Origin: a virus
Direction: 5' to 3' (one strand)
UHGV virus genome: UHGV-0137787
DNA length: 11,125 nt
Below are positions 1 through 11,125 of the stretch, one piece after another. The notes beneath the pieces are model-generated. The model saw nothing but the letters and a program-made list of their open reading frames with translations. It was not told the origin of the DNA and did no database searches. How positions within the stretch are numbered: position 1 is the stretch's first letter; each line of letters starts with the position of its first letter. The translations under genes and the position numbers were made by a program.

Positions 1-18
1 CGTGTGCTCTTCCGATCT
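1..18. other. Illumina adapter remnant (CGTGTGCTCTTCCGATCT) at the window start; technical artefact, not biology
   Basis: Exact match to the 3' end of the TruSeq adapter as I recall it; mirrored by the adapter start at 11112-11125. Confidence 0.8.
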
Positions 19-55
19 GCGATCGGGCTTTACTGTTACCACGGGTACAATGTTT

Positions 56-1030
56 TTATCCGTTACCGCACGACGGTTTCTGCGTGATAAACGTCCCAAG
101 CATCTTTTCCGCGATTGCCGACCAGGTGTGACACTGGACCTTTTCAGCATTTTTCACGCGATCAACGCGAGCAATAACCTCATCCCAATCAATCCGCGAC
201 TTGATAACCATATGGTTCACCAAAGCCAGGCGATCTGGCGGAAGGCAATCGGGCGGCGTTAATATCAACGCCCCACACATTGCCGCCTCAAGAACAGTTA
301 ATCCAAGGCTTTCGGGATGCGTAACGATAAAAACGTCACTCTTACGCAATTCAGCTGCAAATTCGGTTGCTGGTACCGGCGTCCGTCTGTATGGAGTTAC
401 CGAAATATTCCCCGGATCAATGGTAACCAATCCGTCATCGGTCAACGTTCTGGCCTCATACGGAACAGTCAGACGCTGAAGGTTCATAAGGATACTTAAG
501 GAGTGATCAAACCCACTAACATCAAATGCAGCGTGGTCTACAAAAATACGCAGAACATCGTCTGTTTTGGTTTCCAGATGGAACAGCTCCTGATTCGCTG
601 CCCATCCAACATGTTTGTTAAAGCGATTATGACGCTCTAACCTGCCGGGATTATCCAGGTACCGCCAGGTATCATCGCGGACAGTAAAAGTAATATCAAC
701 TGGTGCCGAATCCAGCATAGAACCGTCGTATACCTGAGCTACCCATCCAGTGAATCGACGACGCAGTTGCACACCTATTTCCCTGGGCACCGTAGTAAAA
801 TACCGCAATCCTGGCGCTAAAATGGCTTTCGCAGAACACGAGAGCGCAGCGGTCAACACAGCTTCAACATAATCCTCCGGGCTTTCGACGCCAGGGGAAT
901 ATGGACGATGGTATTGCAATGTTACCCCTGCCTCACTAAAGGCGCAGGCCAGGTTATAAGCCCACATTTCCGTATATGTTTTCACATCACTGATGGCTTC
1001 AAATTTTCGCCCAATGATCAGGATGTTCAT
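56..1030 (-). CDS. GT-B fold glycosyltransferase-like protein (GT1/GT4-like C-terminal motif), 324 aa from the preferred start
   Basis: C-terminal segment HPESLGLTVLEAAMCGALILTPP resembles the GT-B E-x7-E donor-binding motif (EGFGLxxLEAMAxGxPV). Preferred ATG at 1028-1030 is preceded by GAGGA with a 7-nt spacer and gives N-terminus MNILIIGRK. An alternative upstream ATG at 1052-1054 overlaps the ban stop (TAATG). Confidence 0.6.
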   Translation of the reverse strand: MNILIIGRKFEAISDVKTYTEMWAYNLACAFSEAGVTLQYHRPYSPGVESPEDYVEAVLTAALSCSAKAILAPGLRYFTTVPREIGVQLRRRFTGWVAQVYDGSMLDSAPVDITFTVRDDTWRYLDNPGRLERHNRFNKHVGWAANQELFHLETKTDDVLRIFVDHAAFDVSGFDHSLSILMNLQRLTVPYEARTLTDDGLVTIDPGNISVTPYRRTPVPATEFAAELRKSDVFIVTHPESLGLTVLEAAMCGALILTPPDCLPPDRLALVNHMVIKSRIDWDEVIARVDRVKNAEKVQCHTWSAIAEKMLGTFITQKPSCGNG

Positions 1031-1053
1031 CGGCTTTTCCTCGTTCCATTGCA

Positions 1054-2418
1054 TTAATAATCCTCTTGCCAGTCAGCACCAGCATAGTTATCAAATCGTG
1101 AATACTGGCCGTTAAAAGCCAATCTCACCGTGCCAATTGGGCCATTTCGTTGCTTACCAATAATCACCTCGGCAATGCCCTTCATTTCGCTATCCGGGTG
1201 ATAAACCTCGTCGCGATACAGAAACATGATCAGGTCTGCGTCCTGTTCAATTGCTCCTGATTCGCGCAAATCTGAATTTACCGGTCGTTTGTCCGCACGC
1301 TGTTCAAGCGATCGATTAAGTTGTGACAATGCCACCACCGGTACTTGTAATTCCTTCGCTAACGCCTTCAGTGAGCGAGAAATCTCGGCAATTTCCAGCG
1401 TTCGGTTATCTTGCAGCTCGGGGACACGCATAAGTTGCAGGTAGTCGATCATAATCATGCTCAATCCACCATTTTCTTTATAAACACGACGAGCGCGGGA
1501 ACGTAGCTCTGTAGGCGTCAGGGCGCTTGAGTCATCAATAAAAATATTCTGCTTGTCCAACAGAATCCCCATTGCGCCAGAAACACGCGCCCAATCCTCG
1601 TCGTTAAGTTGCCCCGTTCTAATACGAGTCTGATCAACGCGTGCAAGAGAGGCCAGTGAGCGCATCACCAGCTGGTGGCTCGGCATCTCAAGGCTAAAAA
1701 CCAATACGGGCTTATCGCTACGGACTGCGGCATTTTCGACAAGATTCATCGCAAATGTGGTCTTCCCCATAGACGGGCGGGCGGCGACAATAATGAGATC
1801 GGACGGCTGAAGCCCAGCCGTCTTCTTATTGAGATCGGTAAACCCGGTATCAATCCCCGTTACACCATCATGCGGTCGCTGAAACAACTCTTCGATGCGA
1901 GATACCGTCGCATCAAGAACGCTGGCGATGTCTTTTGGTCCACTCCCGCTCTTTTGTCGTTTTTCAGCTATTTCAAAAACGCGGCGCTCGGCCATATCCA
2001 GCAATTCATTGCTGCCCCGGCCATCCTGCGCATATCCAGCTTCGGCTATTTCATTTGCGACGGAAATCATTTCGCGAACAACCGCGCGTTCACGAACGAT
2101 ATCCGCATAAGCACAAATATTTGCCGCGCTGGGCGTGTTCTTTGACATCTCCGCAAGGTACGCAAAACCACCTGCACGTTCTAATTTACCGTTCTGTTCA
2201 AGTGCTTCAGCAAGCGTTATCAAATCAATCGGTTTGCCATGACTTAATAACCTCTCCATCTCACTGAAAATTTCACGATGAGCACTGGTATAAAAATCAT
2301 CAGCGACTACACGATCTGCAACTTCATCCCAGCGGTAGTTATCAAGCATTAAGCCACCAAGTACAGCTTGTTCTGCACTAAGTGAATTTGGCATGGATTC
2401 AAGAGGGGATGCAGACAT
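1054..2418 (-). CDS. ban: Replicative DNA helicase of the DnaB family, phage-borne analogue (P1 Ban-like), 454 aa
   Basis: Collinear with E. coli DnaB as I recall it across the whole length (Walker A PSMGKTTFAMN, plus IDYLQLM, RPVNSDLRESGAIEQDADLIMF, GKQRNGPIGTVRL) but with many substitutions. ATG at 2416-2418 is preceded by GGAGGA with a 6-nt spacer; the six-frame ORF starts two codons further up at a GTG. Symbol given from family plus P1-like context. Confidence 0.9.
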   Translation of the reverse strand: MSASPLESMPNSLSAEQAVLGGLMLDNYRWDEVADRVVADDFYTSAHREIFSEMERLLSHGKPIDLITLAEALEQNGKLERAGGFAYLAEMSKNTPSAANICAYADIVRERAVVREMISVANEIAEAGYAQDGRGSNELLDMAERRVFEIAEKRQKSGSGPKDIASVLDATVSRIEELFQRPHDGVTGIDTGFTDLNKKTAGLQPSDLIIVAARPSMGKTTFAMNLVENAAVRSDKPVLVFSLEMPSHQLVMRSLASLARVDQTRIRTGQLNDEDWARVSGAMGILLDKQNIFIDDSSALTPTELRSRARRVYKENGGLSMIMIDYLQLMRVPELQDNRTLEIAEISRSLKALAKELQVPVVALSQLNRSLEQRADKRPVNSDLRESGAIEQDADLIMFLYRDEVYHPDSEMKGIAEVIIGKQRNGPIGTVRLAFNGQYSRFDNYAGADWQEDY

Positions 2419-2698
2419 TAGCACTCCTCCAAGGCGTGCTGAATGTCAGATATAATCGGCATACTCAAATCACTCCTAACGATATGAGTCATCACCAGAA
2501 AATCAGGATTAATTCGCCGGACTCTTCCCGGCTGTCACACCGAATCGCCAGGATGGTGAATCCGCAGTCCGACGCTATGAACGGGGCTTGCACATTCCGG
2601 CTACCTGGTTCGTTGCCTGAGCTAGGGGCAAGGTTCCCCCTTTAACGTCACCAGACCGCTAACGACGCATGTGCCAGACGCCGTGTTACAACCAAATG

Positions 2699-2774
2699 TG
2701 GTGGCCCCTACCGGACTTGAACCGGTGACCGTGCGATTATGAGTCGCCAGCTCTAACCACTGAGCTAAAGGGCC
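2699..2774 (-). tRNA. tRNA with CAU anticodon, closest to tRNA-Ile2 (lysidine type, ileX-like); an elongator Met identity is not excluded
   Basis: Hand-folded cloverleaf: acceptor GGCCCTT/AGGGGCC, D-arm GCTC-AGTGGTTA-GAGC, anticodon loop CTCATAA, T-arm ACCGG-TTCAAGT-CCGGT, encoded CCA. Starts 3 nt after the upstream ORF stop. Confidence 0.85.
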
Positions 2775-2777
2775 GGA

Positions 2778-2885
2778 TTACTGTTTACTAAGTGCTTCAA
2801 TGGCGCTAACAATGCCGCCTACAACTATGGCAACAATGATAATGAGAACAATTGGATACTTGTCAGCAAAATCCCAGAAGCCCAT
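2778..2885 (-). CDS. Mini membrane protein, 35 aa (MGFWDFADKYPIVLIIIVAIVVGGIVSAIEALSKQ), TciC-like position
   Basis: Found by manual translation (below the six-frame cutoff). Its ATG overlaps the stop of the upstream ORF (TGATG); single predicted transmembrane helix. Confidence 0.4.
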   Translation of the reverse strand: MGFWDFADKYPIVLIIIVAIVVGGIVSAIEALSKQ

Positions 2886-3049
2886 CACTGATCCTTCGAA
2901 GCTGTTTTAAATATCGGCCATACCAATGTTACAGCTACTGCTACCAACGCACCGTCGGATAAAACCGACAGGACTGTGCTGGTGAAATCCACCAGCACAG
3001 ATAGCACGAGAAAAACCAAAGCCAGAATTAGACGTGCTTTTATAACCAT
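2885..3049 (-). CDS. Mini membrane protein, 54 aa (MVIKARLILALVFLVLSVLVDFTSTVLSVLSDGALVAVAVTLVWPIFKTASKDQ), TciB-like position
   Basis: Found by manual translation. Its ATG overlaps the TGA stop of the TerB-like gene (TGATG); strongly hydrophobic, probably two transmembrane segments. Confidence 0.45.
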   Translation of the reverse strand: MVIKARLILALVFLVLSVLVDFTSTVLSVLSDGALVAVAVTLVWPIFKTASKDQ

Positions 3050-3474
3050 CAGATATACTGTTCCAGTGGCAATTGAAGAGCCTGGGCAATTTTCTTCAAT
3101 TGCTCCTGCTCTTCTGCCCCAATGCCATCCTGGTCAGCAATATCAATGCATAGGCACAGAACATCTACCGCATCATTAGTCCCGGACACATCAGCCAGCT
3201 CACGTAAAGCCTGGGCATTAGCTCGGCGCGGCGAGGCTTCATATTGAGCGCGAATATTGGCGCTCATCTGGGCAATTTCACCGGAGAACGGCGCAAAGGC
3301 AGGAAGTGCTGCAATGGTTTTTTCCAATACTGCAATTTCTTTCGCATCGCAGGTGCCGTCAGAGTATGCAATGGAATATGCGCCCCAGACGGTCGCTTCC
3401 ACCGCATCACGGTTTTCCATCTTCTTGACTCCGCCAGCCGCTTTGCGGAATTTCTTTTTGAGAATGCCGAGCAT
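3049..3474 (-). CDS. tciA: TerB-like tellurite-resistance family protein (P1 TciA-like), 141 aa
   Basis: Size and composition consistent with the TerB family; RBS GAGG 7 nt before the ATG. Symbol is tentative and rests on context (adjacent to ban and the tRNAs, as recalled for P1). Confidence 0.7.
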   Translation of the reverse strand: MLGILKKKFRKAAGGVKKMENRDAVEATVWGAYSIAYSDGTCDAKEIAVLEKTIAALPAFAPFSGEIAQMSANIRAQYEASPRRANAQALRELADVSGTNDAVDVLCLCIDIADQDGIGAEEQEQLKKIAQALQLPLEQYI

Positions 3475-3616
3475 TTATTAACCTCATTACTGGTTGGGAA
3501 ATAAGGTTGCGGTGCCGGGTGCCTCCCGGTGTCCTTTGGCTGGTTATCTACCGTGGACGGGGAAACAAGGAGAAATGAATGGACTGATATAACCATTTCC
3601 CCGCGTGCGCTTAGCC

Positions 3617-3693
3617 GCATTCACCGCAACGGAAAGAGCATTCTTGGTGGACCTGTAGATTGGGATATGAACCCGTTACAGGAGAATGCTCTT
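3617..3693. repeat. Hairpin module A: GCATTCACC lead, 11-bp perfect inverted repeat (3634-3644 / 3683-3693) enclosing the conserved motif GTAGATTGGGATATGAACCCGTTAC (3655-3679)
   Basis: Direct inspection; paralogous to module B. Confidence 0.55.
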
Positions 3694-3877
3694 ACCTGTT
3701 GCGTACTCCGTTTCATGGAGCTAACGGCGGGGGATCAGACCGCACCAGACTGGACTTATTTCAGCGTTATGCTCATGCCAGAGAATCAAACTGTGATGGT
3801 CGGTGCTGAACTCCGACACAGGGTTGTAGCAAGCCCCGCAAAGCGCGCACTACTGTAGTTGCGGCACATCAGCCTGT

Positions 3878-3977
3878 GCATTCACCACAATGTTGAGAAC
3901 ACTGGTTGTCACGCTGCAACGCAACATTTATTCGTAGATTGGGATATGACCCCGTTACGCCAGTGTTCTCAACGTTG
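3878..3977. repeat. Hairpin module B: GCATTCACC lead, 18-bp inverted repeat (3888-3905 / 3960-3977, one G-U-compatible mismatch) enclosing GTAGATTGGGATATGACCCCGTTAC (3934-3958)
   Basis: Direct inspection. Loop motif is 24/25 identical to module A, while the stem arms have a different sequence but still pair. Confidence 0.55.
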
Positions 3978-4124
3978 TAGTGCCGGTTACGGTTCCGGCC
4001 AGGCCTCTTCCTCAACGGGGTGTTCTCCATACGGACTACCGTTTATTGGTCGTTCCTGCGGTTTATGTTGTGAAGCCAGATGCTTATCTTCTGGTTGCTT
4101 CTAAGAGCTGCACTTCATCACAAC

Positions 4125-4198
4125 GGTAAGGGTACTTCGTAGGGATTCGAACCCTCTGCCAAGCACAGCGATCTCCGACGTCGCAAAATACCCTTACC
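4125..4198 (-). pseudogene. tRNA-like remnant or non-canonical tRNA-like element bounded by a 10-bp terminal inverted repeat
   Basis: Contains a canonical T-arm (AGGG-TTCGAAT-CCCT) and a D-arm-like hairpin (GCGA-CGTCGGAGA-TCGC), but I could not fold a canonical cloverleaf; ends are GGTAAGGGTA / TACCCTTACC. Sits 8 nt downstream of tRNA-Thr. Confidence 0.3.
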
Positions 4199-4206
4199 TG
4201 TTGTGT

Positions 4207-4282
4207 TGGTGCCGGTTAACGGACTCGAACCGCTGACATCCTGCTTACAAGGCAGGCGTTCTACCAACTGAGCTAAACCGGC
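4207..4282 (-). tRNA. tRNA-Thr (anticodon UGU)
   Basis: Hand-folded: acceptor GCCGGTT/AACCGGC, anticodon stem CCTGC/GCAGG with loop CTTGTAA, T-loop TTCGAGT, encoded CCA; one C-A mismatch in the D-stem. Confidence 0.85.
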
Positions 4283-4284
4283 AT

Positions 4285-4360
4285 TGGCGATGGAGGATGG
4301 ATTTGAACCATCGACCCGTTGATTAACAGTCAACCGCTCTAACCGCTGAGCTACACCATC
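4285..4360 (-). tRNA. tRNA-Asn (anticodon GUU)
   Basis: Hand-folded: D-arm GCTC-AGCGGTTA-GAGC, anticodon stem GTTGA/TCAAC with loop CTGTTAA, T-arm GATGG-TTCAAAT-CCATC, encoded CCA; one mismatch in the acceptor stem. Only 2 nt separate it from tRNA-Thr. Confidence 0.85.
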
Positions 4361-4825
4361 ACTTGCCGGGTACGTCTCCGGCGAGGGCTTCCACCTCCGT
4401 ATGCTTTTCGGCGCCCGCGCCCTGGCTGAAATTCGGTAACAGGGGATGCATAACCCTGGCTTCCAGCGTGATTAGCGCCTTCAGCATGACGGGATATACC
4501 CGTTACAAGAAATTATCCCAGGATGCCATTAAGCAATGGCTGTTACGCTGAATGAAAAAGGACGTAACAGGTAAGGACGCTGACCAAAGAGATGGCCCCT
4601 TCTCGCTCATCTGGTTAATCGAACCAGCGCCCTTGCCTGTTATGCCTCCCCGTTCCCTAATACACAGACGGGGACACTCTGCGGTCGATTTTTTGACGGG
4701 GGACGACTCATACCCCGTGGCGTCAGGCTTCTTAGGCCGCTACCATCATCAGATCATCGTTTGCATTTACTTTAATGGTCAGTTTATAAACCGCCGCAAA
4801 GTCGCTAACCATGACGAAAACCCTG

Positions 4826-4850
4826 AAAAAACGCCCACCCGAAGATGGGC
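4826..4850 (-). terminator. Intrinsic (Rho-independent) terminator on the minus strand
   Basis: Minus strand reads GCCCAUC-UUCG-GGUGGGC followed by G and six U: a 7-bp GC-rich stem with a UUCG tetraloop. The plus strand has no T-run, so it is unidirectional. Confidence 0.65.
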
Positions 4851-5017
4851 AAACTGGATGAACAGATCGTTAGGCATTTCGGTGTCGCCACTTAGGTGCA
4901 TGGTCAACCTGGCAACTCGGTGGCCATGTGGGCGGAGTAACCCAGCCATGCTTACCGCCGCGCCTATCGCGGGTAATAACTCAATCCGCTTTATAAATCC
5001 CGTTTCATTGAAACAAT

Positions 5018-5045
5018 ATTACTCTAATAAATTTATTAGAGCAAT
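5018..5045. promoter_or_regulatory. Palindromic pair of overlapping P1 C1-repressor operator-like 17-mers
   Basis: Minus-strand site at 5029-5045 reads ATTGCTCTAATAAATTT, 17/17 against the C1 operator consensus as I recall it; plus-strand site at 5018-5034 reads ATTACTCTAATAAATTT (16/17). Together they form the perfect palindrome CTCTAATAAATTTATTAGAG, which overlaps the dmt stop codon. Confidence 0.6.

Positions 5046-11125: not shown

What the first reader, a model, noticed from the sequence alone, without database searches (positions are those of the whole stretch)
56..1054. Glycosyltransferase-like gene translationally coupled to the phage DnaB analogue
The product has a recognisable GT-B donor-binding motif (ESLGLTVLEAAMCGA) but is short for a GT-B enzyme and has no obvious partner genes for polysaccharide synthesis. 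Coupling to a replicative helicase raises the possibility of a DNA- or protein-directed sugar transferase (DNA modification or anti-defence), or of a helicase-associated factor that merely shares the fold.
Basis: partly seen in the sequence, partly recalled or inferred. Interest (0 to 1): 0.55.

Follow-up and report, generated by a model that had tools for sequence, protein, structure and literature searches.

The report
P1 dbn: glycosyltransferase of split cassette
This is the long-annotated phage P1 gene dbn, a genuine but uncharacterised sugar-transferase whose real partners are other sugar-transferase genes found beside it in many other phages, not the neighbouring DNA helicase gene.

The parts
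56..1054 (-). dbn CDS, long form (332 aa) from the ATG that overlaps the ban stop
   Evidence: ORF list. About 96% nt identity to P1, P7, SJ46 and RCS47, where it is annotated dbn / glt / 'putative glycosyltransferase, Dbn' / 'GT family 4'. PHROG 2518, unknown function. dN/dS 0.14 against P1.
56..1030 (-). dbn conserved core (324 aa) from Met9, the start used by all non-P1 homologues and by P1-like variants that carry an intervening ORF
   Evidence: Alignments; junction survey; residues 1-5 have pLDDT below 50.
1052..1056 (-). TAATG stop/start overlap between ban and the first dbn ATG
   Evidence: Read directly from the sequence. A TGATG variant occurs in 4 P1-like loci.
1061..1067 (-). SD-like AAGAGGA upstream of the first ATG, inside the ban 3' end
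   Evidence: Sequence coordinates.
1037..1042 (-). SD-like GAGGAA upstream of the Met9 ATG (1028..1030)
   Evidence: Sequence coordinates.
272..322 (-).
   Evidence: Conserved in 91-100% of 80 diverse family members. This is the only stretch that matches Pfam Glycos_transf_1.
533..538 (-). Invariant D173-H174 at the end of the first beta-strand of the C-terminal domain (family-specific)
   Evidence: 100% conserved in 80 sequences. Position taken from the model's secondary structure.
1054..2424 (-). ban, DnaB-type replicative helicase; upstream gene of the same operon but not a conserved partner
   Evidence: Pfam DnaB_C E=5e-108 and DnaB N-terminal domain E=2e-35; P1 annotation; no DnaB in 13 other Dbn contexts.
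5018..5045 (.). Bivalent C1 repressor operator Oban (Op72a/b) at the head of the ban-dbn operon
   Evidence: Matches to the C1 operator consensus with 0 and 1 mismatch; P1 annotation 'controls expression of ban'.
1..18 (.). Illumina adapter remnant (artefact); a second one lies at 11112..11125
   Evidence: Phage similarity starts at base 19 and ends at 11111. The end sequences read GTGTGCTCTTCCGATCT and AGATCGGAAGAGCG; identifying them as Illumina adapter is my own knowledge.

Best explanation
The ORF is P1 dbn. It encodes a compact but complete GT-B (GT4-like) glycosyltransferase of a distinct, mostly phage-borne family. It does not work with the Ban helicase.

It is one enzyme of a multi-transferase phage glycosylation cassette. 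The other members are PmgQ (a GT8-like GT-A enzyme with D-x-D), PmgO and PmgP (paralogous MptE-like, sialyl/Kdo-transferase-like proteins) and, in some phages, a roughly 190-aa GT-A-like protein. In many phages these genes are contiguous with overlapping stops and starts. In P1 the cassette has been split: dbn sits behind ban and the rest lies 6-8.5 kb away. Both pieces are in C1-repressed operons, so they should be switched on together in lytic growth.

Proposed mechanism. Dbn binds a host nucleotide-sugar through the conserved TH-x-E-x7-E site. It adds one sugar to an oligosaccharide that the cassette builds stepwise in the cytoplasm.

Acceptor (inferred, in order of preference): a phage or virion protein (about 0.35), an envelope glycolipid such as the LPS core (about 0.25), something else (about 0.3), DNA (0.05 or less).

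Shown here: gene identity, fold, family signature, partner genes and their distribution, shared C1 control, purifying selection. Inferred: catalytic activity, donor, stepwise order and acceptor.
For: Identity.

Family: 371 representatives at E<=1e-3, mostly 300-340 aa. Invariant D173, H174, H246, E256, G261; E248 is 99% conserved.

Partners, by family. PmgQ profile matches the GT8-type enzyme 6mw5 at E=1.1e-5 with the D-x-D and C-terminal motifs aligned. PmgO/P family: 11 of 12 members hit PF01973 MptE-like, best E=3e-12. PmgO and PmgP are paralogues (hhalign 97%).

Gene order: PmgP-Dbn-PmgQ-PmgO in L004. PmgO/P x2-(N190)-Dbn-PmgQ in lambdoid L162 and L164. PmgO-PmgP-Dbn-PmgQ in phage EP_H11. 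N190-Dbn-PmgQ in environmental phages L170 and L173, and Dbn-PmgQ in L171.

Phyletic pattern: all 22 phage records with Dbn are among the 26 with PmgP and the 30 with PmgQ, out of 50,697 records.

Bacterial relatives (39-52% identity) sit beside MptE-like/WaaZ_KDO_III genes in polysaccharide loci; the Colwellia locus (L006) also carries ABC-transporter and Poly_export capsule-export genes and KdsA.

Environmental phages add sugar-activation and decoration genes.

Regulation: C1 operators Oban in the window and Oppp / Op(hdm) before pmgN-pmgQ.

dN/dS is 0.14 and none of the 12 substitutions against P1 falls at a conserved position.

RefSeq independently labels PmgO 'alpha-2,3-sialyltransferase' and PmgQ 'glycosyltransferase'.

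Precedent for virion glycosylation by phage glycosyltransferases: PMC12363180, citing Freeman 2023.
Against: There is no biochemical evidence for any activity.

The Pfam Glycos_transf_1 hit is below the gathering threshold (23.8 against 26.4 bits) and covers only residues 229-315. A profile search of PDB sequences finds no significant glycosyltransferase.

The Arg/Lys pair that binds the donor diphosphate in canonical GT4 enzymes (my own knowledge) appears to be replaced by invariant D173-H174...D183, so donor chemistry may be atypical.

Deletions of dbn, pmgO, pmgP and pmgQ give no plaque defect. P1 virion LC-MS/MS reported no glycosylation, although it was not looked for.

The link between the phage PmgO/P proteins and the bacterial MptE-like partners is only at superfamily level (hhalign about 57-60%). 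MptE-like genes were not found in L170, L171 or L173. Some phages have PmgP and PmgQ without Dbn.

Only 13 non-P1 contexts were examined, chosen for long contigs. Several of them also trained the HMMs used.

In P1 the genes are physically separated, so joint function there is an inference.
Confidence: 0.55

Rival explanations
1. Envelope glycolipid remodelling. The cassette (Dbn, PmgQ, PmgO/P) extends or truncates the host LPS core at the cytoplasmic face of the inner membrane using CMP-Kdo and UDP-hexoses. This would change the P1 receptor (the terminal glucose of the outer core), limiting superinfection or loss of progeny on cell debris.
For: The three enzyme types match the types found in LPS/LOS core loci: WaaZ-type (precomputed PF27901 hits on the bacterial partners; WaaZ is a Kdo transferase, PMC8151780), GT8-like and GT4-like (which includes WaaG and WaaB among the hits). 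Bacterial relatives lie in polysaccharide loci, and L006 carries Kps-type export genes and KdsA. P1(S) recognises the terminal glucose of the LPS outer core (bioRxiv 10.1101/2022.07.24.501295).
Against: Both P1 operons are C1-repressed, so expression is expected in lytic growth and not in lysogens. The cassette also occurs in environmental phages carrying RecA/UvsX-like, PhoH and HSP20 genes, and next to terminase or head genes. Dbn is acidic (pI 5.6) with no membrane-binding feature detected. No LPS phenotype has been reported.
Confidence: 0.25
2. DNA-directed glycosyltransferase. Dbn glycosylates a base in replicating P1 DNA, as T4 alpha/beta-glucosyltransferases or the HY126 arabinosyltransferase do, to evade restriction or other defences. 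This would explain its place behind the replicative helicase and near dmt.
Against: The DNA glycosyltransferases are not the closest structures (ranks 19 and 27). The ban adjacency is specific to the P1 lineage. No base-hydroxylating or hydroxymethylating gene was labelled by Pfam in the loci examined, and the pathways described need one. All recognisable partners are glycan-type enzymes. The dbn deletion shows normal restriction on EcoA, EcoB and EcoK. The protein is acidic. P1 DNA has long been mapped and cloned with restriction enzymes without reported hypermodification (my own knowledge).
Confidence: 0.05
3. Helicase-associated, non-catalytic factor. Dbn merely keeps a GT-B fold and acts as a loader, regulator or partner of Ban.
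For: Stop/start overlap with ban in most P1-like loci and co-transcription from the C1-controlled ban promoter.
Against: 0 of 13 other contexts have a DnaB gene in the locus. A 101-aa ORF intervenes in about 21 P1-like loci. Residues at cleft-type positions of the model, including the nucleotide-sugar-binding E-x7-E, are invariant across the family, as expected for a working enzyme. The fusion partners found are a second GT1 domain and a methyltransferase, never a replication domain.
Confidence: 0.03
4. Dispensable relic. After being separated from its cassette, dbn in P1 is an expressed but functionally idle gene.
For: No phenotype on deletion or CRISPRi knock-down. It is physically separated from its partners in P1.
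Against: dN/dS is 0.14, with all family-invariant residues intact. The ORF is intact in more than 150 P1-like loci. Lack of a plaque phenotype under laboratory conditions is usual for accessory phage genes.
Confidence: 0.07

Closest known systems
GT4/GT5-type retaining GT-B glycosyltransferases (BshA 6n1x, sucrose-phosphate synthase 6kih, GlgM 6tvp, PimA 2gej, PimB' 3okc/3oka, WaaG 8b5s)
   Different: Only 7-15% sequence identity. Pfam Glycos_transf_1 is below threshold and restricted to the last third of the protein. Shorter (324-aa core). No Gly-rich loop after the first strand. Invariant D-H and His (TH-x-E) where canonical GT4 enzymes have Arg/Lys and Pro-Ser (motif comparison from my own knowledge; positions).
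Phage DNA glycosyltransferases: T4 alpha-glucosyltransferase (1y6f) and the phage HY126 glycosyltransferase of the 5-hydroxycytosine arabinosylation pathway (9iqz/9ir0)
   Different: Not the nearest structures. No partner genes for making a hydroxylated base. The partners are glycan-type transferases. The deletion does not change type I restriction.
Mycobacteriophage virion glycosylation (Che8 gp110, Corndog gp38, Myrna; Freeman et al. 2023 as cited in PMC12363180)
   Same: Phage-encoded cytoplasmic glycosyltransferases, non-essential for plaque formation, in temperate and lytic phages; in several Dbn contexts the genes sit close to structural or terminase genes.
   Different: No sequence relationship was tested. 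Different hosts (Gram-negative). This cassette combines GT-B, GT8-like and MptE-like enzymes. No glycosylated P1 protein is known.
LPS/LOS core assembly enzymes: WaaZ (KdoIII transferase), GT8 enzymes (LgtC, Waa outer-core transferases), GT4 enzymes (WaaG, WaaB)
   Same: The same three enzyme types occur together. Bacterial Dbn relatives lie beside WaaZ_KDO_III/MptE-like genes, with KdsA nearby in L006.
   Different: The phage proteins are only distant superfamily relatives. Expression is lytic-phase in P1. No membrane-association feature was detected.
Tupanvirus soda lake glycosyltransferase A0A6N1NPH0 (closest viral fold match)
   Same: Compact 315-aa GT-B; Foldseek E=1.2e-17, TM 0.76/0.79.
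   Different: 16% identity, uncharacterised, from a eukaryotic giant virus. It gives no functional information.

Membership tests
GT-B fold glycosyltransferase superfamily | Two Rossmann-like alpha/beta domains facing a cleft, with a C-terminal helix crossing back to the N-domain | tested here: met
CAZy GT4 / Pfam Glycos_transf_1 (PF00534) | Score at or above the Pfam gathering threshold | tested here: not met
   23.8 bits against a cut-off of 26.4, E=3.7e-5, residues 229-315 only. The 96%-identical cluster representative P0001 carries a precomputed PF00534 label and RefSeq calls it 'GT family 4', so this is borderline.
CAZy GT4 / Pfam Glycos_transf_1 (PF00534) | E-x7-E motif in the C-terminal domain | tested here: met
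   E248-SLGLTVL-E256. E248 is conserved in 79 of 80 and E256 in 80 of 80 diverse members.
CAZy GT4 / Pfam Glycos_transf_1 (PF00534) | Basic Arg/Lys pair after the first strand of the C-domain that binds the donor diphosphate (feature recalled from knowledge of PimA and WaaG) | tested here: inconclusive
   At the corresponding secondary-structure position the family has invariant D173-H174 and D183. R224 (86%) is the only well-conserved basic residue nearby. No residue-level structural superposition was available.
CAZy GT4 / Pfam Glycos_transf_1 (PF00534) | Retaining transfer from an NDP-sugar | not testable with these tools
   Needs enzymology.
Phage DNA glycosyltransferases (T4 AGT/BGT, HY126-type) | Accompanying genes that create the acceptor base (dCMP hydroxymethylase or flavin hydroxylase type) | tested here: not met
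   No such gene was labelled by Pfam in the window or in the 13 other loci. The requirement is described in PMC13326640. A whole-genome scan of P1 was not run.
Phage DNA glycosyltransferases (T4 AGT/BGT, HY126-type) | Specific structural or sequence similarity beyond the generic GT-B fold | tested here: not met
Phage DNA glycosyltransferases (T4 AGT/BGT, HY126-type) | Glycosylated bases in virion DNA, or protection from restriction | not testable with these tools
   Indirect evidence only: the dbn deletion shows 'normal restriction' on EcoA, EcoB and EcoK.
Helicase-associated factor | Conserved genomic association with a DnaB-type helicase | tested here: not met
   DnaB is in the locus only in P1 and in 0 of 13 other contexts. 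An intervening ORF is present in about 21 of 153 P1-like loci.
MptE-like / Dbn / PmgQ phage glycosylation cassette (defined here) | Dbn-family gene next to, or in the same element as, a PmgQ-family (GT8-like) gene and/or an MptE-like or N190 GT-A-like gene | tested here: met
   PmgQ in 9 of 10 non-P1 phage contexts, directly downstream of Dbn in 7. MptE-like in 10 of 13 contexts. At least one partner in 13 of 13. P1 has all of PmgO, PmgP and PmgQ 6-8.5 kb away. All 22 Dbn-containing phage records also have PmgP and PmgQ.
Known anti-phage defence systems (PADLOC) | Match to a defence-system protein model | tested here: not met
   No hit for Dbn, PmgO, PmgP or PmgQ at E<=0.01.

The most novel reading that the evidence does not exclude
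P1 and a wide range of other tailed phages (lambdoid, large E. coli phages, jumbo Stenotrophomonas phages, environmental phages) carry a previously unrecognised modular glycosylation cassette. It consists of a Dbn GT-B enzyme, a PmgQ GT8-like enzyme, and MptE-like or small GT-A-like transferases. In some phages it comes with its own nucleotide-sugar and nonulosonic-acid-type biosynthesis genes. The cassette would build an oligosaccharide, possibly containing a Kdo or nonulosonic acid-type sugar, on virion proteins during lytic growth. That would make the classic model phage P1 a glycosylated virus. The P1 genes long labelled 'putative morphogenetic' (pmgO, pmgP, pmgQ) and 'downstream of ban' (dbn) would be its four enzymes.
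Probability: 0.3. Interest if true: 0.65.

Novelty: new member of a known kind. Interest (0 to 1): 0.35.

Why it matters
The gene itself is not a discovery. dbn has been annotated as a possible glycosyltransferase since the curated P1 genome record, and the helicase-coupling idea that made it look unusual does not hold.

The useful result is the context. Four non-essential P1 genes of unknown function (dbn, pmgO, pmgP, pmgQ) appear to be one glycosylation cassette that P1 has split. The same cassette occurs as a single block in many unrelated phages.

In-frame deletions of all four genes already exist (Gonzales et al. 2022), so the question of what P1 glycosylates is directly testable by glycoproteomics of virions, LPS profiling and DNA nucleoside mass spectrometry.

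A positive answer would extend phage-encoded virion or host-surface glycosylation to the best-known Gram-negative transducing phage. It would matter for phage immunogenicity, host range and receptor biology, and it would correct the 'morphogenetic' labels on these genes.

Tried and rejected
1. A profile search of PDB sequences with the Dbn alignment gave only a spurious KtrA Rossmann match and sub-threshold PimA hits. Fold search was needed instead.

2. NCBIfam gave nothing useful. PHROGs gave only 'unknown function'.

3. The genome-contig scan returned just two P1-like loci.

4. Both metagenome-contig scans failed because no stretch of the alignment was conserved enough.

5. The viral-contig scans were saturated by near-identical P1-like prophages whichever query came first. 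They were useful only for the junction survey.

6. The afdb50 fold library was unavailable.

7. tRNA-directed glycosylation was considered, because P1 tRNA-Asn, tRNA-Thr and tRNA-Ile genes share the operon. It was rejected: no tRNA genes accompany the cassette in L162, L164 or L004.

8. Fusion partners of long family members were checked as a 'Rosetta stone'. Only a second GT1 domain, a SAM methyltransferase or unidentified domains appeared.

9. I first counted the small ORFs upstream of Dbn in L170 and L173 as MptE-like. They turned out to match the GT-A-like C-terminal half of the L172 fusion and not its MptE-like half. I corrected the count.

10. The promoter and terminator scan of 1..3000 found no more sites than shuffled sequence gives. 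It provides no independent support for the annotated internal dbn promoters.

11. A literature search for functional work on dbn, pmgO, pmgP or pmgQ found only essentiality and transcriptome listings. The Lobocka 2004 P1 genome paper could not be fetched under the id I tried.
Full report
WHAT THE WINDOW IS. Bases 19-11111 are 95-96% identical to phage P1 and its relatives P7, SJ46 and RCS47. Bases 1-18 and 11112-11125 are Illumina adapter remnants (my reading of the end sequences printed), so the window is a complete short contig from a P1-like phage-plasmid. The gene order matches P1: dbn, ban, trnI, tciC/B/A, upl/plp, tRNA-Thr, tRNA-Asn, dmt, hrdC, uhr, upfC/B, ppfA, mlp, upfA.

THE OBSERVATION. 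The ORF at 56..1054 (-) exists and encodes 332 aa. It is P1 dbn ('downstream of ban'). The curated P1 record calls it 'function unknown, possible glycosyltransferase', P7 calls it glt, RCS47 'putative glycosyltransferase, Dbn', and RefSeq 'glycosyltransferase family 4 protein'. The quoted motif is residues 248-262. The stop of ban (a DnaB-type helicase; Pfam DnaB_C E=5e-108) overlaps the first ATG as TAATG. The sequence facts are therefore correct, and the glycosyltransferase-like nature was already public knowledge.

IS IT A GLYCOSYLTRANSFERASE FOLD? By sequence the evidence is thin. Pfam Glycos_transf_1 scores 23.8 bits, below the 26.4 cut-off, and covers only residues 229-315. NCBIfam gives nothing, PHROG 2518 is 'unknown function', and a family profile finds no significant glycosyltransferase among PDB sequences.

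An exhaustive profile search finds 371 family representatives at E<=1e-3 and 124 at E<=1e-30, nearly all 300-340 aa. The 'short' length is therefore the family norm and not a truncation.

Across 80 diverse members the invariant residues are D173, H174, H246, E256 and G261. Conserved at 90% or more are D110, G150, W151, A153, D183, F242, T245, E248, S249, G251, A258, W290 and W311; R224 is 86% conserved. In the model these residues sit in loops just after beta-strands, which is where a GT-B cleft lies.

The E-x7-E pair typical of GT4 enzymes is kept. The D-H pair and the TH-x-E histidine are family-specific, and they occupy positions where, to my knowledge, canonical GT4 enzymes carry Arg/Lys and Pro-Ser. 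Donor handling may therefore differ; this is an inference. Against P1, dbn has dN/dS = 0.14, and none of the 12 substitutions touches a conserved position. The protein has no transmembrane segment and is acidic, pI 5.6.

THE HELICASE LINK. Among 153 fetched P1-like loci (some contigs were fetched twice), most have the TAATG or TGATG overlap. About 21 carry a 101-aa ORF between ban and dbn, and there dbn starts at the Met9 equivalent, with AAGGAG 6 nt upstream and an ATGA overlap onto that ORF. All non-P1 homologues also start at Met9. In the window Met9 has its own SD, and residues 1-5 are disordered in the model. So both start codons are plausible, and coupling to ban is not a conserved property of the gene. 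Outside the P1 group, none of 13 non-redundant contexts has a DnaB gene in the locus.

THE REAL PARTNERS. In every other context Dbn lies among glycosyltransferase-type genes.
- L004: PmgP-like, Dbn, PmgQ-like, PmgO-like, contiguous and overlapping.
- Lambdoid L162: two PmgO/P-like genes, a 189-aa GT-A-like ORF (here called 'N190'), Dbn, PmgQ-like, then the terminase genes. L164 is similar.
- E. coli phage EP_H11, and IME392: PmgO, PmgP, Dbn, PmgQ.
- Citrobacter-type phage-plasmids L003 and L163: PmgM, PmgO, PmgP and PmgQ homologues 5-7 kb upstream of Dbn on the same strand.
- Environmental phages whose Dbn is only 25-31% identical to the reference phage homologue P0019: N190, Dbn, PmgQ-like (L170, L173); Dbn, PmgQ-like (L171); or an MptE-like/N190 fusion, pyruvyl transferase, Dbn (L172).
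- Bacterial loci L005, L006 and L165 (39-52% identity): Dbn follows an MptE-like/WaaZ_KDO_III gene among other glycosyltransferases. L006 also has KpsMT/E/D-like export genes and KdsA. L165 has a hexapeptide acetyltransferase.

WHAT THE PARTNERS ARE. PmgQ has an invariant D-x-D and a C-terminal HGxPRP motif. Its profile matches the GT8-type Skp1 alpha-galactosyltransferase 6mw5 (E=1.1e-5) with those motifs aligned, followed weakly by glycogenin, LgtC and another GT8 enzyme. Of the PmgO/P-family proteins, 11 of 12 hit Pfam MptE-like, best E=3e-12. PmgO and PmgP are paralogues (hhalign 97%). Their relation to the bacterial partners is only at superfamily level (hhalign about 57-60%). RefSeq independently labels PmgO 'alpha-2,3-sialyltransferase' and PmgQ 'glycosyltransferase'.

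In the 50,697-record phage collection, all 22 records with Dbn are among the 26 with PmgP and the 30 with PmgQ. The 22 records represent only three independent lineages.

Summary table. PmgQ is present in 9 of 10 non-P1 phage contexts and is directly downstream of Dbn in 7. An MptE-like gene is present in 10 of 13 contexts. At least one partner is present in 13 of 13.

THE SITUATION IN P1. pmgO, pmgP and pmgQ lie 6-8.5 kb from dbn, across the tail genes 5, 6, 24, 7, 25 and 26 and beyond this contig's end. Both pieces are under the C1 repressor. The bivalent Oban operator is intact in the window at 5018-5045. Oppp in P1, called Op(hdm) in P7, precedes pmgN-pmgQ. The four genes should therefore be derepressed together on induction; this is an inference from the annotation.

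WHAT IS KNOWN EXPERIMENTALLY. CRISPRi scores dbn, pmgO, pmgP and pmgQ as non-essential. In-frame deletions of all four were made. None is among the knockouts that failed to give viable phage, and the non-lethal knockouts are described as having no plaquing defect and a restriction phenotype like the parent on EcoA, EcoB and EcoK hosts. The dbn and pmgQ rows read 'normal restriction'. A preprint notes altered dbn transcript levels in an hfq mutant. I found no functional study in this library.

WHAT IT PROBABLY DOES. I consider it well supported that Dbn is an active glycosyltransferase working in a multi-enzyme glycan-building cassette, and that its position behind ban is incidental. The acceptor is not determined.

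DNA is unlikely. The DNA glycosyltransferases (T4 AGT and the HY126 enzyme, which belongs to a 5-hydroxycytosine arabinosylation pathway that needs a hydroxylase and sugar-activation enzymes) are not the nearest structures. No base-modifying partner gene is present. All recognisable partners are glycan-type. The deletion leaves type I restriction unchanged.

Between the two main remaining options I slightly prefer a phage or virion protein acceptor:
- expression is lytic-phase;
- the cassette sits next to terminase or head genes in lambdoid and environmental phages;
- it occurs in phages that look lytic, together with their own sugar-activation genes;
- Dbn looks soluble and acidic;
- mycobacteriophage virion glycosylation provides a precedent;
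- MptE-like domains occur in flagellin glycosyltransferases (my own knowledge).

The envelope (LPS core) alternative is supported by the WaaZ/GT8/GT4 enzyme types, by the bacterial relatives in polysaccharide loci (one with capsule-export genes), and by P1's use of the LPS core as receptor. Neither option has been tested.

NOVELTY AND VERDICT. The finding as written describes a known, annotated gene, and its most eye-catching element, coupling to the helicase, is a lineage-specific accident. It is an uncharacterised member of a known kind (GT-B glycosyltransferases). Interest is moderate.

Noticed in passing
window 1-18 and 11112-11125: Illumina adapter remnants (…GTGTGCTCTTCCGATCT at the 5' end, AGATCGGAAGAGCG at the 3' end). 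The contig ends are library artefacts, and the first 18 bases also create a spurious terminator-like hairpin at 11-27.
   Followed up: yes
window 6143-6849 (inside dmt, 5036..7576 -): The central part of the bifunctional Dcm/Dam methyltransferase gene does not align with P1 in the blastn comparison: 707 bp here against 431 bp in P1. This gives an 846-aa Dmt against the 2265-bp (about 754-aa) P1 gene. The replaced segment lies between the C5-methylase and D12 Dam domains, so the cytosine-methylase target specificity may differ.
   Followed up: partly
L097 9693-9998 (also L092 and about 19 other P1-like loci): A 101-aa ORF of unknown function (MMQRKLTKRNKNWLSDMLKK…) is inserted between ban and dbn, overlapping the ban stop and the dbn Met9 start. 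In L097, ban itself appears split into two ORFs (8325-8777 and 8716-9696), either a frameshift or an assembly error.
   Followed up: partly
L001 (P1) 544-3102; outside the window: P1 PmgO and PmgP (MptE-like paralogues) and PmgQ (GT8-like, with D-x-D and HGxPRP) are annotated 'putative morphogenetic' in P1 and 'head morphogenesis' (hdmB/C/D) in P7. They look like glycosyltransferases and their deletions are viable, so these labels are probably wrong.
   Followed up: yes
L162 9435-10004, L170 7423-8004, L173 7429-8004, L172 5776-7224 (C-terminal half): A recurrent family of roughly 190-aa proteins ('N190') lies directly upstream of Dbn in lambdoid and environmental phages and is fused to an MptE-like domain in L172. 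Pfam gives only weak Nucleotid_trans (GT-A-like) hits (E about 0.003-0.02).
   Followed up: partly
L172 10040-12851: An environmental phage carries, next to its Dbn homologue, an acetyltransferase, a DegT-type aminotransferase, an epimerase/dehydratase and a CTP_transf_3 cytidylyltransferase. From my own knowledge this set resembles a CMP-nonulosonic-acid (pseudaminic/legionaminic-type) pathway. L170 and L171 carry a cytidylyltransferase/mannose-phosphate-isomerase fusion, and L170 and L172 carry a polysaccharide pyruvyl transferase.
   Followed up: no
window 2699-2774 (-): ARAGORN calls this tRNA-Met (CAT). The P1 record annotates the homologous gene as tRNA-Ile2 (CAT anticodon, ileX-like). 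The same call appears in the Citrobacter-type elements L003 and L163.
   Followed up: no
L002 (P7) 2537-3400: P7 annotates glt as only 864 nt, leaving a 134-nt gap after ban, although the full 999-nt ORF is conserved there. This is an annotation inconsistency between P1 and P7.
   Followed up: no
Phage records OR339795 (phi456), MZ188976 (Cronobacter JK004), OR565852 (Citrobacter phiNP), AP018399 (XacN1): These phages have PmgP and PmgQ homologues but no Dbn hit at E<=1e-8, so Dbn is an optional member of the cassette. Stenotrophomonas jumbo phages CM1 and RAS14 have adjacent PmgP and PmgQ, with a Dbn-like C-terminal domain about 13 kb away.
   Followed up: partly

What the first reader, a model, noticed from the sequence alone, without database searches (positions are those of the whole stretch)
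2699..4360. Three tRNA genes (Ile-CAU, Thr-UGU, Asn-GUU) embedded in a single leftward operon with TerB-like and DnaB-like genes
The tRNAs are co-oriented and tightly packed with protein genes: Thr and Asn are 2 nt apart, and tRNA-Ile begins 3 nt after the preceding stop. They would therefore be excised from a polycistronic transcript. Phage-borne tRNAs are known in other systems to offset codon-usage differences or to replace host tRNAs cut by anticodon nucleases and tRNA-targeting toxins. Asn-GUU in particular belongs to the queuosine family targeted by colicin E5-type nucleases. Linkage to genes I recall being named tci (tellurite/colicin resistance, inhibition of cell division) makes a counter-defence role plausible but unproven.
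Basis: partly seen in the sequence, partly recalled or inferred. Interest (0 to 1): 0.55.

Follow-up and report, generated by a model that had tools for sequence, protein, structure and literature searches.

The report
Known phage P1 ban-operon tRNA genes
These are the three long-annotated tRNA genes (Asn, Thr, Ile) of a phage P1-like plasmid prophage, inside the repressor-controlled ban operon; they are ordinary, but two of them read the same codons as host tRNAs that recently described anti-phage nucleases destroy.

Summary
ARAGORN and Rfam find three co-oriented minus-strand tRNA genes at exactly the stated coordinates: CAU 2699-2774, Thr-UGU 4207-4282, Asn-GUU 4285-4360. The spacings are as stated, 2 nt and 3 nt.

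The window is a P1-like phage-plasmid, 95.7% identical to phage P1. The GenBank record for P1 already annotates this same arrangement as the C1-controlled ban operon. About 1000 of 5426 complete E. coli genomes match this segment, 169 of them over most of its length.

Codon supply is supported. P1 genes use AUA 2.4 times, ACA 1.6 times and AAU 1.3 times more than sampled E. coli K-12 genes (ranks 2, 6 and 15 of 61 codons).

- The Asn anticodon loop is identical to the host's and keeps the colicin E5 determinant.
- Relatives replace tciABC with an SPFH gene, or lack tci altogether, yet keep the tRNAs.

A better counter-defence candidate comes from 2025 papers. PARIS AriB and P2 OLD cleave host tRNA-Thr(UGU), and AriB also counts Asn(GUU) as a secondary target. 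The P1-type tRNA-Thr carries G39 at the AriB site, as T5's does. However, its Asn keeps that site, its Thr keeps the OLD motif, and P1 has no tRNA-Lys.

Verdict: already known, low interest.

The parts
5018..5045 (-). Bivalent C1 repressor operator Op72 (Obanab), overlapping promoter Pban at the 3' end of dmt; start of the ban operon
   Evidence: Two overlapping matches to ATTGCTCTAATAAATTT (0 and 1 mismatch), 0.04 expected by chance. Same position as Obanab/P1ban in P1 AF234172.
4832..4851 (-). Terminator-like GC hairpin followed by T6, inside the stretch P1 annotates as 'dicF-like region'. Must be read through for the operon to work.
   Evidence: Terminator scan. Conserved in P1 and D6. The Rfam DicF model does not match.
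4556..4645 (-). Long near-perfect hairpin in the leader, upstream of tRNA-Asn; candidate processing site
   Evidence: MFE -36.4 kcal/mol, z = -3.6.
4285..4360 (-). tRNA-Asn (GUU), CCA encoded; private U6.U67 mismatch
4207..4282 (-). tRNA-Thr (UGU), CCA encoded; private C11.A24 mismatch; C31-G39 pair (UAAGCA at nt 36-41)
3622..4206 (-). Spacer between tRNA-Thr and the tciA leader, with three long hairpins (4112-4206, 3875-3990, 3622-3705). Probably non-coding. D6 carries a tRNA-Ser(UGA) in the equivalent spacer.
   Evidence: z = -4.9, -6.2 and -7.2; repeats D2/D3/D6 and I1/I7. PGAP annotates no gene here in a 98% identical plasmid. P1's plus-strand ORF plp is truncated in the window.
3508..3628 (-). 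STnc100-like structured RNA directly 5' of tciA (below the Rfam threshold)
   Evidence: 36.5 bits against gathering score 47, E = 1.2e-5. Also present in front of tciA in D6 and in front of the SPFH gene in relatives.
3049..3474 (-). tciA, TerB-domain protein (141 aa)
   Evidence: PF05099, 28.4 bits; P1 annotation.
2885..3049 (-). tciB, DUF3927 small membrane protein (54 aa)
   Evidence: PF13064, 101 bits.
2778..2885 (-). tciC, 35-codon hydrophobic ORF; its stop lies 3 nt before tRNA-Ile
   Evidence: Sequence; P1 annotation; no Pfam match.
2699..2774 (-). tRNA-Ile2 type (CAU, ileX-like), CCA encoded; identical to P1 trnI
2522..2690 (-). Conserved non-coding element of about 165 nt between tRNA-Ile and ban; function unknown
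   Evidence: Aligned with P1, D6 and lambdoid phage TL-2011b; no Rfam match.
1054..2418 (-). ban, DnaB-type replicative helicase
   Evidence: Pfam DnaB_C 361 bits and DnaB 121 bits; P1 annotation. ATG at 2418 preceded by GGAGGA.
56..1054 (-). dbn, possible glycosyltransferase; last gene of the operon
   Evidence: P1 annotation; weak Glycos_transf_1 match, below cut-off.

Best explanation
This is the ban operon of a phage P1-like plasmid prophage (genus Punavirus). Its three tRNA genes are the known P1 genes for tRNA-Asn(GUU), tRNA-Thr(UGU) and tRNA-Ile2(CAU).

In the lysogen, the C1 repressor sits on the bivalent operator Op72 and keeps the operon off. On infection or induction, one leftward transcript runs from Pban through a structured leader, tRNA-Asn, tRNA-Thr, tciABC, tRNA-Ile, ban and dbn. 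Host RNase P and 3'-end processing enzymes cut the tRNAs out; the CCA ends are already encoded.

The most likely main function is extra decoding capacity during lytic growth. The codons concerned are read by scarce host tRNAs and are used more often by the phage: AUA (Ile2), ACA (Thr-UGU) and, more weakly, AAU/AAC (Asn). The neighbouring tci genes are interchangeable cargo, not functional partners of the tRNAs.

Shown: identity, anatomy, conservation, operator, codon bias. Inferred: processing, aminoacylation, lysidine modification of C34, and any benefit to the phage.
For: - Identity with P1: 95.7% over 93% of the window, with the same gene order as annotated in AF234172.
- Prevalence: matches in 1005 of 5426 complete E. 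coli genomes and in 795 plasmid records.
- C1 operators are found at Op72 and Op68 only. ban is C1-controlled and induced in the lytic cycle (PMC4713147). P1 trnA and trnI are reported as transcripts in P1vir RNA-seq.
- Codon usage, 90 P1 CDS (25,621 codons) against 94 E. coli K-12 ORFs (31,344 codons), per thousand codons: ATA 11.8 vs 5.0 (rank 2 of 61 by ratio), ACA 14.8 vs 9.1 (rank 6), AAT 24.9 vs 19.6 (rank 15).
- In P1 late genes ATA, ACA and AAT are 9.8, 15.2 and 25.5 per thousand. In the host ribosomal-protein cluster they are 0.3, 4.5 and 5.2.
- Rank-sum probability is 0.0066 using AAT and 0.041 using AAC.
- D6's extra tRNA-Ser(UGA) reads TCA, which ranks 5. Adding it lowers the probability to 0.001.
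- T4 carries the same Ile(CAU)/Thr(UGU)/Ser(UGA) set.
- The tRNAs persist when tciABC is replaced by an SPFH gene and occur without tci in Cyrano.
Against: - AGG and AGA are as enriched in P1 as AUA (ranks 1 and 3), yet P1 has no tRNA-Arg(UCU).
- Asn codons are only weakly enriched; AAC ranks 32.
- AUA is not enriched in the genes of this window (5.9 per thousand), and in P1 it is higher in non-late genes (15.6) than in late genes (9.8).
- The host sample is only about 120 kb of K-12.
- tRNA-Thr and tRNA-Asn are strongly diverged from the host genes (79% and 62% identity), with most changes in the stems including the anticodon stem. Codon supply alone does not require this.
- A terminator-like hairpin lies between Pban and the tRNAs.
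- No experiment on the function of the P1 tRNAs was found in the searchable literature.
Confidence: 0.6

Rival explanations
1. [quoted passage not shown] It would replace, or compete with, host tRNAs cleaved in the anticodon stem by Toprim tRNases carried by rival mobile elements of E. coli: PARIS AriB on P4-like satellites and OLD of prophage P2. That would keep P1 translation running after those systems fire. This is compatible with codon supply; the two may operate together.
For: [quoted passage not shown] A U39A change abolishes cleavage of tRNA-Lys. The T5 Lys, Thr and Asn variants together neutralise PARIS (PMC12409363).
- The primary lethal target of P2 OLD is tRNA-Thr(UGU), and phage tRNA-Thr(UGU) genes rescue cells (PMC12445682).
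- The P1-type tRNA-Thr reads UAAGCA at nt 36-41. This is identical to T5's tRNA-Thr and differs from host thrU (UAAUCA) exactly at position 39. T4's tRNA-Thr is changed at position 40.
- The P1-type tRNA-Asn has lost both CNG motifs that OLD uses (UUG/CAA against host CGG/CCG).
- The Cyrano homologue of tRNA-Asn has C39.
- The Asn-Thr pair travels as a unit among P1-like, D6-like and Cyrano-like temperate phages.
Against: - P1 has no tRNA-Lys(UUU), which was required to bypass B185 PARIS.
- The P1 tRNA-Asn keeps UAAUC|A, AriB's best-cleaved local site (the sequence in host tRNA-Lys and thrU). Locally it looks at least as cleavable as host tRNA-Asn (UAAUC|C).
- The P1 tRNA-Thr keeps both CNG motifs (CUG/CAG) and a full 5-bp stem. 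OLD resistance needed both an altered motif and a shortened stem.
- tRNA-Ile2 is not among the AriB or OLD targets described in the sections read of the two Toprim-nuclease papers.
- No P1-specific test was found.
- Resistance is judged from sequence motifs only, and AriB also reads distal features.
Confidence: 0.3
2. One reading: the tRNAs act together with the tci genes against colicin E5-type anticodon nucleases that target the queuosine-family tRNAs.
For: Colicin E5 does cleave tRNA-Asn (PMC1635277). The gene name tci refers to tellurite or colicin resistance, assigned by homology only.
Against: - The phage tRNA-Asn anticodon loop is identical to the host's and keeps the YGU determinant.
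- tRNA-Asn is the poorest of the four E5 substrates, and the phage has no Tyr, His or Asp tRNA.
- tciABC is replaced by an SPFH gene in relatives that keep the tRNAs.
- The tRNA array occurs without tci in Cyrano.
- Only a TerB-like domain is present, and there is no PADLOC match.
Confidence: 0.04
3. The tRNAs serve mainly as RNA punctuation. RNase P cleavage at tRNA-Ile (3 nt after tciC) and at the Asn-Thr pair would cut the long transcript into separately stable pieces, setting the relative expression of the leader RNAs, tciABC and ban-dbn.
For: Very tight packing. The tRNAs are flanked by long near-perfect hairpins typical of RNase III substrates. tRNA-Ile sits exactly at the boundary between the swappable cargo (tci or SPFH) and ban in all relatives examined.
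Against: Punctuation does not need three specific, conserved anticodons that match phage-enriched codons. It also does not need encoded CCA ends or identity elements of the ileX type. The same tRNAs occur in arrays without flanking mRNAs in Cyrano.
Confidence: 0.05
4. The tRNA genes are non-functional relics, for example remnants of old attachment sites or decaying captured genes.
For: This window's Thr and Asn copies each carry a private stem mismatch. The substitution rate in the tRNAs (3 in 228 nt, 1.3%) is no lower than in the neighbouring tci genes (1.4-2.4%).
Against: They are full-length cloverleafs scoring 65-71 bits with CCA ends. Their sequences are nearly invariant across P1, P7, D6 and SPFH-type relatives, although the flanking cargo differs. 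They are reported as transcripts in P1vir.
Confidence: 0.03

Closest known systems
Bacteriophage P1 ban operon (GenBank AF234172 / NC_005856): Pban-Op72, tRNA-Asn, tRNA-Thr, tciA, tciB, tciC, trnI, ban, dbn
   Same: Same gene order, strand and spacing. 95.7% nucleotide identity. tRNA-Ile identical; Thr differs at 2 nt and Asn at 1 nt. Op72 and Op68 operators are present.
   Different: About 2% private substitutions throughout, including one stem mismatch each in Thr and Asn. More divergence around Pban and the 'dicF-like' leader and in the Ile-ban spacer. The dmt ORF has a different length. The best match in any collection searched is 98.1%.
tRNA arrays of other enterobacterial temperate phage-plasmids: D6 (MF356679) and D6-like plasmids, and phage Cyrano (OV696614)
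   Same: Same Asn(GUU)-Thr(UGU) pair 2 nt apart, with near-identical sequences. D6 also has the same leader, tciA/B and tRNA-Ile.
   Different: D6 and Cyrano add tRNA-Ser(UGA). In D6 the cassette sits next to lpa/pacA rather than ban. Cyrano has no tci genes beside the array. Some P1-like and D6-like plasmids carry an SPFH gene instead of tciABC.
Nuclease-evading tRNAs of virulent coliphages: T5 tRNA-Lys/Thr/Asn against PARIS AriB, and phage tRNA-Thr(UGU) against P2 OLD
   Same: Same anticodons for two of the three (Thr UGU, Asn GUU). The P1-type tRNA-Thr has the same nt 36-41 (UAAGCA) as T5's.
   Different: No tRNA-Lys(UUU). The P1 Asn keeps the AriB site. The P1 Thr keeps the OLD CNG motifs and a full stem. 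The tRNAs are carried by a temperate phage-plasmid under repressor control, not in a large array with its own strong promoters. There is no experimental test.
tRNA genes of T4 (Ile-CAU, Thr-UGU, Ser-UGA, Arg-UCU and others) and rare-codon tRNAs of lambdoid prophages such as the tRNA-Arg(UCU) of TL-2011b
   Same: tRNAs for AUA, ACA and UCA embedded in phage transcription units and processed from longer transcripts (processing is established knowledge for T4). The conserved element downstream of P1-type tRNA-Ile is also found beside a tRNA-Arg(UCU) in lambdoid phage TL-2011b.
   Different: Different tRNA sequences and operon context. P1 lacks the Arg(UCU) tRNA, although AGA and AGG are its most over-used codons.

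Membership tests
Punavirus (P1-like) ban operon | C1-controlled bivalent operator Op72 with Pban at the 3' end of dmt | tested here: met
   Operator matches at 5018-5034 and 5029-5045, with 0.04 expected by chance; same place as Obanab in P1.
Punavirus (P1-like) ban operon | Gene order tRNA-Asn, tRNA-Thr, tciA, tciB, tciC, trnI, ban, dbn on one strand, with high nucleotide identity to P1 | tested here: met
   95.7% identity and identical order and spacing.
tRNA (Rfam RF00005) | Cloverleaf match above the gathering score | tested here: met
   70.8, 66.1 and 64.7 bits against 29; ARAGORN agrees.
tRNA-Ile2 (ileX type, lysidine at position 34, reads AUA) | CAU anticodon with ileX-like body: acceptor pairs C4-G69 and C5-G68 (TilS determinants, recalled from memory) and ileX-like anticodon stem, unlike elongator tRNA-Met | tested here: met
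   89% identical to ileX. Acceptor GGCCC/GGGCC and anticodon stem GGCGA/UCGC as in ileX; metT has GGCUA and CAUCA. PGAP and the P1 record call it tRNA-Ile.
tRNA-Ile2 (ileX type, lysidine at position 34, reads AUA) | C34 actually converted to lysidine and the tRNA charged with isoleucine | not testable with these tools
   Needs tRNA mass spectrometry or an aminoacylation assay.
TerB family (PF05099) | Match above the Pfam gathering score | tested here: met
   TciA scores 28.4 bits against 24.4, but only residues 11-57 align to profile positions 60-106.
ter-type tellurite / colicin / phage resistance operon (terZABCDE) | TerC, TerD/TerE/TerZ partners alongside TerB | tested here: not met
   The only other products are DUF3927 (TciB) and a 35-aa peptide with no Pfam match. 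No PADLOC match. Relatives replace the block with an SPFH gene.
Phage tRNAs that evade PARIS AriB | Same anticodon as an AriB target (Lys UUU, Thr UGU, Asn GUU) | tested here: met
   Thr UGU and Asn GUU are present. Lys UUU is absent from the window and from the whole P1 genome (PMC12409363).
Phage tRNAs that evade PARIS AriB | Substitution at or next to the cleavage site U36AAUC|A41 | tested here: inconclusive
   Thr has UAAGCA (G39, as in T5): met. Asn has UAAUCA: not met. Actual resistance was not measured.
Phage tRNA-Thr(UGU) that resists P2 OLD | Altered CNG motifs (nt 28-30 and 40-42) together with a shortened anticodon stem | tested here: not met
   The P1-type Thr keeps CUG/CAG and five Watson-Crick pairs (criteria from PMC12445682).
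Colicin E5-insensitive tRNA | Loss of the YGUN determinant at positions 33-36 | tested here: not met
   The loop CUGUUAA is identical to host asnT; determinant from PMC1635277.
DicF sRNA (Rfam RF00039), for P1's 'dicF-like region' | Match to the covariance model | tested here: not met
   No DicF hit at E-value up to 5 in 2300-5200.
STnc100 sRNA (Rfam RF02076) | Match above the gathering score | tested here: inconclusive
   36.5 bits against 47, E = 1.2e-5, model positions 31-147 of 206. 37.8-40.4 bits in relatives.

The most novel reading that the evidence does not exclude
The Asn(GUU)-Thr(UGU) gene pair shared by P1-like, D6-like and Cyrano-like temperate phage-plasmids is a portable countermeasure against Toprim tRNases (PARIS AriB, P2 OLD) encoded by competing prophages and satellites of the same hosts. 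It would be switched on only when the C1 repressor is lifted. The G39 change in tRNA-Thr and the loss of the CNG motifs in tRNA-Asn would then be evasion mutations. That would extend tRNA-based anti-defence from large virulent phages to repressor-controlled temperate elements that carry only two or three tRNAs.
Probability: 0.3. Interest if true: 0.5.

Novelty: already known. Interest (0 to 1): 0.2.

Why it matters
As an observation it adds nothing. The genes, their order and their repressor control are in P1's GenBank annotation, and NCBI annotates the same tRNAs in other E. coli plasmids.

The useful outcome is a sharper and cheap-to-test question. Do the two or three tRNAs of the P1 family help only with rare codons? 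Or do the Thr(UGU)/Asn(GUU) pair also protect against the tRNA-cutting Toprim nucleases of P2 and P4-type elements, which share hosts with P1?

P1 is genetically tractable and widely used for transduction. A host-range effect of these tRNAs would therefore have practical as well as conceptual value.

Tried and rejected
- Colicin E5 evasion: rejected. The anticodon loop is identical to the host's and the YGUN determinant is kept.
- Functional coupling of the tRNAs to the tci genes: rejected. There are SPFH-for-tci swaps and a tci-less array in Cyrano, and no PADLOC match.
- OLD resistance of the P1 tRNA-Thr by the published two-factor rule: not met.
- P1's 'dicF-like' label: no Rfam DicF match.
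- Independent promoters for the tRNAs: the consensus scan found one weak site inside tciB/tciC, fewer than expected by chance. The scan also misses Pban itself, so it is uninformative.
- Stronger-than-background conservation of the tRNAs between window and P1: not seen (1.3% against 1.4-2.4% in neighbouring genes).
- The 2004 P1 genome paper is not held in the library. No open paper on 'ban operon' or on P1 tested against PARIS was found.
- The supplement of the OLD paper, which lists the 245-tRNA library, is not held. I could not check whether a P1 tRNA was in that screen.
- The structure prediction, remote protein homology and metagenome tools were not used. The identity of the locus was settled by nucleotide similarity.
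Full report

Yes. ARAGORN finds exactly three tRNA genes in the window, all on the minus strand: 2699-2774 (anticodon CAT), 4207-4282 (Thr TGT) and 4285-4360 (Asn GTT). Rfam's tRNA model matches the same places at 64.7-70.8 bits against a gathering score of 29.

The sequence shows two bases between Asn and Thr. It shows three bases (TCC) between the TAA stop of a 35-codon ORF and the first base of the CAT tRNA. All three genes encode their CCA end.

The flanking proteins are as described. They are a TerB-domain protein, a DUF3927 peptide and a DnaB-type helicase with strong Pfam matches.

**2. What is it?**

The window is a phage P1-like plasmid prophage. It aligns with P1 (AF234172 / NC_005856) at 95.7% identity over 93% of its length, and with P7, RCS47, SJ46 and others.

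P1's GenBank record annotates the same features in the same order and spacing. Promoter Pban with the bivalent C1 operator Obanab (former Op72) lies at the 3' end of dmt. It is followed by a 'dicF-like region', tRNA-Asn, tRNA-Thr, tciA, tciB, tciC, trnI ('tRNA-ile2 (CAT), 89 pct identical to ileX'), ban and dbn.

In the window the C1 operator consensus occurs three times against 0.04 expected. Two matches overlap at 5018-5045 (Op72) and one is at 8827-8843 (Op68, upstream of dmt). Because no other operator lies upstream of ban, ban can only be C1-controlled if it is transcribed from Pban. P1's record states that Op72 controls ban, and RT-qPCR work treats ban as C1-controlled and induced in the lytic cycle (PMC4713147). 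Transcription from Pban must therefore pass through the tRNAs and the tci genes.

The segment is common:
- 795 plasmid records match it.
- 1005 of 5426 complete E. coli genomes match it, 169 of them over most of the query, and PGAP annotates 'tRNA-Asn, tRNA-Thr, tRNA-Ile' in the listed best-matching records.
- Published plasmid descriptions list the same three tRNAs (PMC5786510 and PMC6799933).

The finding is therefore a rediscovery of a known, annotated operon.

**3. Identity of the CAT tRNA**

ARAGORN labels it Met by anticodon, but it is of the ileX type. It is identical to P1 trnI and 89% identical to E. coli ileX. It shares ileX's acceptor pairs 1-5 and anticodon stem, whereas elongator metT differs at both. 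Whether C34 is converted to lysidine cannot be tested here.

**4. State of the genes in this particular element**

Compared with P1, D6, two SPFH-type relatives and a 98% identical plasmid, this window has private changes:
- G24A in tRNA-Thr, giving a C11.A24 mismatch in the D stem.
- T68C in tRNA-Thr, turning G5.U68 into G5-C68.
- A67T in tRNA-Asn, giving a U6.U67 mismatch in the acceptor stem.

Private substitutions are spread evenly over the region. They amount to 1.3% in the tRNAs and 1.4-2.4% in tciA, tciB and the spacer. This comparison therefore shows neither special constraint nor special decay.

**5. Test of the codon-usage idea**

I compared 90 annotated P1 coding sequences (OP279344; 25,621 codons) with 94 ORFs from about 120 kb of E. 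coli K-12 (31,344 codons).

| Codon | Read by | P1 (per thousand) | E. coli (per thousand) | Ratio | Rank of 61 |
|---|---|---|---|---|---|
| AUA | tRNA-Ile2(CAU) | 11.8 | 5.0 | 2.4 | 2 |
| ACA | tRNA-Thr(UGU) | 14.8 | 9.1 | 1.6 | 6 |
| AAU | tRNA-Asn(GUU) | 24.9 | 19.6 | 1.3 | 15 |
| AAC | tRNA-Asn(GUU) | 22.8 | 22.1 | 1.0 | 32 |

P1 late genes alone give 9.8, 15.2 and 25.5 per thousand for AUA, ACA and AAU. The host ribosomal-protein cluster gives 0.3, 4.5 and 5.2.

Three random codons would rank this high with probability 0.0066 using AAU, or 0.041 using AAC. UCA, read by the extra tRNA-Ser(UGA) of D6 and Cyrano, ranks 5. Adding it lowers the probability to 0.001.

Points that do not fit:
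- AGG and AGA rank 1 and 3, yet P1 has no tRNA-Arg. A scan of the whole P1 genome finds only the three tRNAs.
- The Asn signal is weak.
- AUA is not enriched in the genes of this window.

**6.

Colicin E5 needs YGUN at positions 33-36 and cuts G34/U35 (PMC1635277). The phage tRNA-Asn has the same loop as host asnT (CUGUUAA), so nothing suggests that it escapes E5.

The tci link also fails:
- P1-like plasmid p12579_1 and a D6-like plasmid carry an SPFH-domain gene in place of tciABC. It sits behind the same STnc100-like leader and in front of the same tRNA-Ile, and these plasmids keep all the tRNAs.
- D6 carries the whole tRNA-tci cassette in a different genomic neighbourhood.
- Phage Cyrano has a tight Asn-Thr-Ser array with no tci gene nearby.
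- TciA, TciB and TciC match no PADLOC defence model.
- Only a partial TerB domain links them to tellurite resistance.

The tci slot looks like interchangeable cargo.

**7. A better-founded counter-defence candidate**

Two 2025 papers give more specific candidates than colicin E5.

[quoted passage not shown] It cuts between nt 40 and 41 within U36AAUC|A41. A U39A change abolishes cleavage of tRNA-Lys. The T5 Lys, Thr and Asn variants together neutralise PARIS (PMC12409363).

P2 OLD kills mainly by cutting tRNA-Thr(UGU) at paired CNG motifs (nt 28-30 and 40-42). Phage tRNA-Thr(UGU) genes rescue cells. Resistance needed both an altered motif and a shortened stem (PMC12445682).

I compared the anticodon arms.

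| tRNA | nt 36-41 | nt 28-30 / 40-42 (OLD CNG positions) | Note |
|---|---|---|---|
| Host thrU | UAAUCA | CUG / CAG | AriB and OLD target |
| T5 tRNA-Thr | UAAGCA | UUG / CAU | changed at position 39 |
| T4 tRNA-Thr | UAAUGA | CUC / GAG | changed at position 40 |
| P1-type tRNA-Thr | UAAGCA | CUG / CAG | identical to T5 at nt 36-41; full 5-bp stem |
| Host asnT | UAAUCC | CGG / CCG | secondary AriB target |
| P1-type tRNA-Asn | UAAUCA | UUG / CAA | AriB site kept; both CNG motifs lost |

The P1-type tRNA-Thr therefore looks AriB-evading but not OLD-evading by the published rule. The P1-type tRNA-Asn looks the reverse. P1 also lacks the tRNA-Lys that B185 PARIS bypass required.

The evidence is mixed and rests on motifs only. 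AriB also reads features outside the anticodon arm. I found no experiment with P1.

**8. Most likely mechanism**

On C1 derepression, one leftward transcript from Pban carries the leader RNAs, the Asn-Thr pair, the cargo genes, tRNA-Ile, ban and dbn. Host RNase P and 3' processing enzymes release the tRNAs.

The main benefit is probably extra capacity for AUA and ACA, which E. coli decodes with minor tRNAs (established knowledge), and for Asn codons. A secondary role of the Thr/Asn pair against Toprim tRNases is plausible. I put it at about 0.3 as a significant function, and it does not exclude codon supply.

One complication is a terminator-like hairpin with a T6 tail at 4832-4851, between Pban and the tRNAs. 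It is conserved in P1 and D6. It must be partly read through, because ban is C1-controlled.

**9. Novelty and score**

This is already known. The coordinates, identities, operon context and naming are all in public annotation. The general ideas of codon compensation and of tRNA-based evasion of tRNases are published.

The only new element is the specific, untested suggestion that the P1-family Thr/Asn pair relates to PARIS or OLD. Overall interest is 0.2. If that suggestion were confirmed, interest would be about 0.5.

Noticed in passing
window 2522-2690 (sense on the minus strand); L015 2501-2663: A conserved non-coding element of about 165 nt lies directly downstream of tRNA-Ile. It is shared with P1, D6 and lambdoid phage TL-2011b (81.7% identity), where it lies beside a tRNA-Arg(UCU). 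It matches no Rfam family, and its predicted folding energy is no better than that of shuffled sequence.
   Followed up: partly
window 4556-4645, 4112-4206, 3875-3990, 3622-3705 (minus strand): Four long near-perfect hairpins (z = -3.6 to -7.2) have related stem bases (ACAGGYAAGRG...). They flank the Asn-Thr pair and fill the Thr-tciA spacer. One contains a T-arm-like GAGGGTTCGAATCCCTAC. They may be RNase III sites or decayed tRNA-like elements.
   Followed up: partly
window 3529-3858 and 3859-4104 (plus strand): P1's annotated plus-strand ORFs upl and plp overlie these hairpins. In P1, plp overlaps tRNA-Thr. In the window the plp ORF is cut short (81 aa against 125 aa). PGAP calls no gene here in a 98% identical plasmid, and neither ORF has a Pfam match. 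They are probably not genes.
   Followed up: partly
window 3508-3628 (minus strand): An STnc100-like structured RNA (36.5 bits, below the Rfam cut-off of 47) lies immediately 5' of tciA. The same element precedes tciA in D6 and the SPFH gene in relatives that lack tci. Its terminal hairpin shows a compensatory change between the window (CCGGG/CCCGG) and D6 (CCTGG/CCAGG). A 2026 preprint links STnc100/Pas sRNAs with TerB genes and tRNAs in Stx prophages.
   Followed up: partly
window 4832-4851 (minus strand), within about 4816-4917: A terminator-like hairpin with a T6 tail lies about 190 nt downstream of Pban, inside what P1 annotates as a 'dicF-like region'. The Rfam DicF model does not match. 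It could define a short sRNA expressed from Pban.
   Followed up: partly
L003 1909-2736; L004 1915-2742: Some P1-like and D6-like plasmids carry an SPFH/Band-7 domain gene in exactly the slot occupied by tciABC here, between the STnc100-like leader and tRNA-Ile. The slot behaves as a cargo-exchange site.
   Followed up: partly
window 5036-7576 (minus strand): The dmt methyltransferase ORF, which has both C5-cytosine and N6-adenine domains, is 846 aa here. It is 754 aa in AF234172 and 1013 aa in a 2022 P1 resequencing record (OP279344). Its length is variable among P1 relatives.
   Followed up: no
whole window compared: No record in the phage, plasmid or complete E. coli genome collections exceeds 98.1% identity to the tRNA-tci segment. 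The window carries about 2% private substitutions spread evenly, so it comes from a lineage not represented in those collections.
   Followed up: no
L002 4246-4332; L014 3412-3498: The tRNA-Ser(UGA) of D6 and Cyrano is called tRNA-Ser by ARAGORN. In Rfam its best match is the tRNA-Sec model, just below threshold (43-45 bits against 47). The D6 record notes that tRNAscan-SE did not assign an amino acid.
   Followed up: no

What the first reader, a model, noticed from the sequence alone, without database searches (positions are those of the whole stretch)
2778..3474. TerB-like gene followed by two tiny hydrophobic ORFs joined by TGATG stop-start overlaps
Manual translation uncovers 54-aa and 35-aa membrane peptides missed by the six-frame track. 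Each starts on the stop codon of the gene before it, and the last ends 3 nt before tRNA-Ile. The arrangement looks like a small membrane-acting module (cell-division inhibition, envelope stress or a toxin-like function) coupled to a TerB-family protein. Peptides this small are routinely missed by annotation.
Basis: seen in the sequence. Interest (0 to 1): 0.6.

Follow-up and report, generated by a model that had tools for sequence, protein, structure and literature searches.

The report
Phage P1 tciA-tciB-tciC operon
This is the already annotated tciA-tciB-tciC gene trio of a P1-like phage-plasmid: a TerB-type protein followed by two tiny membrane peptides, real and conserved, but still with no experimentally tested function.

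Summary
On the minus strand lie a 141-aa TerB-family gene (3474-3049), a 54-aa ORF (3049-2885) and a 35-aa ORF (2885-2778). They are joined by two TGATG stop/start overlaps and end 3 nt before a tRNA(CAU) that is tRNA-Ile2.

It is not new. The window is 97% identical to phage P1 and SJ46, whose records annotate these genes as tciA, tciB and tciC, followed by trnI and ban. TciB is Pfam DUF3927, and all three proteins have PHROG families.

Comparison with 97 related loci and 16 phage lineages shows that the conserved unit is TerB plus a coupled small membrane protein. It occurs in P1-like, lambdoid, SSU5-like, N4-like, jumbo and Pseudomonas phages. TciC is confined to P1/P7/D6-like elements.

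The context points to expression in the lytic cycle: the C1-repressed Pban promoter in P1, and the slot between Q and the holin in lambdoid prophages. That argues against lysogenic conversion.

My working model, which is inferred and not shown, is that TciB is the membrane partner of a cytoplasmic, cation-binding TciA. I found no evidence for a toxin or for cell-division inhibition. A published CRISPRi screen calls all three genes non-essential.

Verdict: already known, low interest, function open.

The parts
3049..3474 (-). tciA: 141-aa cytoplasmic TerB-family protein, 100% identical to P1 TciA
2885..3049 (-). tciB: 54-aa DUF3927 membrane peptide; its ATG overlaps the tciA stop (TGATG)
   Evidence: ORF. 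Pfam PF13064, E = 2.6e-29. PHROG 1470. 96% identical to P1 TciB. Two hydrophobic peaks around a polar centre, D21...D32-G33. dN/dS 0.23-0.37 against P1, P7 and D6.
2778..2885 (-). tciC: 35-aa single-pass membrane peptide; its ATG overlaps the tciB stop (TGATG); AAGGA Shine-Dalgarno inside tciB
   Evidence: ORF. PHROG 23152, E = 9e-25. Intact in all 52 P1/P7/D6-like loci. An unannotated D6 homologue has a conserved N-terminus, M-x-F-W-x-[FY]-x-D-K-x-P.
2699..2774 (-). trnI: tRNA-Ile2 (anticodon CAU), starting 3 nt after the tciC stop
   Evidence: ARAGORN and Rfam. 89.5% identical to chromosomal tRNA-Ile in 5,426/5,426 E. coli genomes. P1 annotation.
5018..5045 (.). Bivalent C1 repressor operator of Pban, the only annotated promoter upstream of tciABC on this strand
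   Evidence: Two overlapping matches to ATTGCTCTAATAAATTT with 0 and 1 mismatch; 0 of 200 shuffles give 3 matches. Corresponds to Obanab in the P1 record.
4207..4360 (-). tRNA-Thr and tRNA-Asn, upstream members of the same minus-strand transcription unit
1054..2424 (-). ban (DnaB-type helicase), downstream member of the same transcription unit
   Evidence: Pfam DnaB_C, E = 5e-108. P1 annotation.

Best explanation
Identity (shown): this is the tciA-tciB-tciC cassette of a P1-like phage-plasmid. It lies in the ban transcription unit, in the order Pban/C1 operator, tRNA-Asn, tRNA-Thr, tciA, tciB, tciC, tRNA-Ile2, ban, dbn.

Anatomy (shown): TciA is a soluble all-helical TerB-fold protein with two ADG....E motifs and a basic N-terminus. 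TciB is a DUF3927 peptide with two hydrophobic segments around a conserved polar centre. TciC is a single-pass peptide. The three are linked by overlapping stop/start codons.

Mechanism (inferred): TciA and TciB are made together by translational coupling and act as a two-piece, membrane-associated TerB unit. TciB serves as the inner-membrane partner or anchor of TciA. This would be a minimal counterpart of the TerB-TerC pairing of ter operons. The unit would act during lytic development, buffering or sensing an ionic or envelope perturbation of the infected cell. It would not confer tellurite resistance on a lysogen. TciC is a lineage-specific accessory peptide of P1/P7/D6-like phages. RNase P cleavage at the tRNA would cut the message 3 nt after the tciC stop.

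Confidence by step: identity about 0.97; 'TerB plus obligatory small membrane partner' about 0.6; lytic-phase role about 0.55; specific biochemical activity below 0.3. The single figure given (0.55) is for the statement as a whole.
For: Identity:
- 96.8-97.5% nucleotide identity over the whole query to P1, SJ46 and JL22, whose records annotate tciA, tciB, tciC and trnI.
- TciA is 100% and TciB 96% identical to P1.
- C1 operators lie at 5018-5045.

TerB fold.

Coupled membrane partner:
- In 95/97 loci recovered through TciB, a TerB ORF lies directly upstream, ending at or just inside the TciB ORF; printed junctions are TGATG, TAATG or GTGA overlaps, one locus (L023) unclear.
- Among 16 phage lineages sampled through TerB, 10 have a DUF3927 peptide directly downstream: window/P1, P7, D6, Fostie, JLK-2012, UTK0002, Pollock, Asesino, nickie and LIET2.
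- Three Pseudomonas phages (Zuri, AF, Lana) have an unrelated 1-TM protein of about 70 aa directly after the TerB stop instead. It overlaps the stop (GTGA/ATGA) in AF and Lana. In Zuri it starts 5 nt after the TerB stop, with no overlap.
- Only 3 lineages have neither. One of these, BUCT194, carries terC next door.
- TciB has no good Shine-Dalgarno of its own, which fits reinitiation.
- TerB is reported as an interaction partner of the membrane protein TerC (Turkovicova 2016, as cited in PMC11003894).

Lytic-phase context:
- Pban is C1-repressed.
- In Klebsiella and E. coli lambdoid prophages the pair sits between antiterminator Q and the holin genes.
- It also occurs in strictly lytic N4-like and jumbo phages.

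Expression:
- TciA peptides were seen by mass spectrometry (PMC9024508).
- tciA/B/C transcripts were seen in P1vir infection (bioRxiv 10.64898/2025.12.28.696737).

Membrane theme of the slot: P1-like phages that lack tciABC carry an SPFH/Band_7 protein at the same position.
Against: - No experiment addresses function. CRISPRi knock-down gives no plaque phenotype.
- No physical TciA-TciB interaction is shown, and I could not co-fold them.
- AF2 predicts monomeric TciB as one continuous 52-residue helix, not a hairpin, so the topology is unresolved.
- No natural TerB-DUF3927 fusions exist apart from frameshift artefacts.
- Three TerB lineages do without any small partner.
- In many EHEC-type prophages TerB is a pseudogene while TciB stays intact. 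This fits poorly with a strictly obligate pair.
- tciC evolves almost neutrally between the two P1-type alleles (dN/dS 0.89 on only 12 substitutions).
- Adjacency and overlap can also arise from simple operon compaction.
Confidence: 0.55

Rival explanations
1. Lysogenic-conversion reading, as in the database label: tciABC is a reduced ter system that gives the P1 lysogen resistance to tellurite, pore-forming colicins or superinfecting phages.
For: TciA belongs to the TerB family. ter operons are associated with tellurite, phage and colicin resistance. The cassette is one of eight variable cargo regions of P1-like phage-plasmids and is absent from about half of subgroup 1 (PMC9603915). This behaviour is typical of accessory or defence genes. 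Reviews repeat the idea.
Against: There is no TerC, TerD, TerE or TerZ in the window or in the P1 region. The only annotated upstream promoter is repressed by C1 in lysogens. The same TerB+TciB pair occurs in obligately lytic N4-like and jumbo phages and in the late operon of lambdoid prophages. There are no PADLOC hits. No resistance phenotype has been reported, and PMC6799933 states it remains to be tested.
Confidence: 0.2
2. One reading: TciB and/or TciC are membrane-damaging or cell-division-blocking peptides (toxin-, holin- or Kil-like), and TciA modulates them.
For: Both peptides are very hydrophobic and small. TciB carries conserved acidic residues in its hydrophobic span. The same operon contains a region the P1 record calls 'dicF-like'. 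In lambdoid prophages the pair lies immediately upstream of the holin genes.
Against: There is no similarity to any holin, toxin or division-inhibitor family in Pfam, PHROGs, NCBIfam or PADLOC. The invariant partner is a TerB protein, not an antitoxin-like gene or an antisense RNA. The promoter-like count in the region is not above chance (1 found against 2.8 expected). The pair is intact in thousands of Klebsiella chromosomes. Knock-down has no effect on plaque formation.
Confidence: 0.15
3. tciC is not a functional gene. It is an open frame kept by chance or by constraints on the spacer between tciB and the tRNA, and only tciA and tciB encode functional products.
For: No homologues were found outside P1/P7/D6-like elements. 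There is no Pfam family. dN/dS is 0.89 between the window and P1 alleles. A 35-codon open frame has about a 19% chance of being open in random sequence (my calculation, (61/64)^35).
Against: The frame is intact in 52/52 fetched P1/P7/D6-like loci and in the window. It has its own AAGGA Shine-Dalgarno and a start overlapping the tciB stop. In D6, where synonymous sites are saturated, the frame, its length (36 aa), the TGATG junction, the N-terminal motif, a hydrophobic core and a basic tail are all retained. Amino-acid changes between alleles are almost all hydrophobic-for-hydrophobic.
Confidence: 0.15

Closest known systems
tciA-tciB-tciC of bacteriophage P1 (GenBank AF234172/NC_005856), with equivalents terB-upf69.4-upf69.6 of P7
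   Same: Same genes, same order, same TGATG junctions, same neighbours (upl/plp upstream, trnI and ban downstream, Pban C1 operator). TciA is 100% and TciB 96% identical.
   Different: TciC is a different allele: 77% identical to P1 TciC, with 8 of 35 residues changed. It is identical to an allele seen in 8 other loci.
TerB of the terZABCDE tellurite-resistance operons (IncHI2 plasmids, EHEC O-islands, Klebsiella) and its TerB-TerC pairing
   Same: Pfam TerB membership and fold. Two ADG....E motifs. Association with a membrane protein encoded next to it; the TerB-TerC interaction is cited in PMC11003894.
   Different: There is no TerC, TerD, TerE, TerZ or TerA here. The membrane partner is a peptide of about 54 aa rather than the multi-pass TerC. 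Sequence similarity is low: phmmer finds no solved TerB in the PDB. The phenotype is untested.
Membrane-tethered TerB-like domains of DjlA and YebE/DUF533 (from my own knowledge of CDD/Pfam classification; not tested here)
   Same: A TerB-like domain held at the cytoplasmic face of the inner membrane by a transmembrane segment. This is the architecture I propose for TciA+TciB, split into two chains.
   Different: In those proteins the anchor and the domain are one polypeptide. No natural TerB-DUF3927 fusion was found other than frameshift artefacts.
SPFH/Band_7 cargo at the same slot in other P1-like phages (RCS47, Ro157c2YLVW)
   Same: Occupies exactly the same position and strand between upl/plp and trnI. 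It is also an inner-membrane-associated protein family.
   Different: Unrelated in sequence and fold. It is one 275-aa protein rather than three small ones.

Membership tests
P1 tciABC cassette (Punavirus ban transcription unit) | Near-identical sequence to the annotated tciA, tciB and tciC genes | tested here: met
   96.8-97.5% nucleotide identity over 100% of the query. TciA 100%, TciB 96%, TciC 77%.
P1 tciABC cassette (Punavirus ban transcription unit) | Synteny: Pban/C1 operator, tRNA-Asn, tRNA-Thr, (upl/plp opposite strand), tciABC, trnI, ban, dbn | tested here: met
TerB family (Pfam PF05099) | Profile score above the curated gathering threshold | tested here: met
   28.4 bits against 24.4. 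The margin is narrow, and the best stretch covers only residues 11-57.
TerB family (Pfam PF05099) | TerB-type all-helical fold | tested here: met
Complete ter tellurite-resistance system | Presence of terC and terD/terE/terZ alongside terB | tested here: not met
   None among the window ORFs or in the annotated P1 region.
Complete ter tellurite-resistance system | Confers tellurite, colicin or phage resistance | not testable with these tools
   No experiment was found in the literature held.
DUF3927 (Pfam PF13064) | Full-length profile match | tested here: met
   E = 2.6e-29, 101.4 bits, profile positions 1-53 of 53. The family has 155 clusters at 50% identity in 1.84 billion representatives, and nearly all members are 48-65 aa.
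Holins, membrane toxins, type I toxin-antitoxin | Similarity to a known holin or toxin family, or an antisense RNA/antitoxin partner | tested here: not met
   No such hit in Pfam, PHROGs, NCBIfam or PADLOC. Rfam finds only tRNAs. Promoter-like sites are not above chance. Toxicity itself is not testable here.
tRNA-Ile2 (lysidine-modified CAU) | Close similarity to ileX/ileY rather than to tRNA-Met genes | tested here: met
   89.5% identical over 76/76 nt to the chromosomal gene annotated as tRNA-Ile in every E. coli genome. The acceptor-stem C4-G69 and C5-G68 pairs are present in the sequence; their role as TilS determinants is from my own knowledge.

The most novel reading that the evidence does not exclude
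The P1 genes are one instance of a widespread, uncharacterised phage module: a stand-alone TerB protein translationally coupled to a mini membrane protein. That partner is either the DUF3927 peptide or, in Pseudomonas phages, an unrelated 1-TM 'CxWYGYQTER' protein. The module is used during lytic growth by P1-like, lambdoid, SSU5-like, N4-like, jumbo and other phages of Proteobacteria. The small peptide would replace TerC as the membrane partner. The module would perform a common, still unknown task at the inner membrane of the infected cell, such as ion or metal homeostasis, control of lysis timing, or evasion of a membrane-triggered defence.
Probability: 0.35. Interest if true: 0.5.

Novelty: already known. 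Interest (0 to 1): 0.2.

Why it matters
As a discovery it matters little. The genes, their overlaps and the adjacent tRNA are in the P1 record and in Pfam and PHROGs.

What remains open is their function. [quoted passage not shown]

The comparison made here narrows that question in four ways:
- The unit to study is TerB plus its coupled membrane peptide.
- The unit is shared by very different phages, including strictly lytic ones.
- Its regulatory context points to the lytic cycle.
- A tellurite-resistance role for lysogens is unlikely.

This gives a concrete and cheap set of experiments in the best-known transducing phage of E. coli.

Tried and rejected
- PADLOC and NCBIfam gave no match for any of the three proteins.
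- The PDB sequence search with TciA found no solved TerB. It gave only sub-threshold EF-hand/centrin matches (E = 0.14 or worse) caused by the DxDG...E motifs, which I do not read as homology.
- tblastn with TciB and TciC against phages recovered only P1-like records, because the low-complexity filter masks hydrophobic peptides. I replaced this with TerB-anchored sampling and local HMM searches.
- The search for related loci with the 10-sequence TciB alignment failed for lack of a conserved stretch. It was repeated with 5 sequences.
- I searched for natural TerB-DUF3927 fusions as interaction evidence. P0129 (196 aa), P0260, P0296 and P0330 are frameshift or chimeric artefacts, so they were rejected as evidence.
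- AF2 of TciB gave one long helix (pTM 0.44) and does not settle the topology.
- The P1 paper of 2004 (PMC523184) is not held.
- The promoter and terminator scan of 2300-5200 gave counts at or below chance, so I make no claim of an internal promoter. Rfam did not call DicF in the region the P1 record labels 'dicF-like'.
- I considered that the recurrent neighbourhood of tRNA genes has a functional meaning (tRNAs within 3 kb in 80/97 loci). I regard it as a shared cargo slot. The loci are highly redundant, and 17 non-P1-like loci have no tRNA.

Full report
**1. What is in the sequence**

Reading the minus strand of 2690-3540 shows three consecutive ORFs:
- a 141-aa ORF at 3474->3049;
- a 54-aa ORF at 3049->2885;
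- a 35-aa ORF at 2885->2778, which ORF listing reports as 36 aa from the GTG one codon upstream.

Both junctions read TGATG, so the A of the stop TGA is the A of the next ATG.

The last stop, TAA at 2780-2778, is followed by three bases and then a 76-nt tRNA at 2774->2699. ARAGORN names this tRNA Met because its anticodon is CAT. It is, however, 89.5% identical over its full length to the chromosomal gene annotated as tRNA-Ile in all 5,426 complete E. coli genomes. The P1 record calls it tRNA-Ile2.

The translation signals differ between the three genes. The first gene has a GAGG Shine-Dalgarno. The second has none worth the name. The third has AAGGA inside the end of the second.

**2. What it is**

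The stretch 2600-3600 is 97.5% identical to Salmonella phage SJ46. It is 96.8-96.9% identical to phage P1, JL22 and vB_EcoM-673R5 over its whole length. Those records annotate tciA, tciB, tciC and trnI under the match.

In P1 the order is as follows: Pban with a bivalent C1 operator, a 'dicF-like region', tRNA-Asn, tRNA-Thr, upl and plp on the other strand, tciA, tciB, tciC, trnI, ban, dbn.

The window has the same parts:
- C1 operator matches at 5018-5034 and 5029-5045;
- tRNA-Asn and tRNA-Thr at 4207-4360;
- a DnaB-type helicase at 1054-2424 and a Dmt-type methyltransferase at 5036-7576.

TciA is 100% identical to P1 TciA, and TciB is 96% identical. TciC is a different allele from P1, with 8 of 35 residues changed, but it is identical to an allele present in 8 other loci.

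The family matches are:
- TciA meets Pfam TerB narrowly, at 28.4 bits against a cut-off of 24.4.
- TciB is a full-length DUF3927 (E = 2.6e-29).
- TciC has no Pfam family.
- All three have PHROG families.

The finding is thus an already annotated operon, not a set of overlooked peptides.

**3. What the literature says**

No functional experiment was found. The findings were:
- A genome-wide CRISPRi screen scores tciA, tciB, tciC, trnI and ban as non-essential for P1 (PMC10695390).
- A survey of P1-like phage-plasmids lists tciABC among eight highly variable regions. It reports that nearly half of subgroup 1 has lost it (PMC9603915).
- TciA yielded two peptides in a mass-spectrometric analysis of virion preparations and was set aside as non-structural (PMC9024508).
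- An RNA-seq preprint lists the genes among those misregulated in an hfq host.
- A paper on D6-like prophages says the predicted resistances remain to be tested (PMC6799933).
- The 2004 P1 genome paper is not in the library.

**4. Is TciA really TerB-like?**

A sequence search of the PDB finds no solved TerB, only sub-threshold EF-hand matches.

An AlphaFold2 model built on 26 homologues is confident: mean pLDDT 84.9, pTM 0.80, six helices, and a disordered basic N-terminus at residues 1-14.

Thirteen phage homologues share three features despite identities down to about 30%:
- the basic N-terminus, M-[FL]-G-x-[FL]-..-K-K;
- an ENRD-type motif;
- two ADG....E motifs.

TerB-family membership is supported. 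Membership of a complete ter system is not, because no terC, terD, terE or terZ is present.

**5. The conserved unit is TerB plus a coupled small membrane protein**

tblastn with TciA finds 128 phage records. They include P1-like phages, lambdoid and other temperate enterobacterial phages, SSU5-like phage-plasmids, N4-like podophages of Escherichia, Salmonella, Shigella, Vibrio and Pseudomonas, Erwinia jumbo phages and several Pseudomonas and Pantoea phages.

I inspected 16 lineages.

- **Ten have a DUF3927-type peptide of 51-60 aa that starts at or within a few bases of the TerB stop.** These are the window/P1, P7, D6, Fostie, JLK-2012, UTK0002, Pollock, Asesino, nickie and LIET2. They share the motif D-F-[TS]-S-x-x-[ML]-S-x-L-[AS]-D-G-x-L-V ... 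W-P-x-x-K.
- **Three Pseudomonas phages (Zuri, AF, Lana) have an unrelated protein of about 70 aa instead.** It has one N-terminal transmembrane segment and a conserved C-x-W-Y-G-Y-Q-T-[ED]-R domain. It overlaps the TerB stop (GTGA or ATGA) in AF and Lana. In Zuri it starts 5 nt after the stop, with no overlap.
- **Three have no such partner** (PMBT3, Vibrio D517, Vibrio BUCT194). BUCT194 carries a second terB and a terC immediately upstream.

Searching from the other side gave the same picture. Ninety-seven loci were recovered through TciB: 17 from species-representative genomes and 80 from IMG/VR. A local HMM search on them showed:
- a TerB ORF lying directly upstream and ending at or just inside the TciB ORF in 95 loci; the junctions printed are TGATG, TAATG or GTGA overlaps, with one locus (L023) where the form is unclear;
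- two exceptions, both truncated remnants.

These loci are far from independent, because many are near-identical prophages.

DUF3927 is a small family. It has 155 clusters at 50% identity among 1.84 billion representatives, and almost all members are stand-alone proteins of 48-65 aa. The few longer members are frameshift or chimeric artefacts. There is therefore no fusion evidence for an interaction.

**6. TciC**

A TciC-like ORF was found only in P1/P7/D6-like loci (52 of 97), always directly after TciB with a TGATG junction. Elsewhere TciB is followed by a GC-rich hairpin.

All 52 copies are intact.

Between the window allele and the P1 allele there are 9 non-synonymous and 3 synonymous differences. 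That gives dN/dS 0.89, from very few sites. Nearly all the changes swap one hydrophobic residue for another.

D6 carries an unannotated 36-aa homologue, MDFWTYIDKNPGWSLLFLLVIVYGVEQVAKNLRRRK. It has the same junction, the same N-terminal motif, a hydrophobic core and a basic tail. A tRNA(CAU) follows 9 nt downstream.

I conclude that tciC is probably a real gene for a single-pass peptide. By the positive-inside rule the N-terminus would be outside and the basic C-terminus inside. That orientation is an inference. The constraint seems to act mainly on composition, and a residual doubt remains (rival 3).

**7. When is it expressed?**

- In P1 the only annotated promoter upstream on this strand is Pban, which is repressed by C1.
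- My consensus scan finds no promoter in front of tciA, and counts are not above chance.
- In Klebsiella and E. coli lambdoid prophages the pair sits between the antiterminator Q gene and the holin/endolysin genes. In EHEC-type prophages it lies just after the tRNA(CAU)-Arg-Arg cluster.
- In N4-like phages it lies among nucleotide-metabolism genes.
- In Erwinia jumbo phages it lies among tRNA genes at the genome end.

Taken together, and given its presence in strictly lytic phages, this points to a role in the infected cell. It argues against a lysogenic-conversion function. This is an inference from context, because no transcript was mapped here.

**8. Mechanism proposed, and its status**

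Shown:
- a TerB-fold soluble protein;
- a directly following small hydrophobic protein, with overlapping or abutting stop and start codons in most lineages;
- conservation of that pairing across distant phages, with two unrelated kinds of membrane partner.

Established elsewhere: TerB is reported to interact with the integral membrane protein TerC (Turkovicova 2016, as cited in PMC11003894).

Inferred:
- TciB, and the 1-TM protein in Pseudomonas phages, is the membrane partner that holds or regulates TciA at the cytoplasmic face of the inner membrane.
- The coupling secures joint synthesis.
- The conserved acidic residues of TciB (D21, D32) and the ADG....E motifs of TciA suggest cation binding.

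The biochemical activity is unknown.

The topology of TciB is unresolved. Hydropathy shows two hydrophobic peaks around a polar centre, but AF2 gives a single long helix.

One observation fits the membrane theme. P1-like phages that lack tciABC carry an SPFH/Band_7 protein at exactly the same slot.

Two observations go against an obligate pair. TerB is a pseudogene next to an intact TciB in many EHEC-type prophages, and three lineages have no partner at all.

**9. Verdict**

Novelty: already known. Interest is low.

The open item of some value is the untested function of a TerB-plus-mini-membrane-protein pair that is shared by many unrelated phages.

Noticed in passing
L112:3704-4531 (RCS47) and L113:3703-4747 (Ro157c2YLVW); corresponds to window 2783-3480: P1-like phages without tciABC carry a 275-aa SPFH/Band_7 protein at the very same slot, between upl/plp and trnI on the same strand. 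Pfam PF01145 gives E = 1e-30; the records annotate it as 'putative serine protease'. In L113 it is preceded by an overlapping 78-aa ORF. Homology to the window breaks at about 2783, inside the last codons of tciC. The slot therefore holds exchangeable cargo, and both versions are membrane-associated.
   Followed up: partly
L083-L110 (IMG/VR E. coli prophage loci), e.g. L085:2560-2998: In many EHEC-type lambdoid prophages the TerB gene upstream of an intact TciB is a pseudogene. It has a frameshift in an A-run near codon 7 plus an in-frame TAG. The pair lies directly after a tRNA(CAU)-tRNA-Arg-tRNA-Arg cluster. From my own knowledge, this is the position the stx genes occupy in Stx phages.
   Followed up: partly
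L005:2578-2688 and L005:2698-2773 (phage D6, MF356679): The D6 record annotates neither the tciC homologue (36 aa) nor the tRNA(CAU) that follows it. It also gives the three upstream tRNAs on the opposite strand to the one ARAGORN finds.
   Followed up: yes
L002 (P7) against L001 (P1) and L005 (D6); window 2885-3474: P7 carries the D6-type terB, which is only 31% identical to P1 TciA. Its tciB has a non-P1 N-terminal third and a P1-like remainder, and its tciC is identical to P1's. A recombination junction therefore lies inside tciB. Two very different TerB alleles serve with nearly the same TciB and TciC.
   Followed up: partly
window 2600-2697 (between trnI and ban): This non-coding stretch just 3' of the tRNA is 88% identical to an unannotated region of 12 Stx2c-converting phages. 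No tRNA lies nearby in the one fetched (L111). Its nature is unknown.
   Followed up: partly
window 4832-4851 (minus strand) and about 4818-4919: A terminator-like hairpin with a T-run lies between Pban and tRNA-Asn, inside the part that corresponds to the 'dicF-like region' of the P1 record. Rfam at gathering threshold does not call DicF there. Transcription from Pban would have to read through it to reach the tRNAs, tciABC and ban.
   Followed up: no
window 8827-8843: A third C1-operator match (1 mismatch) on the minus strand, upstream of the 308-aa RdgC-family gene region.
   Followed up: no
L012:2443-2646 (Zuri), L117:1632-1853 (AF), L118:1638-1853 (Lana): Pseudomonas phages have a different small protein directly after their TerB gene; it overlaps the TerB stop in AF and Lana. 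It is about 70 aa, with one N-terminal transmembrane segment and a conserved C-x-W-Y-G-Y-Q-T-[ED]-R-x-x-[KR]-Y-A...V-G-C-M-V domain. It is unrelated to DUF3927.
   Followed up: partly
L010:424-1895 (Vibrio phage BUCT194): This N4-like Vibrio phage encodes a second TerB and a TerC/Alx-family membrane protein immediately upstream of its TciA-like TerB, and it has no DUF3927 peptide.
   Followed up: no
window 3474-3530 and 3529-4104 (plus strand): The upl and plp genes are transcribed against the tci/ban direction, and the P1 record places the predicted upl promoters inside the 5' end of tciA. A Pban transcript must therefore run antisense through upl and plp before reaching tciA. The plp-like ORF in the window (81 aa) is shorter than P1 Plp (125 aa).
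   Followed up: no

Follow-up and report, generated by a model that had tools for sequence, protein, structure and literature searches.

Tandem hairpins and STnc100-like domains downstream of two tRNA genes: candidate RNA processing units in the ban operon of a P1-like phage-plasmid

Phage tRNA clusters can encode structured RNAs other than tRNAs, as in phage T4, whose cluster includes the small stable RNAs species 1 and 2 (rnaC/rnaD); in vitro, RNase III acts on species 1. RNase III processing hairpins are known from the T7 early region, the lambda N leader, and the stems flanking 16S and 23S rRNA. Small RNAs are also derived from tRNA spacers, as with 3'ETS-leuZ of E. coli, and tRNA-like handles can form RNA 3' ends, as with mascRNA of MALAT1. 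Lambdoid Stx and Fels-1 prophages encode the small RNA STnc100/PasD on the 3' side of phage tRNA genes, where as many as four copies can stand in tandem. PasA and PasC, which belong to the related Pas small RNAs, are reported to be encoded close to TerB-domain genes (bioRxiv 10.64898/2026.05.13.724894).

The window analyzed here (the whole stretch of DNA under study, 11,125 nucleotides of UHGV-0137787) is 96% identical to P1 and is a P1-like phage-plasmid; its orientation and operon context were taken from the P1 annotation, in which a minus-strand unit runs tRNA-Asn, tRNA-Thr, tciABC, trnI, ban. tRNA-Asn(GUU) (4285-4360, minus strand) and tRNA-Thr(UGU) (4207-4282, minus strand) head an array that continues, in the minus sense, with three units of a hairpin followed by a domain. 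The first hairpin (C) abuts the 3' CCA of the last tRNA, and the last domain abuts the tciA ribosome-binding site. Between the tRNAs and tciA, a scan of 3300-4360 identified neither a terminator nor a promoter-like site on either strand; Rfam at its gathering thresholds reported three tRNAs and nothing else. We consider 3475-4206 most likely to be a non-coding stretch of the minus-strand unit rather than a mere spacer. That it holds three tandem, diverged copies of a composite RNA unit is well supported; to the full proposal, in which the hairpins would in addition serve as cis-acting processing elements, we give a somewhat better than even chance. Each such unit would comprise a long hairpin with a 19- to 23-bp stem and a variable loop, followed by a multi-hairpin domain of 100 to 150 nt that is closed by a 7- to 9-bp helix and has STnc100/PasD architecture.

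Long hairpins and their shared core

A preliminary description of this locus had reported two hairpin modules with unlike stems that nevertheless both pair, and compensatory change between stems A and B was borne out by inverted repeats, folding, and covariation. Hairpin A (3625-3704, minus strand) is an inverted repeat with a fold z score of -5.0 and a covariance model score of 33.2 bits; its arms (3631-3644 and 3683-3696; 14 nt, 93%) extend to ~19 bp, interrupted by a single bulged A and a single U.U mismatch, and its loop holds core A. Hairpin B (3883-3982, minus strand; z = -6.7 on that strand, 43.9 bits) has 23-nt arms (3883-3905 and 3960-3982, 91%) that form a 23-bp stem around a 54-nt loop holding core B. 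On either strand, the modules folded more stably than shuffled sequences (z of -4.5 to -6.7, with 0/200 shuffles as stable), and z scores over the hairpins ranged from -4.3 to -6.9. A whole-window count of hairpins at a threshold of 20 was uninformative because shuffles give 5 to 13; only the high-scoring hairpins stand out. Stem B had been credited with a single imperfection, whereas we found two, at 3891/3974 (U.G on the plus strand) and at 3886/3979 (C.A on the plus strand and hence G.U on the minus). No intrinsic terminator was detected at the modules, whose 3' flanks read GGUGAAUGC or GAUGAAGUG, with no G+C-rich hairpin followed by a U-tract. Rfam matches of hairpin B to microRNA precursors were set aside as chance likenesses of shape only.

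Cores A (3655-3679) and B (3934-3958), both in the minus sense, are identical at 24 of 25 positions, as had been noted, and an 18-nt version of the core matches at these two places only, against 0.01 matches expected by chance. Core A reads GUAACGGGUUCAUAUCCCAAUCUAC in sense and forms a small GGG/CCC hairpin with the 7-nt loop UUCAUAU, stacked on CCUGUA/UACAGG; the corresponding loop in core B is GUCAUAU. The CAU hairpin previously seen on the minus strand is indeed present in each core, which reads CGGG(U/G)UCAUAUCCC; in CGGGUUCAUAUCCC and CGGGGUCAUAUCCC (minus strand), three consecutive G-C pairs close a loop of 7 nt that contains U33, CAU, and, at position 37, a purine, a feature picked out post hoc. 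We take the core to be similar to the anticodon stem-loop of tRNA-fMet. It also matches a T-arm at 11 of 13 positions, and the UACGAA that comes next is found in hairpin C as well; the core is probably a descendant of a tRNA T-arm that now looks like a CAU anticodon stem-loop.

Repeat searching and folding identified modules C and D in addition to the two described previously. Hairpin C (4119-4206, minus strand), the third paralogue (repeat families D1, D4, and D5 and inverted repeat I9; 36.3 bits), begins 0 to 2 nt past the CCA end of tRNA-Thr. Like stem A, its stem measures 19 to 21 bp with one bulge. The loop contains a relic tRNA T-arm, GGGUUCGAAUCCC (4142-4154), and T-arm motifs recur at 4143, 4221, and 4299, at an exact spacing of 78 nt and in phase with the T-arms of tRNA-Thr and tRNA-Asn. 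The T-arm alone survives: neither ARAGORN nor the Rfam tRNA model (RF00005) called a cloverleaf in the hairpin C loop, a full tRNA was rejected since the acceptor and D regions fail to pair in the tRNA register, and no intact tRNA was found within a hairpin loop in any relative examined.

Hairpin D (4561-4646, orientation ambiguous) is a related element upstream of the tRNAs, with a 25-bp stem and the AACAGGTAAG arm motif in common with the others; in relatives, it gives weak covariance model matches. The third, degenerate copy of the core that had been suggested proved to be real and lies at 4487-4510 (minus strand; ACGGGUAUAUCCCGU in sense; repeat family D8), with 19 matches over 20 aligned positions once a 2-nt gap is allowed. 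It forms a 5-bp stem with a 5-nt loop and lacks CAU. A long hairpin around this copy (4428-4552) was rejected, its fold z scores of -1.4 and -2.3 not being significant.

Domains resembling STnc100

The GCATTCACC lead, which is repeated at 3617 and 3878 and is degenerate at 4111, had been regarded as part of the hairpin module. Based on an STnc100-like alignment and covariation, it instead supplies the 5' strand of the helix by which the domain after each hairpin is closed. In tail domain A (3506-3630, minus strand), which is delimited by an Rfam RF02076 match, alignment, covariation, and folding, the lead at 3617-3625 forms the 5' strand of a 9-bp closing helix, GUUGCGGUG/CACCGCAAC, around several hairpins, of which the last, CCGGGAGGCACCCGG, is identical to the STnc100 consensus. 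The RF02076 match covers 3508-3628 (minus strand) and model positions 31-147 of 206, with a score of 36.5 bits (E = 6.9e-6) that lies under the Rfam gathering score of 47; among 10 P1-like loci, none has a match at the gathering score. An STnc100-type terminator of the domain's own (model positions ~175-200) was not found in 3300-4360, the Rfam match ending at position 147.

Tail domain B (3792-3889, minus strand) was defined by its minimum-energy fold and by covariation with paralogues of other loci. Its closing helix is UGUGGUG/CAUCACA, its first hairpin is GCACA-GGCUGA-UGUGC, and its last hairpin, GUCGG-N9-CCGAC, abuts the closing helix; a linker between tail B and hairpin A (3705-3791, minus strand) is conserved also in an SSU5-like plasmid. 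Tail domain C' (3976-4122, minus strand) shows the weakest homology of the three, and its 5' end was misaligned by MAFFT. It has a degenerate closing helix, UGUGAUG/CACUACA, the last hairpin GCCGG-N8-CCGGC, and a 3' strand that doubles as the base of hairpin B. RF02076 gave no match in 3700-4130, the region of tails B and C', whose relatedness to STnc100 is suggested by architecture and covariation alone. Across tails A, B, C, E, and C' and four true STnc100 sequences, 98% of the closing helix is paired, and four of its seven pairs have changed on both sides. The folds of tails A and B each give a helix-closed (GGUG...CACC) multi-hairpin domain in which the last hairpin abuts the 3' strand.

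The hairpin family and competing explanations

The compensation seen between stems A and B extends to homologues. We compared 18 hairpin variants from P1-like and SSU5-like phage-plasmids and found that 95.9% of cells pair and that both sides have changed in 11 of 20 stem pairs, cell counts that overstate independent events because most variants are close relatives. The covariation score was 0.504, relative to 0.218 in shuffles (0/500) and no more than 0.13 with slid partners, in an arms-only alignment that leans towards structure because it was made in the pairing register. The inner 8 to 10 bp of the stem are wholly different between types and are still complementary. As scored, family stems are 13 to 30 bp long (mostly 17 to 26 bp), and the loops of 24 to 82 nt are partly structured. 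A purely structural role does not account for the strongly conserved stem base, CACAACGTTGAG, or for the conserved core.

The family appears to be tied to tRNA genes. At six loci, a family hairpin lies within a few nucleotides 3' of 10/10 cluster-terminal tRNAs, and the stem covariance model matches these tRNA arrays only; seven lambdoid loci and the initial 48 kb of P1 gave no match. Such arrays are also found in D6-like and SSU5-like phage-plasmids. We found no Rfam family or published description of these hairpins, and when the stem-base pattern was sought in 185,579 species genomes, it turned up in one Escherichia contig and in two likely chance matches. A conservation profile of the spacer in IMG/VR relatives was uninformative because the loci had been chosen by exact core match and the spacer is uniformly conserved. 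Of the options raised in the preliminary description, a family of structured or processing RNAs is the best reading; the data speak neither for nor against repeated binding sites for a protein on the DNA.

Could these hairpins instead act as DNA? Single-stranded hairpins or cruciforms might be sites of recombination, delimit cassettes, or act as priming signals, with the core as a recombination or protein-binding site. The region is mosaic, with breakpoints at arms, cores, and T-arms and a unit number that varies from 1 to 4 among arrays; SJ46-like elements carry core-to-core deletions that involve both core variants; the stem base contains the palindrome CAACGTTG; and single-stranded DNA tolerates G.T pairs. 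The breakpoints, however, fit ordinary homologous recombination at repeats of 20 to 25 bp, and changes in unit number arise by recombination between the repeated arms and cores. The window encodes no transposase or integron integrase, its arrays come with no dedicated recombinase or HUH enzyme, and the arms are unlike between copies apart from the stem base, in contrast to MITE or IS ends. Moreover, the strict position after the tRNA CCA, inside a transcription unit, points to RNA. We regard an element acting at the DNA level as unlikely.

We find it just as unlikely that the region is neutral debris, i.e., leftovers of duplicated tRNA genes and flanking sequence that are decaying and now lack a function, although several features fit this view. 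The T-arm relic in hairpin C keeps its exact 78-nt phase with the two tRNAs, hairpin E of the L003 locus has a canonical T-arm in its loop, and the core has its T-arm likeness and shares UACGAA with hairpin C. Gain and loss of units is free, and the L083 contig lacks the small core hairpin. In contrast, 20-bp stems have been held by compensatory changes among paralogues and in two phage-plasmid lineages, single changes are biased to wobble pairs, and the whole array is retained in 931 plasmid records.

The preliminary description had also hinted at a plus-strand RNA antisense to the leftward operon. A plus-strand transcript antisense to the ban operon leader would agree with the folding of the hairpins on both strands, with one position in stems B and A' that is G.U on the plus strand only, and with the weak promoters (TTGAGA-15-TAACCT) predicted in the P1 annotation at ~3458-3484, but wobble pairs, tRNA context, and the sense of the STnc100 match all favor the minus strand. 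Single changes in stems A and B favor minus-strand pairing by 12 to 3, and the 18 variants contain 29 G.U versus 6 A.C cells, again favoring the minus strand; this asymmetry does not come from mutational bias, since background transitions in neighboring genes are symmetric (65:60), and it is by itself no proof of RNA because single-stranded DNA hairpins also tolerate G.T. The hairpins adjoin tRNA 3' ends in the minus sense, the homologous L223 array is closed by an intrinsic terminator read in the sense of the tRNAs, and the tail domains match STnc100 in the minus sense only. We consider a plus-strand transcript distinctly unlikely, and the modules are most likely structured RNA in the minus sense, that of the tRNAs and the ban operon.

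Within an RNA reading, the hairpins could be stalks for functional loops, the core acting as a CAU anticodon mimic or as a trans-pairing seed. The core, at 24/25 identity, has sharp borders beyond which the A and B arms and the remaining loop sequence diverge. In the minus sense, CGGG-NUCAUAN-CCC occurs twice against 0.00 expected by chance in a motif test that was post hoc, and loops elsewhere in the family hold T-arm-like hairpins. On the other hand, the small hairpin rests on just three base pairs, and in core B it gives no significant fold (z = -0.97). Other family members carry unrelated loops, L051 and L083 are variants with changed or deleted loops, and, in P1-like loci chosen by exact core match, conservation of the core does not exceed that of the sequence around it. 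A function centered on the loops is thus hard to credit, much as for the plus-strand transcript.

We give equally little weight to a broader version, in which the arrays are an unrecognized phage-plasmid RNA operon whose stalks show tRNA-arm mimics as decoys or sensors for tRNA-targeting host factors, with maturation coupled to a switch that refolds hairpin into domain. The core of A and B would then stand in for a CAU anticodon stem-loop of the initiator type, and loops C and E for T-arms. The mimics would work beside the replacement tRNAs that the phage itself carries (Asn, Thr, Tyr, Ser, Arg, and Ile2), and the host factors concerned could be anticodon nucleases, VapC-like toxins, or modification enzymes.

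The earlier statement that the spacer has no convincing ORF held insofar as we detected no coding constraint; it had considered the minus strand only, and plus-strand frames do exist. P1 annotates upl (3667-3858, plus strand), whose ATG lies in the apical loop of core A, and plp, both with predicted promoters; the plp-like ORF here (3859-4104, plus strand) stops at 4102-4104, while in P1 it runs for 125 amino acids into trnT. In P1vir RNA-seq of unstated library strandedness, plp reads fall in the early-induced set with dmt, tciABC, trnI, and ban, and upl reads rise too, in a different gene set (bioRxiv 10.64898/2025.12.28.696737, supplement). If upl and plp encoded real small proteins, the core could be a duplicated initiation region whose accessibility the hairpins set. 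An in-frame ATG does open an ORF in both cores (ATG plus codons N/T-P-L), and upl is intact in 71/72 P1-like orthologues.

Variable sites, though, show no codon-position bias and no synonymous excess, falling 4/4/4 over the three positions in upl (4 synonymous, 8 nonsynonymous) and 6/6/7 in plp (7 and 13), in contrast to 1/0/10 in tciA, 21/14/98 in ban, and 31/16/82 in dbn, which served as coding controls. In L223 (91% identical DNA), the upl frame meets a premature stop after 17 codons, and the stop codon of plp varies among relatives, with TAA in some and AAA in others. Identity is lower for Upl protein (92-94%, and 81% in a more distant relative) than for the DNA (96% and 92%). There is no Shine-Dalgarno sequence at a workable distance, the only GGGA, in UUGGGAUAUG, being 1 nt from the AUG at the tip of the long hairpin. 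Neither Upl nor Plp has a Pfam domain, their PHROG families are solely those from P1-like annotations, and tblastn recovered 15 P1-like phage records only. Since, in addition, paralogy reaches upstream of the ATG into the covarying arms and no promoter-like site was seen, upl and plp are probably not genes, and small proteins are the explanation that we find least probable of all.

A processing model and its relation to known systems

We return to the favored reading, that of tandem hairpin-plus-domain units acting as RNA. The hairpins most likely act in cis, as processing or insulating elements that would separate the tRNAs, the sRNA-like domains, and the tciA-ban mRNA. They are good candidates for RNase III substrates, or for barriers to exonucleases or Rho, because about two helical turns of duplex stand at every boundary, and the stems provide the ~20- to 22-bp near-continuous helix expected of an RNase III substrate. 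It is purely from stem length and position that we infer RNase III cleavage. Such cleavage would free the tRNA cluster with a short 3' trailer, and it would release or define the 5' ends of both the tciA-ban mRNA and the STnc100-like domains. In the 3' arm of every hairpin, the outermost 4 to 7 nt serve a second time, as the 5' strand of the helix that closes the next domain; therefore, opening or cutting a hairpin would let the next domain close, in a sequential folding pathway. The released domains may be Hfq-associated small RNAs, by analogy with STnc100/PasD.

Two features of the locus count against an explanation in terms of the array. A terminator-like hairpin in a DicF-like region (4851-4832) separates the ban promoter from the tRNAs, in the path of transcription toward the array, and trnI (2699-2774) is a solitary tRNA without a family hairpin.

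If the model is correct, annotated upl and plp of P1, a reference phage and standard genetic tool, would have to be re-read as non-coding RNA, and the leader of the operon for the replicative helicase Ban would be a dense array of tRNAs and structured RNAs. The hairpin family and its STnc100-like domains occur in P1-, D6-, and SSU5-like phage-plasmids, which are common in clinical Escherichia, Klebsiella, and Salmonella. The association of tRNA clusters, processing hairpins, and STnc100/PasD domains in two unrelated phage types leads to the hypothesis that these RNAs mature together from tRNA operons. The repeated arms, for their part, account for the region being a hot spot of tRNA gene gain and loss.

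Among the systems introduced above, the T4 species 1 and 2 RNAs offer one analogy, as non-tRNA structured RNAs co-transcribed with a phage tRNA cluster, although host phage family and architecture differ. The position of 3'ETS-leuZ and mascRNA is comparable by analogy, in that an RNA lies directly 3' of a tRNA and the relic in hairpin C sits where cleavage would set a 3' end; unlike in those systems, no RCCA follows the hairpins, and the Rfam mascRNA match is at chance level (E = 9). The long hairpins resemble RNase III processing hairpins by analogy, with stems of about two turns at RNA boundaries and conservation of length and pairing rather than sequence, but their stem base is strongly conserved and their loops, at 24 to 82 nt, are large.

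The closest counterpart of the tails is STnc100/PasD of lambdoid Stx and Fels-1 prophages, which has the same GGUGAAU closing helix, a similar first small hairpin, a variable center, and a consensus last hairpin that equals the ACCGGGAGGCACCCGGCACC of tail A and abuts the closing helix. Both types are found downstream of phage tRNA genes and can occur in tandem copies. In contrast to STnc100, the P1-type units lack terminators of their own and form part of an operon, and in front of each stands a long hairpin that is absent from the lambdoid copies.

Layout of the interval between tRNA-Thr and tciA

The window belongs to a P1-like phage-plasmid, and its positions 3300-4700 are 96% identical to P1, whose record runs in the reverse orientation. 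The P1 annotation places this interval within a leftward unit read from the C1-controlled ban promoter and comprising, in order, a dicF-like region, tRNA-Asn, tRNA-Thr, tciA-tciB-tciC, trnI, ban, and dbn. The other strand of P1 is annotated with upl (63 amino acids [aa]) and plp (125 aa, overlapping trnT), the promoters of which are predicted only. In the window, tRNA-Asn (4285-4360), tRNA-Thr (4207-4282), and the TerB-like gene tciA (3049-3474) are on the minus strand, as is trnI (2699-2774), which ARAGORN calls as tRNA-Met(CAT) and whose P1 orthologue is annotated as tRNA-Ile2 (ileX-like, lysidine dependent).

The hairpin modules noticed in this interval are real and more extensive than the preliminary description recognized. 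The two 25-nt cores (core A, 3655-3679; core B, 3934-3958) are identical at 24/25 positions, as claimed, and an 18-nt form of the core matched these two sites and no others (0.01 expected). The inverted repeats around them were also confirmed (A, 14-nt arms, 93%, extendable to about 19 bp; B, 23-nt arms, 91%), and each module folded far better than shuffled sequences on either strand (z, -4.5 to -6.7). The count of two paralogous modules was incomplete, however, since 4111-4206 holds another copy of the lead and of the two arms (inverted repeat I9; repeat families D1 and D5), and this copy forms hairpin C (4119-4206, minus strand) directly after tRNA-Thr. The lead itself, the short repeat described as part of each hairpin, belongs elsewhere: minus-strand GGUGAAUGC is the 5' strand plus the first nucleotides of the tail domain that follows hairpin A. 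In the minus sense, the 732-nt "spacer" thus reads tRNA-Thr, hairpin C, tail C' (3976-4122), hairpin B (3883-3982), tail B (3792-3889), a linker, hairpin A (3625-3704), tail A (3506-3630), and tciA, with tail A directly upstream of tciA.

The family's AACAGGTAAG arm motif, with 5 matches in the window versus 0.5 expected, is also found in a fourth hairpin, hairpin D (4561-4646). Hairpin D, which has counterparts in relatives (L003, ~4365-4446; L075, ~8367-8448), has a 25-bp stem and lies upstream of the tRNAs; in the relatives, the covariance model scores slightly better on the strand opposite the tRNAs, and hairpin D may be an inverted family member.

No terminator was found between the array hairpins and tciA, and no promoter-like sites were found on either strand of 3300-5200. 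An intrinsic-terminator-like hairpin, GCCCATCTTCGGGTGGGC followed by TTTTTT, is present at 4832-4851 (minus strand), between the ban promoter/operator and the tRNA genes and within the dicF-like region of P1 (about 4815-4916). The latter had no Rfam match to DicF at E values up to 10, and 4694-4861 gave weak, partial tmRNA-like Rfam matches only. At 3475-3505 (minus strand), directly after tail A, the tciA ribosome-binding site (GAGG) falls inside a predicted 9-bp hairpin (AACCUUAUU/AAUGAGGUU), such that RNA structure and tciA translation may be coupled.

Coding constraint and the strand under selection

The statement that the spacer holds no convincing open reading frame (ORF) had been based on the wrong strand, as plus-strand ORFs do exist, but it stood insofar as coding constraint was not detected. 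The upl ORF (3667-3858) begins at an ATG inside core A, and a plp-like frame (3859-4104) follows, with a TAA stop at 4102. We compared about 70 to 90 orthologous copies from IMG/VR P1-like contigs, gathered by the core pattern. Variable sites were distributed over the three codon positions as 4/4/4 in upl and 6/6/7 in plp, versus 1/0/10 in tciA, 21/14/98 in ban, and 31/16/82 in dbn on the same contigs, and nonsynonymous changes outnumbered synonymous ones in both upl and plp. The plp stop is AAA in most relatives, and an SSU5-like plasmid (L223) whose DNA is 91% identical over the stretch has the upl frame stopped after 17 codons. The Upl protein is 92 to 94% identical to its relatives (81% in a more distant one), whereas the DNA is more similar (96% and 92%). 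Neither product has a Pfam domain, PHROG matches were limited to families built from P1-like annotations themselves, and the upl ATG lacks a usable Shine-Dalgarno sequence and lies at a long hairpin's tip. Given the even codon positions, the broken frames, the lower identity of protein than of DNA, and the lack of Pfam and Shine-Dalgarno support, the region 3475-4206 shows no sign of protein-coding constraint.

Two further ORFs, at 4552-5055 (plus strand, 167 aa) and 3264-3620 (minus strand, 118 aa), overlap the structured leader and tciA, respectively. Neither matched Pfam, the 167-aa ORF also had no PHROG match, and both are probably spurious. In P1vir RNA-seq counts from libraries of unstated strandedness, plp reads belong to an early-induced set with dmt, tciABC, trnI, and ban, and upl reads also rise (bioRxiv 10.64898/2025.12.28.696737).

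A plus-strand RNA had been suggested because the single imperfection in stem B was a G-U pair in that sense. Stem B does contain one plus-strand wobble, but it also contains a second imperfection that is a minus-strand wobble, and the overall pattern of stem changes favors the minus strand. Among orthologues of stems A and B, single changes gave plus-strand A.C (minus-strand G.U) 12 times and the reverse 3 times. The arms of 18 hairpin variants were also aligned (A, A', B, C, C', and E from P1-/D6-like contigs; S1, U1, N, and others from SSU5-like plasmids). In the minus sense, 95.9% of cells paired and 11/20 stem pairs were changed on both sides, in agreement with the compensatory change proposed earlier; the covariation score was 0.504 versus 0.218 in shuffles (0/500) and ≤0.13 with the partners slid, in an arms-only alignment that was built in the pairing register and in which many variants are closely related. 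There were 29 G.U cells versus 6 A.C cells, so the antisense strand would pair at 89%, although single-stranded DNA also tolerates G.T pairs. Since neutral third-position transitions in ban, dbn, and hrdC were symmetric (65:60), the asymmetry is not a mutational bias. These data show that selection acts on the hairpins as single-stranded structures of the same sense as the tRNAs.

STnc100-like tails and T-arm-like loops

The hairpin family has no Rfam counterpart. A permissive Rfam scan returned one notable match, in tail A (3508-3628, minus strand), to STnc100 (RF02076; 36.5 bits against a gathering score of 47, E = 6.9e-6); the 3' end of this tail, ACCGGGAGGCACCCGGCACC, is identical to the STnc100 consensus. 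Rfam did not detect tails B and C', the stretches after hairpins B and C, which share the plan of a closing helix (UGUGGUG/CAUCACA after B; UGUGAUG/CACUACA after C), a first small hairpin, a variable center, and a last hairpin abutting the closing helix. When ten P1-type tails were aligned with four true STnc100 copies, the closing helix was 98% paired, with 4/7 pairs changed on both sides, and the small hairpins of the paralogues carried compensatory changes (GCACA/UGUGC versus GCGCA/UGCGC, GUCGG/CCGAC versus GCCGG/CCGGU, and CCGGG/CCCGG versus CCUGG/CCAGG). True STnc100 in lambdoid contigs is also found downstream of tRNA genes. The tails are new, divergent relatives of STnc100/PasD, which they resemble in the closing helix, the last abutting hairpin, the position downstream of tRNAs, and the tandem repetition, but they fall short of the Rfam gathering score. 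On one lambdoid viral contig (L106, 2265-3380, minus strand), two tRNA genes are followed downstream by four STnc100 copies in tandem, all of which score above the Rfam threshold; tandem amplification of STnc100 is therefore not confined to P1-like elements. PasA and PasC, which are related Pas small RNAs, have been reported near TerB-domain genes (bioRxiv 10.64898/2026.05.13.724894).

In each hairpin, the outer part of the 3' arm (GUUGYG) doubles as the 5' strand of the next tail's closing helix, extending it to 9 bp (GUUGCGGUG/CACCGCAAC in A, which is perfect; AUUGUGGUG/CAUCACAGU in B; GUUGUGAUG/CACUACAAC in C'), and hairpin B, in turn, has the 3' strand of tail C' as its base. Because the strand is shared, hairpin base and tail closure cannot both form fully, which suggests that folding would be sequential or dependent on cleavage.

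The loop of hairpin C holds GGGUUCGAAUCCC, a T-arm at 4142-4154 (within 4129-4204, minus strand). The motif GGATTCGAACC occurs at 4143, 4221, and 4299, exactly 78 nt apart, which puts this T-arm in phase with those of tRNA-Thr and tRNA-Asn; it is the relic of a third tRNA gene, one that no tRNA finder calls as a tRNA. Hairpin type E (L003 and L223) likewise has a canonical T-arm in its loop. The A/B core, GUAAC-GGG(U/G)UCAUAUCCC-AAUCUAC in the sense of the tRNAs, matches the hairpin C T-arm at 10-11/13 positions and shares UACGAA afterwards, past a 4-nt insertion, making its descent from a T-arm plausible.

The present core has a GGG/CCC stem and a 7-nt loop with U33-CAU-A37 and resembles the initiator tRNA anticodon stem-loop (UCGGGCUCAUAACCCGA). 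This motif was found twice versus 0.00 expected, in a post hoc test, and the small hairpin is weak in folding. The 24/25 identity of cores A and B is sharp amid unrelated arms and flanks; within P1-like elements, core conservation is no higher than that of the surroundings, other family loops are unrelated to the core, and the loop is changed or deleted in some variants (L051 and L083).

Distribution, rearrangement, and likely function of the family

Across about 100 IMG/VR contigs, the region is mosaic, and its breakpoints coincide with arms, cores, and T-arms. Many relatives have a fourth unit of 196 nt, made up of tail C and hairpin C', that is absent from the window, and other relatives have arm A joined to arm C or carry tRNA-Ser, tRNA-Tyr, or tRNA-Arg. 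SJ46-like elements (L008, L028, L031, and L061) have a 279-bp core-to-core deletion relative to the window (3679|3934). Both core variants are found with this deletion, which must therefore have had more than one origin or have involved crossovers at different points. It shows either that these units can be dispensed with or that the 25-bp core is a hot spot for recombination. The chimeric module left by this deletion has arms that cannot pair.

The tRNA repertoire of P1- and SSU5-like loci (L003, L005, L012, L014, L075, L090, L223, and L224) also varies, comprising Asn or Arg(UCU), an optional Tyr(GUA), then Thr(UGU), an optional Ser(UGA), and the CAU tRNA, with breakpoints at T-arms. Since this set overlaps known anticodon-nuclease targets, a counter-defense role is suggested for the tRNAs.

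SSU5-like phage-plasmids of E. coli and Klebsiella have the same hairpin family and tails in a gene-free ~2 kb on the tRNA strand, with an intrinsic terminator at the end; PLSDB annotates nothing in these arrays (L223, 2300-4400, E. coli plasmid p009_B; L224, 2700-4200, K. pneumoniae pIncFI-L132). Family stems are 13 to 30 bp as scored, and loops are 24 to 82 nt. Stems share a conserved base, CACAACG(G/T)T(A/G)AG, whereas their inner 8 to 10 bp are unrelated between types yet complementary. A stem covariance model found members in these tRNA arrays only, with no hits across the initial 48 kb of P1 or at seven lambdoid loci, and when one genome per species was scanned for the pattern, there were virtually no matches outside Escherichia. 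All cluster-terminal tRNAs (Thr, Ser, and Asn; 10/10 at six loci) have a family hairpin within a few nucleotides 3'; the solitary trnI is the sole tRNA of the operon without one behind it.

The hairpins are placed at the boundaries of tRNAs, STnc100-like domains, and the downstream mRNA, and we infer that they act in cis on RNA. Most plausibly, they would serve as processing sites of the RNase III type, each about two helical turns long; otherwise, they could be barriers to exonucleases or Rho across a long untranslated stretch. They would free the tRNA cluster and delimit the sRNA-like domains and the tciA-ban mRNA.

Two P1 "genes," upl and plp, are reread as RNA, and a tRNA-linked hairpin family common to several phage-plasmids is defined, with a probable role in cis. 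We found no description of this family in the searchable literature. Its nearest functional analogues would be the sites at which RNase III cuts phage early transcripts and rRNA operons, the stable small RNAs encoded in T4's tRNA cluster, and tRNA-spacer small RNAs.

What the first reader, a model, noticed from the sequence alone, without database searches (positions are those of the whole stretch)
4125..4198. tRNA-like remnant immediately downstream of tRNA-Thr
The element has a textbook T-arm (AGGG-TTCGAAT-CCCT) and a D-arm-like hairpin but no canonical acceptor or anticodon geometry, and it is closed by a perfect 10-bp terminal inverted repeat. It could be a decayed third tRNA of the array, a tRNA 3' fragment left by a past recombination event, or a tRNA mimic or processing signal.
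Basis: seen in the sequence. Interest (0 to 1): 0.5.

Follow-up and report, generated by a model that had tools for sequence, protein, structure and literature searches.

The report
Conserved phage RNA hairpin, tRNA-like core
The "tRNA remnant" after tRNA-Thr in this P1-like phage is not a broken tRNA: it is one copy of a widespread, unannotated phage RNA hairpin with a conserved stem and swappable interior, sitting next to antitermination-like (nut / rRNA-leader-like) signals, and here the interior happens to carry a tRNA-like T-arm.

Summary
On the minus strand (the tRNA strand), 4198..4125 has a consensus T-arm, a D-like hairpin and a 10-bp perfect terminal repeat that extends to 15 bp plus a 6-bp outer helix. 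ARAGORN and Rfam find no tRNA fold.

The window is a P1-like phage, and the element lies in the untranslated ban-operon leader, under P1's doubtful 'plp' ORF.

It belongs to a family found in at least 164 phage records: P1-like, SSU5-like, lambdoid, P22-like, N4-like, Vi1-like and others.
- The stem GGUAAGAGCAUUG/CAGUGCUCUUUCC is conserved, with compensatory changes and G·U pairs.
- It encloses at least 54 unrelated interiors.
- Only 22 of 142 distinct copies follow a tRNA.
- The consensus 3' arm matches rrn boxA (UGCUCUUU). It is followed by a GU-rich strand that pairs with a covarying distal complement, and by nut-like hairpins.
- T-arm-like hairpins are about 70-fold enriched in the interiors.
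- This copy's interior is identical in unrelated phages that have no tRNA nearby.

Best reading: a cis-acting RNA helix module of phage non-coding islands, serving antitermination or processing, with a conserved tRNA-elbow-like cargo. The mechanism is inferred, not shown. My family covariance models found a neighbouring copy (3631-3696) but not this one.

The parts
4125..4198 (-). Elem1: the reported element, a long closing stem enclosing a 44-nt tRNA-elbow-like interior ('class A')
   Evidence: Sequence. Fold -30.7 kcal/mol, z -3.84. Inverted repeat I9. Class A interior found in 464 of 5426 complete E. coli genomes, almost always on P1-like plasmids, with nothing annotated there by PGAP.
4184..4198 (-). 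5' arm of the closing stem, GGUAAGGGUAUUUUG
   Evidence: Pairs with 4125-4139. Covariation across relatives: 93.8% of cells paired, 7 pairs with changes on both sides, 0 of 500 shuffles reach the observed score.
4125..4139 (-). 3' arm of the closing stem, CGAAGUACCCUUACC. It occupies the position of the boxA-like sequence of the family (consensus CAGUGCUCUUUCC), here mutated at two positions, each matched by a compensating change in the 5' arm.
   Evidence: rrn boxA consensus UGCUCUUUA from PMC6614797.
4141..4155 (-). T-arm-like hairpin AGGG-UUCGAAU-CCCU
   Evidence: In 78-nt register with the T-loops of the tRNAs (D3). The 20-nt T-arm segment GCAGAGGGTTCGAATCCCTA is identical in BUCT554, with one flanking change in L248; the hairpin itself is identical in both.
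4168..4184 (-). D-like hairpin GCGA-CGUCGGAGA-UCGC, with a loop containing GG
   Evidence: Sequence. The 16-nt core CGACGTCGGAGATCGC (4168-4183) is identical in BUCT554 and has one loop change in L248.
4199..4205 (-). Outer 5' extension CACAAC plus a bulged A. It can pair with GUUGUG at 4119-4124.
   Evidence: Columns 2-7 with 43-48 in A1: AU/GC double change in 4 sequences, C-G/U·G in 7.
4067..4124 (-). Y1 unit, a nut-like site directly 3' of Elem1. It has a closing helix GUUGUGAUG/CUUCACAAC, a boxA-like AGCUCUUAGAAGCAA (4095-4109) and a boxB-like hairpin CCAGA-AGAUAAGCA-UCUGG (4076-4094).
   Evidence: Conserved in all relatives. A homologue lies between PL and the N-like gene of phage epsilon34. 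The closing helix covaries.
4207..4360 (-). tRNA-Thr(UGU) and tRNA-Asn(GUU), immediately upstream in the same transcription direction (context)
   Evidence: ARAGORN and Rfam.
3631..3696 (-). Elem3: a second, canonical copy of the family (GGUAAGAGCAUUCU...AGAAUGCUCUUUCC), followed by GUUGCGGUGAAUGC
   Evidence: the repeat finder I5 and D1. Family covariance models R1 and R2 give E 4.5e-4 and 2.3e-3.
3883..3982 (-). Elem2: a divergent copy with a 19-23-bp stem (ACAACGUUGAGAACACUGG...CCAGUGUUCUCAACAUUGUGG) and the same tail GUGAAUGC
   Evidence: the repeat finder I1 and D1. Motif scan. Alignment.
4565..4642 (-). Elem0: a divergent copy upstream of the tRNAs (AACAGGCAAGGGCGCUG...CAGCGUCCUUACCUGUU), lying just after the tmRNA-like segment
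   Evidence: the repeat finder I2 and I11. Sequence.
3508..3628 (-). Y3 unit following Elem3, with a partial match to Rfam STnc100
   Evidence: 36.5 bits, E 6.7e-6, below the gathering score of 47. Closing helix GUUGCGGUG/CACCGCAAC.

Best explanation
Elem1 is a diverged copy of a widespread, so far unannotated RNA module of enterobacterial phages. It acts in cis, at the RNA level, on the strand of the tRNAs.

The module:
- A stem of 13-15 bp, up to about 21 bp with its outer extension, that loops out a freely replaceable interior.
- In the family consensus, the 3' strand of the stem is a boxA-like sequence (UGCUCUUU).
- Next comes a GU-rich, boxC-like strand (GUUGUGGUG) that pairs with a distal complement.
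- Nut-like hairpins follow.

These modules occur singly or in tandem in long untranslated phage transcripts: tRNA islands, late-operon leaders and stand-alone non-coding genes of about 500-600 nt.

Inferred mechanism: like the boxB-boxA-boxC leader and the leader-trailer helices of rRNA operons, the modules do two things.
1. They keep RNA polymerase resistant to Rho in untranslated RNA.
2. They bracket small RNA 'cargo' in double-stranded stems that insulate folding and can serve as processing sites (RNase III-type).

In this window the stem's own boxA has degenerated. Pairing was kept through compensatory changes, and a good boxA plus boxB-like hairpin lies 16 nt downstream in Y1. The cargo is a conserved tRNA-elbow-like core (T-arm plus D-like loop), probably a tRNA-derived or tRNA-mimicking small RNA.

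Shown: family membership by homology, selection on the stem, the strand, the absence of a tRNA fold, and conservation of the core.
Inferred: Nus-factor antitermination, processing, and any function of the core.
For: Context:
- The window is 95% identical to P1. The element lies downstream of Pban/Op72 and the tRNAs, and upstream of tciA and ban.
- About 1.5 kb here has no convincing minus-strand ORF.

The stem is under selection as RNA:
- 93.8% of cells are paired. There are 7 pairs and 42 cells with changes on both sides. 0 of 500 shuffles reach the observed score.
- Controls with the partner slid by 1-3 columns pair only 34-59%.
- U·G wobbles would be A·C mismatches on the other strand: position 11 in 100 of 123 distinct copies, and G·U in the 42-copy class B.

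Family and breadth:
- 164 phage records carry the 3' arm plus tail, many at 97-100% identity. They include lambdoid phages, Uetakevirus, Sashavirus, Gamaleyavirus, Taipeivirus and Jedunavirus.
- 142 distinct copies fall into 54 unrelated interior classes.
- Interiors are on average no more structured than shuffles: mean z -0.56.

rrn/nut-like features:
- The consensus 3' arm, CAGUGCUCUUUCC, contains UGCUCUUU, 8 of 9 positions of the rrn boxA consensus (PMC6614797). The rrn leader sequence was verified in all 5426 E. coli genomes.
- 75 of 123 copies tolerate a U·U mismatch that preserves GCUCUUU. The alternative base gives the lambda-type GCUCUUA.
- The next 9 nt, GUUGUGGUG, covary with a distal complement at a median of 111 nt. 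GUUGCGGUG goes with CACCGCA.. in 22 of 23 cases, and GUUGUGCUG with CAGCACAAC in 5 of 6. boxC pairs with the trailer in the same way (PMC10250234).
- A homologue of Y1 sits at the nutL position of epsilon34.

Other support:
- Stand-alone units bounded by a promoter and a terminator contain the module: Geezett and L248.
- The class A core is conserved. The 16-nt and 20-nt segments are identical between the window and BUCT554, while the arms differ at 8 of 30 positions at four base pairs, each still forming a standard pair. A third lineage (L248) adds an A-U pair at stem position 14, against U·G and C-G in the other two.
- T-arm-like hairpins occur in 6 of 54 interior classes, about 1.8 per kb against 0.026 per kb background. 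One class shows a compensatory T-stem change.
- Tandem-unit gain and loss explains the interior 'alleles' among P1-like plasmids.
Against: - Covariance models of the family framework, built without the P1 class A arms, detect Elem3 but not Elem1. Only fragments score (E about 2-9). Elem1's membership therefore rests on shared flanks, graded arm variants and the shared interior, not on a model score.
- In Elem1 the boxA-like arm is degenerate: UACCCUUA.
- In the family, boxA is base-paired inside the stem, whereas NusB/NusE bind single-stranded boxA. The stem could mask the signal rather than present it.
- No experimental data (transcript ends, Nus binding, RNase III cleavage) were available. 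Literature and sequence-string searches found nothing on this element.
- In lambdoid phages the module sits in Q-modified late transcripts, which do not need boxA.
- Much of the family sample was collected with patterns that fix the arms. Only the subset collected independently of the 5' arm (A1) was used for covariation, and for most of its rows the search pattern fixed the last six bases of the 3' arm (CTTACC).
- The match to boxA was recognised post hoc.
Confidence: 0.5

Rival explanations
1. Decayed third tRNA gene of the Asn-Thr array, that is, a pseudogene with no present function.
For: Consensus T-arm, with its loop exactly 78 nt from that of tRNA-Thr, which is itself 78 nt from that of tRNA-Asn (D3). 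D-like hairpin with GG in the loop. Relatives do carry extra tRNAs in this island: Tyr, Ser, His.
Against: - No acceptor or anticodon arm can be formed. No tRNA hit at any threshold.
- The same interior occurs with canonical family arms in phages that have no tRNA nearby.
- The extra tRNAs of relatives lie at other positions: Tyr between Asn and Thr, Ser 300-470 nt downstream.
- The core is more conserved than the arms, which is not what a decaying pseudogene shows.
- No intact tRNA was found nested between family arms in 19 long copies.
Confidence: 0.1
2. Functional tRNA mimic. The T-loop/D-loop 'elbow' on a long helix is the active part. It would be recognised by tRNA-binding factors (RNase P, TruB/TrmA, CCA enzyme, SmpB-like proteins) or would act as a decoy for tRNA-directed host nucleases. 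The stem is only a scaffold.
For: The D-like hairpin and T-arm are invariant between P1-like phages and BUCT554, with one change each in L248, while the arms changed. T-arm-like hairpins recur in six unrelated interior classes, about 70-fold over background, once with a compensatory change. A tmRNA-like tag template lies in the same leader. From my own knowledge: P1 C4 RNA is a precedent for an RNase P-processed, tRNA-like regulatory RNA.
Against: - 48 of 54 interior classes have no T-arm, so mimicry cannot be the function of the family.
- The helix under the T-arm is 19-25 bp, not 12 bp, and there is no free 3' NCCA, so the geometry is wrong for RNase P or aminoacylation (sequence).
- The mini-hairpin between the arms is not supported by covariation: G-C becomes U·U in L248.
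Confidence: 0.2
3. DNA-level element. The inverted repeat and conserved flanks would be recombination 'linker' sequences or a protein-binding palindrome that promotes exchange of modules between phages. RNA structure would be incidental.
For: Arms and tails are near-identical across unrelated phages, while interiors are unrelated. Unit gain and loss by recombination between repeated arms and tails is visible among P1-like plasmids.
Against: - The strand asymmetry (U·G wobbles, one strand only) and compensatory changes fit RNA pairing.
- Copies are co-oriented with transcription in the annotated lambdoid, P22-like and Sasha-like loci and in P1, and lie within their own promoter-terminator unit in Geezett.
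- Arms separated by 25-105 bp are not a plausible dimer site.
Confidence: 0.1
4. Part of the protein-coding gene plp (putative lipoprotein), annotated on the + strand of P1.
For: P1 records annotate plp over this stretch, overlapping tRNA-Thr.
Against: - In this window the same frame ends at a TAA at 4102-4104, before the element. The same change occurs in other lineages.
- The interior is replaced by unrelated sequences of different length in relatives.
- RefSeq/PGAP annotates nothing here in all 40 records listed, out of 473 matching.
- The ORF would overlap a tRNA gene.
Confidence: 0.02

Closest known systems
rRNA-operon antitermination and processing leader (boxB hairpin, boxA, boxC; leader-trailer helix; Nus factors, SuhB, RNase III)
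   Same: The order is the same: a hairpin of non-conserved sequence, then UGCUCUUU (boxA), then a GU-rich strand that pairs with a distal complement enclosing an RNA. It occurs in long untranslated transcripts that also carry tRNAs.
   Different: - boxA is the 3' strand of the hairpin, not single-stranded.
- boxA and the GU-rich strand are adjacent (2 nt apart) rather than 18-19 nt apart.
- The enclosed RNAs are 25-250 nt and variable.
- In this copy boxA is degenerate.
- No Nus or RNase III data exist.
Lambdoid nut sites (boxA plus boxB), especially the H-19B / epsilon34 type, and the H-19B 'reducer' stem-loop (Neely & Friedman 2000, from my own knowledge)
   Same: The Y1 unit next to Elem1 is homologous to the sequence between PL and the N-like gene of epsilon34. 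It has boxA-like and boxB-like parts. Like the 'reducer', it is a stem whose pairing, not its loop sequence, is conserved.
   Different: P1 has no known N protein. Elem1 lies outside the boxA-boxB spacer. The stem sequence itself is strongly conserved in the family.
tRNA genes and tRNA pseudogenes
   Same: Consensus T-arm, a D-like loop with GG, about 74 nt long, and adjacent to and in register with two tRNAs.
   Different: No 7-bp acceptor stem stacked on the T-stem, no anticodon arm and no CCA. No covariance-model or ARAGORN call.
tRNA-like stable RNAs encoded with phage tRNAs or processed like them (T4 species 1 and 2 RNAs; P1/P7 C4 antisense RNA cut by RNase P), from my own knowledge
   Same: A small structured RNA co-transcribed with phage tRNAs, with tRNA-like features and an unknown or regulatory role.
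   Different: No sequence relation was tested or seen. The Elem1 ends are buried in a long helix rather than forming an acceptor end.
Large ornate phage-associated ncRNAs next to tRNA genes (GOLLD, ROOL), from my own knowledge
   Same: Non-coding, modular, phage-borne, next to or interleaved with tRNA genes, with variable and conserved parts.
   Different: No Rfam match to them. Different host range. Here the unit is small and repeated.
Prophage sRNAs STnc100 / PasD (Rfam RF02076; bioRxiv 10.64898/2026.05.13.724894)
   Same: The Y3 unit 500 nt downstream partly matches STnc100. Y units share its architecture: a closing helix GGUGAAU...CACC and a terminal hairpin.
   Different: The match is below the gathering score and concerns the neighbouring unit, not Elem1.

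Membership tests
tRNA (Rfam RF00005 / ARAGORN) | Covariance-model or ARAGORN score above threshold | tested here: not met
   No call at gathering threshold, nor at E <= 10 on 1651 nt or on 104 nt. ARAGORN calls nothing at default, 90% or 80% thresholds.
tRNA (Rfam RF00005 / ARAGORN) | 7-bp acceptor stem stacked directly on a 5-bp T-stem, discriminator plus CCA, and an anticodon arm with a 7-nt loop | tested here: not met
   The closing helix is 15 (+6) bp. The T-stem is 4 bp with a G·A mismatch. Only a 3-bp/3-nt mini-hairpin stands in place of the anticodon arm. No CCA.
tRNA (Rfam RF00005 / ARAGORN) | T-arm with a UUCRANY loop closed by G-C | tested here: met
   AGGG-UUCGAAU-CCCU at 4141-4155.
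Conserved-arm phage hairpin family (defined here) | Same flanks: ACACAACA upstream and GUUGUGRUGAA downstream | tested here: met
   Flanks are identical to those of other copies.
Conserved-arm phage hairpin family (defined here) | Arms GGUAAGrGyAUU / ArUrCyCUUwyC that stay paired | tested here: met
   Elem1 arms GGUAAGGGUAUU/AGUACCCUUACC. The same arm variant occurs in Klebsiella class C copies. Covariation; arm statistics.
Conserved-arm phage hairpin family (defined here) | Significant score with a covariance model of the family built without this lineage | tested here: not met
   R1 and R2 find Elem3 (E 4.5e-4 and 2.3e-3). For Elem1 they find only fragments: 5.7 bits at E 9.4 and 7.9 bits at E 2.
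Conserved-arm phage hairpin family (defined here) | The same interior found between canonical family arms elsewhere | tested here: met
   BUCT554 (L134) and L248 carry the class A interior between GGTAAGAGCATTG.. and ..CAGTGCTCTTTCC.
rrn-type antitermination signal (boxB-boxA-boxC) | boxA consensus UGCUCUUUA | tested here: not met
   The family consensus has UGCUCUUUC (8 of 9), but this copy has UACCCUUAC (5 of 9). The nearest good boxA-like sequence is AGCUCUUAG in Y1, at 4095-4109.
rrn-type antitermination signal (boxB-boxA-boxC) | GU-rich strand 3' of boxA that pairs with a distal 'trailer' | tested here: met
   GUUGUGAUG (4124..4116) pairs with CUUCACAAC (4075..4067). There is family-wide covariation of the 9-mer with its distal complement.
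rrn-type antitermination signal (boxB-boxA-boxC) | NusB/NusE binding and Rho-resistant transcription | not testable with these tools
   Needs ChIP or RIP, or read-through assays.
Lambdoid nut site (for the adjacent Y1 unit) | boxA followed by a boxB hairpin, located where an N protein acts | tested here: inconclusive
   The sequence architecture is present, and it is homologous to the PL-N leader of epsilon34. No N-like gene was looked for in P1.
RNase III processing stem | About 20 bp or more of helix; cleavage in vivo | tested here: inconclusive
   15 bp plus 6 bp, with one bulged A and two G·U pairs. Cleavage is not testable here.
Protein-coding gene plp | An open, conserved reading frame across the element | tested here: not met
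   TAA at 4102-4104 in frame. Interior replaced in relatives. Not annotated by PGAP.

The most novel reading that the evidence does not exclude
The element is one unit of a portable 'non-coding RNA expression cassette' used by many unrelated enterobacterial phages. rRNA-leader-like boxA/boxC signals and leader-trailer helices would let a phage transcribe, protect from Rho and excise arbitrary small RNAs. Those cargoes would include tRNA-elbow mimics (this copy), Hfq-type sRNAs (STnc100-like) and a tmRNA-like tag template with its pseudoknot. On this reading, P1's supposed upl/plp genes are really an array of such RNA units. The class A core would be a functional tRNA-elbow decoy or handle.
Probability: 0.3. 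Interest if true: 0.8.

Novelty: new variant of a known kind. Interest (0 to 1): 0.62.

Why it matters
P1 is a classic model phage, yet about 1.5 kb of its ban-operon leader is annotated only with two doubtful ORFs (upl, plp) and a 'dicF-like region'. The evidence here says it is an array of conserved RNA modules.

Those modules are shared, at near-identical sequence, with lambdoid, P22-like, N4-like, Vi1-like and other phages, and with hundreds of phage-plasmids. None is in Rfam.

If the rrn-like reading is right, it would show how phages keep long untranslated tRNA and sRNA islands transcribed and processed. It would also give a handle for finding phage small RNAs systematically: look between the conserved arms. 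And it would add a new case of Nus-factor boxA use outside rRNA, suhB and CRISPR arrays.

The conserved tRNA-elbow core and the neighbouring tmRNA-like tag template are testable leads on phage manipulation of the translation or tRNA machinery.

Practically, the plp annotation over this site, and probably upl too, should be treated as spurious.

Tried and rejected
- **tRNA finders.** ARAGORN at default and relaxed thresholds, and Rfam at gathering threshold, at E <= 10, and on 104 nt only. No tRNA.
- **Origin from a host tRNA.** A BLAST of the interior against 5426 E. coli genomes hits only P1-like replicons.
- **Intact tRNA nested between family arms.** Scanned arms separated by 82-112 nt. 19 distinct long copies, and ARAGORN finds none at default or 90%.
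- **Hypothetical 76-nt tRNA at 4204..4129 in array register.** The T-loop fits, but no acceptor pairing is possible (by inspection).
- **Interiors as structured RNAs in general.** Mean z is only -0.56, and 5 of 54 are below -2. Most interiors look like filler.
- **Self-cleaving ribozymes after tRNAs (HDV-like, hammerhead, twister) and put-like RNAs.** No Rfam hit. The arms pair with each other rather than in the nested topology those folds need.
- **Integron attC, or a MITE with target duplication.** Core motifs are absent, and the flanks are inverted repeats, not direct ones.
- **CRISPR-repeat mimic** (ATAAACCG after Y1). No repeat-like hairpin.
- **Resemblance of the arm to the P1 C1 operator** (ATTGCTCTAAT). 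The family occurs mostly in non-P1 phages.
- **Antisense target search for the interior inside the window.** Only a 10-nt direct repeat (D8).
- **Literature.** Searches on P1 tRNA-like RNAs, STnc100, phage tmRNA and boxA, and exact sequence strings of the arms and of Y1, found nothing on this element. Lobocka et al. 2004 is not held in the library.
- **Family covariance models R1 and R2.** They recover Elem3 but not Elem1.
Full report
**1. What is in the sequence.**
The three tRNAs of the window (Met/Ile-CAU 2699-2774, Thr 4207-4282, Asn 4285-4360) are on the minus strand. Read on that strand, 4198..4125 is GGTAAGGGTATTTTGCGACGTCGGAGATCGCTGTGCTTGGCAGAGGGTTCGAATCCCTACGAAGTACCCTTACC.

- T-arm AGGG-TTCGAAT-CCCT at 4141-4155.
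- D-like hairpin GCGA-CGTCGGAGA-TCGC at 4168-4184.
- A perfect 10-bp terminal inverted repeat.

The repeat extends to 15 bp with two G·U pairs. The fold is -30.7 kcal/mol, z = -3.84, and none of 200 shuffles folds as well. It can extend outward by CACAAC/GUUGUG across a bulged A.

No tool finds a tRNA:
- ARAGORN does not.
- Rfam does not, at gathering score or at E <= 10, even on 104 nt alone. Only T-arm-sized local matches appear there.
- Relaxed ARAGORN calls it only at a 70% threshold, which also yields 16 other spurious calls.

The T-loop is in exact 78-nt register with those of tRNA-Thr and tRNA-Asn.

**2. Where it is.**
The window is about 95% identical to phage P1. In P1 this stretch lies in the ban operon:
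- promoter Pban with the C1 operator Op72;
- a 'dicF-like region';
- tRNA-Asn and tRNA-Thr;
- then about 700 nt in which only two + strand ORFs, upl and plp, are annotated;
- then tciABC, tRNA-Ile and ban.

plp covers the element and overlaps tRNA-Thr. Three things argue against it being a gene:
- In this window the same frame stops at 4102-4104, upstream of the element.
- Relatives replace the region with unrelated sequence.
- RefSeq annotates nothing there in all 40 E. coli records listed, out of 473 that match.

**3. Relatives: a conserved stem with replaceable contents.**
I aligned the 130 nt downstream of the tRNA in P1, P7-like, D6, SSU5-like Klebsiella and Cronobacter phage-plasmids.
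- The arms (GGTAAGrGyATT ... ArTrCyCTTACC) and the following 60 nt are conserved.
- The interior differs completely in sequence and length, from 55 to 85 nt.

Plasmids of the RCS47 type show why. They carry two units in tandem: tRNA-Thr, class A element, a 196-nt 'Y' unit, class B element, Y1. P1 and this window have lost the second unit, and P7 has lost the first. So the 'alleles' are differential retention of repeated units, not decay of one tRNA.

The window itself has further copies:
- a canonical one at 3631-3696;
- divergent ones at 3883-3982 and 4565-4642.

Each is followed by the same tail, GTTGyGrTGAAtGC.

**4. A widespread family.**
The 3' arm plus tail (TGCTCTTTCCGTTGTGGTGAATGCGCAGG) occurs at 97-100% identity in many of the 164 phage records that match. 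They come from many families:
- lambdoid phages, between pR' or Q and the lysis genes, sometimes after tRNA arrays;
- Uetakevirus, Sashavirus and Jedunavirus;
- N4-like Gamaleyavirus;
- Ackermannviridae;
- Cronobacter, Pantoea and Erwinia phages.

Pattern scans of IMG/VR gave 142 distinct copies with 54 unrelated interior classes of 25-105 nt.

Other properties:
- Only 22 copies have a tRNA ending within 20 nt upstream, and 105 have none within 2 kb.
- Interiors are on average no more structured than shuffles.
- In Geezett, and in L248 and BUCT554-like phages, the module lies inside a stand-alone non-coding unit of about 500-600 nt. In Geezett both a promoter-like site and an intrinsic terminator were found by scan. 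In BUCT554 the scan found only the terminator, and in L248 both were read from the sequence. In Geezett the unit runs antisense to its neighbours.

**5. The stem is selected as RNA, on the tRNA strand.**
I used the subset collected without fixing the 5' arm (A1). For most of its rows the search pattern fixed the last six bases of the 3' arm (CTTACC).
- 93.8% of cells pair.
- 7 pairs and 42 cells change on both sides.
- 0 of 500 shuffles reach the observed score.
- Controls with the partner slid by 1-3 columns pair only 34-59%.

U·G wobbles (position 11 in 100 of 123 copies) and the G·U pair of the abundant class B would be A·C mismatches on the other strand.

**6. Resemblance to nut sites and rrn leaders.**
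The consensus 3' arm, CAGUGCUCUUUCC, contains UGCUCUUU. The rrn boxA consensus is UGCUCUUUA (PMC6614797). The rrn leader sequence is present about 7 times in every E. coli genome.

- Most copies (75 of 123) keep a U·U mismatch that preserves GCUCUUU. The alternative base gives the lambda-type GCUCUUA. This suggests selection on the sequence of that strand as well as on pairing.
- The next nine bases (GUUGUGGUG) are GU-rich, like boxC. Like boxC, they pair with a distal complement at a median of 111 nt, with clear covariation. GUUGCGGUG goes with CACCGCA.. in 22 of 23 cases, GUUGUGCUG with CAGCACAAC in 5 of 6, and GUUGUGAUG with C.UCACAAC (boxC and the leader-trailer helix are described in PMC10250234).
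- The unit directly 3' of Elem1 (Y1, 4124..4067) has a boxA-like AGCUCUUAGAAGCAA and a hairpin CCAGA-AGAUAAGCA-UCUGG. Its homologue lies between PL and the N-like gene of epsilon34, which is the nutL position.
- Long untranslated RNAs are Rho targets, and boxA protects rRNA and CRISPR arrays (PMC7665894). The ban leader is about 1.5 kb of untranslated RNA.

**7. What is special about this copy.**
Its arms (GGGUA/UACCC) differ from the consensus (GAGCA/UGCUC) at paired positions, so pairing is kept but the boxA match is lost.

Its interior is unusually conserved:
- The 16-nt D-like segment and the 20-nt T-arm segment are identical in BUCT554.
- The arms differ at 8 of 30 positions, affecting four base pairs, each still a standard pair.
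- If the arm rate applied to the interior, 36 unchanged bases would have a probability of about 1e-5 (0.73^36, my arithmetic).
- A third lineage (L248) agrees, and adds a third pair type at stem position 14.

T-arm-like hairpins recur in 6 of 54 interior classes, about 1.8 per kb against 0.026 per kb outside tRNA genes in the same loci. One class shows a compensatory change, AGAGG/CCUCU versus AGCGG/CCGCU.

So the tRNA-like core is probably a selected cargo, or at least a recurrent kind of insert, not random decay. The mini-hairpin between the D-like and T arms is not supported.

**8. Interpretation and limits.**
The identity part of the conclusion is well supported: not a tRNA, and a copy of a conserved-arm RNA hairpin family embedded in nut/rrn-like modules of phage non-coding islands.

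The mechanism is an inference from architecture. That mechanism is Nus-factor antitermination plus leader-trailer-type bracketing and processing of small-RNA cargo.

Points against it:
- boxA is paired within the stem.
- This copy's boxA is degenerate.
- Lambdoid copies lie in Q-modified transcripts.
- My family covariance models, built without P1-type arms, detect Elem3 (E 4.5e-4 and 2.3e-3) but not Elem1.
- The boxA match was recognised post hoc.
- No experimental or literature record of the element was found.

**9. Comparison with known systems.**
The closest in how it probably works:
- the rrn boxB-boxA-boxC leader with its leader-trailer helix;
- lambdoid nut sites, including the H-19B 'reducer' stem, whose pairing but not sequence matters (from my own knowledge).

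The closest in appearance: tRNA pseudogenes, tRNA-like phage stable RNAs, and the large phage ncRNAs that sit among tRNA genes (GOLLD, ROOL).

It is not a member of the tRNA family, because defining features were tested and not met. Rfam 15 contains no family that matches it.

**10. Verdict.**
- Novelty: a new variant of a known kind of cis-acting RNA signal, in a family that appears undescribed.
- Interest: moderate to high. The reasons are its breadth, its location in a model phage, and the neighbouring tmRNA-like sequence noted below.

Noticed in passing
window 4680-4830 (-); also L141 ~560-720 and L142 ~520-700: A tmRNA-like mRNA-like domain. ...AAAGUAAAU GCA AAC GAU GAU CUG AUG AUG GUA GCG GCC UAA (4764..4732) encodes ANDDLMMVAA, against E. 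coli ssrA ANDENYALAA. It is followed by an H-type pseudoknot. The same arrangement, with tag ANDDVVLMAA, occurs in N4-like IME11 and Vi1-like Magnus, just upstream of their copy of the hairpin family. Both pseudoknot stems covary there (CGGGG/CCCUG, CAAGG/CCUUG, ACGGGG/CCCCGU; CCAG/CUGG, CCGA/UCGG, GUCG/CGAC). Rfam tmRNA_permuted, alpha_tmRNA and beta_tmRNA give weak hits below the gathering score (E 2.5e-5 to 0.04). ARAGORN calls no tmRNA, and no acceptor/CCA domain was found.
   Followed up: partly
window 4067-4124 (-): The Y1 unit is a nut-like site (boxA-like plus boxB-like hairpin inside a 9-bp closing helix). It is about 82% identical to the PL-N leader of Salmonella phage epsilon34, and is also present in Sashavirus and Nonanavirus structural operons. 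P1 is not known to encode an N protein.
   Followed up: partly
window 3508-3628 (-): Partial match to the prophage sRNA family STnc100 (36.5 bits, E 6.7e-6, below the gathering score of 47), just upstream of tciA. Its closing helix GUUGCGGUG/CACCGCAAC fits the Y-unit architecture.
   Followed up: partly
window 3883-3982, 3631-3696 and 4565-4642: Three more long inverted repeats of the same module type (Elem2, Elem3, Elem0). The interiors of Elem2 and Elem3 share GTAACGGGkTCATATCCCAATCTAC (repeat finder D2, 96% identical). In Elem3 this is followed by UCCACCA, which resembles a tRNA 3' end.
   Followed up: partly
window 3980-3999 (-): The hairpin GCCGG-AACCGUAA-CCGGC-AC, just before Elem2, looks like the acceptor stem and 3' end of tRNA-Thr (GCCGGUU...AACCGGCACCA) with everything between deleted. 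The same 'acceptor-only' hairpin precedes the element in Sashavirus (repeat finder D7).
   Followed up: no
window 4826-4851 (-): A strong intrinsic terminator (GCCCAUCUUCGGGUGGGC plus a U-run) at the end of P1's 'dicF-like region'. It lies between Pban and the tRNAs. Expression of the tRNAs, tciABC and ban from Pban would therefore need read-through or another promoter, and no sigma-70 consensus promoter was found in 3300-5150.
   Followed up: no
window 3529-3858 and 3859-4104 (+): The ORFs corresponding to P1 upl and plp lie antisense to the RNA modules. In D6, SSU5-like and other relatives the upl region is replaced by a stretch carrying tRNA-Ser(UGA). plp is truncated here by a stop codon. 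Both annotations are probably spurious.
   Followed up: partly
L141 ~1008-1078 (phage IME11): A tRNA-like sequence with a 7-bp acceptor-like stem, a perfect T-arm (UCUGG-UUCGAGU-CCAGA), an anticodon-like arm (loop GUGCACA) and a terminal CCA, but no D-arm. ARAGORN does not call it. The same locus also has a 'tRNA-???' call.
   Followed up: no
L142 727-815 (phage Magnus): The interior of the Magnus copy resembles a class II tRNA (D-arm-like GCCGGAAAUUGGUAGACGG, T-arm AAAGG-UUCGAUU-CCUUU), but no tool calls it as a tRNA.
   Followed up: no
window 5017-5046: A 15-nt abutting inverted repeat, 93% complementary (TATTACTCTAATAAA/TTTATTAGAGCAATA). It corresponds to the bivalent C1 operator Op72 (Oban) of P1. 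This is a known feature.
   Followed up: yes

What the first reader, a model, noticed from the sequence alone, without database searches (positions are those of the whole stretch)
4361..5045. A ~650-bp noncoding stretch with repressor-operator palindrome, a 13-bp palindrome and an intrinsic terminator: candidate repressor-controlled small RNA or long 3' UTR
There is no credible ORF on either strand; the plus-strand ORFs 4363-4551 and 4552-5055 lack an RBS and have odd composition. Reading leftward the elements are: a C1-operator-like palindrome (5018-5045) whose minus-strand reading offers a possible -35 TTGCTC and -10 TAATAT; a perfect 13-bp palindrome GTTTCATTGAAAC (5002-5014); and about 170 nt later a textbook terminator (4826-4850). 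That layout fits either a repressor-controlled RNA of roughly 185 nt or the structured 3' end of the dmt operon with a roadblock operator. Downstream of the terminator, the approach to tRNA-Asn is hairpin-rich (for example an 8-bp stem at 4540-4547 / 4563-4570) and carries the third motif copy. How operon transcription passes or restarts beyond the terminator is unexplained.
Basis: partly seen in the sequence, partly recalled or inferred. Interest (0 to 1): 0.6.

Follow-up and report, generated by a model that had tools for sequence, protein, structure and literature searches.

The report
P1 ban leader hides tmRNA-like RNA
The flagged stretch is the already-known repressor-controlled promoter and untranslated leader of the phage P1 ban operon. 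Inside it sits a widely shared, apparently undescribed phage RNA that looks like the message-carrying part of the ribosome-rescue RNA tmRNA, without its tRNA-like part.

Summary
The window is a P1-like phage-plasmid (92% identical to P1). The 28-bp palindrome is P1's bivalent C1 operator Op72ab (Oban). It overlaps the sigma-70 promoter P1ban (-35 TTGCTC, -10 TAATAT), as annotated in GenBank AF234172. It starts the ban operon and is not a 3' UTR of dmt. No ORF is conserved among 41 relatives. Promoter to terminator (about 184 nt) corresponds to P1's annotated 'dicF-like region'. The homology is to the precursor part of the dicF locus; the DicF model itself does not match. The 13-bp palindrome is specific to this lineage. 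All of this is already known.

Just past the terminator (about 4823-4648, minus strand) lies something apparently new. It is a roughly 175-nt module with a tmRNA-style resume codon and a 10-codon tag (ANDDLMMVAA). The stop codon sits in a hairpin loop, and two covarying pseudoknots follow. Homologues occur in 314 phage records from many families and in 656 of 5426 complete E. coli genomes, unannotated wherever annotation was listed. Codon usage suggests selection on the peptide. No tRNA-like domain was found, so it is not a canonical tmRNA and its function is unknown.

The parts
5018..5045 (-). Bivalent C1 operator Op72ab (Oban). Op72a is 5029-5045(-) and matches the consensus perfectly. Op72b is 5018-5034(+) with 1 mismatch. 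The operator overlaps the last codons and the stop of dmt (ORF end at 5036).
5016..5044 (-). Sigma-70 promoter P1ban: -35 TTGCTC (5044-5039), 17-nt spacer, -10 TAATAT (5021-5016). The predicted start is near 5009.
   Evidence: The hexamers are identical to those annotated in P1 AF234172. The start position is inferred from spacing.
5002..5014 (.). 6+1+6 inverted repeat GTTTCATTGAAAC across the predicted transcription start. It is specific to this lineage and probably not functional.
4941..4972 (-). dicF-locus-like conserved block 1 (CCGCGAUAGGCGCGGCGGUAAGCAUGGCUGGG).
   Evidence: Shared with the region just upstream of the Rfam-confirmed DicF in an EDL933 prophage.
4884..4923 (-). dicF-locus-like conserved block 2 (CCACCGAGUUGCCAGGUUGACCAUGCACCUAAGUGGCGAC).
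4826..4851 (-). Intrinsic terminator: 7-8 bp stem, UUCG loop, then G and U6. It ends the roughly 184-nt promoter-proximal RNA. Phage D6 has the same hairpin directly in front of the same tag module, but with a different upstream region.
4765..4823 (-). 5' domain of the tmRNA-like module (GGGUUUUCGUCAUGGUUAGCGACUUUGCGG...CUGACCAUUAAAGUAAAU). It is nearly invariant across phage families and its fold is unresolved.
4732..4764 (-). Tag reading frame: resume codon GCA (4764-4762), ANDDLMMVAA, stop UAA (4734-4732).
4717..4748 (-). Helix with the stop codon in its apical loop (H5-like).
   Evidence: helices 1 and 2
4684..4718 (-). Pseudoknot a. Stem 1 pairs ACGGGG (4718-4713) with CCCCGU (4701-4696). 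Loop GUCG (4707-4704) pairs with CGAC (4687-4684).
   Evidence: helices 3 and 4, compensatory changes
4648..4683 (-). Pseudoknot b. Stem 1 pairs CGCAG (4683-4679) with CUGUG (4667-4663). Stem 2 pairs CCCCGU (4673-4668) with ACGGGG (4653-4648).
   Evidence: helices 5 and 6, compensatory changes
4566..4641 (-). Long hairpin module: arms AACAGGCAAGGGCGCUG and CAGCGUCCUUACCUGUU with a 42-nt insert. It is one copy of a repeated module; other copies lie at about 4118-4203, 3632-3697 and 3885-3975.
   Evidence: z = -3.9 to -6.5
4361..4565 (-). Rest of the leader up to tRNA-Asn. Its flanks (about 4361-4505 and 4556-4565) are nearly invariant among P1-likes while 4510-4555 varies, and it is found only in the P1 group. 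It includes the 8-bp stem 4540-4547 / 4563-4570. Function unknown.
4207..4360 (-). tRNA-Asn (4285-4360) and tRNA-Thr (4207-4282). These are the first genes of the operon after the leader.

Best explanation
The region is the C1-repressed promoter-operator P1ban/Op72ab of a P1-like prophage, together with the long untranslated leader of its ban operon. That leader is an array of RNA modules, not a UTR.

Proposed mechanism:
1. In the lysogen, C1 sits on two overlapping 17-bp sites that cover the -35 and -10 hexamers, so nothing is made. This rests on annotation and homology.
2. When C1 is lost, transcription starts near 5009. This is inferred.
3. Much of it stops at the intrinsic terminator at 4826. 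That gives a roughly 184-nt RNA homologous to the precursor part of prophage dicF loci. This is inferred.
4. The read-through fraction carries, in order, a roughly 175-nt tmRNA-derived module, a long hairpin, tRNA-Asn, tRNA-Thr, further structured modules, tciABC, trnI and ban. The order is shown. The need for read-through is inferred because no promoter-like site was found beyond the terminator.

The tmRNA-like module has three features that are shown here. It has a tmRNA resume context and a 10-codon tag. Its stop codon lies in a hairpin loop. Two pseudoknots follow. It lacks any tRNA-like domain. I therefore read it as a descendant of a (two-piece) tmRNA coding piece that phages spread as a self-contained RNA gene. 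What it does is not known. The codon pattern favours a use in which the tag is decoded.
For: Identity of the locus:
- The region is 92% identical to P1.
- P1's own annotation places Obanab/Op72ab, P1ban, a 'dicF-like region', trnA and trnT at the homologous positions.
- Operator matches are far above chance. The promoter hexamers are identical to P1's.

Noncoding status: reading frames are not conserved among relatives.

Terminator.

dicF locus: two blocks are shared with the sequence just upstream of a DicF that passes the Rfam threshold (76.9 bits) in an EDL933 prophage.

tmRNA-like module:
- Permuted-tmRNA covariance models hit the tag region in the window (25.7 bits, E = 0.0033 for the region) and in all five divergent homologues tested (20.5-26.3 bits).
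- The 17-mer RTAAATGCAAACGAWGA sits exactly at the resume codon of 25 ARAGORN-called tmRNA genes from Legionellales and beta-proteobacteria.
- There are 29 distinct tag ORFs and all have 10 codons plus a stop. Codon 10 is GCC, GCT, GCG or GCA. Codon 5 is Leu (CTG/TTG/CTT) or Val (GTA/GTT/GTG/GTC), among others. The stop is TAA or TAG.
- For the H5-like helix plus two pseudoknots, 93.3% of cells are paired against 36-43% in slid controls. 14 of 25 pairs show double changes. 0 of 500 shuffles reached the observed covariation.
- The module occurs in 314 phage records from many families. Among the fetched loci these include Drexlerviridae, Ackermannviridae, Schitoviridae, Chaseviridae, lambdoid prophages and the P1 group. 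It also occurs in 656 of 5426 complete E. coli genomes.
- In T1-sized siphophages (phage C1, and pYD38-A by eye) a strong sigma-70 promoter places the start at CAGAUAGUUUUCG.
- That 5' end resembles, at 17 of 20 positions, the segment that follows the 5' tRNA-like half in permuted beta-proteobacterial tmRNAs.
- Among P1-likes the module is nearly invariant, while the promoter-proximal RNA varies.
Against: - There are no expression data, so the transcription start, termination efficiency and read-through are all inferred.
- No tRNA-like domain was found. ARAGORN is negative in the window and in 28 loci. All tmRNA models stay below the gathering score. Many carrier phages have no tRNA-like gene nearby.
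- A canonical route for decoding the tag is therefore missing.
- The periodic codon variation sits partly inside a helix, so RNA-level constraints contribute to it.
- A profile of the 5' domain did not retrieve tmRNAs, so that part of the homology rests on direct comparison.
- My literature check was limited. It covered Rfam 15, record annotations, the 2014 tmRNA survey and a few full-text searches. I could not read the P1 genome paper.
Confidence: 0.75

Rival explanations
1. The promoter-proximal RNA of about 184 nt, or a processed 3' fragment of about 55 nt, is a working DicF-type base-pairing sRNA. It would block ftsZ or other host mRNAs during lytic growth.
For: P1's annotators called the region dicF-like. 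Two blocks are homologous to the dicF locus and a terminator lies at the equivalent place. Control by C1 would fit a lytic-phase cell-division inhibitor.
Against: The DicF covariance model finds nothing in the region even at E <= 10, although it scores 76.9 bits on the EDL933 copy. The homology covers the precursor part, not mature DicF. The 55 nt before the terminator, where a seed would lie, are the least conserved part among 40 P1-likes and include an indel. The 160 nt upstream of the hairpin fold no better than shuffled sequence (z = 0.13).
Confidence: 0.2
2. This is the structured 3' UTR of the uhr-hrdC-dmt operon, and the C1 operator acts as a transcriptional roadblock.
For: The operator overlaps the end of dmt and lies on the same strand.
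Against: The operator overlaps a promoter with a 17-nt spacer that is annotated in P1 as P1ban and as controlling ban. The dmt operon has its own C1 operator (Op68, 8827-8843), so a second block is redundant in lysogens. D6 carries the same downstream modules without dmt or Op72 upstream.
Confidence: 0.05
3. The tmRNA-like module is an untranslated mimic or decoy. It would copy the mRNA-like domain of tmRNA to bind or distract a host factor, or a defence nuclease that recognises tmRNA. The apparent tag is kept only as RNA.
For: No tRNA-like domain, acceptor end or start codon is present. The first three codons and the upstream 20 nt are invariant at the nucleotide level. Part of the tag lies in a helix.
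Against: Third positions vary across codons 8-10 while first and second positions stay fixed. Codon 10 uses all four Ala codons. TAA changes to TAG but never to a sense codon. The length is always exactly 10 codons across 29 distinct ORFs.
Confidence: 0.25
4. The tag module is a decaying, functionless fragment of a bacterial tmRNA gene that a phage picked up.
For: Phages often integrate into ssrA and carry pieces of it (established knowledge). The tRNA-like domain is missing.
Against: The module is nearly invariant in 40 P1-likes, whereas the adjacent leader varies. It is kept in 314 phage records of unrelated families with compensatory changes in four helices. In some phages it has its own promoter. 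Integration fragments carry the 3' end of ssrA, not the tag region.
Confidence: 0.07
5. The stretch encodes protein, for example the 167-aa plus-strand ORF at 4552-5055. Three hypothetical proteins are annotated across the wider 4100-5300 stretch in phage SJ46.
For: Open frames exist. SJ46 annotators called CDSs there.
Against: The frame, length and position of the longest open frame change among close relatives, and indels are not multiples of three. P1 annotation and RefSeq plasmid annotations mostly leave it empty.
Confidence: 0.02

Closest known systems
Phage P1 Op72ab (Obanab) / promoter P1ban, the C1-controlled start of the ban operon
   Same: Same position (end of dmt, upstream of trnA). 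Same two overlapping, oppositely oriented 17-bp C1 sites. Identical -35 and -10 hexamers.
   Different: In this window the second half-site has 1 mismatch to the consensus, against 2 in P1. The start region carries a lineage-specific 6+1+6 inverted repeat.
dicF locus of Qin-type lambdoid prophages (DicF sRNA, Rfam RF00039)
   Same: Two conserved blocks upstream of DicF are shared, with about 77% identity over 93 nt. A terminator hairpin sits at the corresponding place.
   Different: The mature DicF sequence is replaced and the DicF model does not match. The presumed seed region is poorly conserved.
Two-piece (circularly permuted) tmRNA of beta-proteobacteria, coding piece
   Same: Identical 17-nt resume context. 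A 10-codon AND...AA tag. Stop codon in a hairpin loop. A similar 20-nt segment (CAGAUAG.UUUCG.G.GCGAC) at a comparable distance upstream. Pseudoknotted body. Only the permuted tmRNA models give hits.
   Different: There is no acceptor strand, no D-loop analogue, no partner acceptor piece with T-arm and CCA, and no G3-U70. Scores lie far below the family thresholds. It is carried by phages rather than being the cell's single ssrA.
Phage-encoded tmRNAs (mycobacteriophage Bxz1 group, Bacillus phage G) and the TLD-only RNA of mycobacteriophage DS6A
   Same: These are phage-borne derivatives of tmRNA. DS6A shows that a phage can keep only one half of the molecule (PMC4131195).
   Different: Those are complete tmRNAs, or the tRNA-like half alone. 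This element is the opposite half. The 2014 survey of 543 RefSeq bacterial viruses reported ssrA only in mycobacteriophages, so nothing of this kind was listed.
STnc100 / PasD family of prophage sRNAs (Rfam RF02076)
   Same: It occurs in the same RNA arrays. It passes the family threshold between the tag module and the tRNAs in an Ackermannviridae-like contig (L094), and gives a sub-threshold hit at window 3508-3628.
   Different: It is a different module with no tag frame. It lies outside the flagged interval.

Membership tests
P1 C1 operator / Op72ab-P1ban | Match to the asymmetric 17-bp C1 consensus ATTGCTCTAATAAATTT | tested here: met
   0 and 1 mismatches at 5029-5045(-) and 5018-5034(+). 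Chance expectation is 0.04.
P1 C1 operator / Op72ab-P1ban | Two overlapping sites in opposite orientation covering a sigma-70 promoter, at the dmt-trnA junction | tested here: met
   Alignment to the annotated P1 record; hexamers identical.
P1 C1 operator / Op72ab-P1ban | Binding of C1 and repression of transcription | not testable with these tools
   Rests on P1 annotation and literature only.
Intrinsic terminator | G+C-rich hairpin directly followed by a U-tract | tested here: met
   8 pairs, 5 of them G-C, followed by G and U6. Folding energy -12.8 kcal/mol.
DicF sRNA (RF00039) | Match to the family covariance model at or above the gathering score | tested here: not met
   No hit at E <= 10 in 4340-5080. 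The same model scores 76.9 bits on the EDL933 copy.
DicF sRNA (RF00039) | Homology of the flanking dicF locus | tested here: met
   Blocks at 4941-4972 and 4884-4923 are shared with the region upstream of DicF.
DicF sRNA (RF00039) | Complementarity to the ftsZ translation start | not tested
   No verified ftsZ leader sequence was at hand.
tmRNA | Internal tag frame that resumes at an Ala codon without a start codon, ends in hydrophobic-Ala-Ala and has its stop in a hairpin loop | tested here: met
   GCA...ANDDLMMVAA-UAA. 29 distinct ORFs, all of 10 codons. No in-frame ATG, GTG or TTG start; in most homologues an in-frame UAG lies 8 codons upstream.
tmRNA | Resume-codon context as in known tmRNAs | tested here: met
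   The 17-mer is identical to that at the resume codon of 25 ARAGORN-called tmRNA genes.
tmRNA | Pseudoknots around the tag | tested here: met
   Two downstream H-type pseudoknots with compensatory changes. An upstream PK1 equivalent could not be established.
tmRNA | tRNA-like domain: acceptor stem with G3-U70, T-arm, CCA end | tested here: not met
   ARAGORN is negative. The promoter-defined 5' end lies after the place of the acceptor strand. Inspection found no T-arm or CCA in cis.
tmRNA | Score at or above Rfam gathering thresholds | tested here: not met
   Best score is 25.7-26.3 bits against 47 (RF04321), and 17 against 84 (RF01850).
tmRNA | Alanylation, SmpB binding, tagging activity | not testable with these tools
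   Needs experiments.

The most novel reading that the evidence does not exclude
Many unrelated enterobacterial phages carry a stand-alone tmRNA 'coding piece' without a tRNA-like domain, and it is really decoded. It would join host trans-translation in trans, with host tmRNA-SmpB or with an unrecognised acceptor RNA. Alternatively it would enter the ribosome through its own pseudoknots. Either way, rescued proteins in infected cells would receive a phage-specified tag (...LMAA, ...MVAA, ...LAVA) instead of the host's ...ALAA. In P1 the module is released only when C1 repression of Pban is lifted.
Probability: 0.15. Interest if true: 0.9.

Novelty: new variant of a known kind. Interest (0 to 1): 0.6.

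Why it matters
These are the C1 operator, the promoter, the dicF-like leader and the terminator.

The module just beyond the terminator is a different matter. If it is what it appears to be, a large and diverse set of phages carries the message half of the ribosome-rescue RNA. That set includes P1, T1-sized siphophages (Drexlerviridae and relatives), Vi1-like, N4-like and lambdoid phages, and about 12% of complete E. coli genomes.

This would open a directly testable link between phage infection and trans-translation, and two questions follow. Can a tmRNA template work without its own tRNA-like domain? Do phages re-tag or protect rescued proteins?

It would also give annotators a name for a conserved gap that is left empty in the records inspected here, out of 314 phage records and 656 E. 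coli genomes that carry it.

Tried and rejected
- Protein coding: rejected, because frames are not conserved among relatives.
- DicF membership: rejected by the covariance model.
- Riboswitch or other known RNA family: no Rfam family reached threshold in the flagged interval 4361-5045; tRNA-Asn abuts it at 4360.
- Overall structure of the 184-nt RNA: no better than shuffled sequence, apart from the terminator.
- tRNA-like domain:
  - ARAGORN found no tmRNA in the window or in 28 loci.
  - The helix AGUUUU/GAAACU followed by GACCA looks like an acceptor end. However, position 2:71 does not covary, the third pair is G3-C70 rather than G-U, and it lies inside the RNA.
  - The T-arm-bearing inserts of the long hairpins have no free 3' end or CCA.
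  - The STnc100-like cloverleaf has a 7-bp closing stem but no T-loop and no G-U.
  - Neighbouring tRNAs differ from phage to phage, and many carriers have none.
- PK1 equivalent: the sequences are invariant, and the proposed CUUUG/CAAAG pairing is not supported by the N4-like variants.
- A profile of the 5' domain against genome loci gave no significant hit.
- Pas sRNAs, AgvB, AsxR and Esr41 as identities for the module:
  - AgvB, AsxR and Esr41 are Rfam families that gave no hit.
  - Pas sRNAs all end in terminators and occur in only seven phage genomes.
- Literature: searches for phage tmRNA-like RNAs found nothing relevant. The P1 genome paper is not held.
Full report
WHAT THE WINDOW IS

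The 1.2 kb around the finding is 92-93% identical to phage P1, SJ46 and other P1-like phages. The flagged 685 bp match, at least in part, 643 plasmid records, mostly non-mobilisable plasmids of about 90-100 kb from E. coli, Salmonella and Klebsiella. I fetched the annotated P1 record AF234172 as locus L001. Read on the minus strand, the homologous stretch holds, in order:
- the end of dmt;
- the 'divalent C1-controlled operator Obanab; corresponds to former Op72ab; controls expression of ban';
- the sigma-70 promoter P1ban and a predicted P2ban;
- a misc_feature 'dicF-like region';
- tRNA-Asn, tRNA-Thr, tciA/B/C, trnI, ban and dbn.

ARAGORN and Rfam confirm the tRNAs in the window.

CHECKING THE OBSERVATION

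Operator and promoter. The C1 consensus ATTGCTCTAATAAATTT matches at 5029-5045(-) with no mismatch and at 5018-5034(+) with one. A third site at 8827-8843(-) corresponds to Op68 in front of the dmt operon. Chance expectation is 0.04 matches. This puts the start near 5009, which is inferred from spacing.

Terminator. The terminator at 4826-4851 has a 7-8 bp stem, a UUCG loop and a U6 tract. Its folding energy is -12.8 kcal/mol. It is invariant in 40 P1-like homologues.

Coding potential. The stretch is noncoding. Among 41 unique homologues its length differs by steps that are not multiples of three, and the longest open frame changes size (69-167 aa) and frame.

The 13-bp palindrome. It is two 6-bp arms around one base and it spans the predicted start. 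Its arms carry bases specific to this window. I give it no weight.

THE PROMOTER-PROXIMAL RNA (about 5009 to 4826, about 184 nt)

A distant BLAST against plasmids showed that window 4880-4972 is about 77% identical to a segment of an EDL933 prophage. That segment lies just upstream of a DicF that passes the Rfam threshold at 76.9 bits, and upstream of dicB. The three-way alignment shows two conserved blocks, at 4941-4972 and 4884-4923. The mature DicF sequence itself is replaced in P1-likes by the GCCCAUC-UUCG-GGUGGGC terminator.

Three results argue against a working DicF. The DicF model finds nothing in the region even at E <= 10. The 160 nt before the hairpin fold no better than shuffled sequence. 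The 55 nt before the terminator are the least conserved part among P1-likes.

So 'dicF-like' is a fair label for the locus, but membership in the DicF family fails. A DicF-type function is possible but not favoured.

WHAT LIES BEYOND THE TERMINATOR

Conservation among P1-likes is the reverse of what filler would show. Positions 4850-4560 and 4500-4360 are almost invariant.

A permissive Rfam scan gave weak hits of the two permuted-tmRNA models at 4694-4861(-). The similarity is concentrated on the tag-coding part (RF04321, 25.7 bits, E = 0.0033 for the region). The minus strand reads UAAAU GCA AAC GAU GAU CUG AUG AUG GUA GCG GCC UAA, which translates to ANDDLMMVAA. The E. coli tmRNA tag is ANDENYALAA (from my own knowledge).

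The same 100-130 nt recur in unrelated replicons. Examples are Klebsiella phage-plasmids and a lambdoid STEC prophage, where it lies between ninH and the holin gene. In these copies the tag is conserved through synonymous changes. A distant search of GenBank phages found it in 314 records. Where annotation was listed it showed nothing or only a 'hypothetical protein'. The carriers include:
- the P1 group;
- T1-sized siphophages of about 45-48 kb (Drexlerviridae such as CS01, and relatives such as phage C1);
- Ackermannviridae;
- Schitoviridae;
- Chaseviridae (Aeromonas pAh6-C);
- a phage deposited as Vibrio phage pYD38-A;
- lambdoid HK633 (taxonomy).

An IMG/VR pattern scan gave 120 more loci. 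In complete E. coli genomes it occurs in 656 of 5426, at 150 chromosomal and 554 plasmid places. The 12 listed places carry no annotated feature.

EVIDENCE THAT THE TAG IS A TAG

Among 29 distinct 33-nt frames, all have exactly ten codons and a stop.
- Codons 1-2 are invariant (GCA AAC). Codons 3-4 encode D, E or N.
- Codon 10 is GCC, GCT, GCG or GCA in 28 of 29 frames.
- Codon 9 is GCG, GCA, GCC or GTA.
- Codon 5 uses three Leu or four Val codons, among others.
- The stop is TAA or TAG.

There is no in-frame ATG, GTG or TTG start. In most homologues an in-frame UAG lies eight codons upstream. The alternative AUG frame has variable length, from my inspection of the sequences.

The 17-mer RTAAATGCAAACGAWGA was scanned through one genome per bacterial species. 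Of the first 120 hits, 25 are ARAGORN-called tmRNA genes with the 17-mer exactly at the resume codon. These include Legionellales and four permuted beta-proteobacterial tmRNAs with 10-codon tags ANDENFAMAA or ANDENYAIAA.

STRUCTURE

On a 47-sequence alignment (A3) I tested a structure read from the sequences. It has a helix with the stop codon in its loop and two H-type pseudoknots.
- 93.3% of cells pair, against 36-43% when partners are slid.
- 14 of 25 pairs have changes on both sides.
- There are 120 compensatory cells against 35 in shuffles.
- 0 of 500 shuffles reach the covariation score.
- All four pseudoknot stems have double changes.

Examples of covarying partners are listed below.
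- Loop of pseudoknot a: CCGA/UCGG, CCAG/CUGG, CCAA/UUGG, GUCG/CGAC (P1, Uz-1), CUAG/CUAG (Aeromonas).
- Pseudoknot b, stem 1: CGCAC/GUGUG, CGCAG/CUGUG, CGCAU/AUGUG, CGGAG/CUCUG.

The 5' domain is nearly invariant and I could not settle its fold.

ENDS OF THE RNA, AND THE MISSING tRNA-LIKE DOMAIN

In phage C1 the module sits alone in a 545-nt gap, antisense to structural genes. It lies behind a TTGACA-17-TAGATT promoter, which places the start at about AGAUAGUUUUCG. Phage pYD38-A has the same promoter by eye. Aeromonas pAh6-C has its own promoter-like repeat.

That 5' end matches, at 17 of 20 positions, the segment CAGAUAGGUUUCGGGGCGAC of permuted beta-proteobacterial tmRNAs. In those tmRNAs the segment follows the acceptor strand and D-loop analogue (GGGGAUGACCUGGUUUCGAC). 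So the phage RNA begins just after the place of the 5' tRNA-like half.

No T-arm, acceptor stem, G3-U70 or CCA was found in cis:
- ARAGORN calls no tmRNA anywhere;
- Rfam scores stay at about half the thresholds;
- neighbouring tRNAs differ between phages and are absent from many.

A profile of the 5' domain did not retrieve tmRNAs, so this part of the homology rests on direct comparison.

The 2014 tmRNA survey searched 543 RefSeq bacterial viruses. It reported ssrA only in eight mycobacteriophages, and outside that set named Bacillus phage G and the TLD-only mycobacteriophage DS6A (PMC4131195). Prophage sRNAs described near such sites (Pas, AgvB, AsxR, Esr41, STnc100) are different RNAs.

I therefore file the module as tmRNA-derived, but not as a tmRNA.

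CONTEXT WITHIN P1-LIKES

Phage D6 shares the terminator hairpin, the tag module, the rest of the leader and the tRNAs at 95%. It has a different upstream region, with no dicF blocks and no Op72. So hairpin plus module travel together.

In P1-likes the place where other phages have a promoter is taken by the terminator, and no promoter-like site was found between 4826 and the tRNAs. Expression of the module and of trnA/trnT in P1-likes should therefore depend on read-through from C1-controlled Pban. This is inferred. I found no sign of a dedicated antitermination element.

After the module comes a long hairpin (4641-4566, z = -3.9). It is one copy of a module that recurs at 4118-4203, 3632-3697 and 3885-3975, and in many other phages. 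The base CACAAC/GUUGUG is conserved while the arms covary within each copy. Perfect stems of 17-22 bp are what RNase III cuts, so a role in cutting the array into its parts is my guess. I did not test it.

The last 200 nt before tRNA-Asn are specific to the P1 group and are conserved except for a variable stretch at about 4510-4555. Their function is unknown.

VERDICT

The '3' UTR with roadblock' reading is not supported.

The unexpected result is the tmRNA-like module inside the interval, which lacks a tRNA-like domain. It is well supported as a conserved, structured element with a tag-like frame under selection, and it is widespread in phages. As far as I could check, it is undescribed. How or whether its tag is decoded is open.

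Noticed in passing
window 4566-4641, 4118-4203, 3632-3697, 3885-3975 (minus strand); also L003, L009, L010, L029, L128, L129: A repeated long-hairpin module. The base CACAAC...GUUGUG is conserved. The arms are 17-22 bp (for example AGGUAAGAGCAUU / AGUGCUCUUUCCU) and covary within each copy. They enclose variable inserts of 40-90 nt. Some inserts carry a canonical T-arm GGGUUCGAAUCC, for example window 4140-4160. The hairpins fold far better than shuffled sequence (z = -3.9 to -6.5). They may be RNase III-type processing stems or remnants of the helix that joins the two tmRNA pieces.
   Followed up: partly
window 3508-3628 (minus strand); L094 1118-1331: An STnc100-like cloverleaf RNA (RF02076). 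It scores 36.5 bits in the window, below the threshold of 47, and 48.7 bits in an Ackermannviridae-like contig, where it lies between the tag module and the tRNAs. A second similar unit (UGUGGUGAAUGC...CAUCACA) lies at about 3800-3897. Such units follow the long hairpins.
   Followed up: partly
window 3529-4104 (+), homologous to P1 upl and plp: The plus-strand ORFs annotated in P1 as upl and plp lie antisense to this structured RNA array, and P1's plp overlaps tRNA-Thr. In the few P1-likes that cover the region, the open frames have different boundaries (117+81 aa here, 92+115 aa elsewhere). These genes may be annotation artefacts.
   Followed up: partly
window 8827-8843 (minus strand): A third C1 operator with 1 mismatch. 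It corresponds to P1 Op68/Odmt in front of uhr-hrdC-dmt.
   Followed up: yes
window 5018-5034 versus L001 5412-5428: The Op72b half-site here (ATTACTCTAATAAATTT) is closer to the C1 consensus than P1's (ATTACACTAATAAATTT). This makes the palindrome more perfect than in P1.
   Followed up: yes
L128 (Escherichia phage Uz-1, Schitoviridae) 510-951: The tag module is flanked by an ARAGORN 'tRNA-Ala(CGC)' without G3-U70 about 110 nt upstream. An odd 'tRNA-Cys(ACA)' abuts its 3' end. RNase P cleavage there would define the module's 3' end.
   Followed up: no
L009 about 13590-13700 (minus strand): The insert of the hairpin upstream of the tag module contains UGGGGUCGAGCGGG. The permuted-tmRNA model aligns this to the tmRNA D-loop analogue UGGuUUCGACggG. 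It may be a remnant of the 5' tRNA-like half, but no T-arm or acceptor is present.
   Followed up: partly
window about 4800-4823 versus DicF (L004 1925-1976): The 5' end of the tag module (CAGAUAGUUUUCG.GAGCGACUUUGCGG in most phages) loosely resembles the 3' half of DicF (AUCAGUUUUACUCCGUGACUGCUCUGCCG). DicF might be related to this module. The DicF model does not detect it.
   Followed up: no
L131 (phage D6) 1056-1142: D6's annotators list a 'tRNA-Ser with apparent UGA anticodon, amino acid not called by tRNAscan-SE'. Its position corresponds roughly to the third long hairpin of the window. This shows that the modules look tRNA-like to gene finders.
   Followed up: no
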